From assembly GCA_000002435.2 (NCBI GenBank), contig CM018790.1: a stretch of 64,000 bases of DNA, one strand, 5' to 3'. The translations under genes and the position numbers were made by a program. This stretch comes from Giardia intestinalis. Lineage: Eukaryota. How positions within the stretch are numbered: position 1 is the stretch's first letter; every line of letters begins with the position of its first letter. Below the pieces are notes generated by a model. The model saw nothing but the letters and a program-made list of their open reading frames with translations, searched no databases and was not told the origin of the DNA. This document shows positions 1 to 64,000 of this stretch, piece by piece.

Positions 1-2021
1 TCTAAAAAAACTTCGGAAGCCTTATAATTCATAAAGTCAATCAGCTTGTGTAAATAAAACTGCACCATAGGATTGCCAAAGTCGGCAGAAATTCCGGCCG
101 AGGCGTATGTGGAGAGGTCGCATTTCCAACACGGAGTATTTAGATTCTCAAACCCAGCTTGCTTTTGATGAGCAGAAGAAATCCAAAGGTTTGTTTGATA
201 GAGGATCTGATCATATGGTGAGTTTAGCATTTCCATCTTACACGCCTTACAGTAAGGGCTGAAGCATTGGGGGCATAGATACATTTTTCCTTTAGCATTA
301 AGGAGCAAGGCTATCTCTATTGTTGGAAAAATAGGCATGTTATGGTCGGAAGCTTTGTCCCCAAGAAACCGCTGAGCATCGAGTGTATACACATCTGAAA
401 GCTCTCCAATAAAGAGATCAGAGGCTCCTAGCTCCTGTTGACATATGCTGCACAATACCGGTCGGATCATATTTGCCGTTGAGAACGTAACATGATAGCT
501 GCACTCATATGATATGCTCGGTTGTTCTAGATCAAGTGCTTGCAAATAGAGCCCACTGGCTTCATGAAAAGAGCGTCGCTTTAATTGTGGCTCTAGATTG
601 CCATCCGTATGGGCATCAGCTACACTAGAAGAAGTGCTGCTAATGGTAGATTTTGAGGAATACAGTTGTCCATCTATTACAGCCTCTTCTTTGGACTCGT
701 CCTGTTCTTCTTCCAGATCCTGAAGCTTAACGTCTTGGAATGTCACAGAATGATCTCTGAGACTTATGTTTTGATTTGGAATCAGTGAGCACGTAAGAGA
801 GCATTGAAAGAGATGTGCACTTTGAGGAATTTCCGCCAATGAAACTCTTCCAACCACGTGACAGGTACGAATGCAAGTTTCCGTGCAACAAACCTCAGGA
901 TACAATAGATCCTCTAACCCCCCTTGTAAAGGTATGTGCAAATTGGCTACTTTGTCGTCCTGAAGATGTGCATTTATGACAAAAGTAAGGGGGACTCTTT
1001 GAACCCCTTTACAAACGGTGGGATCTGAGATAGGGAGGGTCAATAATATACCTGTTAAGAATACACTTAAAGAGGTTGTCAATTGTTCGGAGCGAACAAG
1101 AAGCTCTCCATCAAGAAAAACAGAGGGGAAAATGCGCCCATCTATTGCCCATATTCTCCGTACAAGGACAAGAACACTCGCTATAGTACTTTCTCTTCCT
1201 TGGGCCTCAGACATATAATGGTAAATCGCAGCGTCCCCTACAGATATATGGTCGTAGCAAAGATAATTGGTTGCCCAAAAGAGATCCATGCGGCGAAAGA
1301 GCCTACTAGCAGCCATGCTCACTGGTACATACTGATGATCGCCTACCAATTGTTGCAAAGGGGCGTCTATTAATGCGGTAAGACCCCGGTTCCCAAGGCC
1401 CCCAGGAAGAGAGTAGTCACAGGGAGTATCAGTAGATCTATTATCAGGGAGGTACTCTGCATTCATGGCCATGAGAGCTCTTTCATAACCCTTTATTATC
1501 GGTGGGAATACAGGAGTGTCCTGTGTCTGTGCATCTGTCAGTATCTTGAGCTTCAAAGACTCAAGGGAAGCAAGCATTGGAATAGTAACGTCTTTCCTAA
1601 CACTAGCTGTGCCAATAATAGATTGTGAATCGTTTTCTGATGCCTCCTCAACAGGAAAGTTAAAAGATTCTGTTTGGATTGCCGCAGGCGTCGAATTAAT
1701 GAGAATACCAGCCGTGCCAAATTCGCGAACACCAGAGGCATGGAGGACATGAGGCATGCCAAGGGGGAGTGCAGTGATGGGTGGATAAGAAGAGCCAACA
1801 AGAACAATATCGAAAATATGAGCACAAATGTCACGAAGAAGATCCTTAGTGGCTGGATTCTGCGATAACTGAATTAGTAGCGGAGTGCTGAGATGCTGTA
1901 TCTTAAAGTAAGGTACAGCTAGAGACTCTTTGGTTCGAAGTATATAGACAAAATATGTTAATTTGTCCAACGAACGTTGACCCGTAATGGCTTCCTTAGG
2001 TATATTGCCTATTGGAATTAT
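1..2021 (-). CDS. Exon 2 (partial) of an intron-containing gene; hypothetical protein, more than 670 aa in window, Cys-rich C-terminal region (CPQCFSPYCKAC...CWKC). The reading frame continues past position 1, so the 3-prime end lies outside the window.
   Basis: Manual minus-strand translation is open from 2021 down to position 1 and protein-like (…DIVLVGSSYPPITALPLGMPHVLHASGVREFGTAG…). The ORF track misses it because there is no stop in the window. It joins in phase to exon 1 across a canonical Giardia intron. Confidence 0.6.
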   Translation of the reverse strand, partial: MIPIGNIPKEAITGQRSLDKLTYFVYILRTKESLAVPYFKIQHLSTPLLIQLSQNPATKDLLRDICAHIFDIVLVGSSYPPITALPLGMPHVLHASGVREFGTAGILINSTPAAIQTESFNFPVEEASENDSQSIIGTASVRKDVTIPMLASLESLKLKILTDAQTQDTPVFPPIIKGYERALMAMNAEYLPDNRSTDTPCDYSLPGGLGNRGLTALIDAPLQQLVGDHQYVPVSMAASRLFRRMDLFWATNYLCYDHISVGDAAIYHYMSEAQGRESTIASVLVLVRRIWAIDGRIFPSVFLDGELLVRSEQLTTSLSVFLTGILLTLPISDPTVCKGVQRVPLTFVINAHLQDDKVANLHIPLQGGLEDLLYPEVCCTETCIRTCHVVGRVSLAEIPQSAHLFQCSLTCSLIPNQNISLRDHSVTFQDVKLQDLEEEQDESKEEAVIDGQLYSSKSTISSTSSSVADAHTDGNLEPQLKRRSFHEASGLYLQALDLEQPSISYECSYHVTFSTANMIRPVLCSICQQELGASDLFIGELSDVYTLDAQRFLGDKASDHNMPIFPTIEIALLLNAKGKMYLCPQCFSPYCKACKMEMLNSPYDQILYQTNLWISSAHQKQAGFENLNTPCWKCDLSTYASAGISADFGNPMVQFYLHKLIDFMNYKASEVFL

Positions 2022-2241
2022 CTGTGTGTCAGTTGGATGGTAAATGCTCGGCGGTCAATCCCTCGTCTAAAAGCCCGTTAATAGAAAGCCAAAAGAGGTA
2101 AGAAGTTGAATAGTTGGCAGGAATGCGTACCCTTTTGGCAGTTTCGTAGAGCGTGATAGGAGAGGAAATTGTTCTACCTTCGATCCGCTGGGCTAGTTTC
2201 CAGTAATCTTGAAGTATAGTGCCGCCGAGCTACAAACATAC
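2022..2241 (-). other. 220-nt spliceosomal cis-intron (minus strand): 5-prime GTATGTT ... CAACTGACACACAG 3-prime
   Basis: Seen in sequence: minus-strand GTATGTT at 2241-2235 and a fused branch-point/acceptor CAACTGACACACAG ending at 2022. Both match the Giardia intron consensus (GTATGTT / [AC]CTRACACACAG). The exon 1-exon 2 junction stays in frame (…LGR|IIPIGN…). Confidence 0.7.
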
Positions 2242-2331
2242 TCTTCCTAAATGGAGTTCTTTGTTCGAGTAATGGATAACGACAAATTCGCCTGGAAGGA
2301 AAACACCGTTACTCGTGTCAAAGAAAGTCAT
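2242..2331 (-). CDS. Exon 1 (30 codons, MTFFDTSNGVFLPGEFVVIHYSNKELHLGR) of the intron-containing gene
   Basis: ATG at 2331 (minus) is preceded by an A-rich initiator (caaaaaaagaaaATG). The exon is exactly 90 nt and ends immediately before GTATGTT. Without splicing the frame hits TAG after 3 more codons. Confidence 0.6.
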
Positions 2332-2734
2332 TTTCTTTTTTTGGTACTAACGGTGATCATAATAGTGCCTCTAACTCAGAGATAAGCCACTATGATATCT
2401 ACTGGAGTATTACTAGCTTAATTACGAGCATACTATTAGATATCTCTTGGCAGAAAGAGGCTGTCGCTTGTCAGTAGAAAAATAAGGAGGAAGGTTTATT
2501 TTCTCGAATTATCTGCGTAATTCTAGCGAGTTTTGTGTCTGTCGCCACTGAGCTTGTTGACTAGGTAGTCAATATAAGGCATGTTAGGTGCCATACATTG
2601 TTATCATGAGTTTTGGGCTGATTTCATCAATCTGATAGCGAATGACCTGTACATGTAATACACTGATATAGCTGCTTCACTATAGCCCAGGATGAAGAAT
2701 TAGACGCAGGGTTTTGCCGAGACATGTAGGCAAG

Positions 2735-3991
2735 CGCGCGGGGACGCCTGTCTGCAGGGGGCCGCAGCCCCAGGCGTCTCATCCCGGGCGCCGCACGCTG
2801 CACCCCTGGACTCGGTCCCTCGGGGCCCTGAGCATGCCTCCACACTGCGCGGGACAGAACCTGCTCACCAGGAGCTGAGGAGATGCCCCGCTCAGTGCCC
2901 ATGCCGACGACACATCCATCTTCCATAGTAGCAACAGTGACGCGACGGGGGTAGTCACAGAGGCGGCAGGCCTGGCGAAGCGATTGGCTCGACGGTCAAC
3001 ACTGACAAGTATAGGAACACAGAGGGGCAGGAGGCCTCCTTCCTGGCCGGTCGAAGGAGCTCCCAGGGCAACGGAGGGCCGAAGCTAGTGATGGCACTAA
3101 TCACTCGCCGTGCTGGTTGAGACGGACCCACACGCAACCCATGTGAATCCCTCGACAAGAGATGGGGCCCCTGGGGTGCTTGGCTGACAGAGGCGGACTG
3201 ATCCTGCCCACACCGGAGAGCGGTGACCTGGGCCACCTGCCGGGCGTCTGCCGCAGCAGCTGGCAGTGCCTGACACCCTCGAGTGGACAGGCGCCGGTTG
3301 TAGAGAGACGACCTCGATGAACCGGTCCTGACCGCTCCTGGTGCCTCAGACGACGCCTCTCAGAGAGGTGGCCCTGGACCGACGCCTCGGTGGACCGAAG
3401 CATCACCCAAGTGTGCTGTGCAGATGGACCAGCCCACACGTCACCGAGCCAGACGCACTGCACAGGGTGAGCGCCGACATGATCTCGTGCTGGGTGACGG
3501 ACCACCTGCAAGAGTGCACTGCGATCCATGAGTAGGAGGGCAAACCAGGGCCGGACCTCTCCCCCGACACAACGCATGGGAGTACTCTGCCGGCATCCGC
3601 GAACGCGTACTATGACTCCAAGATAGAGGCGCACGGGGAGCGCATCCTTGATAATGGAACAGATGGTGCCCTCCACGAGAAGATGAAGAGGCACCCCGAG
3701 GAACGAGGTAGGCACCCGGGGTCGTGGCGTATCCTATCTTCGTCATGAAGCATCAGCACCACAAAGCTACTCCGGAGTACATGGCCAGAGTCAATTGCTC
3801 TCGAGACTAGATCGCTGTGACCGACACAAGGCCCGAGACAACGGATGCTCAATAGATGTCAGACGATGGTTGACCCCGACGGGCCAGAGAGAAGAGACGC
3901 CCCGGAGCATATAGTGGAGCACCCAACGGCTCCCAGGCGGGATGCACAAGGCTCTTCTCCAGAGTGGGCGGCATCCGAGCTTCGGACTCTG
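2735..3991. repeat. Left arm of a 1257-bp GC-rich (about 62%) inverted repeat; reverse complement of 11165-12421
   Basis: Six pairs of track ORFs have identical translations on opposite strands (e.g. 3101..3715(-) = 11441..12055(+); 2627..2926(-) = 12230..12439(+)). Boundaries were placed by base-by-base comparison. Only 1-2 mismatches were noticed (PEHIVEH vs PERIVEH). The arm is GC-rich with ORFs in all frames, so it is read as non-coding. Confidence 0.85.
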
Positions 3992-3998
3992 GACGGGT

Positions 3999-6120
3999 TT
4001 ACTCGGACAGGAGCTGGCAAGCCGACCTTGATGAAGAAGAGCAGATCTCGTTTGAGAAGATGTCTACTATCTCTTTGCGATCCTTCTTCTTAGCGATATT
4101 GAGGGCAGTGGTACCAGGCGAGTGACCATGGCAGCTGCAGGTTGTCTTCAGATATTTCTCGTTTTCTTTAGGAAGTCTTGTACATTCCACGGTGTTGCTA
4201 TATGCTGCGTTCATAAGGGCGATCCCCCTTGGTCGTTTGCATGCCGCCTTCGCCCTTCAGCAGGGGCCTGACACACTCTGGATGGCCATTGCACACCGTC
4301 CATGTGAGGACAGTCTGATGCTCGTTGTTCTTTATACGAGCTTCTTGCTTGAGCAGCTCTACACTCCCTTCGTGCCCTCGTGCTGCTGCATACATGAGCT
4401 CCGTCCACCCTGAGATACTGCTCTCATACTCCATCAAAAGCTCAACGTGCCCAATATAGTCCACCAGGGGGTCATTGGAACGATTGCACCGTGCCGCGAA
4501 TACGAGAGCGGTCCAACCGCCTACTTTCTCTCCCTTTTCGTGTTCCACTAGCAGTTCTACTATTTCTGCGTATCCATTGCCGCAGCCACCATCAGAGCTG
4601 TTCCTTTGCGCATGTACCATCCGCTTCTTGTGACCTCTTTGTATGTTTTCCTCCCCCTCTGGATGGGTAAGAGTGCTTTTACAGCCCCCGCGTCGTTTCT
4701 ATTGACAGCTCGCATGAGCGCCGTGACGCCGTTCTCATCGGTTGGGTCGATGGCCTCCACCACGGTTCCATGTCCTGCCTCTGCCGCAATCACCAAGGCC
4801 GTCTTGCCTTCGCTGCCGATCCGGTCCTTCTCATATGGGACCAGAAGGGAGGCAGCTCTTGCATAGTCCTCCTCTGTGGCGATCATCAGGTAGTCCAGCC
4901 ATTCTTGTCCTGGAGGCCCCTCTCCTCCCCAACAAGCAACTCGACGGGACTGACGTGCCCCTGCTCGTCGCGCTGACCAACGCCGAGTCTTTCTTCAAGC
5001 AGCATCCAGACGGTCTCCGTGCTATTTGTGTGCAGCACGCATCAGCCCGGGCAACAAAAAGAGGCTGGACTGAGGGTCAGTCGTGTTCATCCTGTCACCG
5101 AACTGTGCAAGCCTATTCTCCAGTGCCTTACTCATGGCTAGATGCTCCTTACCTTGGTCTTCAAGTGCGTCGATCTTAGTAGATCTAGTCTTAACATCCT
5201 CTTCCAGCAACGCGATCCTGGCGTTAGCGCCATTCAGCGCAGCCTCCAAGGATCCGCACTTATACTTCAGCATCACGCACTGACCTCCCAACTCACCAAC
5301 TGGGATGTCGAATGTAGCGAGCGTCTCGTGCAGCTCCCTGGCCGTCGGCCTCCTCTCTGGCTCCAATACGAATATCCGCTCCAGAACACTCTTTATGAAG
5401 CCATCAGTGACACCGCTCAGGTCCGGCCTCCACCCATCGATGAAGACCTCTGCTGGCTCCTTGCCCCCCAAGAAGTCCGGTCTCCTCAGAGTAGTAAGTT
5501 CATAAATGATGACCCCGAGGCTCCATACATCAGAAGCGGGGCTGGCCTCATTACGGAGGAGCGCCTCGGGGGCCATGTATACTGCCGTGCCTGCAATGGT
5601 GCTCCCGCATCTCAGGGCGTCCTTACAGAGGCCGAAGTCGGCGATGACGAAGCGCTCTCCGTCTGCGCTGATGAGGACGTTGGCAGGCTTGAGGTCGCGG
5701 TGGACGAGGCCCTTAGCACCTACCCCACTAAGGCCGTGGAGGTAGGCGAGGGCGGCGGCGACCTGCTTCATGACAGAGAGGATCATAGCGATAGGGACGG
5801 GGATCTTCCTTCGTTTGTGCTCGGTGAGGAGGTTGTCAAGAGTCCTGCTGTGCCGGTCCGTGACGACGTAGATGAGGCCCTCGTCTTCAATCACTTGATG
5901 ATACTTGAGGACCCGGGTGAAAGATGTTAAGAAGGGCGGCCAGCCTACGCTTAATAGCATCCACACCGTGCTGATCCAGACCGTCGAGCCGGATCTCCTT
6001 CACAGCAAGGTGGGGGCATCCCCTGAGAGAGTAGATAACACTGAAGGCCCCCGCTGAGCACGGGGATGCCACCAGCGCCCATCGGCTCTGCAAAGCCGCT
6101 AACTGCACTGTTACTAGCAA
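3999..6120 (-). pseudogene. Decayed NEK-kinase/ankyrin-repeat (Protein 21.1-like) gene with at least 3 frameshifts
   Basis: The kinase N-lobe (GAFSVIY…LAVKEI) is in frame of 5887..6120. The catalytic core (HRDLKPANVL, ADFGLCK, YMAPE) is in 5022..5966. The ankyrin repeats are split over three frames (4560..4886, 4198..4620, 3999..4214). All are on the minus strand and contiguous. Confidence 0.55.
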
Positions 6121-6754
6121 CTCCTAGGGCGCCCTCTGCGGTGGCTGGGACAGGGAGTGGAGTCAACAGCCGCAGCTGATTTTAACTGCAATCCGGAGCC
6201 ATCCTTTGGAGTGGCCTTGGCTACTACCCGAGCAAGGCGCCCAGTGTGAGCTGTCGATGGCAGGCCAAGGAGAGGCATACTAACGGCTTGTATGGCCTTA
6301 AGCAGGCCGGATCCTGGAGGCCGACGCGGAGTGCCCCAGACAGAGTATGCCGATCAGGGACCACACTGAGCTCTGGATGCATCACTAGGGAGAACTCTCG
6401 TCATGTTATCCACAACCAGCCATCGTCTCCGGACGGTCGAGAAGTAGGCGCGGCTTACCCATGAGACCTCTGAGCGCACCTGCAGGCGGGGTCAGTGATA
6501 CAGTGACAGCAATGTACAGGAGTGCGCCCCGAGCAATCACTCCACAAGAGAGGTGCGGTCTGAGTCTGGCCCTCACTGGTCCTGTTCCTATGGAAGTCAG
6601 AGAGAACTACACTATCAGCTGGCCTCTGGTTGGTGTGCTCCTATCTCGTCCTTCTCCGGTCCAACTGATCAAGAGAGCAAGAGCGGCTGTCTCTCACTGC
6701 TCGCGGTCAATGCACAAGTCTGATGAAAGAGCAGTGGCACGTGTACTCCGGCTA

Positions 6755-9700
6755 ATGTTGGTAGGATTTCTCCTAGTTTGTGCAACAGTGCTGGCAAAGG
6801 ACAGTGGGAAGACCGCGCAGTGTGACGGAGACAATGGCTACACGCTCCAGGGCGACGCGTGCACCAAGGCGGCTCCTGACAACGCGTGCCAGACCCTGGG
6901 AACCGCCGGGTGTGCCACGTGCGACTCGGGTAGCGGCGGGGAAACCTGTCTTACATGCAAGAAGGACGCGCAATACGTCGCGGCCAACAAGAAGAGCTGC
7001 AAGGATGCCTGCGACACGAGCGGAGGAGAGGTAATAGACCAGGCTGCCAGCCCGGCGAAGGTCTGCAAGTGTGACGGAGACAATGGCTACACGCTCCAGG
7101 GCGACGCGTGCACCAAGGCGGCTCCTGACAACGCGTGCCAGACCCTGGGAACCGCCGGGTGTGCCACGTGCGACTCGGGTAGCGGCGGGGAAACCTGTCT
7201 TACATGCAAGAAGGACGCGCAATACGTCGCGGCCAACAAGAAGAGCTGCAAGGATGCCTGCGACACGAGCGGAGGAGAGGTAATAGACCAGGCTGCCAGC
7301 CCGGCGAAGGTCTGCAAGTGTGACGGAGACAATGGCTACACGCTCCAGGGCGACGCGTGCACCAAGGCGGCTCCTGACAACGCGTGCCAGACCCTGGGAA
7401 CCGCCGGGTGTGCCACGTGCGACTCGGGTAGCGGCGGGGAAACCTGTCTTACATGCAAGAAGGACGCGCAATACGTCGCGGCCAACAAGAAGAGCTGCAA
7501 GGATGCCTGCGACACGAGCGGAGGAGAGGTAATAGACCAGGCTGCCAGCCCGGCGAAGGTCTGCAAGTGTGACGGAGACAATGGCTACACGCTCCAGGGC
7601 GACGCGTGCACCAAGGCGGCTCCTGACAACGCGTGCCAGACCCTGGGAACCGCCGGGTGTGCCACGTGCGACTCGGGTAGCGGCGGGGAAACCTGTCTTA
7701 CATGCAAGAAGGACGCGCAATACGTCGCGGCCAACAAGAAGAGCTGCAAGGATGCCTGCGACACGAGCGGAGGAGAGGTAATAGACCAGGCTGCCAGCCC
7801 GGCGAAGGTCTGCAAGTGTGACGGAGACAATGGCTACACGCTCCAGGGCGACGCGTGCACCAAGGCGGCTCCTGACAACGCGTGCCAGACCCTGGGAACC
7901 GCCGGGTGTGCCACGTGCGACTCGGGTAGCGGCGGGGAAACCTGTCTTACATGCAAGAAGGACGCGCAATACGTCGCGGCCAACAAGAAGAGCTGCAAGG
8001 ATGCCTGCGACACGAGCGGAGGAGAGGTAATAGACCAGGCTGCCAGCCCGGCGAAGGTCTGCAAGTGTGACGGAGACAATGGCTACACGCTCCAGGGCGA
8101 CGCGTGCACCAAGGCGGCTCCTGACAACGCGTGCCAGACCCTGGGAACCGCCGGGTGTGCCACGTGCGACTCGGGTAGCGGCGGGGAAACCTGTCTTACA
8201 TGCAAGAAGGACGCGCAATACGTCGCGGCCAACAAGAAGAGCTGCAAGGATGCCTGCGACACGAGCGGAGGAGAGGTAATAGACCAGGCTGCCAGCCCGG
8301 CGAAGGTCTGCAAGTGTGACGGAGACAATGGCTACACGCTCCAGGGCGACGCGTGCACCAAGGCGGCTCCTGACAACGCGTGCCAGACCCTGGGAACCGC
8401 CGGGTGTGCCACGTGCGACTCGGGTAGCGGCGGGGAAACCTGTCTTACATGCAAGAAGGACGCGCAATACGTCGCGGCCAACAAGAAGAGCTGCAAGGAT
8501 GCCTGCGACACGAGCGGAGGAGAGGTAATAGACCAGGCTGCCAGCCCGGCGAAGGTCTGCAAGTGTGACGGAGACAATGGCTACACGCTCCAGGGCGACG
8601 CGTGCACCAAGGCGGCTCCTGACAACGCGTGCCAGACCCTGGGAACCGCCGGGTGTGCCACGTGCGACTCGGGTAGCGGCGGGGAAACCTGTCTTACATG
8701 CAAGAAGGACGCGCAATACGTCGCGGCCAACAAGAAGAGCTGCAAGGATGCCTGCGACACGAGCGGAGGAGAGGTAATAGACCAGGCTGCCAGCCCGGCG
8801 AAGGTCTGCAAGTGTGACGGAGACAATGGCTACACGCTCCAGGGCGACGCGTGCACCAAGGCGGCTCCTGACAACGCGTGCCAGACCCTGGGAACCGCCG
8901 GGTGTGCCACGTGCGACTCGGGTAGCGGCGGGGAAACCTGTCTTACATGCAAGAAGGACGCGCAATACGTCGCGGCCAACAAGAAGAGCTGCAAGGATGC
9001 CTGCGACACGAGCGGAGGAGAGGTAATAGACCAGGCTGCCAGCCCGGCGAAGGTCTGCAAGTGTGACGGAGACAATGGCTACACGCTCCAGGGCGACGCG
9101 TGCACCAAGGCGGCTCCTGACAACGCGTGCCAGACCCTGGGAACCGCCGGGTGTGCCACGTGCGACTCGGGTAGCGGCGGGGAAACCTGTCTTACATGCA
9201 AGAAGGACGCGCAATACGTCGCGGCCAACAAGAAGAGCTGCAAGGATGCCTGCGACACGAGCGGAGGAGAGGTAATAGACCAGGCTGCCAGCCCGGCGAA
9301 GGTCTGCAAGTGTGACGGAGACAATGGCTACACGCTCCAGGGCGACGCGTGCACCAAGGCGGCTCCTGACAACGCGTGCCAGACCCTGGGAACCGCCGGG
9401 TGTGCCACGTGCGACTCGGGTAGCGGCGGGGAAACCTGTCTTACATGCAAGAAGGACGCGCAATACGTCGCGGCCAACAAGAAGAGCTGCAAGGATGCCT
9501 GCGACACGAGCGGAGGAGAGGTAATAGACCAGGCTGCCAGCCCGGCGAAGGTCTGCAAGTGTGACGGAGACAATGGCTACACGCTCCAGGGCGACGCGTG
9601 CACCAAGGCGGCTCCTGACAACGCGTGCCAGACCCTGGGAACCGCCGGGTGTGCCACGTGCGACTCGGGTAGCGGCGGGGAAACCTGTCTTACATGCAAG

Positions 9701-10798
9701 AAGGACGCGCAATACGTCGCGGCCAACAAGAAGAGCTGCAAGGATGCCTGCGACACGAGCGGAGGAGAGGTAATAGACCAGGCTGCCAGCCCGGCGAAGG
9801 TCTGCAAGTGTGACGGAGACAATGGCTACACGCTCCAGGGCGACGCGTGCACCAAGGCGGCTCCTGACAACGCGTGCCAGACAGAGAACTGCCAGGAATG
9901 CACTAGCAAAGGCACGGCCAACGAGGTCTGTACAAAGTGTACTTCTACTCATTACTTGACACCAACAAACCAGTGCGTACCTGACTGCGCAGCCATCAGC
10001 GGATACTACGGAGATACTGACAAGAAGTGTAAGCCATGCAGCCTTGAGTGTGCTGAGTGCGTTGGGCCGGCCAACAATCAGTGCAGTGCCTGTCCTGCTG
10101 GCAAGAAACTGACATATACAGATGACAGCCATCCTAATAACGGAGGCGCCTGCGGGGATGCGTGCAAAGTGTCTGCAGATGGCACTGGCTGTGAGACATG
10201 TGGGGCCCAAATAGGAGGAACTGCATACTGCTCAAAGTGCAAGACCTCTACTCAGGCCCCCTTGAACGGCAACTGTGCGGCCAATTCACGAGCAGCCTTC
10301 TGTGCAACAATCACAAATGGGGCCTGTACACAATGCAATGAGGGTTACTTCCTCAAGGACGGCGGCTGCTATCAGACAGATAGACAGCCTGGTAAGCAGG
10401 TGTGTAGTAGTGCACAGGGAGGAACATGTCAGACGTGTGCCAACGGACTGCAGGCACAAGGTGGGGCCTGTGGGGAGTGCCATTCTACTTGTGCTACGTG
10501 CTCGACTGCAGGTGCGGCTGATAAGTGTAAGACCTGTGCCACTGGGTATTACAAGACAAGCGATAGTGATGGCCCGTGCATGAAGTGCTCAGAGAAGATC
10601 TCCGGATGCAAGCAATGTGTGTCGTCATCTGGCAGCTCAGTCATATGTTTAGAATCAGAAGTAGGCACTGGTGGAAGCGTCAACAAGAGTGGCCTCTCCA
10701 CGGGGGCCATAGCCGGTATCGCTGTTGCTGTGATTGTTGTTGTAGGTGGTCTTGTTGGTTTCTTGTGTTGGTGGTTCCTGTGCAGAGGAAAGGCGTAG
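6755..10798 (+). CDS. vsp: Variant-specific surface protein (VSP) with 12.3 tandem 83-aa Cys-rich repeats; signal peptide MLVGFLLVCATVLA; KDGGCY motif; C-terminal TM plus CRGKA
   Basis: The track ORF is 6461..10798. The first ATG that gives a signal peptide is 6755, since 6461-6754 is GC-rich without signal features. The protein has dense CXXC motifs and ends …GGLVGFLCWWFLCRGKA, the hallmark Giardia VSP tail. AGTAAAC follows 13 nt after the TAG stop. Confidence 0.85.
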   Translation: MLVGFLLVCATVLAKDSGKTAQCDGDNGYTLQGDACTKAAPDNACQTLGTAGCATCDSGSGGETCLTCKKDAQYVAANKKSCKDACDTSGGEVIDQAASPAKVCKCDGDNGYTLQGDACTKAAPDNACQTLGTAGCATCDSGSGGETCLTCKKDAQYVAANKKSCKDACDTSGGEVIDQAASPAKVCKCDGDNGYTLQGDACTKAAPDNACQTLGTAGCATCDSGSGGETCLTCKKDAQYVAANKKSCKDACDTSGGEVIDQAASPAKVCKCDGDNGYTLQGDACTKAAPDNACQTLGTAGCATCDSGSGGETCLTCKKDAQYVAANKKSCKDACDTSGGEVIDQAASPAKVCKCDGDNGYTLQGDACTKAAPDNACQTLGTAGCATCDSGSGGETCLTCKKDAQYVAANKKSCKDACDTSGGEVIDQAASPAKVCKCDGDNGYTLQGDACTKAAPDNACQTLGTAGCATCDSGSGGETCLTCKKDAQYVAANKKSCKDACDTSGGEVIDQAASPAKVCKCDGDNGYTLQGDACTKAAPDNACQTLGTAGCATCDSGSGGETCLTCKKDAQYVAANKKSCKDACDTSGGEVIDQAASPAKVCKCDGDNGYTLQGDACTKAAPDNACQTLGTAGCATCDSGSGGETCLTCKKDAQYVAANKKSCKDACDTSGGEVIDQAASPAKVCKCDGDNGYTLQGDACTKAAPDNACQTLGTAGCATCDSGSGGETCLTCKKDAQYVAANKKSCKDACDTSGGEVIDQAASPAKVCKCDGDNGYTLQGDACTKAAPDNACQTLGTAGCATCDSGSGGETCLTCKKDAQYVAANKKSCKDACDTSGGEVIDQAASPAKVCKCDGDNGYTLQGDACTKAAPDNACQTLGTAGCATCDSGSGGETCLTCKKDAQYVAANKKSCKDACDTSGGEVIDQAASPAKVCKCDGDNGYTLQGDACTKAAPDNACQTLGTAGCATCDSGSGGETCLTCKKDAQYVAANKKSCKDACDTSGGEVIDQAASPAKVCKCDGDNGYTLQGDACTKAAPDNACQTENCQECTSKGTANEVCTKCTSTHYLTPTNQCVPDCAAISGYYGDTDKKCKPCSLECAECVGPANNQCSACPAGKKLTYTDDSHPNNGGACGDACKVSADGTGCETCGAQIGGTAYCSKCKTSTQAPLNGNCAANSRAAFCATITNGACTQCNEGYFLKDGGCYQTDRQPGKQVCSSAQGGTCQTCANGLQAQGGACGECHSTCATCSTAGAADKCKTCATGYYKTSDSDGPCMKCSEKISGCKQCVSSSGSSVICLESEVGTGGSVNKSGLSTGAIAGIAVAVIVVVGGLVGFLCWWFLCRGKA
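6821..9883 (+). repeat. Tandem array of 12 complete plus 0.3 copies of a 249-bp unit inside the VSP CDS, with no differences seen between copies
   Basis: The unit tgtgacggagacaatggcta… recurs at 6821, 7070, 7319 … 9809 with a period of exactly 249. Every repeat-derived ORF translation is identical. Each unit has 10 Cys (CATC, CLTC, CKDAC). Confidence 0.9.
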
Positions 10799-10810
10799 AT
10801 GTACTTAGAT

Positions 10811-10817
10811 AGTAAAC
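10811..10817 (+). terminator. Giardia poly(A) signal AGTAAAC for the VSP
   Basis: AGTRAAY consensus 13 nt downstream of the stop codon. Confidence 0.6.
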
Positions 10818-11164
10818 ACGTCACTAGTGGTGCAGCTGCCGACAAGCGGGTGCGCCTTATGTACGTTGCTAGCCTGCAACCGGGAGAAGGGGTGGCCGCT
10901 TCCCTGCCCCCGAGCGTGCTCTGCACAGCGCCGTTGACACCGTCATGGCCGAGAACGGTGCACTCGATATCCTGCGCCTGCCGATGAGCTGCATCGATGC
11001 GAGGAGAGCAGCCCAGCTCCACAGCTCGTCTGCTTCTGATGGGATCTATTAGCACGCGTAGGCAGCCCGAACAGTCTTATTTTTGCTTCGGCGAACTGGG
11101 CAAGATCGGAGTTTAATGGCAGTTGAGGCAAGTGAAGGCAGGCCCCTTGCTCCCAGGCAGTGTT

Positions 11165-12421
11165 CAGAGTCCGAAGCTCGGATGCCGCCCACTCTGGAGA
11201 AGAGCCTTGTGCATCCCGCCTGGGAGCCGTTGGGTGCTCCACTATGCGCTCCGGGGCGTCTCTTCTCTCTGGCCCGTCGGGGTCAACCATCGTCTGACAT
11301 CTATTGAGCATCCGTTGTCTCGGGCCTTGTGTCGGTCACAGCGATCTAGTCTCGAGAGCAATTGACTCTGGCCATGTACTCCGGAGTAGCTTTGTGGTGC
11401 TGATGCTTCATGACGAAGATAGGATACGCCACGACCCCGGGTGCCTACCTCGTTCCTCGGGGTGCCTCTTCATCTTCTCGTGGAGGGCACCATCTGTTCC
11501 ATTATCAAGGATGCGCTCCCCGTGCGCCTCTATCTTGGAGTCATAGTACGCGTTCGCGGATGCCGGCAGAGTACTCCCATGCGTTGTGTCGGGGGAGAGG
11601 TCCGGCCCTGGTTTGCCCTCCTACTCATGGATCGCAGTGCACTCTTGCAGGTGGTCCGTCACCCAGCACGAGATCATGTCGGCGCTCACCCTGTGCAGTG
11701 CGTCTGGCTCGGTGACGTGTGGGCTGGTCCATCTGCACAGCACACTTGGGTGATGCTTCGGTCCACCGAGGCGTCGGTCCAGGGCCACCTCTCTGAGAGG
11801 CGTCGTCTGAGGCACCAGGAGCGGTCAGGACCGGTTCATCGAGGTCGTCTCTCTACAACCGGCGCCTGTCCACTCGAGGGTGTCAGGCACTGCCAGCTGC
11901 TGCGGCAGACGCCCGGCAGGTGGCCCAGGTCACCGCTCTCCGGTGTGGGCAGGATCAGTCCGCCTCTGTCAGCCAAGCACCCCAGGGGCCCCATCTCTTG
12001 TCGAGGGATTCACATGGGTTGCGTGTGGGTCCGTCTCAACCAGCACGGCGAGTGATTAGTGCCATCACTAGCTTCGGCCCTCCGTTGCCCTGGGAGCTCC
12101 TTCGACCGGCCAGGAAGGAGGCCTCCTGCCCCTCTGTGTTCCTATACTTGTCAGTGTTGACCGTCGAGCCAATCGCTTCGCCAGGCCTGCCGCCTCTGTG
12201 ACTACCCCCGTCGCGTCACTGTTGCTACTATGGAAGATGGATGTGTCGTCGGCATGGGCACTGAGCGGGGCATCTCCTCAGCTCCTGGTGAGCAGGTTCT
12301 GTCCCGCGCAGTGTGGAGGCATGCTCAGGGCCCCGAGGGACCGAGTCCAGGGGTGCAGCGTGCGGCGCCCGGGATGAGACGCCTGGGGCTGCGGCCCCCT
12401 GCAGACAGGCGTCCCCGCGCG
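11165..12421. repeat. Right arm of the 1257-bp inverted repeat (partner of 2735-3991)
   Basis: Reverse-complement identity with the left arm. Inner edge: cagagtccgaag = revcomp of cttcggactctg at 3980-3991. Outer edge: identity stops at 12421/2735. Confidence 0.85.
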
Positions 12422-12593
12422 GGTGCTCACGAACGTTGAAAGAGAATATTTACAGTTGAACCCTCAGCTTACATCAGCGTTCTTCAGGGTAGTCATCTTT
12501 TAATAGAGCATATTATAGAGATATCTACGCATATGACTAGCATGTGACTATAGATAGGACCAATTCAATCCTTTAAAAAGATCATCCTTCAAA

Positions 12594-13055
12594 ATGACTA
12601 TCTTCGATCTTCTGTTCAATTCTGAGACTAGTAACGTTAAATCAGTCCATAGGGCTCCTCATACACTTATCTTTCTTGCATTTGTCTGTACAAAATGCGG
12701 CGAAAAGACGAAAGAGATAGGAATATGCCCCGAGGATAGGGTAGAAATACCTAATTCTAAGGGTGACACCAACATGCACTACAAGTGCAAAGGATGTAGT
12801 TCCAGATGTAATGTAGATATCATTTCCGAAGCCACCTTTGCCCCAGAAGACGCAGGTCCAACTGGAGCACGCGTTGCCACGGTCGAGTGTCGAGGATCGC
12901 TGCAGCCACTAAAATGGTACTATGATCAGTTGATCGTCACGTCTGCCAGTGGCACAGAGCTAAAGGCTTCTGGCAGTGACCCAGACTGGTGTGATTATGA
13001 TGAACTACTAGAGGAGCAGGTGGAGCTGACCGAGATGAGGTTTACTGTGCAGTAA
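12594..13055 (+). CDS. DUF866 / CXXC-motif zinc-binding protein (C1orf123/CZIB family), 153 aa
   Basis: CTKCGEK … CKGCSSRC zinc knuckles, …VECRGSLQPLKW… and a C-terminal DPDWCDYDE…MRFTVQ, resembling human C1orf123 (VEFECRGLEPVDF … KDWTDYDEK…). AGTAAAT overlaps the stop. Confidence 0.6.
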   Translation: MTIFDLLFNSETSNVKSVHRAPHTLIFLAFVCTKCGEKTKEIGICPEDRVEIPNSKGDTNMHYKCKGCSSRCNVDIISEATFAPEDAGPTGARVATVECRGSLQPLKWYYDQLIVTSASGTELKASGSDPDWCDYDELLEEQVELTEMRFTVQ

Positions 13056-13079
13056 ATGAGAGCAGGAACTCGTGATATT

Positions 13080-15431
13080 TCATTTACGCTTGGGCGGCAC
13101 GGGGCGTTGGGCCGGCCCGGGACCAATTGCAGGACGCTGAACTAATTGGGAATTGCGCTCCGTTGTTTGGTGCTGAGGCGCTTCAATGGTGATCTTCTTC
13201 TCAGCAATAAGTGTCTGTTCTGTTGCCAAGAGAATACCAAGGATTCTTATTTGGTTCTTTAATTGGAGATCCAATTCATTACGCAACCTAACCAGCTGTT
13301 CTTGCTTTGGCTTGATTACTTCTTCTTGAAACTCGATCTCCTTGGCTTGCATTGCTGCTTCTAGCTCTGTGATTTTGTTGAACGTAACACTGGCTTTATC
13401 CCGTGCTTGCTTCCTCTTCAATTCAATAGTAGCGATTTCTGCCTCACCCTTTGATGTTATTTGTGATATTTGCTGAGTTACTGAGTTCAGTTTGCCTTCC
13501 TTAATATTGTTATCCTTCCGTGCCTCGTCTAATACACTCTGAAGCTCGTCAATGTTAGTTGTCCAGTTTGAGTGTTCGCTGTGGCACTTGTCTATCTCGT
13601 CTATAAGGGCAACGCACTTTTCTGCTAAAAGGTCATGCTTCTGCTGAATTCCATCCTTAATTTTCATAACCTTAGCAAGCTGTTTGGTCTGCTCCTGAAG
13701 TGCATCTTCGAGCTCAGTTGTTGTGTTCTCAACGTGTAAAGCCTGATTGTTGTGAACTAGTGTGTTTATTCTTTCATATAAGCTATAAGAAATCCTATTG
13801 AGCTCTAAATTTAAGACCGTTAATTTGTGGTATGCAGACAAAGAAGCATAGATAATGCGTGCCGATACATCTGTTCCACTGTTTCCCTTTAAGTTAAGAA
13901 TCTTGAGAGCAGCACAAGCTGGTATCGCCTTTGCGATACTAGATATTCCTTGATCTAAAATCCCGCAGTGAGAGACTTCAAGAGCCTCTAATGATTCAGA
14001 ATTGCCAATGTTGTTGCCTATGAAAATGGCCCCTTGATTAGCGATGTTGTTCCCAGTTAATGATAGAGTCTTGAGAGCTGGAAGCCTCATCACGTTAACG
14101 ATTAGGGCCTCAAAAGCTGTTGTGAATTCAGTTTGATTTAGATCAATAGCACAATATGATAAATTAATAGACTCAAGGGTTTCATTCTTTTGAAGGGCCA
14201 AAGCCAATTGCCCGATTGCCTCGGGTGACAAAGGAATGTCCGAGACGTCGAGAGCACGTAAGGAGCACGTGTCTCCAAAATACAGCACTGTATCTTTTTC
14301 TCCATCGCTTGGTTCATCTGTGGTCTGAGCAGGTGCAGAGTCATGGGTCCCAGTTGCAAGAGGAAGGTGATCACCTTGCTTTACAGTAGCAGACGTGTCA
14401 GCAGATGGATCCAGTTCGTTGTGCGGTATCTCTGGTGTTGGATCAGTGATATTAACTCTCTCCCTAATCACCTTGCCTGTCTCAATGAAGTTCTTCATAC
14501 CAGGGCAAAGACCCTTGAATGTCTCGTGCCGCCAGCGAGTGCGCTCCTGCATGCGTTTATTATATGCCTCTGCAGCTGCTGCCAAATCGGCAGACTTGTG
14601 GCGTAGTGCAGAAAAGGGTAGTACCAAGGAGCGTGCTAGGGTGGTGTTCTTGCTAAGTATTAGAGTATGTAGATGTTTGAGACGCTTAATGCCTATTTCA
14701 ATAGCTTGACAACAGTCGCCAGTCAGTGTAGAGGAATTCCCGGAAAGATCGACATAGACCAGCTCTGAAAGCATGTTAGCACCGGTGGATGCTTCTCGAG
14801 TGAATATGTGTTCAACCGCCTTATTAGATATGTCTGTGTTCTGCAGATGCAGGTGGGTTAGGGAGGATGGGTGGGATATTGCCTTGAAGAGGGTCGCACC
14901 TGAATTACCACGGAGCTGTGTATTCGTGAAGACTAAGGACTTTATAGTGGAATTTGCAGAGACAAACGCCGCTAGTGCATGGGCTCCTATTTCTCCAGGC
15001 CTGTTTCGCCGTTCTGCCGAACTTGTGCTAGATAGATCAATGTTCTCTATAAGGCATCGATGCTTGCGCAACATGGTAAAAAAGTAATCAAATCCAGTGG
15101 GAGAAAGTCCAACTGACCGTAGCTTTACAGTTTTTAGGTCAGTGAACGAAGATCCCGCTTCAAGGAGCAGAGCTGCTCCCTCGTCTAAAATTGGATTCAT
15201 ACTAAGATCCAGTGTGTGGATTACGCCGTAGAAGTGGGTGAGAAGCTCGCAAACAATGGGAATCGATGAGGCTTTAAGACCCTGGTCTGCCAAGGCAAGA
15301 ATGCCATCTTGTATTTGTGGGGCAACAGCAACGATAAATCTTTCATAGAGGTTATCTGTAGGTATGATACCGAGGTCACGACACTTCTGAGAATAGAGTT
15401 TGCCCCAAAGGGGAGTCTTTGTGTCTAGCAT
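13080..15431 (-). CDS. Leucine-rich-repeat (RNI-like) protein with two LRR blocks and a C-terminal coiled coil, 783 aa
   Basis: LxxLxLxxN / RNI-type repeats (LDLSMNPILDEGAALLLEA…; LSLTGNNIANQGAIFIGNNIG…). Heptad-rich K/E/Q C-terminus. The ATG is verified. Confidence 0.6.
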   Translation of the reverse strand: MLDTKTPLWGKLYSQKCRDLGIIPTDNLYERFIVAVAPQIQDGILALADQGLKASSIPIVCELLTHFYGVIHTLDLSMNPILDEGAALLLEAGSSFTDLKTVKLRSVGLSPTGFDYFFTMLRKHRCLIENIDLSSTSSAERRNRPGEIGAHALAAFVSANSTIKSLVFTNTQLRGNSGATLFKAISHPSSLTHLHLQNTDISNKAVEHIFTREASTGANMLSELVYVDLSGNSSTLTGDCCQAIEIGIKRLKHLHTLILSKNTTLARSLVLPFSALRHKSADLAAAAEAYNKRMQERTRWRHETFKGLCPGMKNFIETGKVIRERVNITDPTPEIPHNELDPSADTSATVKQGDHLPLATGTHDSAPAQTTDEPSDGEKDTVLYFGDTCSLRALDVSDIPLSPEAIGQLALALQKNETLESINLSYCAIDLNQTEFTTAFEALIVNVMRLPALKTLSLTGNNIANQGAIFIGNNIGNSESLEALEVSHCGILDQGISSIAKAIPACAALKILNLKGNSGTDVSARIIYASLSAYHKLTVLNLELNRISYSLYERINTLVHNNQALHVENTTTELEDALQEQTKQLAKVMKIKDGIQQKHDLLAEKCVALIDEIDKCHSEHSNWTTNIDELQSVLDEARKDNNIKEGKLNSVTQQISQITSKGEAEIATIELKRKQARDKASVTFNKITELEAAMQAKEIEFQEEVIKPKQEQLVRLRNELDLQLKNQIRILGILLATEQTLIAEKKITIEAPQHQTTERNSQLVQRPAIGPGPAQRPVPPKRK

Positions 15432-15456
15432 AGATTTTGATTTAAGAACAGTGGGT

Positions 15457-17541
15457 TCACTCTGTTTTGGTTGCTAGAGAGGGCATTATCCGGAGCGCAG
15501 ATATAAAGATGGTTGCGACAAGTACAAACATGCATGCCCGCTCCCAGTAGCTGGCCAGGGCTTCGTTTGGTAAACTCATTTCGATAATGTCCAGATAGGG
15601 TCCTGATGTTAGAAGAATAGCGTTTTTGTGTTCTGTTGGGTGTAGGCGTGCAAATAATATCGTGCTACTGGCACGTGAACCCTCGTCGTCATGAAACACG
15701 TCGGCTGTATCGGCATGCTGCATGCTATCTTCAGGTAACTTAAATATGGCCATTTCTTTGCCATTGTACAGGTCAAAGATATGTGCCCGCGTGCCCATGG
15801 TAAACACTAATACAGAATGCGAACCGGAGGCCCATTGGATGGACATGTGTGCATTCAAACTTGTGGGGATGAAGTCCGTGACAGCCGTTCGCCAAAGAAT
15901 GGCATTTGTGCTGGTAGAAAGCGCATAGATAACGCCACCCGGCGTCAAGAAGAAGGCTAGGTGGCTATTAAGCCTCTCGTCGAGATGTAATATGGGGCCA
16001 ACAAGGGATTTAATAGGATCAGGCGGTTCGTCAAATGTAGCTCCCGTGCTAAGTAGTGTGGACCTCTCTGACAGAGATAGATGCTCAATTTCCTCTGTGA
16101 GCGTCCCATTAACGCTTCTGACGCGAATATAGTCGTAGTACTTAACATCGTAAGTCTTGGCCTGCTTGAGTGAACGATCGGAGAGATAAGAAATGAATAC
16201 CTCGCCGTATTCAGCTCCTGGTTCTAGGAGGACCCCGGGCATGACGCTGTAGGCTGCTATTTCTTCCCCAGTGGCTTCATCCAAGAGAGCTATGAAGGTC
16301 GGGGAATGAAAGGCCACGATCTTGAGTCCACTTATGCCACTTATATAGTCATCGTCGTAGGCTATAATATAGTGAGATACCCCGTGGGATAGTCTATGCA
16401 CGTTGTGCTGTGTATTAAATACGTCTCGCTGCCGTAGGTATCTCCGCAGAATTTCCCAAGAGTGATCCTTCACACTAAGCCCCAGCTTCCGGGCCTTCTT
16501 TTCATCAAGAGAACACCCCCTTTTTGGTAACTTGTTGTTGCTTTTGGCAGAAAATATCTCTGAAACATTATACACCTCACAGACAGCATCAATCTCGCTT
16601 AGCAGCCATTCGGGCTCGAAGTCCTTTAGCATCCGTGTGCTCCAAGCTCGGCTGGGGATTGTTGCCGTGTTGATCCATTGCGCAGCCCCAGTCGTCAGAC
16701 TTAGTGCAGCCAAGAGAACAAGCCCGTCACCGGTAGGCGATCGTGCCACGGCGGACACAATAGCAGTATTCTCTGAAATTTCAACCTTATGAGAGACTAT
16801 CTGAAACGTAGAGAAGGCGTCCAACTCCATCTGGAATAAATCCCCCAACTCTTTGTTCACCCAAAGAGTCTTCATGTCTCTAGTAAGAAGGAAGACCTCG
16901 AGCGTGTCTGTGACGCCTGCTATATACCGTCGTGTCTTGTATGCAGCAAAGTCTGTCATCAACTTCGTTGATATCTTCTGGTCAACGCTACGAACGCGAG
17001 TCTTTAGGATGCGCTCATCGTTGAGGGTGGGAGGATTCTCTTGAATCAGGTGTCTGATGTGCCCCATTGCTCCTGTGCGTACCACAGCAGAATACGCTTC
17101 ATACTGCCAGGGATGGTTGGGGTCTTCTGCACCATGGAGGTCTACAGTTTTACAAATAGCCGGCTTCATGCGATTGACCGTAAGAACGGATGCTTTATGC
17201 TGATAGGGAGAAGTATATCTAGATGCAGCGTAACATCGATCCACAGACATTGCACGCTGAAGACCAACTAGCATGACAGCATCAACAAGAGACTCAGAAG
17301 TATAAGGATCGTAGAGGGGCAAGAGCAAATGGGGTGCCTCAACAACCTTTCCCTCCTGCACAGTCTCAACTACACCTGTAATGAGGCCCGCTTTGACGTG
17401 TGCTTCGTAATACTCGTTTCCGTAGACCCTAAGGGCCGAGGTGACGGGCTCGAGAGCCATCCCCTGTTCCTGTAAAAAGCAGAATGGAACAATCAAAATT
17501 GCTGCCAAAATAGCCAAGTAATCGGTCATGCGCAGCCGCAT
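15457..17541 (-). CDS. Type I membrane protein (signal peptide, about 640-aa luminal domain, C-terminal TM), 694 aa; function unknown, possibly EMC1-like (unverified)
   Basis: N-terminal hydrophobic MTDYLAILAAILIVPFCFL and C-terminal ACMFVLVATIFISALRIM. Long ORF with uniform codon usage. Confidence 0.5.
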   Translation of the reverse strand: MRLRMTDYLAILAAILIVPFCFLQEQGMALEPVTSALRVYGNEYYEAHVKAGLITGVVETVQEGKVVEAPHLLLPLYDPYTSESLVDAVMLVGLQRAMSVDRCYAASRYTSPYQHKASVLTVNRMKPAICKTVDLHGAEDPNHPWQYEAYSAVVRTGAMGHIRHLIQENPPTLNDERILKTRVRSVDQKISTKLMTDFAAYKTRRYIAGVTDTLEVFLLTRDMKTLWVNKELGDLFQMELDAFSTFQIVSHKVEISENTAIVSAVARSPTGDGLVLLAALSLTTGAAQWINTATIPSRAWSTRMLKDFEPEWLLSEIDAVCEVYNVSEIFSAKSNNKLPKRGCSLDEKKARKLGLSVKDHSWEILRRYLRQRDVFNTQHNVHRLSHGVSHYIIAYDDDYISGISGLKIVAFHSPTFIALLDEATGEEIAAYSVMPGVLLEPGAEYGEVFISYLSDRSLKQAKTYDVKYYDYIRVRSVNGTLTEEIEHLSLSERSTLLSTGATFDEPPDPIKSLVGPILHLDERLNSHLAFFLTPGGVIYALSTSTNAILWRTAVTDFIPTSLNAHMSIQWASGSHSVLVFTMGTRAHIFDLYNGKEMAIFKLPEDSMQHADTADVFHDDEGSRASSTILFARLHPTEHKNAILLTSGPYLDIIEMSLPNEALASYWERACMFVLVATIFISALRIMPSLATKTE

Positions 17542-17702
17542 TCCTAAAACGCTATGGTAGTGGGGCTGACTAGATGCGCAGACGCCAAGCTAGACAAAAT
17601 CCCTGCGACTTTGTATAACTGGATGCAATAAGAATTAATTAAATTTATTTCAATAGAAATTTCAATGGAATTGGCGGATTTACCTGTTTAACCTTTACTA
17701 AA

Positions 17703-20700
17703 ATGAGTCACTTCGGGATCAAGTACCAGGTCTCCGACATTGTCAGCAACGACGTGTATCTGAAAATCAGCCAAGGAAAGAGGCGATCTGATGGCGCTCT
17801 GGTAACTTTTAGGGAATTAGACTACCACAATCTAATCAGTGCAAACATGCCCCTGAACTTTTATGAGCTCGAGGCTCATAGCAAGATAAATCACTATGCC
17901 ATTTGCCGCATTGAAGAAATGCACCACGATCAGCACAGGTCGCGTCTCTTCCTTGTCACGGAGTTTTGGGACAATAAAACACTTGCCGATCTTACCAGCG
18001 CTCATAAGCAGACGGGGGTGCCCGTTCCAGAAGATCTTGTCTGGCGAATCTTAGTCCACGCAAACGAGGGCCTCTTTTACTACCACAGTGTGTTCAAAAG
18101 CAACGCCCCTGATGTTCGGCGTATCTTGCACAGACACATCACCCCACAATCCATCGTTATGAGGAATAATGGAGCCGTTAAGATCGTCCACCCAGAGATA
18201 CCCTATCTGATTGCTATTCGGGATCACTCCAACATTTCCCCTGAGGAGAAGAAGTACGTTGCTCCAGAGGTGCTGGGAGGCAGGGGATTCTCGGACCGTT
18301 CTGACATATATGCTCTCGGCTGCATCATCTATCAGTTGTGTACGCTGCGCAACTTTGCCGACGTGTTCAAGAATGATATTTCTTACTACACTAATCCGCG
18401 CACCACGGTCCCCAATCCAGAACCCAACGGAGGCCGTATGTATACTGCCTTACTCCCAAACTATTCCCAGGAACTGAATGAAATTATCGGGAATATGACG
18501 GCATTTGATGAGACGCGTCGCTTCACCAGTAACGATGTGCGCAACTTCCCCAAATCTCGCCACGTTCTAGACCAGGACCTGGGGAGTGGTATCTACAAGT
18601 ACGCTAGCACGGATTACAACCCGGACGTCTATAAGGAAATTTTCACACCAGGGCATACGACCGATCCCATGTACAGTAGGAACACCCTTACCAGCACAGG
18701 GTATCTTACCAATCCGCCAGAGACGTATGCACCGAGTACATTTTCGCCATCAGGAACTCAGCTAACGACTACCTTCCCGCAGAGTACAGAGGTTGTGGAA
18801 GGAGATCCGTCATTTGCAAGTTCGGGGAAGAAGTCTCGATCAGCTTCGAAGACGGGCCGTGCAAAAACACCAAAGGAAAAAACTTCCAGGGCGAAAACTC
18901 CCAAGGCAAAGACGCCTAAAACGAAGACTCCTAAGACAAAAGGGAAGAGTCTTAGGGACGCCGAATCGACAGAATATTATGATCCACCTACAGCAGATAT
19001 GAATCTTTACCATAGCCCTACTGCAACAACAGTGATGCGCTCGACATACAATATCCCCACTGCAGATAATTATCAACCTCTTATCTACACAGAGAAGCCA
19101 TACTATGATCCTGGAACATCAACGTTTAGGGCAATGCCCATTTCAGATCGCGTATCGGCCAGCCCAGATAACCGTGGCCGTGGGCCTGCAGGTGTTACAA
19201 ACAGTTATGGAGGCACTAGCAATAGACTATCGTGGAACGAGCATGCCGATTACGACACTCAGTCGGAAGTGCCACGTCTAAGAACACCTGGCCTAACAAC
19301 CTCGGTTCCATCTCAGGCTGGGACTCCTCGTGAAGCCATAGAGGTGTACTCTCAACCTTCCCAGTACTCAACACGCTCTATGCGTAGTACCACAGAGCGC
19401 GATAACACGGGACAAGCAAAGAATAGGCGGCACTCTAGTAGCCGCGATCTCGACTATGTTATTCCTGAATACATCGACGAGCTCCTACGCGACATCATTG
19501 CTAGCAAGTTCGGACAAAAAGCAAACGTTGATAACATCCTTCAAGAGCTTTATAAAGTTGTTCCGGGAACACTTTTAACCGAGGGACGCAAGGTCTATGC
19601 TCCAGACGATATCGTCCAGATGCTAATGCTCAAAGAGGAGCTCGAGCGCAAGGTGGAGCCGTATCTCAATCGACTGACGATTCCGAATAGCACTACTTCG
19701 AAGGGAAGCTACAGTTATGGATCCTATCGCGACGACGACTCTATAGATAGATCACCCCACACTACTTACAGGACATCAAGCAATTCCACAACTCATCTGA
19801 GCATCAACACGATGAACCCCACGGAGACGCGTGGAACCCTCCTCAAGGACAGAACCATGACCAGCAGACTCCACACCAAGTCATTCAACGACCACACGCC
19901 TGATACTGTTAACAACCTCCGTGATTCTCAAGTATTTTCGGGGGAGGATACAGTCTCTAACGATCTGACTCCGCTGATGCGCGCTGCAATCCGCAATGAC
20001 GTGGACGCTGTTGAGTCTTCCATTTCCGAATATGGCGGATACAGCAATCTGACTGGAAACACGGCTCTTATGATGGCAGCATCTAAGAATAATTATAACG
20101 TGATACCGAAGTTAATTCCTCGCGAAGCAAAGATTGTGGATCGTGATGGCTTGACCGCTCTCAATTACGCTGCATACTACGGTCACGTCGAGTCTGTCAA
20201 ACTGCTTATGGATCATGAGGCAGGCATTCAATCAAACTATGGGCAGACAGCATTGATGGCGGCGTGCGACCGCCAGCATTTGAACATCGTTAAGCTGCTA
20301 AAGCATCGAGAGGGTGGACTTGTCAATAACGTCGGGGAGACCGCGCTTATGAGGGCCGTAAAGGCAGGAAATACGTTCATCGTGCAGGAGCTTTTGGATA
20401 CGGAGGCCGGTATCAGAAACCAGGACGGAGAAACAGCTCTTATGCTCGCCGCTCACGCCGGCAACATGAGTCTTTGCAGAGCGTTACTTGCGAAAGAAAT
20501 AGGTCTCCAGTCTAAGTACGGGCAAACGGCTCTCATGGTGGCAGCACAACGCAATAACATGCAGCTTTGCGAGCTCCTTATTGGCCGTGAGGTCAATCTT
20601 AAGGATAATTCGGAAGAAACTGCCTTGATGAAGGCGGCCAGGGTTGGTGCCACTGATGCCGTCCGTTTTCTGATGAACTTTGAGGCAGGGATGAAGGGCA

Positions 20701-21056
20701 GGGACGGTATAACAGCCCTGATGATAGCTGCTGAAGAGGGACATAAGGACATCGTCCAGCTGCTAATCCCTCGCGAGAAGATGATGGTGATGCGCGACGG
20801 TTCCTCTGCTCTGATGCTCGCAGTGTGTACGCGCCACCTGGAGGTGGTCAAGCTCCTGGCGCCCGTGGAGTCGAAGATGCAGAAGGCAACAGGGGAGACG
20901 GCTATGATAATTGCAATCCGTAACAAGCGCCCCGAGTGTGCCCGCCTGCTTCTGGAGTACGAGGGCAGCATGAAGCACAATGGAATGAATGTTCTTCAGA
21001 TCGCAGACGCAGAGGGCGAGTACGCGCTCGTCGAGGATCTGCGAGGCCTGGTGTGA
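17703..21056 (+). CDS. NEK-family pseudokinase with a central S/T/P/K-rich low-complexity region and C-terminal ankyrin repeats (Protein 21.1-like), 1117 aa
   Basis: Kinase-like fold without a catalytic Asp or DFG (LHRHITPQSIVM, HPEIPY) but with an APE-like VAPEVLGG. (KTPK)n run. At least 10 ankyrin repeats (TALMMAA…, LTALNYAAYYGHVESVKLLM…). AGTAAAC overlaps the TGA stop. Confidence 0.8.
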   Translation: MSHFGIKYQVSDIVSNDVYLKISQGKRRSDGALVTFRELDYHNLISANMPLNFYELEAHSKINHYAICRIEEMHHDQHRSRLFLVTEFWDNKTLADLTSAHKQTGVPVPEDLVWRILVHANEGLFYYHSVFKSNAPDVRRILHRHITPQSIVMRNNGAVKIVHPEIPYLIAIRDHSNISPEEKKYVAPEVLGGRGFSDRSDIYALGCIIYQLCTLRNFADVFKNDISYYTNPRTTVPNPEPNGGRMYTALLPNYSQELNEIIGNMTAFDETRRFTSNDVRNFPKSRHVLDQDLGSGIYKYASTDYNPDVYKEIFTPGHTTDPMYSRNTLTSTGYLTNPPETYAPSTFSPSGTQLTTTFPQSTEVVEGDPSFASSGKKSRSASKTGRAKTPKEKTSRAKTPKAKTPKTKTPKTKGKSLRDAESTEYYDPPTADMNLYHSPTATTVMRSTYNIPTADNYQPLIYTEKPYYDPGTSTFRAMPISDRVSASPDNRGRGPAGVTNSYGGTSNRLSWNEHADYDTQSEVPRLRTPGLTTSVPSQAGTPREAIEVYSQPSQYSTRSMRSTTERDNTGQAKNRRHSSSRDLDYVIPEYIDELLRDIIASKFGQKANVDNILQELYKVVPGTLLTEGRKVYAPDDIVQMLMLKEELERKVEPYLNRLTIPNSTTSKGSYSYGSYRDDDSIDRSPHTTYRTSSNSTTHLSINTMNPTETRGTLLKDRTMTSRLHTKSFNDHTPDTVNNLRDSQVFSGEDTVSNDLTPLMRAAIRNDVDAVESSISEYGGYSNLTGNTALMMAASKNNYNVIPKLIPREAKIVDRDGLTALNYAAYYGHVESVKLLMDHEAGIQSNYGQTALMAACDRQHLNIVKLLKHREGGLVNNVGETALMRAVKAGNTFIVQELLDTEAGIRNQDGETALMLAAHAGNMSLCRALLAKEIGLQSKYGQTALMVAAQRNNMQLCELLIGREVNLKDNSEETALMKAARVGATDAVRFLMNFEAGMKGRDGITALMIAAEEGHKDIVQLLIPREKMMVMRDGSSALMLAVCTRHLEVVKLLAPVESKMQKATGETAMIIAIRNKRPECARLLLEYEGSMKHNGMNVLQIADAEGEYALVEDLRGLV

Positions 21057-21061
21057 GTAAA

Positions 21062-21134
21062 CTGGACGATGGGGGATTTGAACCCCCGGCCTCGACGATG
21101 CAAACGTCGCGCTCTACCAACTGAGCTAACCGCC
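21062..21134 (-). tRNA. tRNA-Ala (anticodon UGC), 73 nt
   Basis: The minus strand reads GGGCGGTTAGCTCAGTTGGTAGAGCGCGACGTTTGCATCGTCGAGGCCGGGGGTTCAAATCCCCCATCGTCCA. Cloverleaf features: 7-bp acceptor with G3:U70 (Ala identity), D-arm GCTC/GAGC, anticodon loop TTTGCAT, T-loop GGTTCAAATCC, A73 discriminator. Confidence 0.85.
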
Positions 21135-21279
21135 CGTGCCAAGGGAAAAAATGCCAACATGCGCGAAAAGGTACTTCAAAGGTTTCTAGGTCTCTAAGGA
21201 TGTGTCGGGGGCTTCTGCAGACGATCCGCGGAGGGCCCCTACCAAATGAAAATTCAAAAAAATCATTTCAATTTTGAAT

Positions 21280-21771
21280 ATGCCACCTGCAAAGGCCGGA
21301 AGCAAGCTTTCTGCCGAGGTCCAGAAGAAGATCGAGGCCATCCGCAAGCAGAAGAAGGCCCTCCCCAAGGGCATGGAGCCTGTCCCCAAGGAGCACGTGG
21401 CCATTAGCGATCAGATCTCAATTCTTACATCTGCAGGCTTTGTGCCGCTCTCTATGGATGCCGTGCGCATCTACCAGGGTGATAAGGTCACTGAGATCAC
21501 CAAGCTTCAATTCATGGGCAACCCGAGGGACAACATCTGGAGCATCAGCGGGACCGAGACCGAGAAGGCGATTTCAGATGTACCAGATAACGATTCTTAC
21601 GTAGAGATGTTCCGCAAATACATGTCGCAGATGTCTAAGGAGTTTGCTGCCAATGACAAGGCCAAGAGTGACACCGCTAACAAGGAGCCAGAGGCCGAGG
21701 CTGCGACGGAGAACCAGGCGGCAGCAGACACTGCTCCCAAGCCTGAACAAGAAGAAAAGGTGGAGGAGTAA
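21280..21771 (+). CDS. BTF3: Nascent-polypeptide-associated complex beta subunit (BTF3-like), about 163 aa
   Basis: The track start 21274 is TTG; the first ATG is 21280 (MPPAKAGSK…). Basic N-terminus RKQKKALPKG and a NAC domain …VRIYQGDKVTEITKLQFMGNPRDNIWSISGTETEK, compared with BTF3 …[28 protein letters not shown]. Acidic C-terminus. Confidence 0.65.
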   Translation: MPPAKAGSKLSAEVQKKIEAIRKQKKALPKGMEPVPKEHVAISDQISILTSAGFVPLSMDAVRIYQGDKVTEITKLQFMGNPRDNIWSISGTETEKAISDVPDNDSYVEMFRKYMSQMSKEFAANDKAKSDTANKEPEAEAATENQAAADTAPKPEQEEKVEE

Positions 21772-21862
21772 ATTTACCTCTCCGTTTCAGGGGGCCGTGC
21801 GGCGCGCATTCTCTTACACAGATTGACAATGCAGGCCGTTTACATTTAATTCTTCAAATCCC

Positions 21863-24800
21863 ATGGGCTCAGATAGCTACTTTCCGAGTGATGTAGTGCG
21901 TTCAGCCACCCCGTGGTACCACTGGTACGAGAATTGCGAGGTTCAGAATGTCTCCACAACAATCCCTAACAATGACATTCCGTCGTATTTTGAGACAATT
22001 TATAAGGAGGTCGTGAGCCACGAGCGCGCTCTCTTTCGCCAACAAAAGTATGGAAAACGGGACGAGCGGTGGATAGAAGCCACTATGGCCAAGGGAACGT
22101 TTAAAGACAGGATTGCCACAATGACCATGTATGCTCGTGAAAACCCAGTAACAAGCATTGAACTACTTACCAATTTGGAAGAGCTGTGTAAGGATAAAAA
22201 GAGAAATGTGGCTGACGTGCTTCCTGCACTGATTGAGCTCTTTGATCTGACTCTTCCGGTCAACCGCCCTCTGATCTCGTTGGAACGTCGTTGCTTGGTG
22301 TTAAAGACGTCCGGCACTCAATACCTCCTTCCATCACATAAAGGAATTCTAGCCTCTTGGTACTTCGAGAACTTTCTCTTGCAGTACCTCCATCGCCTTC
22401 TTGTCTGGATTACCGATGAAATGGGCGCTGACCCTCAAGAGTGGATGCGGCAGAAGGCCGTGGAAACTGCTTTTGAGTTGCTGCCCTATCCTACGACGAC
22501 TGAGAGATGTATTCGCTACATGATAGACAAGATGGGCGACCCTGTCGGAAACATTGCCTCTTGTAGCGCATCTCGTCTGCGCACGGCAATCTACTTGCTA
22601 CACAGTAACTTATCGTGGACTGTGAGTGTCGTGGAGAAGGAGAGCGATGCATCTAGACACAAGTTTATGCTATACGGAAAAGACAATCGAATCAAGTTCC
22701 TGATGGGCTGCATCGCGCAGTCAATCTCTTTCCTGAGCAGACCTAACATCTCACAAAAGATGCTGAAGACCATTGTATCATTCATTGCTTTCAATATCCT
22801 TCCATTCATTCAGGGCCAATCCGATGCAGAGGTGCGCCTCATCTCAGATCTTTCAGAGCTATTCTTTGGATTGCTTAACAGGCAGTTGGCTGAGGTGTGC
22901 AAGGTAGAAGTTAAGGATTCAAAGATTGTTCATATGAAGAGCAAAAAGCACAAGAAGGGTTCAAAGACAAGAACCACAGAGGCGGCACAAATGCAAGAGT
23001 TCTCCGTGCTGAAGTACATCCTGCAGGGATTGAGCACTTCGCTGAAGTATGCTGACCTTCGCCTAATAGGCAATTTAGATGGTCATGTCCATACGCTTTC
23101 TGCCATGTTGCGTGCTACCAAGTATCATATTTCCATGCTTGTTGCCACCGTTCTCCTTACTGTTGCCGAGAAGGCCGTGGGGTCTGGGCAGCCTCGCGTA
23201 GTCCAGGGATTGGATAATCAGGTAGCGAAGACTGCCGTCAATGCATACTATTCCCTAATCAACCGGTTTGAGGCCGCGCATGTGACTTATAAGTCTCGTA
23301 CTGGCTTGCTCTTGAGTGGCATGGGCCGGTGTATGCAGTTGACTGCCAATGGGATATTCACTTCTAAGAACATACAAGCGGCCTTTTGGAAGCGCTGCCT
23401 TCAAACAGGTCTTGTTGCTGGGAACGGAAGCTTTGTTTGCGGAGCTGTGCTTGCTCTGGGCACAACGATGCTGAGACTAAACAATTATGGGACCTCGACA
23501 GCAGGATTAGCAGCAAATGCTAAGAGCAACACCAACACAGTCATGAGAGTCATGCCCTTCACTGTCTCGTACTTGATGTCTAGCTATAAGAAAACGGTGG
23601 ACAGCGGAAATCGTCCCGTTGTGCGTCAGTCTCTTCAAGCCCAGCAGAGGGAACATCCCAAGCCAGTTGAAGAAACAAAGAAAGAGGAGAGAACAAAGGA
23701 GCCAGTGGTTGTCACTAGTAAGCCGACTGCACACCTAGAGCTGTTATTACCGTCCAGGGGAACTGAAGCCAGGCCTGCTGCAAGTGAGAAGCAAAGACAA
23801 ACGGTTCAGGAAATCGAAGCAGATACGACTAGAAGATACATTCCTGAAGCATATAATCCTGCGACATCCTCTGCAGCTAACGATGAGCTCTGGGAGCTGC
23901 TTATTCTACAAAACCACTACCACTTAGGTGTACAGAAGGCCCTCAGTCTAATGTTGACGGAGAACACCTTTGGACGGTATGTAAAATCAGACGCTGGTGA
24001 CTATGATAAGCTCGATGCTCCCGCTGAGTTTTCTAGCAAGGCTGCCATCGATTTCATCGACGGGCGGACTGACTATTGTGTCTCCAAGTCTAGGTATGAT
24101 TTAGCGCGCACGTATCCGAACGTATGCGTCAACGGATCAATGTATGAAGCTCTAGCAACACTTTATAATATGAAAGGAAAAAGACAAAAGGCTGCAAGTG
24201 TTAAGCGCATCACAGACACGCTGGATGCTGTCACACCGAAAGAATTTCTCACCAACTACAAGAACAAGGCAGACATTTACACGGATAAGCAGCGAACGGA
24301 TGCTGTCAATAGGATGACCGATGAGGAGCGCGATGAATACATTCTGGAAGCCATGAAGCAAGAGGGCCTCATCGATAGCTCTGGTAAGGCAATAGATTTG
24401 GATAAGAAGCATGCGGAGAGGCATAGGGCGTCATACATCGGAGGAGAGATTCATGATGAAAATGATGACTCCAGTTATCACTTGGATGATGCGTCGCAGG
24501 AATTCACAAGTAACATATCATATTCAGACGAGGATTCGGATGGCAGAGATGGAGACGAAGAGGAGTACGAAGAAACAGAAGCAAACGAGCTGGACGTCAA
24601 TCAAGGCTCAATGACGAAGCGCGAGAGACTAATGATGATAAAGAAAGCAGCTGGGCCCCGTGGGTTTGTCAGTGCAGACCTGGTCTTCGGTGATGATAGC
24701 AGCGACCTCGAGATCGATGATAAAGCCTCTTCGAGAGCCGCGTCAAGGAAGCATGTCGGTCCCGCTATGGGAACAAAGTTACCAATGCAATCTCCTGGAA

Positions 24801-25042
24801 CGCAATGTATCGCAGATTATGTTGATAGTGAGGAATCTGGCATTGATAGGAAGAACAGAGGTAAGGAATTGCTTAATGACAGCCTACTTCCGAGCACTGA
24901 TGATGATAGTGATGAATACCAGGAGGACGTTCCATATGTTACTCGCGCCAGGGTTAGCCTGGCTGCCAAAGAACAAACACCGTCGGGACGTCGATCTCTC
25001 CAAGCGCGGATGCAGACCCGGACTAGGGGCCTGAAGAAGTAG
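21863..25042 (+). CDS. CBF/Mak21 (Noc1, CEBPZ-like) nucleolar pre-60S factor, 1059 aa
   Basis: DERWIEATMAKGTFKDRIATM… / SWYFENFLLQYLHRLL… / IDKMGDPVGNIASCSASRL matches the CEBPZ N-terminal/CBF region (SDEKWMKTVLSKGTLGDRMAAM…, LWYFEHQLKHLVAEF…, VNKLGDPQNRIATKASHLL). Acidic serine-rich C-terminus ending K/R-rich. Confidence 0.65.
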   Translation: MGSDSYFPSDVVRSATPWYHWYENCEVQNVSTTIPNNDIPSYFETIYKEVVSHERALFRQQKYGKRDERWIEATMAKGTFKDRIATMTMYARENPVTSIELLTNLEELCKDKKRNVADVLPALIELFDLTLPVNRPLISLERRCLVLKTSGTQYLLPSHKGILASWYFENFLLQYLHRLLVWITDEMGADPQEWMRQKAVETAFELLPYPTTTERCIRYMIDKMGDPVGNIASCSASRLRTAIYLLHSNLSWTVSVVEKESDASRHKFMLYGKDNRIKFLMGCIAQSISFLSRPNISQKMLKTIVSFIAFNILPFIQGQSDAEVRLISDLSELFFGLLNRQLAEVCKVEVKDSKIVHMKSKKHKKGSKTRTTEAAQMQEFSVLKYILQGLSTSLKYADLRLIGNLDGHVHTLSAMLRATKYHISMLVATVLLTVAEKAVGSGQPRVVQGLDNQVAKTAVNAYYSLINRFEAAHVTYKSRTGLLLSGMGRCMQLTANGIFTSKNIQAAFWKRCLQTGLVAGNGSFVCGAVLALGTTMLRLNNYGTSTAGLAANAKSNTNTVMRVMPFTVSYLMSSYKKTVDSGNRPVVRQSLQAQQREHPKPVEETKKEERTKEPVVVTSKPTAHLELLLPSRGTEARPAASEKQRQTVQEIEADTTRRYIPEAYNPATSSAANDELWELLILQNHYHLGVQKALSLMLTENTFGRYVKSDAGDYDKLDAPAEFSSKAAIDFIDGRTDYCVSKSRYDLARTYPNVCVNGSMYEALATLYNMKGKRQKAASVKRITDTLDAVTPKEFLTNYKNKADIYTDKQRTDAVNRMTDEERDEYILEAMKQEGLIDSSGKAIDLDKKHAERHRASYIGGEIHDENDDSSYHLDDASQEFTSNISYSDEDSDGRDGDEEEYEETEANELDVNQGSMTKRERLMMIKKAAGPRGFVSADLVFGDDSSDLEIDDKASSRAASRKHVGPAMGTKLPMQSPGTQCIADYVDSEESGIDRKNRGKELLNDSLLPSTDDDSDEYQEDVPYVTRARVSLAAKEQTPSGRRSLQARMQTRTRGLKK

Positions 25043-25159
25043 GCCGTGTTGTTACAAAAAAGTAAATGTAGCGTTTTTTATGGAAGGAGATAAAAGAAAG
25101 GTAGGTTAAAATAAAGATTTATTTCGGAGCAAGTGGTAACAGTAGGGAAAAACCTGCCA

Positions 25160-25729
25160 ATGTCCCATGCTGCAGACCAAGAAATGGAAAAGGAGGCTAT
25201 TCGCGCCATATACCCGGAAGGCTTTGTCGATCTTGCCCCATATGAGTACATCTTTCAGTTTCCCGTGCCCGGCTTCGGCGATGCATTCATAAGGCTCCAT
25301 ATCCAATATCCTCCGGAGTATCCAGAAGCACCCGCCAACATCTGCTCTTGTGAGGCTATCAACCTCCACCAGTCTGCCTCTAGCAAGGTGATTCAAGCAA
25401 TAAATAGTCGACACATGGAGCTGGCCGGAGAGCCATACATCGCAGCTCTGTCCATGTTGGTTGAGGATGCTCTAGGTCTTCAAACTGATGAGGATACAGA
25501 GGCATGCCCCACTCCCTCCGCTGCCAACTTACCAAGTGAAGAGGAGTTCAACCCTGGCTTACTTCCTGGGCCTCCTCTTACAGCAGAAAATTTCAAGGAG
25601 TGGTGGACTACCTTTTGCGTAGAGAATAACATATCATTGGAAGACGTCGATGAGCAGTGTGCGCGACCAACCGGACGGCAGATCTGGGAGGAGATGGAAC
25701 GGGGCGGTGCACCTATGACTACTGTGTGA
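25160..25729 (+). CDS. RWD-domain protein with C-terminal DFRP domain (RWDD1/Gir2-like, DRG-binding), about 189 aa
   Basis: The track start 25133 is GTG; the first ATG is 25160. RWD signature EMEKEAIRAIYPE…FIRLHIQYPPEYPEAPANI. C-terminal …AENFKEWW…PTGRQIWEEM resembles the DFRP motif (…LTGRQLFE). Confidence 0.55.
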   Translation: MSHAADQEMEKEAIRAIYPEGFVDLAPYEYIFQFPVPGFGDAFIRLHIQYPPEYPEAPANICSCEAINLHQSASSKVIQAINSRHMELAGEPYIAALSMLVEDALGLQTDEDTEACPTPSAANLPSEEEFNPGLLPGPPLTAENFKEWWTTFCVENNISLEDVDEQCARPTGRQIWEEMERGGAPMTTV

Positions 25730-25807
25730 AGTGCCCTACTCCTCATTCGTTGTGTTAGCATCTCAATGGAATTCAGCAACCTTTGCGCTTGTGGAGTGTA
25801 AAAAAAT

Positions 25808-26809
25808 ATGACGTCGATCCATAAGCTTTCAAAAGAGGAATCAAGCGCGTACTCTCAGGCATATAAGCCAGTGAATCCTGCCTTTGACACAGGTACACCG
25901 ATTCATTTCGAGAAGGTTAAATTTAAACTGCAGACAGCGTACGTCAATGCCTTCACGGTGGGAAATCAAGTTCTCGTATTCGGAGGGGGAGAAGCGGCTA
26001 GCTCAACACTTCATGTTATGAATAACATCGATGTTGGTTTTAAGGCAATCACCTTGCCCACAAGCCCGCGTACCCTACACGCATCTTGTCTTTTTAATGA
26101 GTATTATGTCGTGCATGGAGGAACGTCGGCCGGCTTTATCAACTTTAAGAAGGGGCTGTACCCTGGTTCCAGTCTACTTGTTATCAACCCCACGACGGGG
26201 GCCGTGACCGAACACACGTTGGGTGGACAGGTGCCGACTCCTCGGGCATCTCATCGTATAGCACAGTTGGACTCCTCCAACATCATTCTGGCAGGGGGAA
26301 TAGACGGTGAAGAGGCTTCACTAGGAGACACATACATAATCAATATGGTGACGTTTCACTGCGTCAGAGTATCTGACATGCCTATGCACATGGTGGCAGG
26401 GGTGCTTGCTAACGTGGAAGGGCAGGTGATTGCTTTCGGAGGGAGCACAACGCTGGGTAATTTCAACAGAGACATACTGCTCTTCAACAACGAAAGCGCC
26501 TCCTGGTCTCGCCTTTCCTTCATACCTTTTGAACCACGCAAGTCTTCTGCGTACACAGTGTACAATGGTATCATCTTCTGTTTTGGCGGTCGCAACGCCA
26601 TCAAGGAATTCAGTAGTGTGTGGGCATTTTCGCCTAGATTGATGGACTGGACGAGGATGAACATCGCCGGAAAGCTGCCAAATCTCTTTGGAGCCATCAT
26701 CTTCTTCTACCACGGGCAGCTCTTCGTCGCTGGGGGCTCTGCACGTCGCCCCAAGGCGTCGGATGTATATCGGCTCGATACACGTTCTCTCTTCGCTTCT
26801 CCTTATTAG
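25808..26809 (+). CDS. Kelch-repeat beta-propeller protein, 333 aa
   Basis: Repeated …VFGG…, HGG, AGG, FGG blades spaced about 50 aa apart with conserved W/Y positions. Confidence 0.55.
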   Translation: MTSIHKLSKEESSAYSQAYKPVNPAFDTGTPIHFEKVKFKLQTAYVNAFTVGNQVLVFGGGEAASSTLHVMNNIDVGFKAITLPTSPRTLHASCLFNEYYVVHGGTSAGFINFKKGLYPGSSLLVINPTTGAVTEHTLGGQVPTPRASHRIAQLDSSNIILAGGIDGEEASLGDTYIINMVTFHCVRVSDMPMHMVAGVLANVEGQVIAFGGSTTLGNFNRDILLFNNESASWSRLSFIPFEPRKSSAYTVYNGIIFCFGGRNAIKEFSSVWAFSPRLMDWTRMNIAGKLPNLFGAIIFFYHGQLFVAGGSARRPKASDVYRLDTRSLFASPY

Positions 26810-27575
26810 CTATTGCCACCTCCCAGTGTGAATTAGAGTCTGTAGGCTTTAAGGCTTTCTATCTCTGCTGTGAGCCTCCTGAATAAAGTCAATCTGCTCT
26901 GTATGGATTGTTTTGCATGGTTAGGGTGAAGAGCTTTGGAATAACGATGGATGATTGGAGTACAAATGGCTGCCAGCAGGTGCCAGCATATAGTGCGCGG
27001 CAATGGTAGGGGATAATACAATAGGTAGGTTGCCTACGTTGTCTATGAATGCACTCTTGTCTAGGACATACTCTAGACGACTTCATCAATCTAGTTATCT
27101 GCATCGAGATGTGCAAGAACCGCAACTACTATAATAACTGCCTTATCCTACGTCTAAAAGTGATTCCTACACACCATCCCTAAACCTATCGAAGAATGCT
27201 TATGTTGAGTAAAACTCAAAACTCATGAATTCCATTTGTATGGAGTGCGATGGGTTATAGAGCTATTCCTTCTGTCTCAATGTAATTTTAGACACATGTT
27301 CAAGCCAGCTTATAGAGTCTAGACAACGAGGGTGCAATATAAGTTTGAGATATCTGTGAGTCCACAACGATGTGGAGTGAGTAAGAAGTGCACTTCTTTA
27401 GTGAATAAACCCAAGCTCAAGTTGCCATGAAAGATAGAGCCCAAAGCATAGAGATAAAAGAATCTACGCCAGACGGCCTTAATTTCGTGATCAAATCACT
27501 TAAACAATGGATATAGCGATGACTGCAAGGCCTCTTTGAGAACCGAAACACAGACAGCAGCTTTTAAACATAAAA

Positions 27576-28127
27576 ATGAATCGGAGATATAAGGACAGAC
27601 CCGAGCAAAGAGATGAAGGACCGCTCATTCACATCGGTAAGTTTCTTCATCCCTGTACTAACGACGGTTATAACGTTGCCGTCTTAGAGAGCACCAACAG
27701 AGATCTTGTCCCCAAGTTTAACTCTCCTGTGTATAATGACAAAGGAGCAGACGTTGGAATCATCGACGAGGTCTTTGGCCCCATCACAGGCTACTATTTC
27801 ACAGTAAAGCTCCATCCTAACGTTACTCCCAAGGGTTTCGCTGTTGGCCAGTCTTTTCAGATGCGCGAGGGACGAACAATGCCTCTGAGTCGCTTTACGA
27901 ATCCGCCTCCGCCTCCTCAACGTCAAGCTAAGCAAGGTGGAGCTCAAAAGCGACCCCAAGGAAAGCCAGCTGGGAAGCCGGGTAAACCAAACGATAGAAG
28001 ACGTGATAGTAAGGGGCCTAATCCCTTCAGTTTCACACGAGACGGTGGAAACCCTTCCCGCGACAGGCAAGGGCCGCGGCCTGGTAGCGGGGTTACACGC
28101 AATCGCTTTTCTCATGGTAGAGTGTAA
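27576..28127 (+). CDS. GAR1: H/ACA snoRNP protein GAR1, 183 aa
   Basis: Core VPKFNSPVYNDKGADVGIIDEVFGPITGYYFTVKL matches the Gar1 domain ([24 protein letters not shown]…FSVKL). Gly/Arg/Pro-rich C-terminal GAR tail. Confidence 0.85.
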   Translation: MNRRYKDRPEQRDEGPLIHIGKFLHPCTNDGYNVAVLESTNRDLVPKFNSPVYNDKGADVGIIDEVFGPITGYYFTVKLHPNVTPKGFAVGQSFQMREGRTMPLSRFTNPPPPPQRQAKQGGAQKRPQGKPAGKPGKPNDRRRDSKGPNPFSFTRDGGNPSRDRQGPRPGSGVTRNRFSHGRV

Positions 28128-28139
28128 ATTGCACGTGCT

Positions 28140-29450
28140 CTAGACGGCCTTCACGCTAGAGTGGTATGCCTGACGAGCTGATTCAACTGAATCTTCGCCT
28201 ACAGCGTTCTTGATTGGTGAGAAGTCTGTTGCTCTGTCGCTAATGATGATACCGAACCTCTCCAGCGGACAGAAGTGAAAGATATCAAAGATAAAGTGCT
28301 CTATCTTATAGACAGAGGGGATGGACAGGGTGATATTTGTCTTGTTCTCGTAGTCATAGATGCTTCCGCTTTTTATGGCGATGTGATAGGGCACCACCTC
28401 CACGTCAAGTTTCTCCATGTAACCCGCAACCCTTTCCAGATAGGCCAGCGATAACACATGGTTCATTATGTTGGCGTACTGGGAGGCGTAACTATAATCT
28501 GAAGGAAGTTCAGAGTACTCTAAGACGGACGGAGCTTGGTCAGGTAGCTGCAAATCAAGAAGGTCCCTCGGGACTAGCGGCGCTTGCCACTCTTGTGTGA
28601 TGCTTCGCACTCCAACAATACCCTCCTTCTTTCCAGACTGGCATGGGATTACGCGATTCAAGATGTCAAGAGATCGTAGCTTGGCAAACCCCACAGTCAA
28701 CTCATCGCACAAGGGTATCAGCGGATTGTCAACACCAACTATATGGAGAAACTCTACTCCTCGCGCTGACAGAGTTTTTAGCAGTTTTGCGTTCATCATG
28801 GCACGTAGAAAACCTGCATTCCCATTTGGAGCGGAGAAGACCTCTAGAGGCTTAGCAAGTAGTATCTTCCCATCAGCACTGAATGCTGGATAGTGGTCTT
28901 GGGTGCAGTAAAATATGAGCTCGTTAGGATAGCCAAAGTATGACTTTTCCCTTAGATGATCCTTTGTAGCCTGCTCTGTGGCCGGGGACAAAAGAATAAT
29001 GATTGGTATATTATGCCCCTTGTTGTGAACCCGGCGAATAAGGATTTCTAAGAGGCAGCCAGCACGTTCCCCAAAATTTATAGGGAAGACACCTTTTGGT
29101 ACAGATGCCCCTAACCGCGTTGCTTGGCCTCCTGCCATAATGAGGGCTGCAACCTTCCCTTCTTCAAGAAGCTTCTTTCCAAGATTGAATGCTTCGTCCT
29201 GTACACTCTGCTGTCCCTTATCTGGATATCCACAGATGTTAAGCACACGGCCTCCCAAATCTGGAAGGGGTTTGATGGTCATAGGAGAGCTACTAGTGAG
29301 TTGTGCAAAGTGCAAGGCGGGCTCAAAGCACACATTTTGGGCGCTCTTAAATACAGTGCAGCGATCCTCTGCAGAAAGTGATTGAAGATACTTTTGCAGA
29401 GATGGCTGTACCTCAGGGTTCTTCTTAAGAAACTCCTCCAGGCCTGGCAT
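28140..29450 (-). CDS. UAP1: UDP-N-acetylglucosamine pyrophosphorylase (UAP), 436 aa
   Basis: Nucleotide-binding motif LIMAGGQATRLGASVPKG (UAP1 LLAGGQGTRLGVAYPKG) and colinear similarity across the fold (…SAPNGNAGFLRAMM…, KIEHFIFDIFHF… vs KMEKFVFDIFQF…). Confidence 0.85.
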   Translation of the reverse strand: MPGLEEFLKKNPEVQPSLQKYLQSLSAEDRCTVFKSAQNVCFEPALHFAQLTSSSPMTIKPLPDLGGRVLNICGYPDKGQQSVQDEAFNLGKKLLEEGKVAALIMAGGQATRLGASVPKGVFPINFGERAGCLLEILIRRVHNKGHNIPIIILLSPATEQATKDHLREKSYFGYPNELIFYCTQDHYPAFSADGKILLAKPLEVFSAPNGNAGFLRAMMNAKLLKTLSARGVEFLHIVGVDNPLIPLCDELTVGFAKLRSLDILNRVIPCQSGKKEGIVGVRSITQEWQAPLVPRDLLDLQLPDQAPSVLEYSELPSDYSYASQYANIMNHVLSLAYLERVAGYMEKLDVEVVPYHIAIKSGSIYDYENKTNITLSIPSVYKIEHFIFDIFHFCPLERFGIIISDRATDFSPIKNAVGEDSVESARQAYHSSVKAV

Positions 29451-29858
29451 TTTTTTTCTGCGCTCAGAGGTCTACTGGCCTTGCGAACTCTAGTCTAGCA
29501 TTAGTATTCATTAGCAGTAAAAGAATAGAAAGTATATTGGTGCAAAGAGAGAGCCTCGATACTGGGATGAATAGATGGAAGTGCTGGGAAGGTGCCACAA
29601 AAAGACACCAGTAGCCAGGCTTGCTTTGGCCGTGTGGATGACTGTGACCTAGTTTAGTATCTCTTAGCACCACACCACATATGTGAGCAACGCGAGATAA
29701 ATACGTGGTCTACATCTGCATCTGTTATCCTCAGGAGTGACTTTGTAAAATAGACAAGCAGGTGTTGCAACCGGGACTCCACTTTCTAATTATCAAAACC
29801 TTTTGGGGAGAGATTAATTGGCCTAAGATCGACAATTAATGTACTTTTACTTACCTAA

Positions 29859-30800
29859 TTATAACAGTCTCATAGCCCTTAATACAGAGGCAGCCATGAG
29901 AGTCGGGTAAAATGAGCGGTTGGCTTCAGGTGCATCAGGGGGGTTCTTCAGCTTGAGCTCATCCAGCATCTTTGCATTCTGTGATAAAAACGGATTAGAT
30001 GAAAGAATAAGTCTATTGCCGAGTTGAACCGTGTACCTGAACTCAGGCTGCTCCTTCACAATGCTGAGGGTGAACCGATATTCACTGGGTGACTTCATGT
30101 CAAAGCGCCACCCCGTGATCTGCTCGTAACGCTTCCGCATGTATAAAAGATATGCATAACACTTGGACTTGACCTTTGTGATTTCTTCCTGCCGATGGCG
30201 CGCAACCAGGTCCTTATTTTCTCCACTCTCCTCAGATACTTTAGGAGGACTTATCCCTGAAAGCGCCTTTTCCAGAAGATCTAAAGAGAACTTATCAGCA
30301 GGGGTTCCAGTGACCACCTCCACTATCATTCTTACACTATTCTCAAAACTCTGCAACTCTGCAACACGCTTCTCTAGTCCTTGATTTCTTTTAGATAAAT
30401 AGTCAATGTCAGACAGTTTCTGGCTGGCGTCTACAGTCACCCCGTGGGCTTCCTGAAGTTGCTTTGCCAAATTGTCAATCTCCTGCTGATATCTCTGAAT
30501 AGTCTCTGCTGCCATCTCCAGCTTCTTTTGAAGGCTGGCCCTCTGTTGATTGAGATCATTGATTAGAACCTCGTACCCAGCGGTCCTATTAAGTAGCTCT
30601 TGCATCTGAGAGCGAAGACCTTGGTTTTCTGCTCGTAATTGTTGGACTTCTTCTGCAAAGAAATTCATATTTGGTAAGGCGATCGTGGGCTGAACGTCCG
30701 ACTCCAGTTCATTGATTACTTCAAGTTCATCGCCCTCGTCAATCTTCCCAAGAATAGTATCCAAATCGTTAAGAAAGTCAAAATCTTGCTCGTCAGACAT
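29859..30800 (-). CDS. Coiled-coil protein with Mad1 C-terminal-domain-like tail (spindle-checkpoint Mad1 candidate), 313 aa
   Basis: Long heptad coiled coil, then KSKCYAYLL…ITGWRFDMKSPSEYRFTLSIV…, compared with human MAD1 …[26 protein letters not shown]… (TG[YW]xxD…YR[LF]T). Confidence 0.5.
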   Translation of the reverse strand: MSDEQDFDFLNDLDTILGKIDEGDELEVINELESDVQPTIALPNMNFFAEEVQQLRAENQGLRSQMQELLNRTAGYEVLINDLNQQRASLQKKLEMAAETIQRYQQEIDNLAKQLQEAHGVTVDASQKLSDIDYLSKRNQGLEKRVAELQSFENSVRMIVEVVTGTPADKFSLDLLEKALSGISPPKVSEESGENKDLVARHRQEEITKVKSKCYAYLLYMRKRYEQITGWRFDMKSPSEYRFTLSIVKEQPEFRYTVQLGNRLILSSNPFLSQNAKMLDELKLKNPPDAPEANRSFYPTLMAASVLRAMRLL

Positions 30801-30849
30801 AGGATCTCGAACTCTGATTTTTGGTTTTGGTTTTAATATCAGCTCTCAC

Positions 30850-33800
30850 TTAATCCAGCCCTGTGCCACCGCCCCAGATGTCTCTTAGAAGCCTATCTGC
30901 TGTGCTTAGAACTGCACACGTATCTTGAGTGTCTTGGCATGCGCCCATCTCCTCTACAGTGGACTTTGGTCCAGATGGAGTTGGCTCTTCTGTGACCGCT
31001 GGAGAAGAAATATTAATGGGATTGATACTGTCTGCATCCCTGTTGAGATGCGAAACAGACATATTTGTGGTAGCCTCTTTGTCCTTTGGCTTAAACAGTC
31101 CCATCAGCAGATTGTTTTTGGTCCGTTGCCTTGCTTTCTTGTCGACTGCTTTACTTCTCAATCCATTACTCCCATCTTTACATACTTTCTTTTCACCAGC
31201 ATCTCTTGTTGACACTTTCCCAGCTTCAGTTTTGCTCTTCCGTGACTTAGTCAGCTGAGGCTGTATCTTCACAACCATACAGTCCGCTTGTTTCTTTCTT
31301 CGAGGCAGCTGACTGCCACAAAAGCCCCACCGACGTGGCCTCTCGAGTTCTTCGCCATAGTACTCAACGTTGTTAGCAAGTATCATGTGCTCTTTGAAAT
31401 GCATCTGGGACAGGGCACTTTCCAATTCTGGAACTCTTCTTCTGTCCACTATTTTAGCCTTAAGCTCATCCAGAAGGAGGTCCTGCCGTGCCACATACTT
31501 TTCTGATCTAAGCTTTTGGGCCATAAGGTCCTCCTCCGCCATCATCCACCTATCTTTCAGAAAGGAAATAACATTCTGCAAAACCTGTACATTCATGCTT
31601 GATGTAGCCTCATCGTTCTCCTTACTCAATTGATTAATTGCACCGGTTGCACTCGCTGAAGGCCATCCAGCCTCTCGAAATACATAATGCGTAGAGTAAG
31701 CAACGCATTCTAGAGATTTTCTCGTGCTTAGCTGGTTTTCTAGATGGTGCTTGAGTAGAGCAGTGGCTTGAAGCTCCGGTTGGCATGGAGACCTACAATC
31801 AGCGTTTAATGAATGCTTATCCTCTTCACAACATATGTTTGACAAGAGAAGATTTGGCTTGACAGTAATACTTTCATGCAAAGCATCCACATGAGAGTCA
31901 TTTGCAGATGCACTGGATGGGCTCTTCTCATTCAGATGTAGACAGCTTAGAGGTTCAAAATTAGGAACGCAAATTGGCGACAGAATCTTGTTTGTGTCAC
32001 CAATCCTCAAGGTGTCGTGTAGTGCTTCAGCTATTGAAGTTTCACAGCTTATGTTATCAATCAGGCTGCAGACACTGGGATCAGTAAGCAAGGACATTGC
32101 GGAGAGATAGACGCTATGCTGATATTGTGCATTCTTGCACTTCTCTTCCGTAATAATATTGTATGCATTTTTCTCACGCTCTAGGTCATAAATCTTTTCT
32201 ATGATCTCATCATCATGTACAACGGTAAAGCTGTCCACTGAGTCTGACGAGTAAGTGTCATGATCGGTTGTGCTCCCAGTGCATTCCATACTAGGTTCGG
32301 TTAATTCTGTGTGTTCCGTGTGTTCCGTGTTATCCTCTGCATCACTTGTAGTTGACCCCTCAACACGACTGCTGGTCAGTTCCTGTACCTCTTCAGATCC
32401 CGAGGTTTCAGAGAGAGATGCGCTGATATCAGCTGTACGAGGATTGTGGATAGCTGTCAACTGACGGGGCTTTTTTATCTCGGAAACAATGCTATATGGA
32501 TTTGTGGGCAATTTTGGATATGAGGGGAATATGGGATCACAAGTGGAGTGCTCAGCGGAACGTACACCCTGTCTGGCGAGGACTAAAACCTCTTTGTGGC
32601 AGGGTTTTCTAAGTTCAATTTTACCCGTGCTGGCATTCAGTCTTTCATAATTTTCTGCATTAAGTTCATGATAAGTAGGATGAGTGTGGCTGTGAAAAGT
32701 ACTAGTGTCTAAAGTATCACCGCCCGCACTTGGATGGGATGGATATGTAGCAAGGTTATTGCATATGTCAAAGCCCTCCTGATTGCCTGTTGCTAAAGTA
32801 GGGAAGGGCCGGTTTAAGGGGCCAATGTTCAGTTGGAGATCTGTTAACTGAGCTTCTATACCAGCAATACAGCTCGATTCAGCAAAATTGACTCCGGAAT
32901 GCATATATTTCTCGCTTGCGTCGAGTCTGTTTCCACTTATAGATGCATCATTTGCACAATCATACATCAAAGATGGCGTTGCTGATGGCAGATGGGATTG
33001 ATCTAACAGCATGTATCGATCCAGGCTTGGTCGATAATTAAAATCTGTGCTACATCCGTCCAGTCTGAACATGGACGTACTGGACGAATAGGGACCTTTA
33101 TTAGTTAGTAGTATAGCCGACCCTTGCTCGATAGACGAATAGAACTCATATCCCGTTGACTTTCTACCCTGTACATGAGGATTGTGAAGCAGCCTGTTAT
33201 TTTGAGCAATTACAATAGCGACATCGTCGTGCTCATCCGCTGAGACAGGCACCAAAGCATTGTGGTGTAGCCCCTGAGTATCACTTTGGTCACTTTGCCC
33301 CATATCAACAAATGATACAAGATTTTTGGCTCCAAGTAGCTGTTGCTGCATTTTCTTAATGAGAGGAGTTGTAGACATGCTTAGTGAGATAGACTCAACG
33401 AGAGACCCTTCTGCCATATTATCTACTTGCGACCTTTCGGTAGGTAATGTGGCAGACAATTGAGTGGTTGGGCTCAGCTCTGCCTGGAGCTCATTCAAAA
33501 TTTCTAATGTATGCCGGATTCTTTTAGTGTGGGCTAGCACTTTGGGGCTTTTAAAGTTTTCCAATGACGGAAATGGTGAGATTGCAGAGCCTAGACCAGA
33601 CAAAGTAATAATAGATCCCGATGGATCTCTGTCCGCACGTCCGTTTTCTGAAGGGATAGGCGCCTGTGCTGGTGAGACAGGGTCGATAGTCATAGACTCC
33701 TCGGGCTCAGTAAAGTAGCACGGCGCTGGGGAAAGATCGCGTGGCTCTTTGGGAGATGCCGATTGCGGTTGTATGGTACAGATATCTAGTGACGACACTG

Positions 33801-36800
33801 TCAGGCGAGGGGCACCATTCTCAGTGACTCTGTGCACCTCCATATTTTCAAGCAAATCGGACGATGCAACAGGGAGATCTTGCTGCTGGTATGGACATGT
33901 ATCCAACGGATGGCTCATCAGCATGTCCTGATTTGGGTCTGGGGTCTCTGATGTGTATATGAATGACTCCCTGTCGAGAGCTTTATCAGGTGTTCTGCCT
34001 TCAGAAACTCGGTTATTATCACACTTATTGGAGTAGTAGTACGTCTCACTTGTTGAACTGCAGTAGCTTTCGTTAGCAGAGAAGCTTGGGGTATATTGTC
34101 TCCTTATGGTGGGATCATCTAAGAGAGGAGATTTTAGGGAGTATGATGTCTTTTGGCTATCTACCATAGAAGTGGCACCCTTGAGACTAATCTCGTTAAT
34201 GACCTCCGGATTTATAGGATGCTCGTCGGCCTTGCTTCCAGTGGACAAGTGTTCATTTTCAAAGTCATCAAACGGTGAAGAAGGGCTTTTCAGAGCATGG
34301 TGTACATGCACCCGATAGTCTGGAAACACATTAGAGGACTGCTTTGCTGTAGAAGCCTGTTTGGGAAGTGGAGCTTTGGTGATAGAGGGGAAGGTGCTAG
34401 AAGGAACTGCCGGTGTACATGACTTTGTAAGATCTACAATATGACTAGAATGTCTAGTAGGCTCTCTGACGAAGCTACTGAGTGTGGTATTTGATTGCTG
34501 ATGGGGAGCTTGCCTGCTTGGAGGTGGCCGTTTAACTTGTAACGTATCGTTCAGAGACAAAGAAGCAGATGATTCTGCACGCTCAATAGACGTATTTTTA
34601 TGCATTTCAAAAGATGATAGCTCTGGCGCAATAGGGCAATTCTTGAGATGCGCTTCCGACAGGATCTGTGATGAAACTCTTGTATGAGTCCACACAGATG
34701 TTTTTGATTGTTTCCTTAACGTCCGTGGCTCTTTCGTAACAGATATTGCCGCTAGATCGCCTGAGGTAATCGGTATAGATTTCTTTGTAGAAAACTGAAC
34801 AACTGGTAGTCCTCTTAGCCTCTCCTCATGGGGTTTCTGGCTACCCTGGCTTTGCAGACGATACGCCTCTGTATAGGTAGCACACGTATTATAATTCAAG
34901 AGATCCCCGTCGCTCTCCACTTTCTTACGAGGAAGAGAGTAGAACGATACTGTTTTAGGCGACAGAGAGAGGTTGGTTATAGATAGAAGTGTTGTAGCAA
35001 TGTCCGGGATGTTTTCTCTTACTCTGCTCCTTGTAGTGTGGAAGAGTGAAGAGTGATCTTGTGGAGCTTCTTTAGAACAGAGACTAGACGTAAAAACAGC
35101 ACTTCGCGTGACAGGCACGGTTGCTTCATTAATAACAGAGGAGGAAGGATCGAAGAAGACATGCTTCATAGGTAAGTGATCAGAATATAACGTTTGAGAT
35201 AACTGCTTTCGCACAGAGTAAGCTGACTGTGCTCGTATATCGGATGCAGTACTAGTAGGTAATCTATCTCTTGCTACGCGTGATGCGGTTAAGGAAGTGC
35301 TACTGGTATCTAAAGGACGATACGTCTTGTTAAGGGTCGGCTGTGCAGAATGAGGACGTGCCAAAGATGTACTCATCAGTATTGGTATTGGACGTTGTGG
35401 AAACCTCATTGCAACTACACTTGTACTGGAATCTGGAGACTGTTCAGGAGTAGTAGCAGGTATAGGTCTCTCTGGATGTAAAACTGGACCAGAGACAGGG
35501 TACTCAGTCGTCTGGACTTCAGACAGTTGCCCCTCAACAGTAGTATTGGTCAACACAACAAGTTCCTCGCCCGATGGCTTGCTTGAATGTTGAAGGCTGT
35601 ACGCAGGAGCGTGAATAGTGTGTCCTTGCTGATCTGAAGATTGTGTAGTTAGTTTCTCCACTCGCCTAGCAACTATAAAAGGTTCTGAGGCCGAGGGCAG
35701 TAGTTTTCTAATAGAAGTAACCGTTGTAGCAATAACTGGAGAAACTAACTGCTCATCTTGCTTAACTGTTTGTGATGTAGATGGAGTCCCCATTGTTGTC
35801 GCCATTGTTGTTAGTGTCGGGCTTAACGTAGGAGATATTGAGGCGGTAGCATGAACGAGATCCTCTGTTAGGGTAACACTTGGAGGCTCAGTAGTGGATG
35901 GAGAAACGGAACCGTGTGCTGATAGAGACTTCGAGATGTCTGCAACATAACAATCTGGGGGCTTTGTCATATTGATTGGCTGGAGCTGGGGTTCCAAGGG
36001 ATCAGGGCATGCATACTGCTTTGGTTCTAGTGTGCTGACAAGCCTACTCAGGTGTGTGTTCCTCTGAGCTATCTCTTCCTTTATCTGTTCCTCGGAAAAG
36101 GTAAGATCGCTCATTGTAGATATTGTAGGTGACACTGTGCTGGATAATGAAACAGAGATGCTAGGAGGCTTGTGTAGATCGGTCCTGCTAGTGTGCCTTG
36201 GCATTACATTAGAGAGTACATCTATACTATGTGGGCCCCCGATAGGATCTTCTAGTGTGCTGCTCTCCTTAACATACAAATCGGCTAATTCCACTAGATC
36301 GTCAGGTCCGCTTGGAAGTTGTATCGATTTTGGTGGATGTTCCGTTACGCACCCATCTAAACCAGTATCTAGGCCATACTCCAAATCTAAATTTGAGGCA
36401 GGATAGCTTCCCAGCAGGTCTTTTTCAACCGACGAGAAGACATTCTGATCAAGGCGTGGCATAGGTGCGGGAACAGGTTCTACAAACTGGAGTGTTTCCA
36501 GCTCTGATGGTTCTCCTGGCTGCAATCTCGACTTCGATATCATGTTGCTGAGCTGAAGGTGCTGCACCTCTCGCTGAAGCGCCTCGATCTGCCTTTGCAT
36601 GGCTTCTGTGGGGTCTTGCATGCTCTGTGCCCCAGTGAAAGAAGCTTCTGCTGACGATAGCAATGAACTATTCGGGTAAATGTGAGCACATGCTAGGGGA
36701 TGTGTCACCCGGCTAGACTGTATCCGTGCGGGTTGACTGGATTGTGCATGTCGAGGAAGCGGTGGGACGCTATGGGGATTTGTTGTTACCCTGCTCTGCT

Positions 36801-37056
36801 TGGAATGCGGCCTTGCATGTTTATGCCGTCTACTACTGGACTCTCTACTATTTAAAATGGCCATGTTAATCTCCTGCTCCAATGTAGATGCTTGCTGCAT
36901 CCCATTTTCAACCCGATTCTTACCGCGTACTGACCTGCTCTGGTCTGAACCTATACGATGAGATGAGTGTCGTGTATGTGATGGGGCAGTGGTTAGAATG
37001 AGGTCTTGTATCTGTTTTGTTATAGAGTCTCCAGTCAAATTCGCCCTGTGCGTCAT
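30850..37056 (-). CDS. Very large (about 2068 aa) S/T/P-rich, mostly disordered hypothetical protein
   Basis: The track start 37101 is TTG; the first ATG is 37056 (MTHRANLTG…). The ORF is uninterrupted with low-complexity composition and a basic C-terminal region. No recognisable domain. Confidence 0.6.
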   Translation of the reverse strand: MTHRANLTGDSITKQIQDLILTTAPSHTRHSSHRIGSDQSRSVRGKNRVENGMQQASTLEQEINMAILNSRESSSRRHKHARPHSKQSRVTTNPHSVPPLPRHAQSSQPARIQSSRVTHPLACAHIYPNSSLLSSAEASFTGAQSMQDPTEAMQRQIEALQREVQHLQLSNMISKSRLQPGEPSELETLQFVEPVPAPMPRLDQNVFSSVEKDLLGSYPASNLDLEYGLDTGLDGCVTEHPPKSIQLPSGPDDLVELADLYVKESSTLEDPIGGPHSIDVLSNVMPRHTSRTDLHKPPSISVSLSSTVSPTISTMSDLTFSEEQIKEEIAQRNTHLSRLVSTLEPKQYACPDPLEPQLQPINMTKPPDCYVADISKSLSAHGSVSPSTTEPPSVTLTEDLVHATASISPTLSPTLTTMATTMGTPSTSQTVKQDEQLVSPVIATTVTSIRKLLPSASEPFIVARRVEKLTTQSSDQQGHTIHAPAYSLQHSSKPSGEELVVLTNTTVEGQLSEVQTTEYPVSGPVLHPERPIPATTPEQSPDSSTSVVAMRFPQRPIPILMSTSLARPHSAQPTLNKTYRPLDTSSTSLTASRVARDRLPTSTASDIRAQSAYSVRKQLSQTLYSDHLPMKHVFFDPSSSVINEATVPVTRSAVFTSSLCSKEAPQDHSSLFHTTRSRVRENIPDIATTLLSITNLSLSPKTVSFYSLPRKKVESDGDLLNYNTCATYTEAYRLQSQGSQKPHEERLRGLPVVQFSTKKSIPITSGDLAAISVTKEPRTLRKQSKTSVWTHTRVSSQILSEAHLKNCPIAPELSSFEMHKNTSIERAESSASLSLNDTLQVKRPPPSRQAPHQQSNTTLSSFVREPTRHSSHIVDLTKSCTPAVPSSTFPSITKAPLPKQASTAKQSSNVFPDYRVHVHHALKSPSSPFDDFENEHLSTGSKADEHPINPEVINEISLKGATSMVDSQKTSYSLKSPLLDDPTIRRQYTPSFSANESYCSSTSETYYYSNKCDNNRVSEGRTPDKALDRESFIYTSETPDPNQDMLMSHPLDTCPYQQQDLPVASSDLLENMEVHRVTENGAPRLTVSSLDICTIQPQSASPKEPRDLSPAPCYFTEPEESMTIDPVSPAQAPIPSENGRADRDPSGSIITLSGLGSAISPFPSLENFKSPKVLAHTKRIRHTLEILNELQAELSPTTQLSATLPTERSQVDNMAEGSLVESISLSMSTTPLIKKMQQQLLGAKNLVSFVDMGQSDQSDTQGLHHNALVPVSADEHDDVAIVIAQNNRLLHNPHVQGRKSTGYEFYSSIEQGSAILLTNKGPYSSSTSMFRLDGCSTDFNYRPSLDRYMLLDQSHLPSATPSLMYDCANDASISGNRLDASEKYMHSGVNFAESSCIAGIEAQLTDLQLNIGPLNRPFPTLATGNQEGFDICNNLATYPSHPSAGGDTLDTSTFHSHTHPTYHELNAENYERLNASTGKIELRKPCHKEVLVLARQGVRSAEHSTCDPIFPSYPKLPTNPYSIVSEIKKPRQLTAIHNPRTADISASLSETSGSEEVQELTSSRVEGSTTSDAEDNTEHTEHTELTEPSMECTGSTTDHDTYSSDSVDSFTVVHDDEIIEKIYDLEREKNAYNIITEEKCKNAQYQHSVYLSAMSLLTDPSVCSLIDNISCETSIAEALHDTLRIGDTNKILSPICVPNFEPLSCLHLNEKSPSSASANDSHVDALHESITVKPNLLLSNICCEEDKHSLNADCRSPCQPELQATALLKHHLENQLSTRKSLECVAYSTHYVFREAGWPSASATGAINQLSKENDEATSSMNVQVLQNVISFLKDRWMMAEEDLMAQKLRSEKYVARQDLLLDELKAKIVDRRRVPELESALSQMHFKEHMILANNVEYYGEELERPRRWGFCGSQLPRRKKQADCMVVKIQPQLTKSRKSKTEAGKVSTRDAGEKKVCKDGSNGLRSKAVDKKARQRTKNNLLMGLFKPKDKEATTNMSVSHLNRDADSINPINISSPAVTEEPTPSGPKSTVEEMGACQDTQDTCAVLSTADRLLRDIWGGGTGLD

Positions 37057-37147
37057 TTGAAGGAAGATGACTGGAGGGTCCGAGTAAAATTTAAACTGCA
37101 AGGAAATTTACACTGCCTAGTGCTACACGGATGAATGTAGTAAAGTA

Positions 37148-39553
37148 CTAGATAACTTCTTCCATTAGTTGAAGTATTCTACGACACCAATCTGCGAAGA
37201 TTTGCGAACCGGTGCGTCTTTTTGATAGAGTCATTACCATCGAAATCAAATTACTGTCCTTCGCAATCAAGCCAACGGCATACTCTATCACTTCCGATGA
37301 ATCGTACGGGAACCTCTTGTCGAATAACTTGTATATTTGGACCTCTACTGTGTCATGATAGAGAGTGATGTAACCCCGAATATTATCCGGTTGATAGACA
37401 GAGAATAGGTCTAAAAGAGGGAGCAGTACCTTTTCCCGTTTCTTATGAAGCAATATGCCATCTACCAGAAGTGCGCAAACTATATTGGGACTGACGTAAT
37501 CCTGCAGTACCTTGAGAAGAGAACCAAGGAGATCGGCATTAAGGTAAAAGTGCACATCCCTCAGTTTCTCACTAATGGTAGTAGAGAAGGATTTAGTGGT
37601 AATAATAGGGGTGGCTGTAAACCTCATAAGATGCTGCTTGTCAATGGAAGATAGATCTGATAGTATTGATGTCGAAGCGCGCGCACCTGCCTGACTAAGC
37701 TCTTCAGAAGGTTCGCTGGTCACAAGAAAGTATAGGTGTCCGTAGAGATCGAGGGCGCTAGCCTGCACAAGGGCGCTGGAGTCAGCCAGGAGACTGGCCA
37801 AGCAGTGCTTCAAGTCTATCAGCTCGTCCTCCTCCACGGCGGCAATGGCAAAGCACTTCAATGCATTGATGCAAAGCACTCTGTTTCTAGCGTTGATATC
37901 TTGCCGAGCAGTTTGCATAAGAAATTGGCGACCCTCCCGATTCGTGAGACAAATGCACTCTGCAACCAAAAGTTTTGATGACGAGGCAGAGGAGAACAAG
38001 GTTATGAAATGCTGGACATCTTCCTGCTTGAGTAGCAGGTCTTGCGGGCTTATACTAACATTGGAGTACACATACTTTATCGTCAAAAGACAAAAATTTC
38101 GCACCTTTGGGTGTTGGTTAGTAGTAGAAAGATTTAGAATAGAATAAAAAAGGCCCATGGCCACTGTTTTGTGAACGTATTGTAAGTATCTAACAAGAAG
38201 TAATCCCAGGCTGATAACAGCAACTTCCTTCACAGAATCAGATGGGTGGAAGATTGCATCCAGTACACATTCTATAAACTGGATAGCATGTATAGACTGT
38301 AGCCGCTTATACACGCGTGCACTACTTGTACTCGTTGATGAGGAGTCTGCTAGAGAACAAAGGATGCTTGTCATGGCAGAGATGGCAGATGACACGACTC
38401 CTTCGTTAGATGATTGCATAGATGACTTCAAAGAGGTAAGTAACAACAAGTACGTTTTATCGGACAGCGTTCTCAGTTGACAGAAAGAGGAGGTCAAACG
38501 CTTTTCAGACCGATCTAGCTGCTCATCATTCATGGATTGACTCGCAGACACGTTCGTAGTATGCTTAGTAATGTCGAGATCTCCTAGATGAAGAGAGTTT
38601 GCTCTCGAAGTGCGAGAGGATGCACGACGGCTTTCTGAGGGTGATGTTGTCAGATGTGCCTTGTGGGAAGATGGACCTTCTAAGCTCCTCCAGACAGCAT
38701 TCTCACATATGGCCAGCTTTTCATGGAGAAGTTCGAGATAAAGACACAGCTCTTCGTAGCAAAGAACAATTGTGTCATCAGTGATGGTATACGTACACCC
38801 GGATGTGTCAGAGATTGTAATCTTGCAGTTGTAGGGACACTCGATTGAGCATGGAAACTCGCTAGTCGCGCAAACATCGCAGCTAGAGGCATTTATCTTT
38901 ATATCACGAGCTAGTGCCTGCAGACACGCTACTCTGAAACTCCTATCAGCTACTTCACCTCGCTCGTCTTTGATGACAGAGCATAGATGGCGGAACGCAA
39001 AGAGTTTGATGAGGGCGGTGGCCACGAGGTCTTGTTGTGCATAAGTGATAGTGTGATTGTAAGAAGTGCTCGGGTCAAGAAGATCAAGGATCGGCTTGGT
39101 GGCGTGCCGCCGAGCGTTATAGCCCAACTGAATTATCGCTCTAAGGGTCATGGCCCGGTCTATAGCCCACATCTCCATGACCATGGGCGTGACCACATGC
39201 TCCTGAATGCATGGGAAGGAACACAACAACGCTAGCAGTTCGCATCTATGTGGAGTGGGGACGCCTCGCAAAGTTCGCAAAAAACTCCTTAAATAGCCGT
39301 GCCGCAGCAACAGTGACAAAGCTTTAGAGGCTAACTCTCTACAAAACGGATCCTGTGTCAAACCACACAATTGCGTAGTTGAATCACCTGATGAATCCAC
39401 CTGTGTAATGCACGATGGCTCAAGGAGCAGCCTGCATAGAAAAAGATACTCTCTGTCGCCACAGGCACCTTGTTCTAATGTCCAAAGCTCCGAAACAATT
39501 CTAGTGCAATATCCTCTATCACATACATCAGCTTCAGTGAGCGAATTTAGCAT
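37148..39553 (-). CDS. Hypothetical protein, 801 aa, helical-repeat (ARM/HEAT-like) appearance with Cys clusters
   Basis: Long ORF, ATG verified, Leu-rich amphipathic repeats. No family recognised. Confidence 0.5.
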   Translation of the reverse strand: MLNSLTEADVCDRGYCTRIVSELWTLEQGACGDREYLFLCRLLLEPSCITQVDSSGDSTTQLCGLTQDPFCRELASKALSLLLRHGYLRSFLRTLRGVPTPHRCELLALLCSFPCIQEHVVTPMVMEMWAIDRAMTLRAIIQLGYNARRHATKPILDLLDPSTSYNHTITYAQQDLVATALIKLFAFRHLCSVIKDERGEVADRSFRVACLQALARDIKINASSCDVCATSEFPCSIECPYNCKITISDTSGCTYTITDDTIVLCYEELCLYLELLHEKLAICENAVWRSLEGPSSHKAHLTTSPSESRRASSRTSRANSLHLGDLDITKHTTNVSASQSMNDEQLDRSEKRLTSSFCQLRTLSDKTYLLLLTSLKSSMQSSNEGVVSSAISAMTSILCSLADSSSTSTSSARVYKRLQSIHAIQFIECVLDAIFHPSDSVKEVAVISLGLLLVRYLQYVHKTVAMGLFYSILNLSTTNQHPKVRNFCLLTIKYVYSNVSISPQDLLLKQEDVQHFITLFSSASSSKLLVAECICLTNREGRQFLMQTARQDINARNRVLCINALKCFAIAAVEEDELIDLKHCLASLLADSSALVQASALDLYGHLYFLVTSEPSEELSQAGARASTSILSDLSSIDKQHLMRFTATPIITTKSFSTTISEKLRDVHFYLNADLLGSLLKVLQDYVSPNIVCALLVDGILLHKKREKVLLPLLDLFSVYQPDNIRGYITLYHDTVEVQIYKLFDKRFPYDSSEVIEYAVGLIAKDSNLISMVMTLSKRRTGSQIFADWCRRILQLMEEVI

Positions 39554-39816
39554 AACACAGCCTTGGGCCCTAAAACTACATGTTGTTTATATGTGCGACA
39601 ATTTCTATAAAAATTGAAGTTTAATTTGAAATTATCATTTTTAATCATATTTGGCAAACAACGACCTAAGATGCTACCTGGGGCTAAACGCTATCACTAA
39701 CGGGCAAATGAGGGCTTCCTTTGATATCCAAGGTTTCTGGGAGATAATGTACCGATTATATTTATGCCATTCAGATAAGATAATTCTTCTTTGTTTAAGG
39801 TGTTCCCTACTTTTCA

Positions 39817-42645
39817 ATGGGCATAGATCTGCTTGATAAATACTACTTCAGTGCTACTCTCCTGTCCAGGTGTCCATACGGTGATCTTTATGTTGCAAAT
39901 TCTAGACGTACACGTCTAAACGTTATTGCACGCGTAATCCACCTTGAATTTATAGAATCAACGGTTATGAAGCAGCTAAAAGATGCATATGAGCAAACAA
40001 AGCGCATCGACCACGCTAATATATTTTTATACACGGCTTTCTATCTGGACGAGAATACCATCATTCTCGAGGCCGATACCGATCAACAGACGGTTGTAGA
40101 CGATCTGGCCATAAGAAAGGACCTGGGAACATCGTACACCACTGACGAGCTGTTTTACTTTGCGTATCAGATTGCCGATGCCCTTTACCATATACATTGC
40201 AAGAGCGTCTACGAGGGCCTTCTGTTTTCTGTCAGAGCTGATAGCGTTGTCATAAAGGGAAGCCCTGTGAACCTTATGGACATGAAGGCTAAGTTGAGTA
40301 TATTCACGGCCAAGTGGCCAGCCCAAAATCAACCTACCACGGCAAGGTTTGAGACTCGCCTAGCGGTGTCCGATATCTTTGAGTTCTCAAAGATGTCTTT
40401 TGAGCAGCATGCCCTTTACAACATTACCATGCTTGGGCATCTACTCCTGGAGATGGCCCTTATGAGGCCTCTGGAAAAGGGAACTGCGAACTCAGTATGT
40501 GCAGAAAATGAAGACTTAATTATTAGCACCCACAACACTACCCTTTTAGACCTAATACGATTCTGCCTAAATTCCACCCAATCTCGGCGGACCATCATAA
40601 TTGACATCAAAGACCTTGCAGCATTTGGTCTGGGATTACGGTATGCAGATCAGGAATTCCGTTTCTATAGCTCTCGAGAGAAGGCGTCTACCGTTGACAA
40701 GCTAATAAAGCAGCTCCAGGCGGAGAAGAAGTTTCTCAGCTCAATTAGAGCGCGGGATATTATCATGCAAGCACTCAGAATGGCCACGATGGCATATGAC
40801 AAGGGCTTGGGGCTCAATTATTACGCAGAGGATGTCAGCATAGTTAAGGACACTATTACCATATACCCTGATGCAAGTGTAGACGGGCACATATATGATC
40901 TCCTGAGGGACATGGCGAAGGTGATCGAGCCAGGATTCTTCGCCCAAGAGTTGAGCAGGCTTACTAATGTGAAGGTGGTTCCATCTCTGCACGATGCTGT
41001 AGCAACACTGGAGCCCTTGCTAGCCAAGATAGGAACTAACCAAATGGTCAAGCTTACTGCAATGGAGCTAGTTCTGAGCGAGCTAGCCAGCAAGATCCCG
41101 GAAGATAGCAACAGCTTTACCATCCTGTATGCTCAGCTGTCCGACCAAGGTTTTAGCATCGCCGAAGCAAACAACATTATCTCGATGCTTCCCCAACTTG
41201 TCCACAGACCAATTCTTCTATCTGTCTTTATGCGATGCTGCATTGAAAAGTCGATCTCCCTAAAGGTGCCCTTTCGCCTCGGCAATGTTCAGCCAACCAT
41301 GTCCAAGTTGATGACGGCGTTGTTAAAGGGCGGCCATGGCGTAACATCCTTGAAAGATTACTTGTGCGATCTTGGGCAGCAATGTCTCGCTCCGATCTGC
41401 TTGCTAGATCGCAATAGTTGCAAACTGTTTTGCACTCACCTTACTGCACTTATGGTGGCAGCATGGTATAACAAGCTGGGAGCTATACGCCTGTTATTAG
41501 CAGAGCTAGGGTACTGCACAGACAACCAGATGACTGCGCTTATGTTTGCTTCTGTTGCTGGAAGTACTGAGTCGGTCCCCTTTTTGACAATGGAAGCCCA
41601 ACACAGGAATTCGCTTGGTCAAACAGCTCTGATGCTTGCTGCCATACGTGGTCATATGAACGTGGCCAAAATACTAGCGCCCCTAGAGGCCGGGATACAG
41701 GACTGCCGGGGAAGAACTGCCCTCATGTATGCAGTGCAGCAGGACAATCCAAAGATGGTGCAGCTCTTGTTAGAGTATGAAAGTGGATACCAAGACAGTG
41801 ATGGCAATACAGCTCTGATGTATGCGATTTATCGCAACTCCCTAATATATACAGAGCTTCTATTTCGTTACGAATCAGCAAAACAAACAAAAGATAACAT
41901 GACCGCACTTCTGTTCGCCATTAGAGGCAACAAGCCCGACCTAATACAGCTACTACTTCCCATGGAGGTATCTCTAACCACGACGACTGGAGAAACGGTC
42001 TTAATGTATGCAGCTCAAGCTGGGAACGAGCAACTTGTTCGTCAGTTGATAAACCTATATCCTAAACTTGCGCTGAACCGACAGGATGGCACAGGATGGA
42101 CTGCTCTAATGAGGGCAGCCCAGATGGGCTATGAGAATATTGTAAAACTGCTTCTACCACATGAGGGTGGTCGACAAACCAACGATGGCACCACAGCACT
42201 TATGATTGCCACCAAAAACCATAGTAACAACATAGTTCTTGTCCTTCGAAAAGAGGAACGGAGGCTTACAGACAAAAATGGAGATACAGCACTAATACAT
42301 GCCGCTAGAAACGGAAACATAAATGCCATTCGCTTGCTAAAGAGTTACGAGGCTGGTCTTCTGAACAATGACGGGTACACTGCTCTGATGGTAGCAGTCA
42401 AACAGGGGTATGTTGATCTTGCAGATGAATTGTTCTTACCGGAATATAAAGTACGTGCATACTCTGGCCTGAGTGCTCTTGGTGTAGCGCATGCAACAAG
42501 GAATCGCGCCATATTAGAACTATTTGCCAAGAAGATGGAAGAGCATTGTTCTTTAAACCCAAAGCACAACCAGGAGATGGAGCTAACTTGGTCACCAATT
42601 CACTATGCTACCCCCTTCACAGCCGTGAATACAGAGCCGCAATGA
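39817..42645 (+). CDS. Ankyrin-repeat protein with degenerate NEK-like N-terminal domain (Protein 21.1 family), 942 aa
   Basis: At least 12 C-terminal ankyrin repeats (TALMFASVAGS…, QTALMLAAIRGHMNVAKILAP…). The N-terminal 300 aa is kinase-like in fold but lacks GxGxxG, HRD and DFG. Confidence 0.75.
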   Translation: MGIDLLDKYYFSATLLSRCPYGDLYVANSRRTRLNVIARVIHLEFIESTVMKQLKDAYEQTKRIDHANIFLYTAFYLDENTIILEADTDQQTVVDDLAIRKDLGTSYTTDELFYFAYQIADALYHIHCKSVYEGLLFSVRADSVVIKGSPVNLMDMKAKLSIFTAKWPAQNQPTTARFETRLAVSDIFEFSKMSFEQHALYNITMLGHLLLEMALMRPLEKGTANSVCAENEDLIISTHNTTLLDLIRFCLNSTQSRRTIIIDIKDLAAFGLGLRYADQEFRFYSSREKASTVDKLIKQLQAEKKFLSSIRARDIIMQALRMATMAYDKGLGLNYYAEDVSIVKDTITIYPDASVDGHIYDLLRDMAKVIEPGFFAQELSRLTNVKVVPSLHDAVATLEPLLAKIGTNQMVKLTAMELVLSELASKIPEDSNSFTILYAQLSDQGFSIAEANNIISMLPQLVHRPILLSVFMRCCIEKSISLKVPFRLGNVQPTMSKLMTALLKGGHGVTSLKDYLCDLGQQCLAPICLLDRNSCKLFCTHLTALMVAAWYNKLGAIRLLLAELGYCTDNQMTALMFASVAGSTESVPFLTMEAQHRNSLGQTALMLAAIRGHMNVAKILAPLEAGIQDCRGRTALMYAVQQDNPKMVQLLLEYESGYQDSDGNTALMYAIYRNSLIYTELLFRYESAKQTKDNMTALLFAIRGNKPDLIQLLLPMEVSLTTTTGETVLMYAAQAGNEQLVRQLINLYPKLALNRQDGTGWTALMRAAQMGYENIVKLLLPHEGGRQTNDGTTALMIATKNHSNNIVLVLRKEERRLTDKNGDTALIHAARNGNINAIRLLKSYEAGLLNNDGYTALMVAVKQGYVDLADELFLPEYKVRAYSGLSALGVAHATRNRAILELFAKKMEEHCSLNPKHNQEMELTWSPIHYATPFTAVNTEPQ

Positions 42646-43634
42646 TACGGGCATCGATCGTTGCCATTAACAATGTTACACAGCAGGCAGGTGCTATGGA
42701 TCATGTGGGCTTTATGACACTTGAGCTGTGCAACAGAATATCGGGGATCAGAGAGTGGCAGTTGACACAGCACGCAAAGGTCGTCTGAAGCTGCACAGGG
42801 TGTTCCACGGCGGTGACACGTGTCGCACTTTCGGCAGTGTTCCCAGCCGTACTCGGTAGTGAAGACCATGCACTTGGAGCACCCATGGCGAAACAATAAC
42901 CCTCCACACCCTGTACATGGGACCTCGTCTTTATCAGTTTCACAGTTATGGATAGAGTGGTCCAAGTGACAGTGCATGCACTCAATGGTGTCTACTTTGG
43001 TCCAATCAACAGGGTCAATTATCTGGTTATCTAGAAGCACCGTCTCGTAGCAAGCCTTGCAGGACACTTTGGTTGATGATTCAAATCCAAGGGAGGAGTT
43101 TAACCCCTCCACTCTTAGAAGCACACCTGTCATACAGTGATCGCACCCTTGGGTATATCCCATGTAGAGTAGCAAAAACGACGGATTGCCTTCTATGTAG
43201 CTACGCCTTAGCTGTCTGGGATCATTGCACGATTCCAAATGGTTCGAGAGAACGTCCCAAAAGCTCCTCTGAGTTACCTTATCAGCTACGTCACCTGGCA
43301 GAGCGTAAATGACTAGCCCGTGCAGGTAAGTCGAAGCAATGTCTCGCAGCTGCGGCTCGATGATAAAGTATATGTGGGTATCGAGATGCTTGATGCTTTC
43401 AGCAGGCTCGTCATACTGTAAGTGCATAGCCTTCAGAACTGTGCACACACTTGGAAAATGCTTCGTAGAAACCTCTTCAGAAGTAAATGAAACTTCTGTC
43501 ATGCATGCCTCAAAAGATGGGACACTGGCCTGTGCTGCCCGAAACACCCGCTCCCCAAGGGCCTTGTCAACAAACTGCCCCGGCCACAGAAGGTATCCGA
43601 GTGTGCTTTCTTGATACTTGAACAGGTGCTGCAT
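42603..43634 (-). CDS. CHY/CTCHY zinc-finger plus RING-H2 protein (Pirh2/RCHY1-like E3 ligase, short paralog), 343 aa
   Basis: C-terminal CMHCHLDH…CTGCGG…FRHGCSKC…EHCRKCDTCH… then RING CVLCQLPL…LKCHKAHMIHSTCL. AGTGAAT overlaps the stop. The 3-prime end overlaps the converging NEK-like gene by 43 bp. Confidence 0.55.
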   Translation of the reverse strand: MQHLFKYQESTLGYLLWPGQFVDKALGERVFRAAQASVPSFEACMTEVSFTSEEVSTKHFPSVCTVLKAMHLQYDEPAESIKHLDTHIYFIIEPQLRDIASTYLHGLVIYALPGDVADKVTQRSFWDVLSNHLESCNDPRQLRRSYIEGNPSFLLLYMGYTQGCDHCMTGVLLRVEGLNSSLGFESSTKVSCKACYETVLLDNQIIDPVDWTKVDTIECMHCHLDHSIHNCETDKDEVPCTGCGGLLFRHGCSKCMVFTTEYGWEHCRKCDTCHRRGTPCAASDDLCVLCQLPLSDPRYSVAQLKCHKAHMIHSTCLLCNIVNGNDRCPYHCGSVFTAVKGVA

Positions 43635-43654
43635 GTAAGAGGATTTACTAAAGC

Positions 43655-46465
43655 TTACCAGCCGCCGTAGCCCCCGCCAGACGTATTGTCGTACCCACCA
43701 TAACCGCCGGAGGTGTTGTCGTAACCGCCGTACCCACCGGTCGCCCCGGAATCGTAGCCACCGGTTGTCCCAGAGTCATAACCGCCATAGTTCCCGTAGC
43801 CACCATAGCCGCCAGCTCCACTATCGTAGCCTCCGCCGTAGCCAGTATTCTGCGCATTGTATCCGCCGTACCCGTCGTTGTTCTGGCCCCATGCGTTGTA
43901 TCCTGTACCCTCAACCCCCGTGTTATCAACATGGCCTTGCGTGACCTCACCATAACCGCCGGCTGCTTGGGGTGCTGCTTGAGGAATGTGAGGCTGCTGC
44001 TCTGGCATCATTTGCTGTTGCTGCTGTTGCATAGGCTGCTGGTACTGTTGCTGCATTGGTTGCTGCATCTGGTTCTGCTGAACTTGCGGCTGCTGTGCTG
44101 CAGCTTGTGTCTGGGCAGCCGGGTTTGTCGGCGGCTTGAAATTCTGAACCCGAGAATATGCGTCTTTATCTACAAGATTGAAGCATTCGCTGCACGTCCT
44201 GCGGATCTGCTCAAGATCCTGTGCTGTCTCGAGGCCAGGATGATTGATGCCCTTCAGCAGCGCCGGGAGAAACAGCATAGATATCGACTTAGCTGTGCAT
44301 CGCGTGTAGACCTTTTGGGTGAATTCAGCGAAGTATACGACGGCCTTTGGACTCTTGATGATGGGGTCTATCATTCCGTAGATGGCTGGAAGAACTGTTT
44401 CTGCAATATCGTTATCTTGAAGATATGCAATGATGACTGCAAGACATCGGAGACAGGACCCCATCATGGCGTCCGTAGAGGACCCACCCATGAGCCCGAT
44501 GATTTTTGGAGTCAGGGACTTAACAAACGGCTGGGTATACCTGTCAGTGAAGGTCGATATAGTATTGTCCTGCTTCTCTGGGGCTTGCTGAGCCGCCGTA
44601 CCAGCCATCAACGACTCCCTAGAATGGTCCATCATCCAGCACGTGACGTCACCAATGAACGGAGCACACGCAGCAATTGCAGCCAGAGCCTTCTCCTGAA
44701 TCATAGCATTCTTGCTCGAGAGGCAGGAAACCAAAAAGTTAAGATAGCTATAATGCGAGCGAGCCCCAACCTTCTTGTTCGTGAAGAAGGAGGCATACTC
44801 CAGAAGCACGAAGATCACCGTGGTGATTACGCTCTCCTGGTCTGTGTTTATCTGCTTATCGAAGTTGGGAATAAACTTAGTGCGCTCCTTCGTTGACTTA
44901 TCCATGGGTATATCCATATACGGTGTCTGGTACATGAACAGCCTTCCATAGACTTCGATACCCGATGTCCACGCTTGCTGCGTGCTGTGGGTCCCAGGAA
45001 ACTTGGAGCGGTGGTCCGTAAGTGTACATGCAAGAACAATGGGTTCCAGCAGGATGTACAGCTGGTCAGCAGGGATCTCTAACATGTAGGAGTACTGGAT
45101 CAGAAGAGGCACGGTGTATCGATAAATGTCTCTACGAGACAACATGCTAACGATACGAGGCCATATAGCCGCCATGGTGAGATCGACACTCAACATCCGC
45201 TTTTCCAGGCATATGGGGAGCATCTTGGTCAGGAACTGAACCGTTCGTTCCATGATGTTTGAGTCTCCGCTATTCGCTGGGGTCGATGCAGTAAACACCA
45301 TCTCCTTCTTGAGCTCCATGATCTCGTTGGCCACGCGAGCGACGGAGTTCTTGGACAGGAATTCTGTATACATTTGACCGCAATCGCACTCCTCACGAGA
45401 GGCAGCCCACAGGCTTGGCATCGCCGCTTCCATCTGGGAAAGGCAGACCTGCTCGGTGGCATTAATAGTCTGTGTCATGCTATACCATTTCGGAACGGTT
45501 GCCGCATTCTGGGCTGCCGCCGCGGGGCTGATGACGTTTGTAGTGGTCGGTAAACTTGCGCCGAACATCTTGGCACTCTCCTCGCAAAGCTCCTCGGTGC
45601 TCATATGCTGCATGCAGGGGGATGAGCTGCTGTACTTGCACGGGCGTCCACCAAAGATGGTGTAAATGCACGAGGCAAGCTGGAAGGCGTCGGAAACCTT
45701 GCTCGCCTTTTTGTTCTGGAGCATGGACGGACTCATAAAGTGTGCACACGGCCGAGTGAGGGCGCCGGAGTCAGAAGAGAATTCAAAGTTGATCCCCCCT
45801 GGAAGGCAACACGAAAAGCCGACCAGGCGCCACTCCCCGCGCGGAGTGATGGCTATGTTCGCAGGGGTAAGGTTGCCGAAGACGTATCCGTCGTTCTGGA
45901 GAATGCTCAGAGAGCGGAGCAGTGTCATGTACCCATAGGCAATGGAGTCTGGCTGAACATACTGCAGTAGATTTGTGAATGGGTTCGCAGAATAGATGCG
46001 AGGATTAGCGTTGGCAAGCATTTCGTGGTCTGCCTTACGCTTAATGACGTTCAGGCATGTGTGGCCGAACAGCTTATAAAGGGAAGAAAGGGTGCCAACC
46101 AGCGGCTCGGTGACATAGTAGAGGCAATTATTTTCTTCTTGGAGCTGCTCTAGGATGATCAGTATTTCCTTCGCATTCTTCCCGGGAACTGCCGCGTCTT
46201 TGTTGATGAAACTGAAGAACTGCTTAGAGAGGTTGTCTGCCTTCCCGAAGACAAACTTCTCGACGAGCTTCTTCTCTATAACAAAGACCGTCCCGAAGGC
46301 ATTGGACTTCTTGTTCCTTCCAGAGTACATATGCCAGATACCAAAGGTACCTCCAAACCCCAATTGCTTCTCGAGCTCCCACTCCTTGAGTTTAATCTTC
46401 GGCGCATTGGGCGTTGCGCGGGGCTCTATGCGCGATTTGAAGTAGGCTGGAGCTTGTTGCTGCAT
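43655..46465 (-). CDS. SCY1-like pseudokinase with HEAT repeats and a C-terminal Q/P-rich plus G/Y-rich low-complexity tail, 936 aa
   Basis: N-terminal WELEKQLGFGGTFGIWHMYSGRNK…; …CLYYVTEPLVGTLS…RGEWRLVGFSCC, compared with SCYL1 CLHVVTEAVTPLG…AGEWKLGGLDYM. No HRD/DFG. Tail …QPQVQQNQMQQPMQQQYQQP… then (GGY)n. Confidence 0.6.
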   Translation of the reverse strand: MQQQAPAYFKSRIEPRATPNAPKIKLKEWELEKQLGFGGTFGIWHMYSGRNKKSNAFGTVFVIEKKLVEKFVFGKADNLSKQFFSFINKDAAVPGKNAKEILIILEQLQEENNCLYYVTEPLVGTLSSLYKLFGHTCLNVIKRKADHEMLANANPRIYSANPFTNLLQYVQPDSIAYGYMTLLRSLSILQNDGYVFGNLTPANIAITPRGEWRLVGFSCCLPGGINFEFSSDSGALTRPCAHFMSPSMLQNKKASKVSDAFQLASCIYTIFGGRPCKYSSSSPCMQHMSTEELCEESAKMFGASLPTTTNVISPAAAAQNAATVPKWYSMTQTINATEQVCLSQMEAAMPSLWAASREECDCGQMYTEFLSKNSVARVANEIMELKKEMVFTASTPANSGDSNIMERTVQFLTKMLPICLEKRMLSVDLTMAAIWPRIVSMLSRRDIYRYTVPLLIQYSYMLEIPADQLYILLEPIVLACTLTDHRSKFPGTHSTQQAWTSGIEVYGRLFMYQTPYMDIPMDKSTKERTKFIPNFDKQINTDQESVITTVIFVLLEYASFFTNKKVGARSHYSYLNFLVSCLSSKNAMIQEKALAAIAACAPFIGDVTCWMMDHSRESLMAGTAAQQAPEKQDNTISTFTDRYTQPFVKSLTPKIIGLMGGSSTDAMMGSCLRCLAVIIAYLQDNDIAETVLPAIYGMIDPIIKSPKAVVYFAEFTQKVYTRCTAKSISMLFLPALLKGINHPGLETAQDLEQIRRTCSECFNLVDKDAYSRVQNFKPPTNPAAQTQAAAQQPQVQQNQMQQPMQQQYQQPMQQQQQQMMPEQQPHIPQAAPQAAGGYGEVTQGHVDNTGVEGTGYNAWGQNNDGYGGYNAQNTGYGGGYDSGAGGYGGYGNYGGYDSGTTGGYDSGATGGYGGYDNTSGGYGGYDNTSGGGYGGW

Positions 46466-46674
46466 GGGCCTTTTTTGATTCCGTTATTTTTTAAAGGGGC
46501 GACCGCAAAAAATGTGCCGTATCGGCCTCCTCCAAAGGTATATTACTGCTGCGGCGTGATTTAAGTACGCAGTCATCTTAGGCTGGGATTTACTAGGCTA
46601 CTTTATTGATAAAACGTGGCAGCAAAGACTGCATTCTACGAGTATTCAATCTACAAAAACTTTTCATGGAGATA

Positions 46675-48273
46675 TCAACTTTCTATGTCTTTCAAAATAC
46701 TTTCGAGATATTCTGAAAGTTTTTCAATGTCTTCCTTTTTGTGTTTTATTGTGACGGAAACACGAATTGTCTTATCATCAACAATGCCAACAAGGTACCG
46801 GTCACCGCTTCTGTGACAAAGAAGATTGTCTTGAATGGCTGCGCTTGTTATGGATTCCGGGAGCTGAATAAACACGGCAGGAAACCCTGGTATTCCGACA
46901 AACGGTATACCTGCAGAGAGAAGCATTTTGTGCAGGGTCAATGCGGATTCGTGAAGAGCCGGCAGAACGTTGGGTATTTGTCGCAGTGTGTACCTAGCAC
47001 ACTCGCAAAGACCTGGGGGTGCACTAGCGCTGAAGCAGTACCCAAGGCCCATGTTTCTCTGCTGTTCCACTAGATGCAGCGCGCCCGTACAAATGCCTCC
47101 CAGGCCGGAAAATGCATGCTCCAATGAGCTAGCGACAAGATCGAAGTGGTGATAACCCGTGGCATAGCCCATGTCACACCAGAACTCTGGAACCCCGCGC
47201 CCCTCTGAGCCCAGGACACCTAGTCCAAGACCTTCGTTGAGGAAGATCCTCACGTGGTTGGTTTCGCAAACAGACAAGATCTCGGGAAGGCACAATATCC
47301 CATCCTTAGTGATGGTGTCTGCCACCAGCCAGCAGGTGTTTTTGGCTTCTGCTGAAGCTGCTTTGAGAACAGGCTCTACATCCCTTCTGATTTTTCGTAG
47401 CTCTTTCTGTACTTCATCACTTGTTAAGTACTTACACATGGCGTTCTTCAAGCTGCTTGTGCATTCTTTGATGCTACCATCACTGATGTGGAGCTCGTCT
47501 GAGAGTTGTTGTAAGTTGAGGTACGGAAGGTGAAGCGTGACAACCTTCGCGCCACAAAGAGCCGCAGCCCTCGCTATCTCAAGGCTGTGGACCTCTGGAA
47601 TTATGAGAACATCTCCCTTGCCGCAGAGAATTGGTAAAGCAGACGGAATTACCACAGCTGCACTGGGATACAGAATCGCGGGTTGATTGAGAAAAGCAGT
47701 GAATTCGCGCTCAACCATGATGTGCGGCGTTAGCGTGCCGAAGAATCCTCGGGGGCCGCATGAGCCCACGCCATAACGCTCTATAGCTCCTAGCACGTGC
47801 TGCTGTGCTTCTGGATCTGTGGCGATGCATAGAAAGTCGGTTGTTGCGCAGTCTATCACGGACGTATTTACGTCTTCTTGTAGCTTCTTCTCGTCAGTAG
47901 AAGAGTAGTTGTCATTTTTAGGCCAGTCTGGAGGGGCCAGATAGAGCCTTGTGGCATCTCGTCGAATTACCACAATTGGCTTGTTGGGCTGAACCACCGA
48001 AGGGATGGGCTGAAGCCTTCGAGACTCCCTTGACTCTTTTCCATCAGTTGAGCCTTCGTGTATCTTCTGTTTGAGCCTTTTCTTACTTCCAGGGGATTCA
48101 GCTGATCTGCTCAGGAGCATCATTGCAATAGCTGTGCATATGGTAATTGTTAGCACAGGATAGGTGGCCATCTCCGGGCTTTTTTGTCCCATTAGCTGTA
48201 GACCGTACGACAAGCACAGCGGTAGATGTGCCCATTTGATCAAAAAACCGCCAAAAAAACTTAATCCCGACAT
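46675..48273 (-). CDS. LCB1: Serine palmitoyltransferase subunit 1 (LCB1/SPTLC1-like), 532 aa
   Basis: …RYGVGSCGPRGFFGTLTPHIMVEREFTAFLN… and …SLEHAFSGLGGICTG…GLGYCFSASAPP… match LCB1 (KYGVGSCGPRGFYGT…; SLASIGGFCCG…GQGYCFSASLPP), which lacks the PLP lysine. N-terminal TM segment present. Confidence 0.75.
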   Translation of the reverse strand: MSGLSFFGGFLIKWAHLPLCLSYGLQLMGQKSPEMATYPVLTITICTAIAMMLLSRSAESPGSKKRLKQKIHEGSTDGKESRESRRLQPIPSVVQPNKPIVVIRRDATRLYLAPPDWPKNDNYSSTDEKKLQEDVNTSVIDCATTDFLCIATDPEAQQHVLGAIERYGVGSCGPRGFFGTLTPHIMVEREFTAFLNQPAILYPSAAVVIPSALPILCGKGDVLIIPEVHSLEIARAAALCGAKVVTLHLPYLNLQQLSDELHISDGSIKECTSSLKNAMCKYLTSDEVQKELRKIRRDVEPVLKAASAEAKNTCWLVADTITKDGILCLPEILSVCETNHVRIFLNEGLGLGVLGSEGRGVPEFWCDMGYATGYHHFDLVASSLEHAFSGLGGICTGALHLVEQQRNMGLGYCFSASAPPGLCECARYTLRQIPNVLPALHESALTLHKMLLSAGIPFVGIPGFPAVFIQLPESITSAAIQDNLLCHRSGDRYLVGIVDDKTIRVSVTIKHKKEDIEKLSEYLESILKDIES

Positions 48274-48282
48274 TTAAATGTC
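48269..48282. promoter_or_regulatory. 14-bp perfect palindrome GACATTTAAATGTC containing both start codons of the divergent LCB1 and FHA genes (4 bp apart)
   Basis: Seen in sequence: cat (48271-48273, minus ATG) ttaa atg (48278-48280). The sequence equals its own reverse complement. Confidence 0.7.
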
Positions 48283-49597
48283 AGCGGAGAACGGCATCAC
48301 AGCCTGGGTTAATTCCCTACGGGAGTCGACTGAGAAGCGCTTTTTCTTAGGACACATTAAAGAGTCTGCTAATACTGACGCAGAATACGACAAGCCGGCA
48401 GCGTTCCGCGTCTGCCTCTTTGGTCGAGCGCACATGGCAGATATTCACCTGGCAGATTGCTATTGCTCCAGGCAGCATGCTCTCATCTATTTCAACGAGG
48501 GAACTCCCATGATAAGGGATCTAGACAGCCGAACAGGCACCACAGTCAACAACATCGTTCTTGTCGGGGGGAGGGATTATCCTCTCACGCATGGAGACAT
48601 CATCTCGGTCGTTGGCCAGAGGTTCGCTTTCATCTACGAAGAGGAGAAGCCACAGGAGCACGACGTCGACCGGAACCTTCCGGTTGTTTCTATGGCCACC
48701 CACTCGTGCCCGTACTGCCAAAAATTCATCCCTGAGTTCTCTGTCGAGCTCGAGGCCTTACAGCAGCAGACAGAGAAGGTTCTGAAGGAGCTGCTGGCGA
48801 TGGAGGTATCCTACAGAACCAGCAGAATTATAACCGAGAAGTTATTCGAAAAGATTGAGCTCGTCAAGCACCATCACGATGCATATCATCACGAGCTTCT
48901 CGTGGAGGCCAAGGAGCGGCGCATACACGAGCTGGAGGCCACAAGGGTGGCCGGGGCGAGCGTCGTAATGGGCCGCTCACGCATTGTCATGGACCCAGAT
49001 GAGGATGACGGCAACGACACAGACAGTCTGTCCAAAACTCACGATGATACAGAGCCCGAACTGAAGAGGCGAGGAAGCCTGAAGGTAGACGATCTGGCCG
49101 TTTCAAAGGCCGCTGAAAAGCAGAAAAAGAAGGTCGCCTTTCTCCAGAAGTCAGAGCACATAGGAGATACAGATAAGGATACAGATAAGAAATCGGGAAT
49201 ACTGAACAGCATTATGTCATCCGTAGCCTTCTGGAAGAAGCCTCTTCCTACTGACAAGAATAAGCAGCCAATAGCAAGCCAAGCAAGTCAAGAGAAGAGT
49301 GACAGTGACTATATAGACAGCCGGGGTGGTAATGATGATCAGAGTGATAGTTATAGCTATAGCTACAGCAGTACTGGCAACAGTGGTAATGGTGATGGCA
49401 ATAGCAGCAGCAGCGAAGATGAGAGCAGCAGCGATAGCGATGCTGGAGAGGAGCGCGTGGAACTGCGTTCTTACAACGGACCAAGCGAACCAAAGCCCGG
49501 GGCGAAGAACGAAGTGATCAAACCTAAGGGAAAGGCCTACGGCAAGGACACTCCTGCTCCTCCACGATATGAGTTCGATGATGAAAGTGAGGACTGA
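48278..49597 (+). CDS. FHA-domain protein with coiled coil and acidic Ser/Asp-rich C-terminus, 439 aa
   Basis: FHA signature …VCLFGRAHMADIHLADCYCSRQHALIYFNEGTPMIRDLDSRTGTTVNN… (GR…SRxHA…DL.S.NGT.VN). Confidence 0.6.
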   Translation: MSAENGITAWVNSLRESTEKRFFLGHIKESANTDAEYDKPAAFRVCLFGRAHMADIHLADCYCSRQHALIYFNEGTPMIRDLDSRTGTTVNNIVLVGGRDYPLTHGDIISVVGQRFAFIYEEEKPQEHDVDRNLPVVSMATHSCPYCQKFIPEFSVELEALQQQTEKVLKELLAMEVSYRTSRIITEKLFEKIELVKHHHDAYHHELLVEAKERRIHELEATRVAGASVVMGRSRIVMDPDEDDGNDTDSLSKTHDDTEPELKRRGSLKVDDLAVSKAAEKQKKKVAFLQKSEHIGDTDKDTDKKSGILNSIMSSVAFWKKPLPTDKNKQPIASQASQEKSDSDYIDSRGGNDDQSDSYSYSYSSTGNSGNGDGNSSSSEDESSSDSDAGEERVELRSYNGPSEPKPGAKNEVIKPKGKAYGKDTPAPPRYEFDDESED

Positions 49598-49665
49598 GGC
49601 CTGTACAGTATACCCTACGATGATTGTACGAATGTAAATACTCGCATATATTAAGGTTAATGTAG

Positions 49666-51192
49666 TCAAGTGCTGGCTGGAGGATTGTGCGGCGAGATGC
49701 TGGTGAAGAGAATGGGGTGTGTATAGACCAACCATTCGGTCTCAGCAACGAATTGCATTACAAGCGTGCTTTCGGAATAATTGGGATAATCAGCCCTAGT
49801 GTAAAGAGAGAATGATGATGCGGACATAGCGGTACACGAGGACTGATTGAGCCACCAGGGAATGCTGGCAACTAATGTCTCAACTAAATCAGAAGGCATG
49901 GTGATCCGCTTAAGCTCTATTGTGTTACATCCAAAACAGCAGTGACTGAATTGCATGTCATCAGCGCCCAAGTAAAGGTTGAAGGCCAACTTTCCGCAAT
50001 CTACACACGACACGATGACAATGGTTTTGTAAGAGGTCCAGCTAAATACGTGTTCCCTAAAATACGCGTGAGCATAGGCCGTTATACAGTAGTAGCTGTC
50101 TCGCTCACCAACTATCATCCCATCTAACGGGCACTTTTCCCCACTCTCTACCTCCTCGTTCACCCTATCGTAACACGAAGCATGGAGGAAGTGGCCAGCC
50201 GAACATGAAAGCTTGACAGTGGAGAGGTCTGTGTTTAGGGGAAGGAGACAAATGGGGCAATCTTCTGCATCTCCAGCCCGTGCACAATAATGATTTTCAT
50301 GTTCGTGAACAGAAACACAGCGGTCGCAATGGTCGCAATGAACGAAGGTCTCATAATCGAGGGGCATCAGGGACAAGATTTTGCAAGTGGCACAATATCT
50401 GGTAGTTAGCGCAGCTCCGCAGTTAACGCAGACCTCGCCAATTGGGCCATACTGCTGACATGTCCAGCATATGACTTCTTTGACATCCTTAGAAGAAAGT
50501 GTATGGTGATCCACTTCAAGGTCGTGGCAAAAGTGGCAAGGGAATGCAAACTTCTTGGCTCCATTACTCTTGCAGGTTGAACAAACGGAGCTGCAGGCAC
50601 GCCAATAATGCTGACACCCCGGGGCGGCCTCAAGGCGGTACTGCCCATAAACGAAGGGGTGTTCGCGCTCCCTGGCTGCAAGCACGTCACCGCAGCATCT
50701 GTTCTTGTAGCCATAGTCCCTGGTAACAGAGTACTTTGCATTGTAGTCGTCGCTCAAGCCAGCTATCTCGACCAAGCACGGCTCCGAAGACAGCGTAGCC
50801 GCATTTATCTGTTCCACGCGTTCAAAGTAAGAAAGGGTCTTCTCCGGCATCATATCAAAGAGGTCGTATGCCATGAACGGCAGAAAGTTCTGCAGCGGGT
50901 CGAAGAACTGGTGTCTTGTGGCGCGAAGCTCCATCCTCATCTCTGCATATGACTTGCTGGAATCGTAGAGGTTAAAGGGTATCATAGGCTCTATTGTGCT
51001 GAGCGAATCCTCGTATGCTTCTTTCTCTGCATCTGAGACGGCCAGAATAGGAACCTCACGTAGATAAATCCTATTCGCCTCCAAAAACCCGTGGGAGGGG
51101 TCTTTGAGGCGGAAGAGACTTGCTATTGCAATGGTTGCACCGTTCCAATTACCAGGGCAATTCTGCTGCAACACTCCTCTTCTTTCCGGCAT
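49666..51192 (-). CDS. CHY zinc finger plus CTCHY plus RING-H2 plus zinc-ribbon protein (Pirh2/RCHY1-like E3 ligase, long paralog), 508 aa
   Basis: CQHYWRACSSVCSTC…FPCHFCHD (CHY), CxxC/HxC-rich CTCHY, RING CPICLLPL…SCSAGHFLHASCYDRV…CPLDG, ribbon CVDCGKL…HCCFGCN. Confidence 0.65.
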   Translation of the reverse strand: MPERRGVLQQNCPGNWNGATIAIASLFRLKDPSHGFLEANRIYLREVPILAVSDAEKEAYEDSLSTIEPMIPFNLYDSSKSYAEMRMELRATRHQFFDPLQNFLPFMAYDLFDMMPEKTLSYFERVEQINAATLSSEPCLVEIAGLSDDYNAKYSVTRDYGYKNRCCGDVLAAREREHPFVYGQYRLEAAPGCQHYWRACSSVCSTCKSNGAKKFAFPCHFCHDLEVDHHTLSSKDVKEVICWTCQQYGPIGEVCVNCGAALTTRYCATCKILSLMPLDYETFVHCDHCDRCVSVHEHENHYCARAGDAEDCPICLLPLNTDLSTVKLSCSAGHFLHASCYDRVNEEVESGEKCPLDGMIVGERDSYYCITAYAHAYFREHVFSWTSYKTIVIVSCVDCGKLAFNLYLGADDMQFSHCCFGCNTIELKRITMPSDLVETLVASIPWWLNQSSCTAMSASSFSLYTRADYPNYSESTLVMQFVAETEWLVYTHPILFTSISPHNPPAST

Positions 51193-51263
51193 CTATCTGA
51201 AATGTCCCAGGTAAATTAAAAGGAAAAAGAGGAGGGGAGACCACTGCGCTGCTTAGCCTTGTA

Positions 51264-53072
51264 GTGCTCTTTATTCTCGCTTTTCTTCAAGCGGGGGACT
51301 GCTTCTACTCTAATGCGAGTATTCTTGCCCTGTGTTACAATCACTCTCTCGAGCTAACTCTTTGGGTCAACGATAAAGATTGCATCCCTCCGCGGCATCC
51401 TCAGTTCATTATTTCCCTGACAAACGGCTCGACCCAACTTAAATACAGTAAGCACCAGCCTATAGTTCTAGACGAGCAGCAATCTCTCATAATCAAAGAC
51501 ATCCCACTAACAGATACGACCCACATCTCAGGCATGGACTATAGAGACTTTCTGCTTCGAGTAATAACAGGAATTGTCACCATTACAGATTCAGCTGTAA
51601 GTGAGTTTGCGGCAACATACACACTTAAGAAGGTGGATATATTGTGCTCAAATTACTCCTCTCTTTGGGCACAAACATACTTAACCTATAGCCTCCCAAT
51701 AACTATGGGTGAAAACCCCCTGGAAGAACCAAAGCTGTGTGTTAAGACATATGGGCCGATTGGCATGTTTCCAGAGTCATCGTTGCTCTACTTTTCTGCC
51801 AGTCTGATATTGCTATCCGAACTATCTGGTACTACTATCACTGTGCCCATTCAGAGGGGCAAGGTCCAAGAGGAGTTCAAATACTGGGGCACGTATTATC
51901 ACGACGCCACCTCTTTCTTCTGCTATAATTGTAGCACCGTTAGTGCAAGCGAAAAAGATTTCTGTGAGAAGCTCATTAGCAATTTTGCTTCACTTGATCT
52001 TCACATCGCTGCCCTTCAACTATCTTCAAAATATGAACGCACTACTAGGTCTCTACCCACGATCCAGTTTCATGCTCACCAGCTTATCGATAATTATTAC
52101 CATTATGGCCTAGACAAGTACCAGCTCTACTCTGATACCAACTATTACCCTATCTTCATAGCGGAGAACGGATTGCACTTCGTAGTCACTGGGCTCGAAT
52201 ACATTTTTGACAAGCCGCAGGGGACCACGTACAGTGTTGTCAGTTTCATTCTCTACTCTCTGGACGGCTATCACCTCAATGATATCCATCTAAAGTTATC
52301 ATATTCATATGTGCATCCCATCACCGGCAAATATCTTTGGTTGTTAGTTCCTAAGGATGTGAACTATAATACGCGCGAGGTAGCTAACCTTGCACTGCAC
52401 AATAAGCTTAAAGGGGAGTTGGTGGTGAAGCATATGAACGGCAAGGACCAAATACAGGGTATCGAAATAGCTAGTTTCTCTCTCATCCTTCCATCTTGCT
52501 TTGATAGAACACTGGTCATCCTTCATCAATCCTCTATTTCTATTCTATTGAACCTGTCCATGACCCCAATGGATACGATGAACTGCTTAATTGCCAACTC
52601 AAACCACACTAGCTTCACATCTGTAGAATACATTGACAATAAGTCAGCTCTCTACATTGATGAGAAGGTCCAAATGTATGCTATCCTCTATTACTTTCCT
52701 CGCAATTCGGATATAAATAGAGACATGCATCTTATAGGCGCGTTCGTCATATCCACTGAAGTGTCAGCGATGGAGACAGAGGTGACCATGGACTGTGCGG
52801 GCAACTGGATAGGATACAGCAAGTATGATTGGCCCATGTCATGCCTGCATCAGCTGAACCAAGCCCGGCACCATATGATGAATGGTGACCTCAGGGCAAT
52901 TGTTCGAGTACATAATGATTATCAGTTGGTGGATCTATTTGTCTATGACGAGATCCGGTCTACCACTCAGTTTATCTACGTCTTGATAATAGTCTCTGTT
53001 TGTTGTATATTTGTAGTTTTTATCTACTACTGTATCTTGTTGTGTAAGTTTTACCGCCGGCTGCTAAGATGA
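51264..53072 (+). CDS. Hypothetical N-glycosylated type I membrane protein (AT-rich gene), up to 602 aa; start codon uncertain
   Basis: The track start 51264 is GTG. The hydrophobic N-terminus (LFILAFLQAG…) has no in-frame ATG before the upstream stop at 51198; the first ATG is 51537. C-terminal TM FIYVLIIVSVCCIFVVFIYYCILL. Lower GC (about 43%) than the flanks. Confidence 0.4.
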   Translation: MLFILAFLQAGDCFYSNASILALCYNHSLELTLWVNDKDCIPPRHPQFIISLTNGSTQLKYSKHQPIVLDEQQSLIIKDIPLTDTTHISGMDYRDFLLRVITGIVTITDSAVSEFAATYTLKKVDILCSNYSSLWAQTYLTYSLPITMGENPLEEPKLCVKTYGPIGMFPESSLLYFSASLILLSELSGTTITVPIQRGKVQEEFKYWGTYYHDATSFFCYNCSTVSASEKDFCEKLISNFASLDLHIAALQLSSKYERTTRSLPTIQFHAHQLIDNYYHYGLDKYQLYSDTNYYPIFIAENGLHFVVTGLEYIFDKPQGTTYSVVSFILYSLDGYHLNDIHLKLSYSYVHPITGKYLWLLVPKDVNYNTREVANLALHNKLKGELVVKHMNGKDQIQGIEIASFSLILPSCFDRTLVILHQSSISILLNLSMTPMDTMNCLIANSNHTSFTSVEYIDNKSALYIDEKVQMYAILYYFPRNSDINRDMHLIGAFVISTEVSAMETEVTMDCAGNWIGYSKYDWPMSCLHQLNQARHHMMNGDLRAIVRVHNDYQLVDLFVYDEIRSTTQFIYVLIIVSVCCIFVVFIYYCILLCKFYRRLLR

Positions 53073-53154
53073 TCCGCTGGGATTTGTTCAAATTTAAATC
53101 GGCCTTATCTTTAAAACAGTCAGGAGTCTGGGTGACCTGGGTATCCACTTAGCC

Positions 53155-53967
53155 ATGTGTCCGGAGCGTACAATAGACGGCTATGGAGGATCTCTAGACA
53201 CAAAAGACACTATGACTAAGGCAGATCAGCCGGATTCGTACGCATTGGCTGCAGAGAATGAATGGCTCGAGCAAGAGATTGCGCAGATGGAAAGGAAGAT
53301 TAATGAGATGGCGCTGCAGGCGAACAGCGAAGCTGAGAGGACCATTGAGCAGCTACACGCATCAGATGCAGCCAAGAAGACATACGAAGCCGAGAAAGCC
53401 ACAACCATCGCGCTCTTGACCTCCGCCCTGAAGACGATGGAAGACCAGAACACACTCATAGAGGGGAATATCGGCCTTACTAAGCAGCAAAGTAAGAGGC
53501 TCCAGGACGAGCTTGCTGACCTTACGAAGGATTATGCTACCCGTAGGAAGCAGCTACTGGATGAGATTGAACAAGAGAAACAGGATGCAGAAAAGTATTC
53601 CAATGCTGCGCGCGATATGGAGGAAAAAATTCGGGCGGTTGAACATAACATCTCGAGTTTGCAGGAGCACGTTGCAAGGCAGCGTGCCGAAAAAGAGAAG
53701 CTGCAAAAGGCTCTTGAACAAATAGACATTCTTGCACAGGATACCAAGAAGGATTATTCTACACCATACACGAAGGACATTGTAGATTCCCTCAAAGAGG
53801 AGCTCATTGAAATTAGAGTAGACATGGTTAAGTTTTTAGTAGAAACCTTTGAAGATCCCTGCTCATTTACTAACCCTGAGCAGGGAAAGCGGTACCGGCA
53901 ACTCCTCTTTCAACTAAAAAGAAAAAAGACGCAGCTGGTGTTAGCGACCCAACAATGTAAATCATGA
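53155..53967 (+). CDS. Coiled-coil hypothetical protein, 270 aa
   Basis: ATG verified; E/K/Q-rich heptad pattern throughout. Confidence 0.5.
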   Translation: MCPERTIDGYGGSLDTKDTMTKADQPDSYALAAENEWLEQEIAQMERKINEMALQANSEAERTIEQLHASDAAKKTYEAEKATTIALLTSALKTMEDQNTLIEGNIGLTKQQSKRLQDELADLTKDYATRRKQLLDEIEQEKQDAEKYSNAARDMEEKIRAVEHNISSLQEHVARQRAEKEKLQKALEQIDILAQDTKKDYSTPYTKDIVDSLKEELIEIRVDMVKFLVETFEDPCSFTNPEQGKRYRQLLFQLKRKKTQLVLATQQCKS

Positions 53968-53973
53968 GGTGCA

Positions 53974-54570
53974 CTATGTAATGCGGCCGTCAAGCTCTGT
54001 GTCAAATCGTTTGACTTTCTTGTTTCCTTTTCTTCGGAGGAGCTTCCCAACCAGGTACACCATGCCAGTCGATCCATTTGGTAGAAAAAGGCCAACATCT
54101 ACGGACGCCTTAGGCACGAAGACGTGTTTATTGGCCTCGGTCACAAGCTCCATAGTCGCAGCAGTATCTCGGACACATATGCCTTCAACTCCAACGTATG
54201 ACGGCATGGATGAACGAAGCACCCTGATCCGTGCACCATGCAAATCGACTGTCGCGAATGCTTTTTGGTCCAGGCACATTATCTTTTGGCAATAGGCACA
54301 CCAGAGCTCGTGCATTTCGAGAGCGAGCGCATAATCTACCGGCGCCGGGTTGTGTGTCAGTTCATGCAGCTCTCCATGGCCGCTGCGTGGTCGCACAACG
54401 TGGCCCCTAATTCTCTCCTGCCTGCCGTACCGCTTCTGCTGTCGCTCAAGGGTCGTATAGCGCACAATATGAACTCTAGAAGCCACCAATGCGTCTTGAA
54501 CTTCGTTGGCTCGAGAACCGTAGAAGCTCGTTAGGCCGTTGATGAAGGTTAGAGTATCGTTGCTACTCAT
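53974..54570 (-). CDS. POP4: RNase P/MRP protein subunit Rpp29 (POP4), 198 aa
   Basis: Rpp29 fold signature LHGARIRVLRSSMPSYVGVEGICVRDTAATMELVTEANKHVFVPKASVDVGLFLPNG…LVGKLLRRK (hGxxxxVxxS..xxxGxxGIVxxETxxTxxI.T.....VPK…F.F). Confidence 0.7.
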   Translation of the reverse strand: MSSNDTLTFINGLTSFYGSRANEVQDALVASRVHIVRYTTLERQQKRYGRQERIRGHVVRPRSGHGELHELTHNPAPVDYALALEMHELWCAYCQKIMCLDQKAFATVDLHGARIRVLRSSMPSYVGVEGICVRDTAATMELVTEANKHVFVPKASVDVGLFLPNGSTGMVYLVGKLLRRKGNKKVKRFDTELDGRIT

Positions 54571-54660
54571 AGACTACCGGAGATTAGGCTGAAAGTACGA
54601 GTTCGAGATGTGCGGTAGAAGTGTACTGTAGGGTAGTGTAGGTTTCATTTAAAAAAACTC

Positions 54661-55695
54661 ATGAGCAGTAACGATGGCACCGAGCCAGAGCGAAAACGAG
54701 TGTTCGATAGGTCGGATACTTCGGTGACGCCTTCAGTGACGTACACTCAGGTGGCCAGCGCCACCCCCCTACGCAAGTCAAGTACGCACCAGAGTCCCAA
54801 ATCGCTAGTCAGTAAAAAGGAGGAAACATCTGCTGTGCAGTCCCCAAAGAGTGCACTCGATGCCAAAGAGCATGACAAGTCCAGGACGGAGCACAGTCAT
54901 GTAAAGCAGCAGACACCCAAAAAGACTCGCACCCCCAATGCGAGCAGTAACGTCAGCCCGAAAAGCAAGCCATCCAATGTTCCAGTTCAGGAAGGCAACG
55001 AGCTGTCAAATGAATCCATTGACAACAAAGTTCTAGCTGTCATCCAGAGTGCGGTCAACACAAGCAGGAGCTTTCAGGTCCAGGCGACATCCTCGGGGAC
55101 ATCTCCCGCCCAAGAGTCATCCGGTAGCAGCGATGAGAAGAAGGCTATAGACCAATCATCTCTGAATGAGCCCCAAACAATCTATACGGAGCCAATTTCC
55201 ATCGTCATCAACTACATCGAAAAGAACTGCGATAAGGTGGAAAACTATCTACTAGGGGTGGGGGACCATTCCTTCATAGGGGTCTTCAGTGCTATAATGA
55301 AGTCTTTCTACGAGACAGGATTTGTCTCACTCAAGCAACTCTCAATGTACAGGGCTAAGGCGCCTGATTTCTTTGCCAAGCTGTCGCACTTTCTCATGCA
55401 GATGGGGCTGGAGTACGTTAACCAAATGAATAAGCAGAACGACACAACCCCGCAGAATTCGTACTCGGCAGCCTATATTGTCGCCTGCGCCATGGAATGC
55501 ATGACAGATACTCAGCGCAAGCAATATATTTATCAGCTGAGGCGAGACTCCTCAAATAGGTTGAGGCAGAGGCGAGGGTTCAACACGAAGAGGGTCGAGC
55601 TTAACAGACTGAGCCAGAGGAGTGTGCATGGAATCTCTCACTGCAGCTTCTTCCAGCACCACTTTCAGGAAAAGGTTATCAATCTTAGGGGATAA
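54661..55695 (+). CDS. Hypothetical protein, 344 aa, N-terminal S/T/K-rich disordered half and structured C-terminal half
   Basis: ATG start, long ORF. No family recognised. Confidence 0.45.
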   Translation: MSSNDGTEPERKRVFDRSDTSVTPSVTYTQVASATPLRKSSTHQSPKSLVSKKEETSAVQSPKSALDAKEHDKSRTEHSHVKQQTPKKTRTPNASSNVSPKSKPSNVPVQEGNELSNESIDNKVLAVIQSAVNTSRSFQVQATSSGTSPAQESSGSSDEKKAIDQSSLNEPQTIYTEPISIVINYIEKNCDKVENYLLGVGDHSFIGVFSAIMKSFYETGFVSLKQLSMYRAKAPDFFAKLSHFLMQMGLEYVNQMNKQNDTTPQNSYSAAYIVACAMECMTDTQRKQYIYQLRRDSSNRLRQRRGFNTKRVELNRLSQRSVHGISHCSFFQHHFQEKVINLRG

Positions 55696-55708
55696 AAAAC
55701 AATTGGCC

Positions 55709-56302
55709 ATGCTGTGCTTGCCTTTCTTCAGCGTGTTCGTCTTCGGTGTGCATGCTGTGAGGCTATCTGTTCCCCTTCTTGTCGTTCATAAGGGAGAGGA
55801 ATCTCAAGGCACAGTCTATCTTCTTGACGAGACGGGCCGGTCTGACGTAATAGCAACAACCTTCAAGGGTATTTCAGACTTTTCCACAGCAATCGTCGAG
55901 AAATTTGTCCCACTGCCTGAGAATACGACTCTGGTTGAGACGTTGCCGGACCTAAAGGGCGTTTCTGAGTGCACAAACGACAACTGTCCGACGACTGGTT
56001 CAAGCTGCTATAAGCTTCGAACTACCACCATTGTCAGTACTAACGGTCCACAGGAGCTCCTGGAAGAGATAAAGAAGATAGTCAATAGTAAGCCGGACGG
56101 TCAGGGCTGCACAGTGATTTTCTCTGCCAATAAGATCAACACTACGACGACGCCTTTCAGGAATGCGTGGGCACCTATGGAGGCTACGATGTTTTCAATT
56201 ACGGCTGTGATTGTTGTGATTCTCCTTATCGTTGCTGTGCTTCCGAGTCTGCTCATCAAAGATTCTGACATCATGCCAGAGGCTGATGCCAAGACAGACT
56301 AA
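55709..56302 (+). CDS. Small type I membrane protein (signal peptide MLCLPFFSVFVFGVHA, C-terminal TM), about 197 aa
   Basis: The track ORF 55622 starts at GTG inside the previous gene. The first ATG after that gene's stop (55693-55695) is 55709 and gives a signal peptide. C-terminal TM ITAVIVVILLIVAVLPSLL. Confidence 0.5.
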   Translation: MLCLPFFSVFVFGVHAVRLSVPLLVVHKGEESQGTVYLLDETGRSDVIATTFKGISDFSTAIVEKFVPLPENTTLVETLPDLKGVSECTNDNCPTTGSSCYKLRTTTIVSTNGPQELLEEIKKIVNSKPDGQGCTVIFSANKINTTTTPFRNAWAPMEATMFSITAVIVVILLIVAVLPSLLIKDSDIMPEADAKTD

Positions 56303-56329
56303 AAGTGAATTTTTCTCTGCTTAACTCAG

Positions 56330-56845
56330 TCATAAGTCCGCTGATGTCTGGTTGGCTGCTGCGGTGATATATTGCTCCAATTGCGGCTCTTCGTCAAGAT
56401 CCGATAGAGAGGTATAGTCCACTGGATCCACTGGTACTCGCTGAGGCGCCTGGGACGGGTTGCTATGGTCAGATTCTGCTGCAAGCCGCTGTAAGTTCCG
56501 TACGATCCGACGGATAATGGGGGATGTGTACATGTAGTCCCTGGCCAACTCCAGAGTTATTACAACTGCGAAAACCAGTAGCAAGAGGATCCACACCCAG
56601 GAGAAGAGCCAGAAGACCAGGGCCAACGAGGACCGAAGGCCTTCAGAAGCCTTCAGAATATGAATGGCCACAGATAACATGGCAGCAAGGCAGAGGAGTA
56701 GAATAATGCGTGCGCCCATGCGGATTGTGGAGCTTGATACGGAGGAACTAATGATGGCACAGACATCTTTTACAGCACTCGTGATGGCCGGCCGAATCAC
56801 ATCCAGTTGCGGAAGGATAGCCTCGACGCGGACATCGAATGGCAT
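56330..56845 (-). CDS. Hypothetical polytopic membrane protein, 171 aa
   Basis: ATG verified. Two to three hydrophobic helices (IILLLCLAAMLSVAIHIL; LVFWLFSWVWILLLLVFAVVITL). Acidic C-terminus. Confidence 0.45.
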   Translation of the reverse strand: MPFDVRVEAILPQLDVIRPAITSAVKDVCAIISSSVSSSTIRMGARIILLLCLAAMLSVAIHILKASEGLRSSLALVFWLFSWVWILLLLVFAVVITLELARDYMYTSPIIRRIVRNLQRLAAESDHSNPSQAPQRVPVDPVDYTSLSDLDEEPQLEQYITAAANQTSADL

Positions 56846-56964
56846 TTACTTTCAGAGATGCGAAGGCTGCGAACTTCCGGCACCGGTGCGAAGCTTACCA
56901 ATGTCAGACAGGGAAAGGAAGCCAACCAGCTTGCCAAATAAAAATTTCGGACAAAAGACAGCAG

Positions 56965-58020
56965 TCAAATGACCGGCACATACTTGCGCATCTCCGACAG
57001 CTGATTCTGCTGGAGGGCCTCGTACATCCATACGAGGTTGTTCATTTCGAGCTCTTTCAGCTTGAAGTAGCAATAGATAGACGCAAAGTCGTACTGCGAC
57101 TTGAAACCATCACGGAGGCTGTCGACCTGCTCGAACATGAAGGCGTCCAGAAGGGTCAGGGAAGAGTCCGCAGACATGCGGTCCAAAACCTTCTTGTACT
57201 CCTGGAACTCGGAGATAATCGAGCGAACGCTATCCATGTCGGAGCACTGGGAGAGGCGCTCCTGGTGGTAGGGGTAAAGGGCCCCCAGGCGGGGCATAAT
57301 CTCCATTTTTGCCTCAGGAGTGAAGTTTTCGTTGCCGAGCAGGTTAAAGACCAGCATAATTGTCATGCGGTCAGCTTCAAAGTACAGGAGGTCGTTCATG
57401 GTCTGTGCTGTCTGGCCACCGATGGACAGTGAAAAGTTAAGGAGGTGCTCCAGGTAGAGAGACTCGGCCTTAGCCCTCAGAATCTCAATGTCTTGCTGGC
57501 TCATGGACTCAAGTTGGACACTCTCTACATCCAGCCCGGCCTTGATCAGGAAAGGCCCCGCAGGAGATGCTTCAAGAAGGGTTCCGACAATCTCTGAGAG
57601 GTTCTCGATGCTGACCAACAGCTCGAGGTTCTGGAAGACACCGATAGGATGAAACCGAATGCTTGAATCAGCCGCACGGCCCTTGAGCGCCGCTGAAATG
57701 AGAATAAATGAATTGGACAGGACGTACTGGGTACGCAAGAGTAGAAGAAACTGGAGTAAAAGGCCTTCTGCGCTGGGTAGAAGGTCACGAAATGTCTCCG
57801 CCAACTTGTTGAGAAGCCCACACCGAATATCTGAGCTGCTGGCAATGGTCGGAATACTGATGCCTGTTATGGTTGCAAGTGCACTGCAGAACTCCTCGGG
57901 TGTCTGCAGCTGAGCCAAACTCAGATATTCAGCGTTTGCCACGAACCCCTGTGGATTAGAGCGGAGCTCAGCCTCCACAATGGCGTAGTCGGTGTTATAG
58001 AATGCGATGTTCGAGGCCAT
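56965..58020 (-). CDS. V-type ATPase subunit d (Vma6/ATP6V0D), about 351 aa
   Basis: The track start 58065 is GTG; the first ATG is 58020 (MASNIAFYNTDY…, cf. MSFFPELYFNVDNGYLEG). …LLYFEADRMTIMLVFNLLG… vs ILEFEADRRAFIITINSFG; …IMPRLGALYPYH… vs LFPHCGRLYPEG; C-terminal FASIYCYFKLKELEMNNLVWMYEALQQNQ vs [27 protein letters not shown]. Confidence 0.8.
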   Translation of the reverse strand: MASNIAFYNTDYAIVEAELRSNPQGFVANAEYLSLAQLQTPEEFCSALATITGISIPTIASSSDIRCGLLNKLAETFRDLLPSAEGLLLQFLLLLRTQYVLSNSFILISAALKGRAADSSIRFHPIGVFQNLELLVSIENLSEIVGTLLEASPAGPFLIKAGLDVESVQLESMSQQDIEILRAKAESLYLEHLLNFSLSIGGQTAQTMNDLLYFEADRMTIMLVFNLLGNENFTPEAKMEIMPRLGALYPYHQERLSQCSDMDSVRSIISEFQEYKKVLDRMSADSSLTLLDAFMFEQVDSLRDGFKSQYDFASIYCYFKLKELEMNNLVWMYEALQQNQLSEMRKYVPVI

Positions 58021-58223
58021 CTCCAGTTGATTTTGGACGAGCTTCACTTTCAATTGTTTATGCACAACAAAATTTCATGTAATATTGCATCTTACTTCTG
58101 GAATGATAAGTGCAGTATATTGTGCAGACTTTGGTTCGTTACAGACTCTTGCAAGAATCTATACAGCGTCTCATAGTAATCTGAGCACGGTTTATGTAAC
58201 ATATTAGCGAACAATTCACTTTT

Positions 58224-60965
58224 ATGTCTCCGCGGCATGTCCTATCACATAACTTATTTACTTTTGAAAGTTTAAAATTCTTTCCCATGGACTCCAGCAG
58301 ACAGACGGTCAATCAGCAGGAGCTGAATGAGCTTCTTCAGGACTTCGACTTTGTGCTTGGGAAGGGCGCGTACGGCTCTGTGCGAGCGCTAAAAAGCAAC
58401 CCCGACGAGGTGGTCAAGGAGATCAGCACGGTGAATCTTTCTGAGAAGGCGCGGCTTGCGTTGGAGACGGAGCTGGATCTCCTCCCGCGTGTACGGCATC
58501 AGTACATAGTAGATTACAAGCAGGTCATCAAGACAGACACCTTTACATATATTCGCATGCGGCGCTACGCTAAATCGCTCTCAGAGGTGATAGTCCCCAT
58601 GCACCGCAAAAATCAGAAGCCGGAACTCGACATGATCCTCCGGCTGACGGCCCAAATGTGTGAAGCCTTGGCGTACCTGCATAGCCCATTCAAGCCGCAG
58701 GCCATGTCAGAAAACAAGATACCCTCAATTGTCCACAGAGACATTAAGCCAGCCAATATCCTGACGGATGAGAAGGTCGAGAATTTCTATCTGGCTGACT
58801 TCGGCATGTGTCGGACGGTGACCAACACTGTTTGTGCCTCGACGTATGCAGGTTCTCCGGCATACATGGCGCCCGAGGTTATGTTCCATGAGCACTACGA
58901 CGGAAAGGCAGACATCTGGAGCCTCGGAGTGGTGGTGTACGAGATGGCTTACGGCCGGGTCCCTGACTTTCTGCGCGGCATGCCTCCCAAGTCTGTCTAC
59001 GTGAATACGTGGCGGCCTGATCTGACAAAGATAGACTACCCCGAGCTTCACGATGTGATCAAGGCCATGCTTGTTGTGGACCCCCAGAAGCGCTCTTCTG
59101 CAGCCGATATCCTGCGGATTCCCTGTGTGTCAAGCTATGTTAACACTAGGAATGAGACCAGCGAGCCTGGCCGGGAGCTAGAGCAACTGCTCGAGTTCCA
59201 CATCCAGGATGCCGTCAAGGACAGAGAGGCGCACATCAATAGCCTTCAGACCGAGATCTCGCAGCTAAAAACGCAGATTGATGTTCTGAACGAACGGCTA
59301 GCCAAGCAGCAGGATCAACAGCAGACCTTACAGGCAGACTTGGACGCCAAGGCCAAGCTTTTAGAGGATATGTACAGTAACATGCAGAAAACTGGAGATC
59401 CCAGTTCCATGGATGCTGTGTCAGTGCACTTACAAGCATCTGACGCCGCGCTTGCCATGAGGGACAGGTACATCAAGAACCTCATTGAGACCAACAAGAA
59501 GCTTACAATGAAGTTGTCCTACAATGAGACGGCTGTCTACGGGCTCTCATCCATCAGAAGCACGGGAAGCATCCTGTCTAGCAGCACCAAGTTGGAGGGG
59601 AACGTGACCGGCGATACTCACGACAGCTCCGAGAGCCTTATTAGTTTGATTCAGAAATTCGTCACTTCTGTGGATAAAGTACTGATACGGAGGCTGGCGC
59701 AATCCATAATCAACCATCTCGACGAGGCCGGGAATGGCGCTGCTCTCCTTCTCTTGCTTACCGGAAAACTAGAAGGAAGTTATATCTTATCGCCTCAGCG
59801 TGGGGCTCTTATCCGCCTGCTCGCTGATCGCGAAGGTAGTCAGCTCACAAGTTCAGGCTATAGCAACAGCTACATCGAGTGTCTCCAAGGAAAGCCCACC
59901 GTAGAGCAGGTGCTCCAACCAGACGGTTGGAATAGCTGGTTCCGCCACGTGGAGCAAGGGTGCTCCGTAGGCGTGGAGAGTTCCATGTACATGGTGGGCT
60001 CCGTCTTTTCGTCTCCTGTGCTATGTGACGAGATAGCAGATGACGGCTTTACGGCCCTAATGATGGCGGCCGCCCTTGACCATGCTAGCGTTGTTTCCGT
60101 ACTTATGTTCAAGGAGTCTGGGCGTATAACAACTAATAAGCGAAGCGCTCTTATGTTTGCTGCCCACATGGGCAATGTCGGGTCCACCTGCCTGCTCTTG
60201 TCCGTAGAAGCTAAGCTCCGAGACAGTAGGAAGCGGGTGGCCATACACTACGCTGCCGAGGCTGGTCATACAGATGCTGTTCAGGTTCTCATGACCAAGG
60301 AGGGTGGGCTAACTGATGCAGAGGGAATGACGGGCCTCATGCTTGCGGCGAAATCTGGATTTACCAGAATTGTGAGCATTCTCCTCCAGAAGGAAGGGCG
60401 GAAGCTGAACAAGACAGGTGCTACTGCCCTTATGTACTCAAGTAAGTGGGGCCACTTGGAGGCCGTCAAGCTGCTGCTCCCCGTTGAGGGAAGGAAGACC
60501 AATAAGATGGGTCTCTCGGCCTTGATGATCGCAGCGCAATACGGGCAGCTGGAGATAACCGAGGCATTGCTTCCTGTCGAGGACGGGATCGTTTCTAAAA
60601 TGGGAATGACCGCTCTGATGTATGCGGCCCAGGCCGGCCAAAAGGACATCGTAAAGCTCCTGATCCCTAGGCAGGCTAGGATGCGGGATAAGATTCGCGC
60701 TACGGCCCTCATGTACGCTGCGACCAAGGGGCAACATGATGTTGTTGCGCTACTTGCCAACGAGGAGGCCGGAATGGTGGATATAAATGGGCTGTCTGCC
60801 CTGGTGTACGCAGCGTATAAGGGACATTTCAAGTGTGTCGACATCCTAGCTCCTCTGGAGGCGAAGGCGCACGGCGAGAGGGCAATCCAAGAGATGATAA
60901 AATCTCACCGCCAGACGATAATGCCCATCATGAAGAATAAGATAGAGGAGTACATGAACAAGTAG
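58224..60965 (+). CDS. Catalytically intact NEK kinase with coiled coil and C-terminal ankyrin repeats, 913 aa (alternative start ATG 58287)
   Basis: GKGAYGSV…VVKEI; VHRDIKPANIL; LADFGMC; GSPAYMAPE. Coiled coil 59200-59500. At least 10 ankyrin repeats (FTALMMAAALDHASVVSVLM…). Confidence 0.85.
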   Translation: MSPRHVLSHNLFTFESLKFFPMDSSRQTVNQQELNELLQDFDFVLGKGAYGSVRALKSNPDEVVKEISTVNLSEKARLALETELDLLPRVRHQYIVDYKQVIKTDTFTYIRMRRYAKSLSEVIVPMHRKNQKPELDMILRLTAQMCEALAYLHSPFKPQAMSENKIPSIVHRDIKPANILTDEKVENFYLADFGMCRTVTNTVCASTYAGSPAYMAPEVMFHEHYDGKADIWSLGVVVYEMAYGRVPDFLRGMPPKSVYVNTWRPDLTKIDYPELHDVIKAMLVVDPQKRSSAADILRIPCVSSYVNTRNETSEPGRELEQLLEFHIQDAVKDREAHINSLQTEISQLKTQIDVLNERLAKQQDQQQTLQADLDAKAKLLEDMYSNMQKTGDPSSMDAVSVHLQASDAALAMRDRYIKNLIETNKKLTMKLSYNETAVYGLSSIRSTGSILSSSTKLEGNVTGDTHDSSESLISLIQKFVTSVDKVLIRRLAQSIINHLDEAGNGAALLLLLTGKLEGSYILSPQRGALIRLLADREGSQLTSSGYSNSYIECLQGKPTVEQVLQPDGWNSWFRHVEQGCSVGVESSMYMVGSVFSSPVLCDEIADDGFTALMMAAALDHASVVSVLMFKESGRITTNKRSALMFAAHMGNVGSTCLLLSVEAKLRDSRKRVAIHYAAEAGHTDAVQVLMTKEGGLTDAEGMTGLMLAAKSGFTRIVSILLQKEGRKLNKTGATALMYSSKWGHLEAVKLLLPVEGRKTNKMGLSALMIAAQYGQLEITEALLPVEDGIVSKMGMTALMYAAQAGQKDIVKLLIPRQARMRDKIRATALMYAATKGQHDVVALLANEEAGMVDINGLSALVYAAYKGHFKCVDILAPLEAKAHGERAIQEMIKSHRQTIMPIMKNKIEEYMNK

Positions 60966-61014
60966 TCGGCCTTGTAACCATGTTGAGACCAAAAAATGTC
61001 TAATTCAAAAAATA

Positions 61015-61281
61015 ATGGCGACAAGCGATCTCGATAACGACAGACCGGGTCTCTTCCTCACGGACACCATCAGAGAGCGGGAGCAATTGATGGGGAAGCC
61101 TGTCTACAATGGGGAGCTCATCTACAACGTGAACATAGATGAGCTTCCGGACAAACCGTGGCGCAGCAGAGACTGCACTCCGGCGAAGCTTTCTCAGTAT
61201 TTCAACTATGGGTTCGATGAAGCCACCTGGCGCCTCTATTGTAAGCTACGCAAGGAAGAGGAGGAGAAGCGCTCTAAGTGA
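61015..61281 (+). CDS. FIP1: Fip1-motif protein (minimal pre-mRNA 3-prime-end processing factor Fip1 homolog), 88 aa
   Basis: …DELPDKPWRSRDCTPAKLSQYFNYGFDEATWRLYCKLRKEE matches the Fip1 signature (…KPWR.PGADISDYFNYGFNE.TW..YC.KQ). Acidic/basic tail. Confidence 0.65.
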   Translation: MATSDLDNDRPGLFLTDTIREREQLMGKPVYNGELIYNVNIDELPDKPWRSRDCTPAKLSQYFNYGFDEATWRLYCKLRKEEEEKRSK

Positions 61282-61436
61282 CCGGCCTCTCGCCCTTGTG
61301 CACACTCTGGTTAACTGTCATTAGTATTATTGTACTGCTGGACTGGCCCGTCCGGTGAAGTTGTAAATCTGTTCTCTCTTTGTTTTCTGACCAGGTTTTT
61401 TAATTCGCCTCTTTAGCAGGCCTTAGATCTAACTCG

Positions 61437-64000
61437 ATGGCGTCCACTCCGGTAAGCGCGGAACCGGCGCGTCCGTACCTAGAGCCGGTCGCCGTGTATG
61501 GACTTAACCTCGCTGTCCGGACCCCTCTTTTCTTCACCGAGGACCACCAGAAGGTTTGCTTCATTGCGGGCCGGATGATTATTCTGCATAATATTCAGAC
61601 AAACACTTATGACTTCGTTCAATTAGACGGTACTATAAACAATGTTGTCCATCTCGCTTTCTCGGTCACTAGAAGACTCCTGGCATTTGTGGTTAACACG
61701 GATAACATGCCAAAAATACACATATATTCCTTGAGGCACAAGGCACGTGTAGCTATGATAAACGTCCCCGATGGGCAAGGGCTCTCAGGGATAGTCACCA
61801 GCATTTCGTTTTCTCTGGAGGACCGGTTCCTGCTGGTACAGCTGGCGCCGCCAGAATGGCCTATCATTGTCTGGGCAATCCCACCATTTATTAACGAGAA
61901 CGCTTCGATGCATGGAGACATCAAGCCAATCAAAAACGTTTACGTTGTTCCAAAGCCATACGCTCTCTTCAAGTCACAGCGAGAAATTTCAGCTTCTTAT
62001 TTTTCTCCCTTGCAGACTAACGTGATTCACGGGATTGCACCTCAGAACATGCAATTTTTGATACTGCAGGATGGCTTAATCAAGGCCGTGAGCATTTTCA
62101 GTCTCAAGCGGATGGTAGGCACATTTATGGCCCCGGTTGTCATGAGGCACCAAGATAAGGAGTTCAGTTTGCTTCCCATCAAGCAGACAGGAGAGATTCT
62201 GGTGCTTCGAAAGGATCATCTCTGCTGCTTTATTCCCAGCGACATGATATTTGGCCAAATAGTTCTTAGAGATCCTATCTTTGAAACGACCTCGCAGCAA
62301 TACGGCAAGATGACAAGATTCACTATTAGAAATCACCTGGACGTGTTGTCTGCAGATCCCAATGTCAGGGAAGAGATAACGTGTCTTAAGCTCCTACAGG
62401 ATGACATGATCATGGTTGGCTCCTCTTTTGGCCGCATAATCATCTATCAGATATTGAATTTTGAACCCCCGGTCCCATCCGCAATCGGAACTGATTTACC
62501 AGGAGCACAGAGCAGTATCACAGGTTCTTCTGCGGGAGCGCCATCTGACCCTCGCCAAGAACATGCTATAATGATGCCTTGCAAGGCGTCTGGGGGCATG
62601 ACTTTGCGCTTGCCAATCCTTCTTGTTCTACGCTCCATTCTTCTACCATGCAACTTCAACGCAGTTCTCTCTGTAGATATCTGCCCGAAAACAAGACGTG
62701 TGCTTGTATATACAGATGCAGGATACGTATTTGTTTCTAACAGCTTAACTCGTGATTCTATTCTGCACACTCTAGATTGCCAGCAGAGGCTTTTCATGGA
62801 TGAATTCAAGACTGAGCAAGCCAATTTGACAGGCACTAACATCTTAAATGTCACGGTTCCTATGGAATCTCCCAGTCCACTTGGGCTTAACAACAAATCT
62901 TTTGCTTCTGGCAGCGCGCTCAGGCTATCTGCAACATCGCCTCCCAGCTCTTCTACAATGCTCTTCAAGCAAACCATTCAGAATAGCGTTACAACTGAAA
63001 TCTTGGCGTTGGCTTATGAAACGATTAAGAAAATACGCTATCTAATTAGGATTCCTAGATCAATATCTAACGTCTACAATATGATTTCTCTTATCAACCC
63101 GATCAAAGCCTTGACAGGCACGGTTGCAAACGTAAAGCCGCACTCCCAAGCAACTCAGCTAGAGACGGAGTTCTACCAGAGCCCACAGACGTGGCCTTCT
63201 GCAATCATAAGCACATCTATCTTCTGCCCGTTTACCTCGTACTATCAGATACCCTCAACGATAGTTGCGTCGGTCGCGCACCAAGGTGTGACCTTGAACG
63301 GAGTATTGATGGACCCATCCCAGTGCTGCACAGGCTATTCATTTGGCCAGGAGCTACATATGAAGGGTGTCCCTATAACCGCTATTTCTGCTTCGGACGA
63401 GACGGGCTATGTGGCGATTGGAAACGACAATGGAGAAGTCACCGTTTTGAATGCTATCTCTAGCACGTTTGTCGCTGCATGGAGCTGGGCCCTTCCTGCA
63501 ATCTACTTTGAAAATAAGCGCTTTGATACTGTCCCAGAGCCCTCTGTTACTAAGCTTCTCGCGGATAGTCCCGCCACAAATGCACCATGTGCACCCCCGT
63601 CGCAGTTCAACCGCTCCACGCTTCAGTTGACCAATGCGTCTGCCCCTTCAGAGAACGCATTTGATGGATTGGCCGTGACCAACACAACTAACGAGGTGAC
63701 CAAGACAGACCTATTCTCAGCCTCAGCGCAGAATCAGGCTAACACTCCTGATGCAAACAGCCAGGAGACAATGGCGACTACTGACTTTGTTATGAAGACG
63801 GTCGAGAGCCTCAGAGGAATGCCTGCGTTTACCATCACTTCGCTGAAGCTTCACCCCTCTGGAAGGCACCTGTTGGTGTCTGCCCGCAGCAAGCGGGACT
63901 TGGGGTTTTCTCTGGCGCAGGAGAAACCATCCAGAACAGCAAAGGCCAACAAAGGATATTGTGTCTGTATCCTCCACATTGTAGACTCTTATATGGAATG
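61437..64000 (+). CDS. Large hypothetical protein, N-terminal 854 aa (partial; the ORF runs off the right edge), WD-repeat/beta-propeller-like segments
   Basis: Manual translation from ATG 61437 (in-frame TAA at 61401) found no stop to position 64000 (MASTPVSAEPARPYLEPVAVYGLNLAV… …GYVAIGNDNGEVTVLNAIS…). Not in the ORF track because there is no terminator in the window. Confidence 0.5.
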   Translation, partial: MASTPVSAEPARPYLEPVAVYGLNLAVRTPLFFTEDHQKVCFIAGRMIILHNIQTNTYDFVQLDGTINNVVHLAFSVTRRLLAFVVNTDNMPKIHIYSLRHKARVAMINVPDGQGLSGIVTSISFSLEDRFLLVQLAPPEWPIIVWAIPPFINENASMHGDIKPIKNVYVVPKPYALFKSQREISASYFSPLQTNVIHGIAPQNMQFLILQDGLIKAVSIFSLKRMVGTFMAPVVMRHQDKEFSLLPIKQTGEILVLRKDHLCCFIPSDMIFGQIVLRDPIFETTSQQYGKMTRFTIRNHLDVLSADPNVREEITCLKLLQDDMIMVGSSFGRIIIYQILNFEPPVPSAIGTDLPGAQSSITGSSAGAPSDPRQEHAIMMPCKASGGMTLRLPILLVLRSILLPCNFNAVLSVDICPKTRRVLVYTDAGYVFVSNSLTRDSILHTLDCQQRLFMDEFKTEQANLTGTNILNVTVPMESPSPLGLNNKSFASGSALRLSATSPPSSSTMLFKQTIQNSVTTEILALAYETIKKIRYLIRIPRSISNVYNMISLINPIKALTGTVANVKPHSQATQLETEFYQSPQTWPSAIISTSIFCPFTSYYQIPSTIVASVAHQGVTLNGVLMDPSQCCTGYSFGQELHMKGVPITAISASDETGYVAIGNDNGEVTVLNAISSTFVAAWSWALPAIYFENKRFDTVPEPSVTKLLADSPATNAPCAPPSQFNRSTLQLTNASAPSENAFDGLAVTNTTNEVTKTDLFSASAQNQANTPDANSQETMATTDFVMKTVESLRGMPAFTITSLKLHPSGRHLLVSARSKRDLGFSLAQEKPSRTAKANKGYCVCILHIVDSYME

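Follow-up and report, generated by a model that had tools for sequence, protein, structure and literature searches.

How a long inverted repeat around a surface-antigen gene came to have two almost identical copies, and whether it acts on the gene that it encloses, are the questions raised by a locus of Giardia intestinalis WB located between GL50803_0035332 and GL50803_005568. We examined this locus in a window of 64 kb (the whole stretch of DNA analyzed, 64,000 nucleotides of contig CM018790.1), to which all positions refer. Its features are as follows.

3–2054, minus strand: left flanking single-copy gene, 5′ part of GL50803_0035332 (KAE8302140.1); the open frame leaves the window at its start
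2055–2734, no strand: left A+T-rich unique intergenic DNA, G+C 41%; yardstick for neutral divergence
2735–3991 (2730–3994 in the repeat search), no strand: left arm, non-coding, 59–65% G+C
4002–6180, minus strand: NEK kinase/ankyrin pseudogene, from six-frame translation (Pfam Pkinase, E = 2e-31; Ank_2, E = 4e-16)
6181–6754, no strand: divergent intergenic region between the NEK pseudogene and the VSP gene, inside the bracketed segment; holds the VSP initiator motif
6755–10798, plus strand: VSP gene, 1347 aa, KAE8302141.1 / XP_037901708.1 by exact sequence look-up (PF03302, E = 1e-69)
6819–9882, plus strand: 12.3 perfect tandem copies of a 249-bp (83-aa) unit inside the VSP gene, 100% matches, no indels
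10799–11164, plus strand: unique VSP 3′ region, with an AGTAAA polyadenylation signal near 10815
11165–12421 (11162–12426 in the repeat search), no strand: right arm; short-read contigs break about 30 nt inside
12594–13055, plus strand: right flanking single-copy gene GL50803_005568, a CXXC zinc-binding protein (Pfam PF05907)

Base-by-base comparison revealed that the two arms are reverse complements with 1255 of 1257 positions identical (99.84%), the sole difference in the core being the dinucleotide at 3909–3910 (AT versus GC), and this confirmed the near-perfect 1257-bp inverted repeat noticed in the initial annotation. The repeat search yielded one inverted pair, with the slightly wider limits listed above (1265 nt each, with 7167 nt between them). 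Edge mismatches between the arms are located at 2733–2734 and 3992, and at 2734/2735, 3991/3995, 11161/11165, and 12421/12422 it takes only a few bases for the identity to drop from 100% to background. A chance origin of this match is not possible. No third copy was found when an arm was searched by blastn against the whole window, the spacer between the arms is unique within the window, and the remaining 51 kb contained no repeats of 35 nt or longer.

The G+C content of the arms is 59–65%, versus 41–44% in the flanks. None of their ten longest open stretches matched a Pfam family (E ≤ 1), and neither codon periodicity nor a VSP or NEK relic was detected in them; VSP similarity was absent even at E ≤ 10, and cysteine accounted for 2–5% of the residues in arm translations versus 12% in the VSP. 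Neither Pfam matches nor codon periodicity pointed to a coding remnant of the Gil non-LTR retrotransposons (GilM, GilT, GilD). With gathering thresholds, no rRNA or other Rfam family matched the arms, and relaxing the cutoff to E ≤ 1 over positions 10790–12600 gave no match either; the RNA fold z-scores of the two arms (−1.9 and −1.6) were unremarkable. These data indicated that the arms show no coding or known-RNA signal, in agreement with their first description as apparently non-coding and not obviously rDNA.

Between the arms, Pfam searches and six-frame translation identified exactly one repeat-bearing VSP gene and one frameshifted NEK/ankyrin gene, as had been reported initially. The VSP gene starts with the ATG at 6755, which lies within the initiator motif TAATGTT (6753–6759) defined in PMC2996952, and its C-terminal end reads CRGKA. 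In the NEK pseudogene, the kinase core (5025–5999), the N-terminal part (5890–6123), and the ankyrin repeats (4002–4994) occupy at least three different frames, and the stop codon TAA (3999–4001), contained in an AGTAAA, is placed 5–8 nt from the left arm in the junction alignment. Both flanking genes are transcribed away from the island; no Pfam family matched the left one, GL50803_0035332, which shares 99% identity with DHA2_151664. A conserved housekeeping gene lies on each side of this small island of variable-family genes, which consists of one VSP and one NEK pseudogene.

The arm sequence is one member of a dispersed and diverged family (65–87% identity), the copies of which often occur near NEK, ankyrin, or VSP genes. 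Thirty-one spurious-ORF homologues of the arm were found on several DH contigs, in one WB gene model, and on metagenome contigs; the copy in contig L010 adjoins the 3′ end of a NEK gene, and that in contig L014 lies within a few kilobases of an ankyrin gene and a VSP. Copies are variously truncated, and 87% is the best overall identity to the arm of any other sampled family member. The initial annotation would have been refuted by arms that are a ubiquitous dispersed repeat with no association to VSPs; this applies in part, in that they do belong to a dispersed family, but several of its copies are near NEK, ankyrin, or VSP genes.

Arms were found at the same two outer junctions as in WB in both DH (assemblage A2) and P15 (assemblage E), and no sequence similarity was detected at the corresponding site in assemblage B. 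The DH contig with the left flank (L012) follows the window at 98–100% identity as far as about position 2800 and then continues with an arm, while the DH contig with the right flank (L015) begins 600 nt inside an arm; over these 600 nt, the known part of the right arm, the DH arms are identical to each other except for one small patch. In P15, L034 5313–7106 and L027 1–1799, inverted in the genome, match at 99.4%, and the arms, separated by two substitutions and a low-quality patch, are about 99.9% alike, yet both the DH and the P15 assemblies consist of short or 454 reads, so near-identical arms may be partly consensus-collapsed and the within-genome identity exaggerated, whereas the flank-specific junctions are real regardless. 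The P15 right-flank contig ends inside the repeat, and the outermost 49 nt of each P15 arm align with WB, within the flank alignments.

Between genomes, the identity of the arms was 87% for WB–DH and about 55% for WB–P15 (global alignment; 72–78% in alignable patches), versus 99–100% and 81–82%, respectively, for the adjacent unique intergenic DNA; for the left intergenic DNA at 2055–2734, the values were 99.0% to DH and 80.9% to P15. At 107 sites, both WB arms have one base and both DH arms another. The WB–DH comparison is a mosaic, with 100% identity over 10983–11270, about 98% over 12261–12421, and roughly 80–85% with indels in between; the DH arm is 91–100% identical to the paralogue in L010 over 11599–11860, and the WB arm is 93–96% identical to the paralogue L008 over 11570–11720. 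The inner genes also vary by lineage: the NEK pseudogene with the repeat-bearing VSP is the content found in WB, a different VSP occurs in DH, and the P15 island carries an intact NEK gene with its own second inverted repeat, which is perfect. The second P15 repeat and the different DH VSP are compatible with the wider architecture that is considered further below.

These comparisons showed that the inverted repeat is old: the ancestor shared by assemblages A and E already had it, with outer junctions at the same places. They also showed that the arms stay near-identical within a genome while diverging between genomes faster than the neighboring unique DNA. Because the arms are far more alike within than between lineages, recombination appears to keep them alike. 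We reasoned that the locus is probably an old, position-fixed, palindrome-like repeat homogenized by arm-to-arm gene conversion with ectopic input, a reading in which conversion is deduced from three genomes rather than observed directly. In such concerted evolution, repeated gene conversion, that is, intrachromosomal homologous recombination between the inverted copies, would equalize the arms; patches would occasionally be imported from diverged paralogues of the arm family elsewhere and then spread to the partner arm; and the same homology should permit crossovers that flip the 7.2-kb inner segment. Part of the rapid between-lineage divergence of the arms could reflect a locally raised mutation rate and not ectopic conversion, and the repeat may be a neutral by-product of recombination in the island.

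The arm identity of 99.84% would also fit a one-off inverted duplication private to the WB lineage, with arms that are alike because they are young, and Adam et al. regarded identical inverted vsp pairs as possibly recent duplications (PMC2996952). However, DH and P15 have both arms too, at the same junctions. Up to 19% divergence has built up in the flanks since these lineages split, yet within each genome the arms have kept at least 99.4% identity. That three lineages repeated the duplication independently at exactly the same points is very unlikely, which leaves a young duplication very improbable. Of the two explanations first offered for the identity, very recent duplication or ongoing gene conversion, the latter is favored and the former is not, as A2 and E share the junctions and the arms appear to have been homogenized in each genome separately. 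It is scarcely credible that the second arm is an assembly artifact and that the real genome has a single one, a concern already voiced in the initial annotation. Repeats commonly cause misassembly, and identical vsp pairs ended contigs in the 2007 assembly (PMC2996952), but the window matches the PacBio-based AACB03 assembly (PMC7000408), the arms join separate unique flanks in WB, DH, and P15, and independent DH and P15 assemblies include both flank–arm junctions. Moreover, in many sequencing runs, independent short-read contigs break off after about 30 nt of the right arm, as a true repeat predicts, and thus the structure is not an assembly artifact. Long terminal inverted repeats, an arm sequence from a dispersed family, inverted termini of about 60 nt in the paralogue L010, and a G+C-rich island set in A+T-rich DNA are all features that a foldback or terminal-inverted-repeat transposon carrying a VSP as cargo might have, whether the element were the 9.7-kb unit or each arm. 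Nevertheless, the junction sequences (GTAGGCAA followed by GCGCGC on the left, and GCGCGC followed by GGGTGCTC on the right) have no flanking bases in common, in line with the earlier failure to see a target-site duplication, and no transposase, integrase, or reverse-transcriptase signal was found. A1 and A2 have identical outer junctions, which are also conserved in E, and none of the three lineages yielded an empty site; the family copies are old (65–87% identity) and truncated to differing extents, and no inverted pair of them was present at the other loci examined. With no transposase or recombinase and with the same junctions occupied in all three lineages, the foldback-type mobile unit proposed at first is very hard to sustain.

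Two further readings would give the repeat a role in VSP expression. RNAi and abundant antisense transcription have been reported for the control of Giardia vsp genes, and the 1.26-kb complementary arms could form a duplex if both were read from one chromosomal strand; in this reading, double-stranded or hairpin RNA from the arms would feed RNAi silencing of VSPs. Such a hairpin, however, needs a single transcript of more than 9.6 kb that passes AGTAAA signals, and read-through from the VSP gene and the NEK pseudogene, which are divergent, would give identical and not complementary arm RNAs; the fold z-scores given above do not favor it either. Since the arms are free of VSP sequence, small RNAs derived from them would target no VSP. 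The suggestion of a hairpin-RNA source thus found no support in predicted transcript length or read-through geometry, and we consider it very unlikely. The other reading is a programmed invertible switch, in which a flip of 7.2 kb would switch the VSP between on and off states or alter its control, for instance through antisense transcription from flanking bidirectional promoters. The flanking genes both point outward, with their promoter regions facing the arms, and Pollo et al. predicted 162 intra-isolate inversions in WB and reported that many predicted structural variants are enriched for VSPs (PMC7048089). In addition, the DNA at 10983–11161 in WB, which is the VSP 3′ region beside the right arm, is 100% identical to DNA beside the left arm in DH; this arrangement, opposite to that in WB and P15 and found on the single contig L012, is the one expected after inversion. 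It is equally explained by a symmetrical VSP pair in DH or by an assembler path through a repeat longer than the reads. Homologous recombination could plausibly invert the inner segment, and the one DH contig hints at such an inversion. Against a programmed switch, no recombinase gene was found among the recognizable coding content between or beside the arms, and arms of 1.26 kb imply ordinary homologous recombination, neither of which suits the site-specific invertible segment that was envisaged originally beside one that inverts by homologous recombination. The VSP gene, its initiator, and about 600 nt of upstream DNA are all inside the segment, and hence a flip would leave the immediate upstream and promoter context of the VSP unchanged, contrary to the initial expectation that inversion would alter it. 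To our knowledge, no evidence links vsp switching to rearrangement of the DNA. Adam et al. describe the switching as epigenetic (PMC2996952). A programmed switch is therefore unlikely, and we infer that the repeat is neither such a switch nor a mobile element.

A broader proposal is that islands bounded by inverted repeats may be a general and ancient architecture of Giardia variable genes, in which fixed non-coding arms kept alike by conversion would serve as homology handles for flips and for swaps of the enclosed VSP or NEK genes through ectopic recombination. We regard this proposal as doubtful. If it were true, it would constitute a mitotic, sex-independent engine that diversifies the antigen repertoire, and the way the segment is turned with respect to the flanking promoters, which face outward, might affect antisense transcription across the VSP.

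Among known systems, bacterial invertons and the FLP/FRT system of the yeast 2-micron plasmid resemble this locus in that inverted repeats bracket a segment able in principle to flip; however, they employ short recombinase targets, an adjacent dedicated recombinase, and a promoter re-joined by the flip, none of which is present here. Gene order shared between Giardia genomes is interrupted by non-syntenic islands of VSP, NEK, and ankyrin genes (PMC7000408), and like them, the locus is a G+C-rich block of variable families between conserved genes, with content differing by isolate. In contrast to those islands, its borders are fixed by an inverted repeat conserved in position, a feature not described in the literature surveyed.

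Sex-chromosome palindromes (P1–P8 of the human and chimpanzee Y) and the inverted repeats of plastids are kept uniform by arm-to-arm gene conversion. The Giardia repeat appears analogous to them in having long arms more than 99% identical around a unique spacer, an orthologous structure across lineages, and arms that seem more alike within than between genomes, and spacer inversion would be an expected by-product in all of them. On the other hand, the Giardia arms are far smaller (1.26 kb) and non-coding, whereas the arms of Y palindromes contain genes, for which conversion presumably has a protective effect; and, unlike in the Y and plastid systems, the Giardia arms outpace their flanks in between-lineage divergence, with patches from dispersed paralogues.

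The repeat is best compared with the identical inverted vsp pairs of Giardia, such as vsp1267, of which 14 were described in Adam et al. 2010 (PMC2996952), 19 in Xu et al. 2020 (PMC7000408), and 7 in G. muris (PMC7641422). NEK or reverse-transcriptase remnants lie between the inverted vsp pairs in WB and G. muris (PMC2996952, PMC7000408, PMC7641422). Both structures represent a near-identical inverted duplication at a vsp locus, with abrupt divergence points, a unique spacer that may contain a NEK gene or pseudogene, and short-read contigs that terminate. They differ in that the arms here carry no VSP or coding signal and the single VSP sits in the spacer, without a second VSP frame in head-to-head or tail-to-tail orientation; the spacer measures 7.2 kb versus the usual 2–4 kb, and Xu et al. 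list one vsp pair 12,440 bp apart (PMC7000408). We view the repeat as related to these known inverted vsp pairs and as a feature of the structure and recombination of Giardia vsp islands, and, whereas the published pairs have been read as possibly recent, this one is conserved in position across A1, A2, and E.

A repeat search of the first 16 kb of the window returned one inverted pair (2730-3994 and 11162-12426, with 7,167 nt between the arms), and base-by-base comparison revealed that the core arms, 2735-3991 and 11165-12421, are mismatched at positions 3909-3910 only (AT versus GC), with identity being lost within a few bases beyond the core edges. A third arm copy was not found within the 64-kb window, and no repeat of at least 35 nt was detected in its other 51 kb. 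The G+C content is 59-65% in the arms and 41-44% in the flanks, and the entire block from 2735 to 12421 stands out. Together with the gene content of the locus, listed below, the repeat search and the base comparison bore out the description in the initial annotation of near-identical inverted arms around a VSP gene and an NEK pseudogene.

Genes and repeats of the WB locus other than the arms
3-2054, minus strand: left flank gene GL50803_0035332 (KAE8302140.1)
Between the arms, minus strand: NEK kinase/ankyrin pseudogene, in several reading frames (Pkinase, E = 2e-31; Ank_2, E = 4e-16)
From ATG 6755, plus strand: VSP KAE8302141.1, 1,347 aa (PF03302, E = 1e-69; C-terminal CRGKA; exact sequence match)
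6819-9882, plus strand: tandem array in the VSP gene, 12.3 copies of a 249-bp (83-aa) unit with zero mismatches
Right flank gene: GL50803_005568 (KAE8302142.1)

The VSP start codon lies within a TAATGTT initiator motif. The 249-bp repeat is absent from the 2010 vsp catalogue table of Adam et al. (PMC2996952), and the exact VSP protein was found in the long-read assembly only; thus, the array was probably collapsed in earlier assemblies. An antisense ORF of 1,145 aa (6773-10210) is a by-product of this repeat, and VSP repeats are also the source of the matches in a bacterial promoter and terminator scan, which was set aside as irrelevant to Giardia. On the left side, the stop codon of the NEK pseudogene (3999-4001) lies inside an AGTAAA, and the arm begins 5 to 8 nt beyond it; on the right side, the AGTAAA of the VSP gene (10796-10820 region) lies ~345 nt short of the arm, so only on one side does the inner repeat boundary fall at a gene end. 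An apparently intact NEK kinase/ankyrin gene of 1,117 aa (17703-21056), conserved in DH (assemblage A2), P15 (assemblage E), and assemblage B, is located 5 kb to the right of the variable-gene island and is followed within 7 nt by a tRNA-Ala(TGC) gene on the opposite strand (21063-21135). A word-index search with the left-flank protein gave 8,000 candidates and no match; since DH, P15, and WB orthologues are present in the same collection (as found via the cluster of the DH protein), the missing matches reflected a failure of search sensitivity rather than the absence of homologues.

The WB window comes from a long-read assembly (PMC7000408). Short-read contigs carrying the right-flank genes, obtained from many independent runs, all end ~30 nt into the right arm, as a true repeat predicts, and both flank-arm junctions are present in the independent assemblies of two further isolates, DH and P15. 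An assembly artefact was therefore rejected. The comparative evidence consists of the three assemblies (WB, DH, and P15), two of them short-read, with the DH right arm being partial and the P15 right-flank contig stopping inside the repeat.

In DH, the end of the left-flank contig AHGT01000003.1 (L012) is 98-100% identical to the window from position 1 to ~2800 and then enters the arm, and the contig with the right-flank genes, AHGT01000008.1 (L015), starts 600 nt inside the arm. Over the 600 nt compared, the two DH arms are mutually inverted and identical save for one 15-nt patch, and at 107 sites in 600 nt one base is common to both WB arms and another to both DH arms. The patch reads ACGACGGGAGTTAGG at L015 83-97 against TGCCAGTTG at L012 1694-1702, and an A2-like metagenome contig is WB-like at this position; the difference reflects either a genuine micro-conversion or an error in the 454 assembly. 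In P15, the left-flank and right-flank contigs (L034 and L027) have 1.8 kb or more in common (99.4% identity), inverted in the genome; the arms differ by two substitutions and a low-quality patch, and the outermost 49 nt of each arm can be aligned to WB within the flank alignment. The gene content between the arms varies, with an NEK pseudogene and the repeat-bearing VSP in WB, a VSP in DH (only 45% identical in its C-terminal part), and an intact NEK gene in P15.

Identity of the arms and of the adjoining unique intergenic DNA between genomes
WB versus DH: arms, 87%; adjoining unique intergenic DNA, 99-100%
WB versus P15: arms, ~55% globally, with patches of 72-78%; adjoining unique intergenic DNA, 81-82%

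Since the same position is occupied in A1, A2, and E, the repeat is older than the divergence of assemblages A and E. Arms that were not homogenised should by now show at least the divergence seen in the flanks between genomes, yet the within-genome difference is 0.2-0.6%, indicating concerted evolution. The repeat is real and occupies a conserved position in A1, A2, and E; within each genome the two arms are alike, and from one genome to another they have diverged. The ongoing gene conversion put forward in the initial annotation is supported by this homogenisation within each of the three genomes.

No coding signal was evident in the arms, nor any known RNA family. None of the ten longest open stretches of the arm matched Pfam at E ≤ 1, tblastn with VSP and NEK segments against the arms yielded nothing significant, and the arm substitutions relative to eight family copies were spread evenly over codon positions (p = 0.24-0.98); a coding origin was therefore rejected. 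Likewise, structured RNA was rejected, because in two Rfam searches neither the gathering thresholds nor a cutoff of E ≤ 1 gave an arm match and the fold z-scores were unremarkable (-1.9 and -1.6). A 210-aa open frame of the arm retrieved 31 database "homologues", all of which are spurious ORFs on other copies of the same DNA; these "hypothetical proteins" stem from several DH contigs, one WB gene model, and Giardia metagenome contigs. An exact look-up of an arm ORF gave no match, nor did two JGI metagenome scans, one with a junction motif and one with an arm motif; look-ups for WB yielded short-read contigs only.

The loci of these matches revealed a dispersed, old family, the copies of which are variously truncated and share 65-87% pairwise identity. 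In one paralogue (L010), the arm runs unbroken into an NEK 3′ end, with ~93% identity over the junction; another copy (L014) has an ankyrin gene and a VSP within a few kilobases, and a third (L013) has no NEK, ankyrin, or VSP neighbour. From these genomic settings, the arm is a member of a repeat family with a tendency to occupy variable-gene islands. Inverted pairs around family copies were found in none of eight loci, where short-read contigs would break at such repeats. In L010, inverted ends of ~60 nt (240-297 versus 1122-1181; 75-80% identical) make a unit of ~950 nt, and a weaker version of such ends is present in L013 (9710-9726 versus 10683-10699). The ~60-nt ends are absent from the WB, DH, and L008 arm copies, and terminal inverted repeats were rejected as a family feature, since this form occurs in one paralogue only. 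The paralogue closest to the WB arm, carried by the ORF-poor contig L008 (ERZ19219916 NODE_2996; 9,360 nt), is 82.5% identical to it over 1 kb; the coverage of this contig (27.7x) is twice that of other Giardia contigs from the same sample (13-14x), and it may be a collapsed two-copy region.

Between WB and DH, identity is 100% over 10983-11270 and ~98% over the outer 160 nt, and the stretch lying between them has several indels and an identity of roughly 80-85%. A sliding-window comparison put the DH arm at 91-100% identity with L010 over 11599-11860 and the WB arm at 93-96% identity with L008 over 11570-11720. These results demonstrated that the arms stand in a mosaic relation to their paralogues. 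The WB-DH arm substitutions comprise 129 transitions (C>T, 36; G>A, 33; T>C, 30; A>G, 30) and 23 transversions, and this symmetric, transition-rich spectrum, with no RIP- or deaminase-like direction, led us to reject hypermutation.

We infer that arm identity is maintained by arm-to-arm gene conversion via homologous recombination; in the simplest reading, patches from diverged family members elsewhere would enter one arm and then be copied to its partner. The arms and the conserved VSP 3′ end could provide homology for replacing the enclosed genes, and arm-arm crossovers would be expected to invert the 7.2-kb segment. In the DH left-flank contig, the left arm is joined to a VSP 3′ region whose sequence matches the right-arm-side DNA of WB at 100% identity, which is the arrangement expected if the DH segment were inverted relative to WB. 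The same join is accounted for equally well by a symmetrical VSP pair in DH, or by an assembler whose reads were shorter than the repeat and which followed one of two possible paths across it. The NEK gene of P15 lies on the same side and strand as in WB.

Further roles proposed for the repeat in the initial annotation found no support. A site-specific switch is at odds with the lack of a recombinase and with arms of 1.26 kb, and inversion would carry along the DNA upstream of the VSP with the gene itself. A foldback-type mobile unit is likewise disfavoured, as there is no target-site duplication, identical junctions are occupied in all three lineages examined, and the family copies are all old. 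Hairpin RNA from the arms is unlikely on geometry, since VSP sequence is lacking from the arms and transcripts reading through from the inner gene pair, which is divergent, would yield identical, not complementary, arm RNA.

Beyond the three genomes, the 3 kb upstream of the right-flank orthologue in assemblage B showed no similarity to the arms or the left-flank gene, which makes this assemblage uninformative here. Five of the six assemblage B contigs (L028-L033) end 140-230 nt upstream of the GL50803_005568 orthologue, about where the arm starts in WB. These contig ends suggest a repeat at the same site, yet the contig that reads through (L030) is devoid of arm similarity. In the orthologous island of P15, contig ACVC01000053.1 (L034) contains a second, unrelated inverted repeat (1-712 and 3448-4159; 100% identical), which is truncated by the end of the contig and is therefore at least 712 nt long; an intact NEK gene of 685 aa occupies its 2,735-nt spacer. 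The bracketing of variable-family genes by inverted repeats thus recurs.

The locus has a real and well-defined structure, its evolutionary dynamic is clear, and it has no demonstrated function. Here, an inverted duplication has stayed in place under continual homogenisation, with fast sequence turnover and with enclosed genes that differ by lineage, and this moves the interpretation of such inverted structures away from "recent duplication" and towards "maintained recombination substrate". Antigenic switching is not explained by this locus alone. Its PCR-accessible size makes it suitable for measuring mitotic gene conversion and inversion, which is relevant to lineage AI: this lineage has been argued to be asexual, yet its conversion tracts are enriched at VSPs, and AI-AII gene conversion is enriched at G+C-rich and VSP regions (PMC12669663). 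Inversions are common among the structural variants predicted for Giardia, many of which are enriched for VSPs (PMC7048089).

Identical inverted vsp pairs were called "an interesting, but cryptic observation" by Adam et al., who described 14 of them, the ORFs of a pair being 2.2-3.8 kb apart (PMC2996952). Xu et al. reported 19 vsp pairs; among the seven pointing apart, four enclose a reverse-transcriptase remnant and one encloses NEK (PMC7000408). In G. muris, seven vsp pairs enclose NEK, ankyrin, or zinc-finger genes or pseudogenes (PMC7641422). In contrast to the identical inverted vsp pairs, the arms of the present locus are non-coding, its VSP sits in the spacer, and its repeat can be demonstrated to be old and homogenised rather than merely young. 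In its behaviour, the locus resembles sex-chromosome palindromes and the inverted repeats of plastids.

Follow-up and report, generated by a model that had tools for sequence, protein, structure and literature searches.

GL50803_0050345 is very probably a genuine, expressed VSP gene of isolate WB, with an ectodomain built on an array of an ancestral module that was either recently amplified or is continuously homogenised. The gene itself was already known: it is annotated, and represents a real but ordinary repeat-bearing VSP whose architecture is well known in the family. We analysed it within a 64-kb window (the whole stretch of 64,000 nucleotides from Giardia intestinalis), and the coordinates of all features are collected in Table 1.

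An exact in-frame array in an annotated VSP gene

Tandem Repeats Finder detected an array lying in frame within the 1347-aa gene, with a period of 249, 12.3 copies, 100% matches, 0 indels and a score of 6128, which was the sole tandem array of the window. A base-by-base test revealed exact periodicity across 3064 nt (12.305 copies), with 0 mismatches in 12 of the 12 full units, a perfect identity and a copy number that both depend on one Illumina-polished PacBio assembly (Xu 2020); minor differences between units may have been erased, since such polishing can do so. Unit-to-unit identity ended directly 3' of position 9882, and a separate repeat search was concordant. About 2,800 matches in a row at lag 249 cannot have arisen by chance. 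A previous sequence-only reading of this DNA had described 12.3 perfectly identical 249-bp units between 6821 and 9883, occupying about three quarters of the ectodomain. Its unit count and the absence of any mismatch were confirmed at the DNA level, its limits proved to be no more than 2 nt off the true boundaries, and the share of the ectodomain was measured as 78% (1021 of ~1303 residues). Each repeat unit comprises 83 codons, including 10 Cys and 2 CXXC.

The VSP identity and the CRGKA tail that had been proposed from the sequence were also borne out. The protein is identical to XP_037901708.1 / KAE8302141.1, recorded as "VSP" of G. intestinalis WB-C6 (gene GL50803_0050345) and encoded on a 1,539,535-bp contig, and it matched the Pfam family PF03302 (VSP) with E=2.5e-71 and a score of 241 bits (cut-off 31.4). 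The start at 6755 was picked by the Inr and the signal peptide, and a longer version of the ORF starting at 6461 was absent from the protein collection. Both the initiator, for which the criterion is (T/C)AATGTT, and the 3' poly(A) region AGTAAAC are present. The protein contains 38 CXXC and 163 Cys (12.1%, the VSP criterion being ~11-13%), GGCY occupies residues 1203-1206, and the C-terminus, ...AIAGIAVAVIVVVGGLVGFLCWWFLCRGKA, bears the CRGKA tail. A transmembrane domain followed by an invariant CRGKA is a VSP criterion (Xu 2020; Adam 2010, PMC2996952); in our alignment of 75 VSPs, the columns of this region were nearly invariant, with at least 90% conservation.

Table 1 Features in and around GL50803_0050345. 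Positions refer to the 64-kb window; the preprint is bioRxiv 10.1101/2022.03.07.483299.
Feature	Position	Strand	Basis
Left arm of 1265-nt inverted repeat (context, outside the gene)	2730..3994	.	Repeat search; 5 mismatches in 1265
Upstream of the VSP, NEK-like kinase/ankyrin gene broken into three ORFs	4198..5966	-	ORF and Pfam searches
VSP initiator TAATGTT across the start codon	6753..6759	+	Sequence; preprint Table S1 ("taatgtt" for GL50803_0050345)
VSP CDS, 1347 aa + stop (GL50803_0050345 / XP_037901708.1)	6755..10798	+	ORF listing, Inr + signal peptide for the start, Pfam, exact protein match
Predicted signal peptide MLVGFLLVCATVLA, 14 aa	6755..6796	+	Hydrophobic N-terminus seen; same in preprint Table S1
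Phantom antisense ORF of 1145 aa, in codon register with the sense frame	6773..10210	-	ORF listing
Exact tandem array, 249 bp x 12.3 (83-aa, 10-Cys module)	6819..9882	+	Tandem Repeats Finder, base-by-base test, repeat search
Non-repetitive cysteine-rich VSP body, with GGCY at 10361-10372	9883..10705	+	Sequence
Transmembrane helix AIAGIAVAVIVVVGGLVGFLCWWFL, then CRGKA cytoplasmic tail	10706..10795	+	Sequence; alignment; model
Conserved VSP 3' motif TACTTAGATAGTAAACACGT with poly(A) signal AGTAAAC (10811-10817)	10802..10821	+	Sequence; same 20-mer in preprint Table S6
Right arm of inverted repeat, next to GL50803_005568	11162..12426	.	Repeat search; comparison with other assemblies

GL50803_0050345 first appeared in the 2020 long-read assembly. 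Tables S1, S2 and S13 of a later preprint (bioRxiv 10.1101/2022.03.07.483299) describe it as 4044 nt, 1347 aa, 163 Cys, 38 CXXC and 12 repeats, and Table S13 reports "Unique" peptides for it in re-analysed proteomes, which speak for its translation; in a literature search, its ID was found in no paper's main text. The gene fits the repeat-bearing subclass catalogued for WB by Adam 2010 (PMC2996952), which comprised 30 vsp genes with units of 105-516 bp in 2 to >20 copies and, in the three examples of Fig. 1, a leader of 66-99 bp before the array; here the leader is 64 bp and is followed by 249 bp x 12.3 at 100% identity. Like other VSPs, GL50803_0050345 would be one of >130 alternatives, of which one is displayed per trophozoite at a time.

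The 83-aa module in other VSPs and its predicted fold

The 83-aa module was detected in ~30 other Giardia VSPs, in 1 to 5 copies and with 10 of its 10 Cys conserved; judged by these sequence comparisons, it is a conserved VSP building block. The sequence-only reading had proposed a comparison of the unit with those of known repeat-bearing VSPs, and P0004, P0028 and P0007 are among those with homologous units. The closest units were those of a "VSP with INR" from assemblage E isolate P15 (P0004) and of an A2 isolate DH protein (P0028), both with a similar VSP body and with perfect or near-perfect arrays (264 bp x 1.9, internally 100% identical, in P15; 243 bp x 3.0, internally 99% identical, in DH). 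They differ from GL50803_0050345 in having only 2-3 copies, another leader (MFAKLIF... in P0004), other genomic neighbours and unit lengths changed by small indels. The CRP-type VSP O97448 (P0007, 645 aa) is 81% identical in the C-terminal body and shares an identical leader, MLVGFLLVCATVLAKDSGK, which is also common to the repeat-bearing GL50803_0050225. Its unit is recognisably homologous to the 10-Cys module, but it is 76 aa long, present in 4 copies and aligns weakly with the 83-aa unit (~18 bits). CRP65 / vsp27 (GL50803_38901), grouped with P0007, carries a 228-bp repeat.

The layout also resembles that of VspA6 / CRP170 (vsp67) of WB, which belongs to the same type A (Adam 2010 Fig. 1): a short leader precedes a long in-frame run of near-identical units, and ~1 kb of non-repetitive VSP sequence with the conserved 3' end comes after them. 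The VspA6 unit is, however, different in sequence and shorter, 195 bp (65 aa) in ~22-25 copies versus 249 bp (83 aa) in 12.3 copies, and the gene is part of a linear array on chromosome 4. VspA6 repeats are immunodominant, and their copy number varies among alleles and relatives (Adam 2010, PMC2996952); descriptions of the vspA6 and vspC5 repeats date to 1994 papers in the reference list of that work.

Three further VSPs, GL50803_0050332 (P0006), DH P0005 and GL50803_10562 (P0125), bear one module right after the signal peptide, without amplification, and represent the unexpanded state. P0005 shares 91% nucleotide identity with GL50803_0050345 from 9875 on, at the exact array end, and the same NEK remnant lies upstream of it. 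Neither P0005 nor P0004 of P15 is probably a positional orthologue, since the neighbours differ.

AlphaFold2 modelled two modules plus the C-terminus with a pLDDT of 86.8, giving the same hairpin pattern in both modules and a transmembrane helix at 451-472 of the model. The best Foldseek matches, R-spondin Fu1-Fu2 and the cysteine-rich domains of HER/EGFR, were weak (E >= 0.003, none with E <= 0.001, ~22% identity), and a sequence search of solved structures gave no match to the protein. The furin-like assignment of the module is therefore one of resemblance only. Furin-like repeats (R-spondin Fu1-Fu2, EGFR/HER domains II/IV) are likewise disulfide-locked beta-hairpin modules stacked as a rod, a structural and weak likeness that carries no evidence of a common function; in a subset of the VSPs, furin-like repeats or EGF-type domains are recognised by SMART (bioRxiv 10.1101/2022.03.07.483299). 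Taken together, the product of GL50803_0050345 would be a type I membrane protein: a predicted signal peptide of 14 aa and a short linker lead into 12.3 identical 83-aa, 10-cysteine modules, after which come a 309-aa non-repetitive cysteine-rich VSP body and, at the end, the conserved transmembrane helix with the CRGKA tail. For each module, disulfide-locked beta-hairpins of the furin-like / EGF-like type are predicted and, if the modules are such hairpins, the array would form a long rod that provides most of the exposed surface and is presumably immunodominant. The repeat would be a dominant epitope if the VSP is expressed. Given the alignment and the confident model, the module could also provide a structural unit in which VSP ectodomains are described.

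Origin of the array and of its homogeneity

We propose that the ancestral module multiplied in GL50803_0050345 when its copies recombined unequally but in frame, or when replication slipped between them. The expansion would be very recent, or else ongoing unequal exchange and gene conversion would keep the array homogeneous. The sequence-only reading had attributed the zero divergence to rapid concerted evolution by unequal crossover or gene conversion. This reading is supported indirectly by the 99-100% identity inside homologous arrays, set against the 26-38% by which module units differ from gene to gene, with very recent amplification as the alternative to it. In its strict form, that alternative supposes a single very recent burst with no ongoing homogenisation, which would have left a stable allele of fixed length whose units are identical because they are young. 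The 12 units show 0 differences, yet the arms of a flanking inverted repeat differ at 5/1265 positions; the periodic spans of WB and P15 start and stop at different points of the module, as independent amplifications would; and extremely low heterozygosity in WB is reported in PMC11169602. Against it, near-perfect independent arrays occur in three lineages, implying that each is young or that turnover is continuous, and the copy-number differences between alleles of vspA6 and of vspC5 show that such arrays do change (Adam 2010, PMC2996952). We regard a single burst as unlikely, although worth considering. The length polymorphism that the sequence-only reading predicted may occur in the GL50803_0050345 array as well, with vspA6 and vspC5 as published precedents (Adam 2010, PMC2996952).

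A different possibility is that the gene is real but that the length of its array, its zero divergence or both were generated by the long-read consensus and short-read polishing. That arrays of this kind are hard to assemble, as had been cautioned from the sequence, fits several facts: the catalogue made in 2010 from the first WB assembly lists no VSP with a 249-bp repeat, the gene has only a new-style ID and no old one, and short-read assemblies break around the locus. Copy numbers of vsp repeats were said to be approximate through assembly condensation (Adam 2010, PMC2996952), and the PacBio draft was polished with Illumina reads (Xu 2020). Nevertheless, the array keeps the reading frame, its boundaries are clean and the VSP ORF is complete, PacBio reads are easily longer than its 3 kb, and unique peptides have been reported for the gene (bioRxiv 10.1101/2022.03.07.483299). 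Moreover, the P15 and DH assemblies were built with other technologies than WB and their arrays are almost or fully identical inside, which indicates that homogeneity characterises the family and is not peculiar to one pipeline. An assembly or polishing artefact thus appears improbable.

Searches for another copy-number version of the gene returned a 90% cluster of 3 members, namely the protein itself and two unrelated short entries. A two-unit protein search for a near-identical relative gave nothing above 68% identity, exact look-ups of the protein and of its paralogue P0006 in a contig index found no match, and no unit-to-unit junction appeared in a metagenome scan. The VSP locus was not reached from the anchor gene GL50803_005568, as the short-read, DH and P15 contigs all end within 0.1-2 kb of it. 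The locus provides a clean example of one resolved by long reads only, and care is needed in short-read mapping, RNA-seq quantification and peptide counting across the array.

Antisense ORF and genomic surroundings

The strand opposite to the array carries a long, uninterrupted ORF of 1145 aa, which the sequence-only reading had rightly called a phantom. It exists because the 83-codon unit contains no TTA, CTA or TCA codons, and its limits correspond to sense codons 7 (CTA) and 1160 (TCA), the first such codons outside the array. Apart from its length, nothing in our data favoured a real overlapping gene: the ORF is codon-aligned with the sense frame, every antisense frame of the non-repeat part contains 7-11 stops, no Pfam family scored above threshold, and the ORF is unannotated, as the VSP and the gene that follows it have consecutive accessions. 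There is hence virtually no chance that it is a gene, and we rejected it as the product of a repeated unit free of stop complements.

A 1.26-kb near-perfect inverted repeat brackets the VSP gene. Its arms are 99.6% identical and enclose a 7.2-kb segment, and no coding content, VSP remnants or RNA families were found in them. Assemblages A2 and E also have the right arm beside GL50803_005568, the position at which it is ancestral; the left arm looks like a recent inverted copy. The short-read, DH and P15 contigs bearing GL50803_005568 end inside or at the inverted-repeat arm. With the inverted repeat at its ends, a 9.7-kb GC-rich island (2730-12426; 55-64% GC versus 41-46% outside) contains the VSP. 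It seems doubtful that this island is a recombinationally active cassette, made of the NEK remnant and the VSP, that flips or moves by recombination from arm to arm. If it were, it would belong to the intra-isolate inversions for which an enrichment at VSPs has been reported, and repeat-bearing VSPs would be duplicated and reshuffled by way of such cassettes.

Structure and identity of the repeat-bearing VSP gene

Tandem Repeats Finder returned a single tandem array in the whole window, located within the VSP gene GL50803_0050345; it scored 6128, with a period of 249, 12.3 copies and 100% matches, and had no indels. A base-by-base test showed the periodicity to be exact over 3064 nt, or 12.305 copies, with 0 mismatches per unit in 12 out of 12 full units, and a second repeat search was concordant; past 9882, identity to the continuation of the unit fell to just 30%. 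The sequence-only reading had drawn the array within 2 nt of its true boundaries and had described the units as perfectly identical, and it was right in both respects. At 83 codons, the unit encodes 10 Cys and contains two CXXC motifs.

Coordinates of the features discussed in the text
Feature	Position	Strand	Remarks
Inverted repeat, 1265 nt	2730-3994 and 11162-12426		5 mismatches; brackets VSP and NEK remnant
NEK-like kinase/ankyrin gene, fragmented	4198-5966	-	upstream of VSP
Conserved 5' flank	6276-6700	+	425 bp
VSP initiator TAATGTT	6753-6759		contains start ATG 6755
GL50803_0050345	6755-10798	+	VSP gene
Antisense ORF	6773-10210	-	1145 aa
Tandem array	6819-9882		249-bp unit
GL50803_005568	12594-13055	+	downstream neighbour, annotated 'hypothetical protein'
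NEK kinase gene	17703-21056		
tRNA gene	21063-21135	-	Rfam RF00005, 68.6 bits

A mechanical listing gives the ORF as 6461-10798; its true start is the ATG at 6755, because this codon lies within the VSP initiator and precedes a hydrophobic leader (MLVGFLLVCATVLA). The encoded protein of 1347 aa contains 163 Cys (12.1%), 38 CXXC, one GGCY motif, a transmembrane segment of 25 residues and CRGKA at the C-terminus; downstream of the stop codon comes TACTTAGATAGTAAACACGT with the Giardia poly(A) signal. Pfam assigned it to VSP (PF03302, E=2.5e-71), and it matched exactly KAE8302141.1 / XP_037901708.1, 'VSP', of Giardia intestinalis ATCC 50803 / WB clone C6; the longer ORF from 6461 had no exact counterpart in the protein collection searched. 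The gene displays every testable VSP feature. In-frame openness 5' of the start reaches back to 6461, and the flank preceding the start is conserved in N-terminal extensions annotated for several other VSP entries, P0062, P0047, P0075 and P0038 (about 80% aa identity). This similarity suggests that the gene and those entries share a 5' flank, which was probably mis-annotated as coding in the latter.

The 1145-aa antisense ORF claimed by the sequence-only reading was found, codon-aligned with the sense frame and limited by sense codons 7 (CTA) and 1160 (TCA). The 83-codon unit lacks TTA, CTA and TCA codons, so tandem copies of it stay free of antisense stops over 1145 codons. Outside the repeats, the gene carries 7-11 stops in each antisense frame, and a Pfam search of the antisense ORF found no family at threshold. 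All this bears out its description as a phantom, and there is practically no chance that it is a gene.

Both the literature and databases already contain the gene, its repeats and the phenomenon in general; the observation, while correct, is not new. The exact protein match identifies the window as part of the 2020 WB reference, a PacBio assembly (Xu et al., PMC7000408), and the supplementary tables of bioRxiv 10.1101/2022.03.07.483299 place GL50803_0050345 on NC_051857.1, without an old gene ID (4044 nt, 1347 aa, Inr taatgtt, 163 Cys, 38 CXXC). Their signal peptide, transmembrane segment and CRGKA agree with the protein described here, their repeat table gives '12', and Table S13 lists the gene as 'Unique', which makes it one of the 29 VSPs, out of 136, whose translation is supported by unique peptides. 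In the first WB assembly, 30 repeat-bearing vsp genes were reported, with units of 105-516 bp in 2 to >20 copies (Adam et al. 2010, PMC2996952); a 249-bp unit is absent from the table in that paper. The old WB annotation held no protein close to the unique C-terminal 309 aa, whose best matches were P0005 of DH (A2; 92%) and WB P0006 (GL50803_0050332; 85%). The locus was evidently resolved by long reads only, with which the short-read (Logan) contigs carrying GL50803_005568 are consistent: in many samples, all of them stop 130-260 bp upstream of that gene.

The 83-aa module and the origin of the array

When the unit was used as query against the collected proteins, it proved to be a recurrent VSP module. 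Single copies occur in about 20 proteins (P0006, P0005 and the 185-aa XP_001706456.1 among them), two in P0004 and P0008 of P15 (assemblage E), P0095 and P0022, three in DH P0028, five in VSP AS7 and P0049, and 12.3 in GL50803_0050345. Four are present in P0007, a CRP-type VSP annotated 'cysteine-rich protein', whose leader (MLVGFLLVCATVLAKDSGK) is identical to that of GL50803_0050345. Alignment of 44 distinct modules revealed a conserved pattern including all ten cysteines, C-x-L-x2-AGC-x-TC-x(6-8)-CLTC-x(11-12)-K-x-C-x3-C-x(12-24)-C-x-C-x(3-5)-GY-x(5-6)-C. The nearest repeat relatives of GL50803_0050345 are P0007 and the P15 and DH arrays; vspA6/CRP170 shares its architecture of leader, array, non-repetitive body and conserved tail but differs in unit and copy number.

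Homologous arrays in P15 (264 bp x 1.9) and DH (243 bp x 3.0) show internal identities of 100% and 99%, and unit identity between genes is just 62-74%. Homogeneity within arrays together with divergence between them is what ongoing homogenisation, or amplification that was recent and recurrent, classically produces. Moreover, the periodic spans of the WB and P15 arrays start and end at differing points of the module, suggesting that they were amplified independently. Adam et al. 2010 (PMC2996952) warned that assembly may condense vsp copy numbers, and also reported that copy number varies between alleles of vspA6 and vspC5 and that the VspA6 repeat is immunodominant. It is unlikely that the copy number or perfect identity of the array is an assembly or polishing artefact; as to the perfect identity, homogeneity within the P15 and DH arrays, from other assemblies, with divergence between arrays argues against a polishing artefact of one pipeline. 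We are highly confident in reading GL50803_0050345 as a real, translated, repeat-bearing VSP whose module multiplied in frame through unequal recombination or slippage. On this reading the module would be of very recent age or under continuous homogenisation, and would supply the bulk of the antigenic surface that the protein exposes. A one-off recent burst, stable now, is a less probable though not negligible origin, and it bears on the mode of evolution only.

An AlphaFold2 model of the last two modules and the remainder of the protein (9371-10795), made from an alignment of 75 sequences, reached a mean pLDDT of 86.8, with a hairpin pattern common to both modules at an 83-residue offset and the membrane anchor as a C-terminal helix. 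Sequence search detected no solved structure for the protein. Foldseek against the PDB gave this model weak matches only, none at E <= 0.001, which were consistent in kind (R-spondin Fu1-Fu2 and HER/EGFR cysteine-rich domains). The model suggests that the array may form a rod of disulfide-locked furin-like hairpins, a resemblance that carries no claim of membership.

Genomic surroundings

The upstream NEK-like kinase/ankyrin gene is broken up into three ORFs that overlap (4198-4620, 4560-4886 and 5022-5966) and is thus probably a pseudogene; one fragment is the hypothetical protein GL50803_113470 of the old WB annotation. On the DH contig L002, a comparable NEK remnant precedes the single-module VSP P0005, which shows 91% nucleotide identity to GL50803_0050345 from 9875 onward, essentially the array end, and has different downstream neighbours. 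NEK remnant and VSP therefore look like a duplicated cassette whose N-terminal part was exchanged.

The inverted repeat bounds a GC-rich island (55-64% GC inside, 41-46% outside), and a search of its arms recognised neither a gene nor a VSP remnant nor an Rfam family. The right arm is ancestral beside GL50803_005568, where DH has it at 87% identity and P15 at about 75%. In every isolate examined, assemblies break in or near this arm, its edge being the point where short-read contigs of many samples stop; intra-isolate structural variants, mainly inversions, are enriched at VSPs (Pollo et al., PMC7048089). Left of the inverted repeat, about 2.7 kb (1-2700) is AT-richer (41-46% GC) and contains no ORF of at least 100 aa, in agreement with the gene-poor regions around VSPs (Xu 2020, PMC7000408). 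Downstream, GL50803_005568 matched Pfam PF05907 (eukaryotic CXXC-motif zinc-binding protein, E=1.2e-28) and is kept in DH and P15. A single tRNA gene lies directly after the NEK kinase gene.
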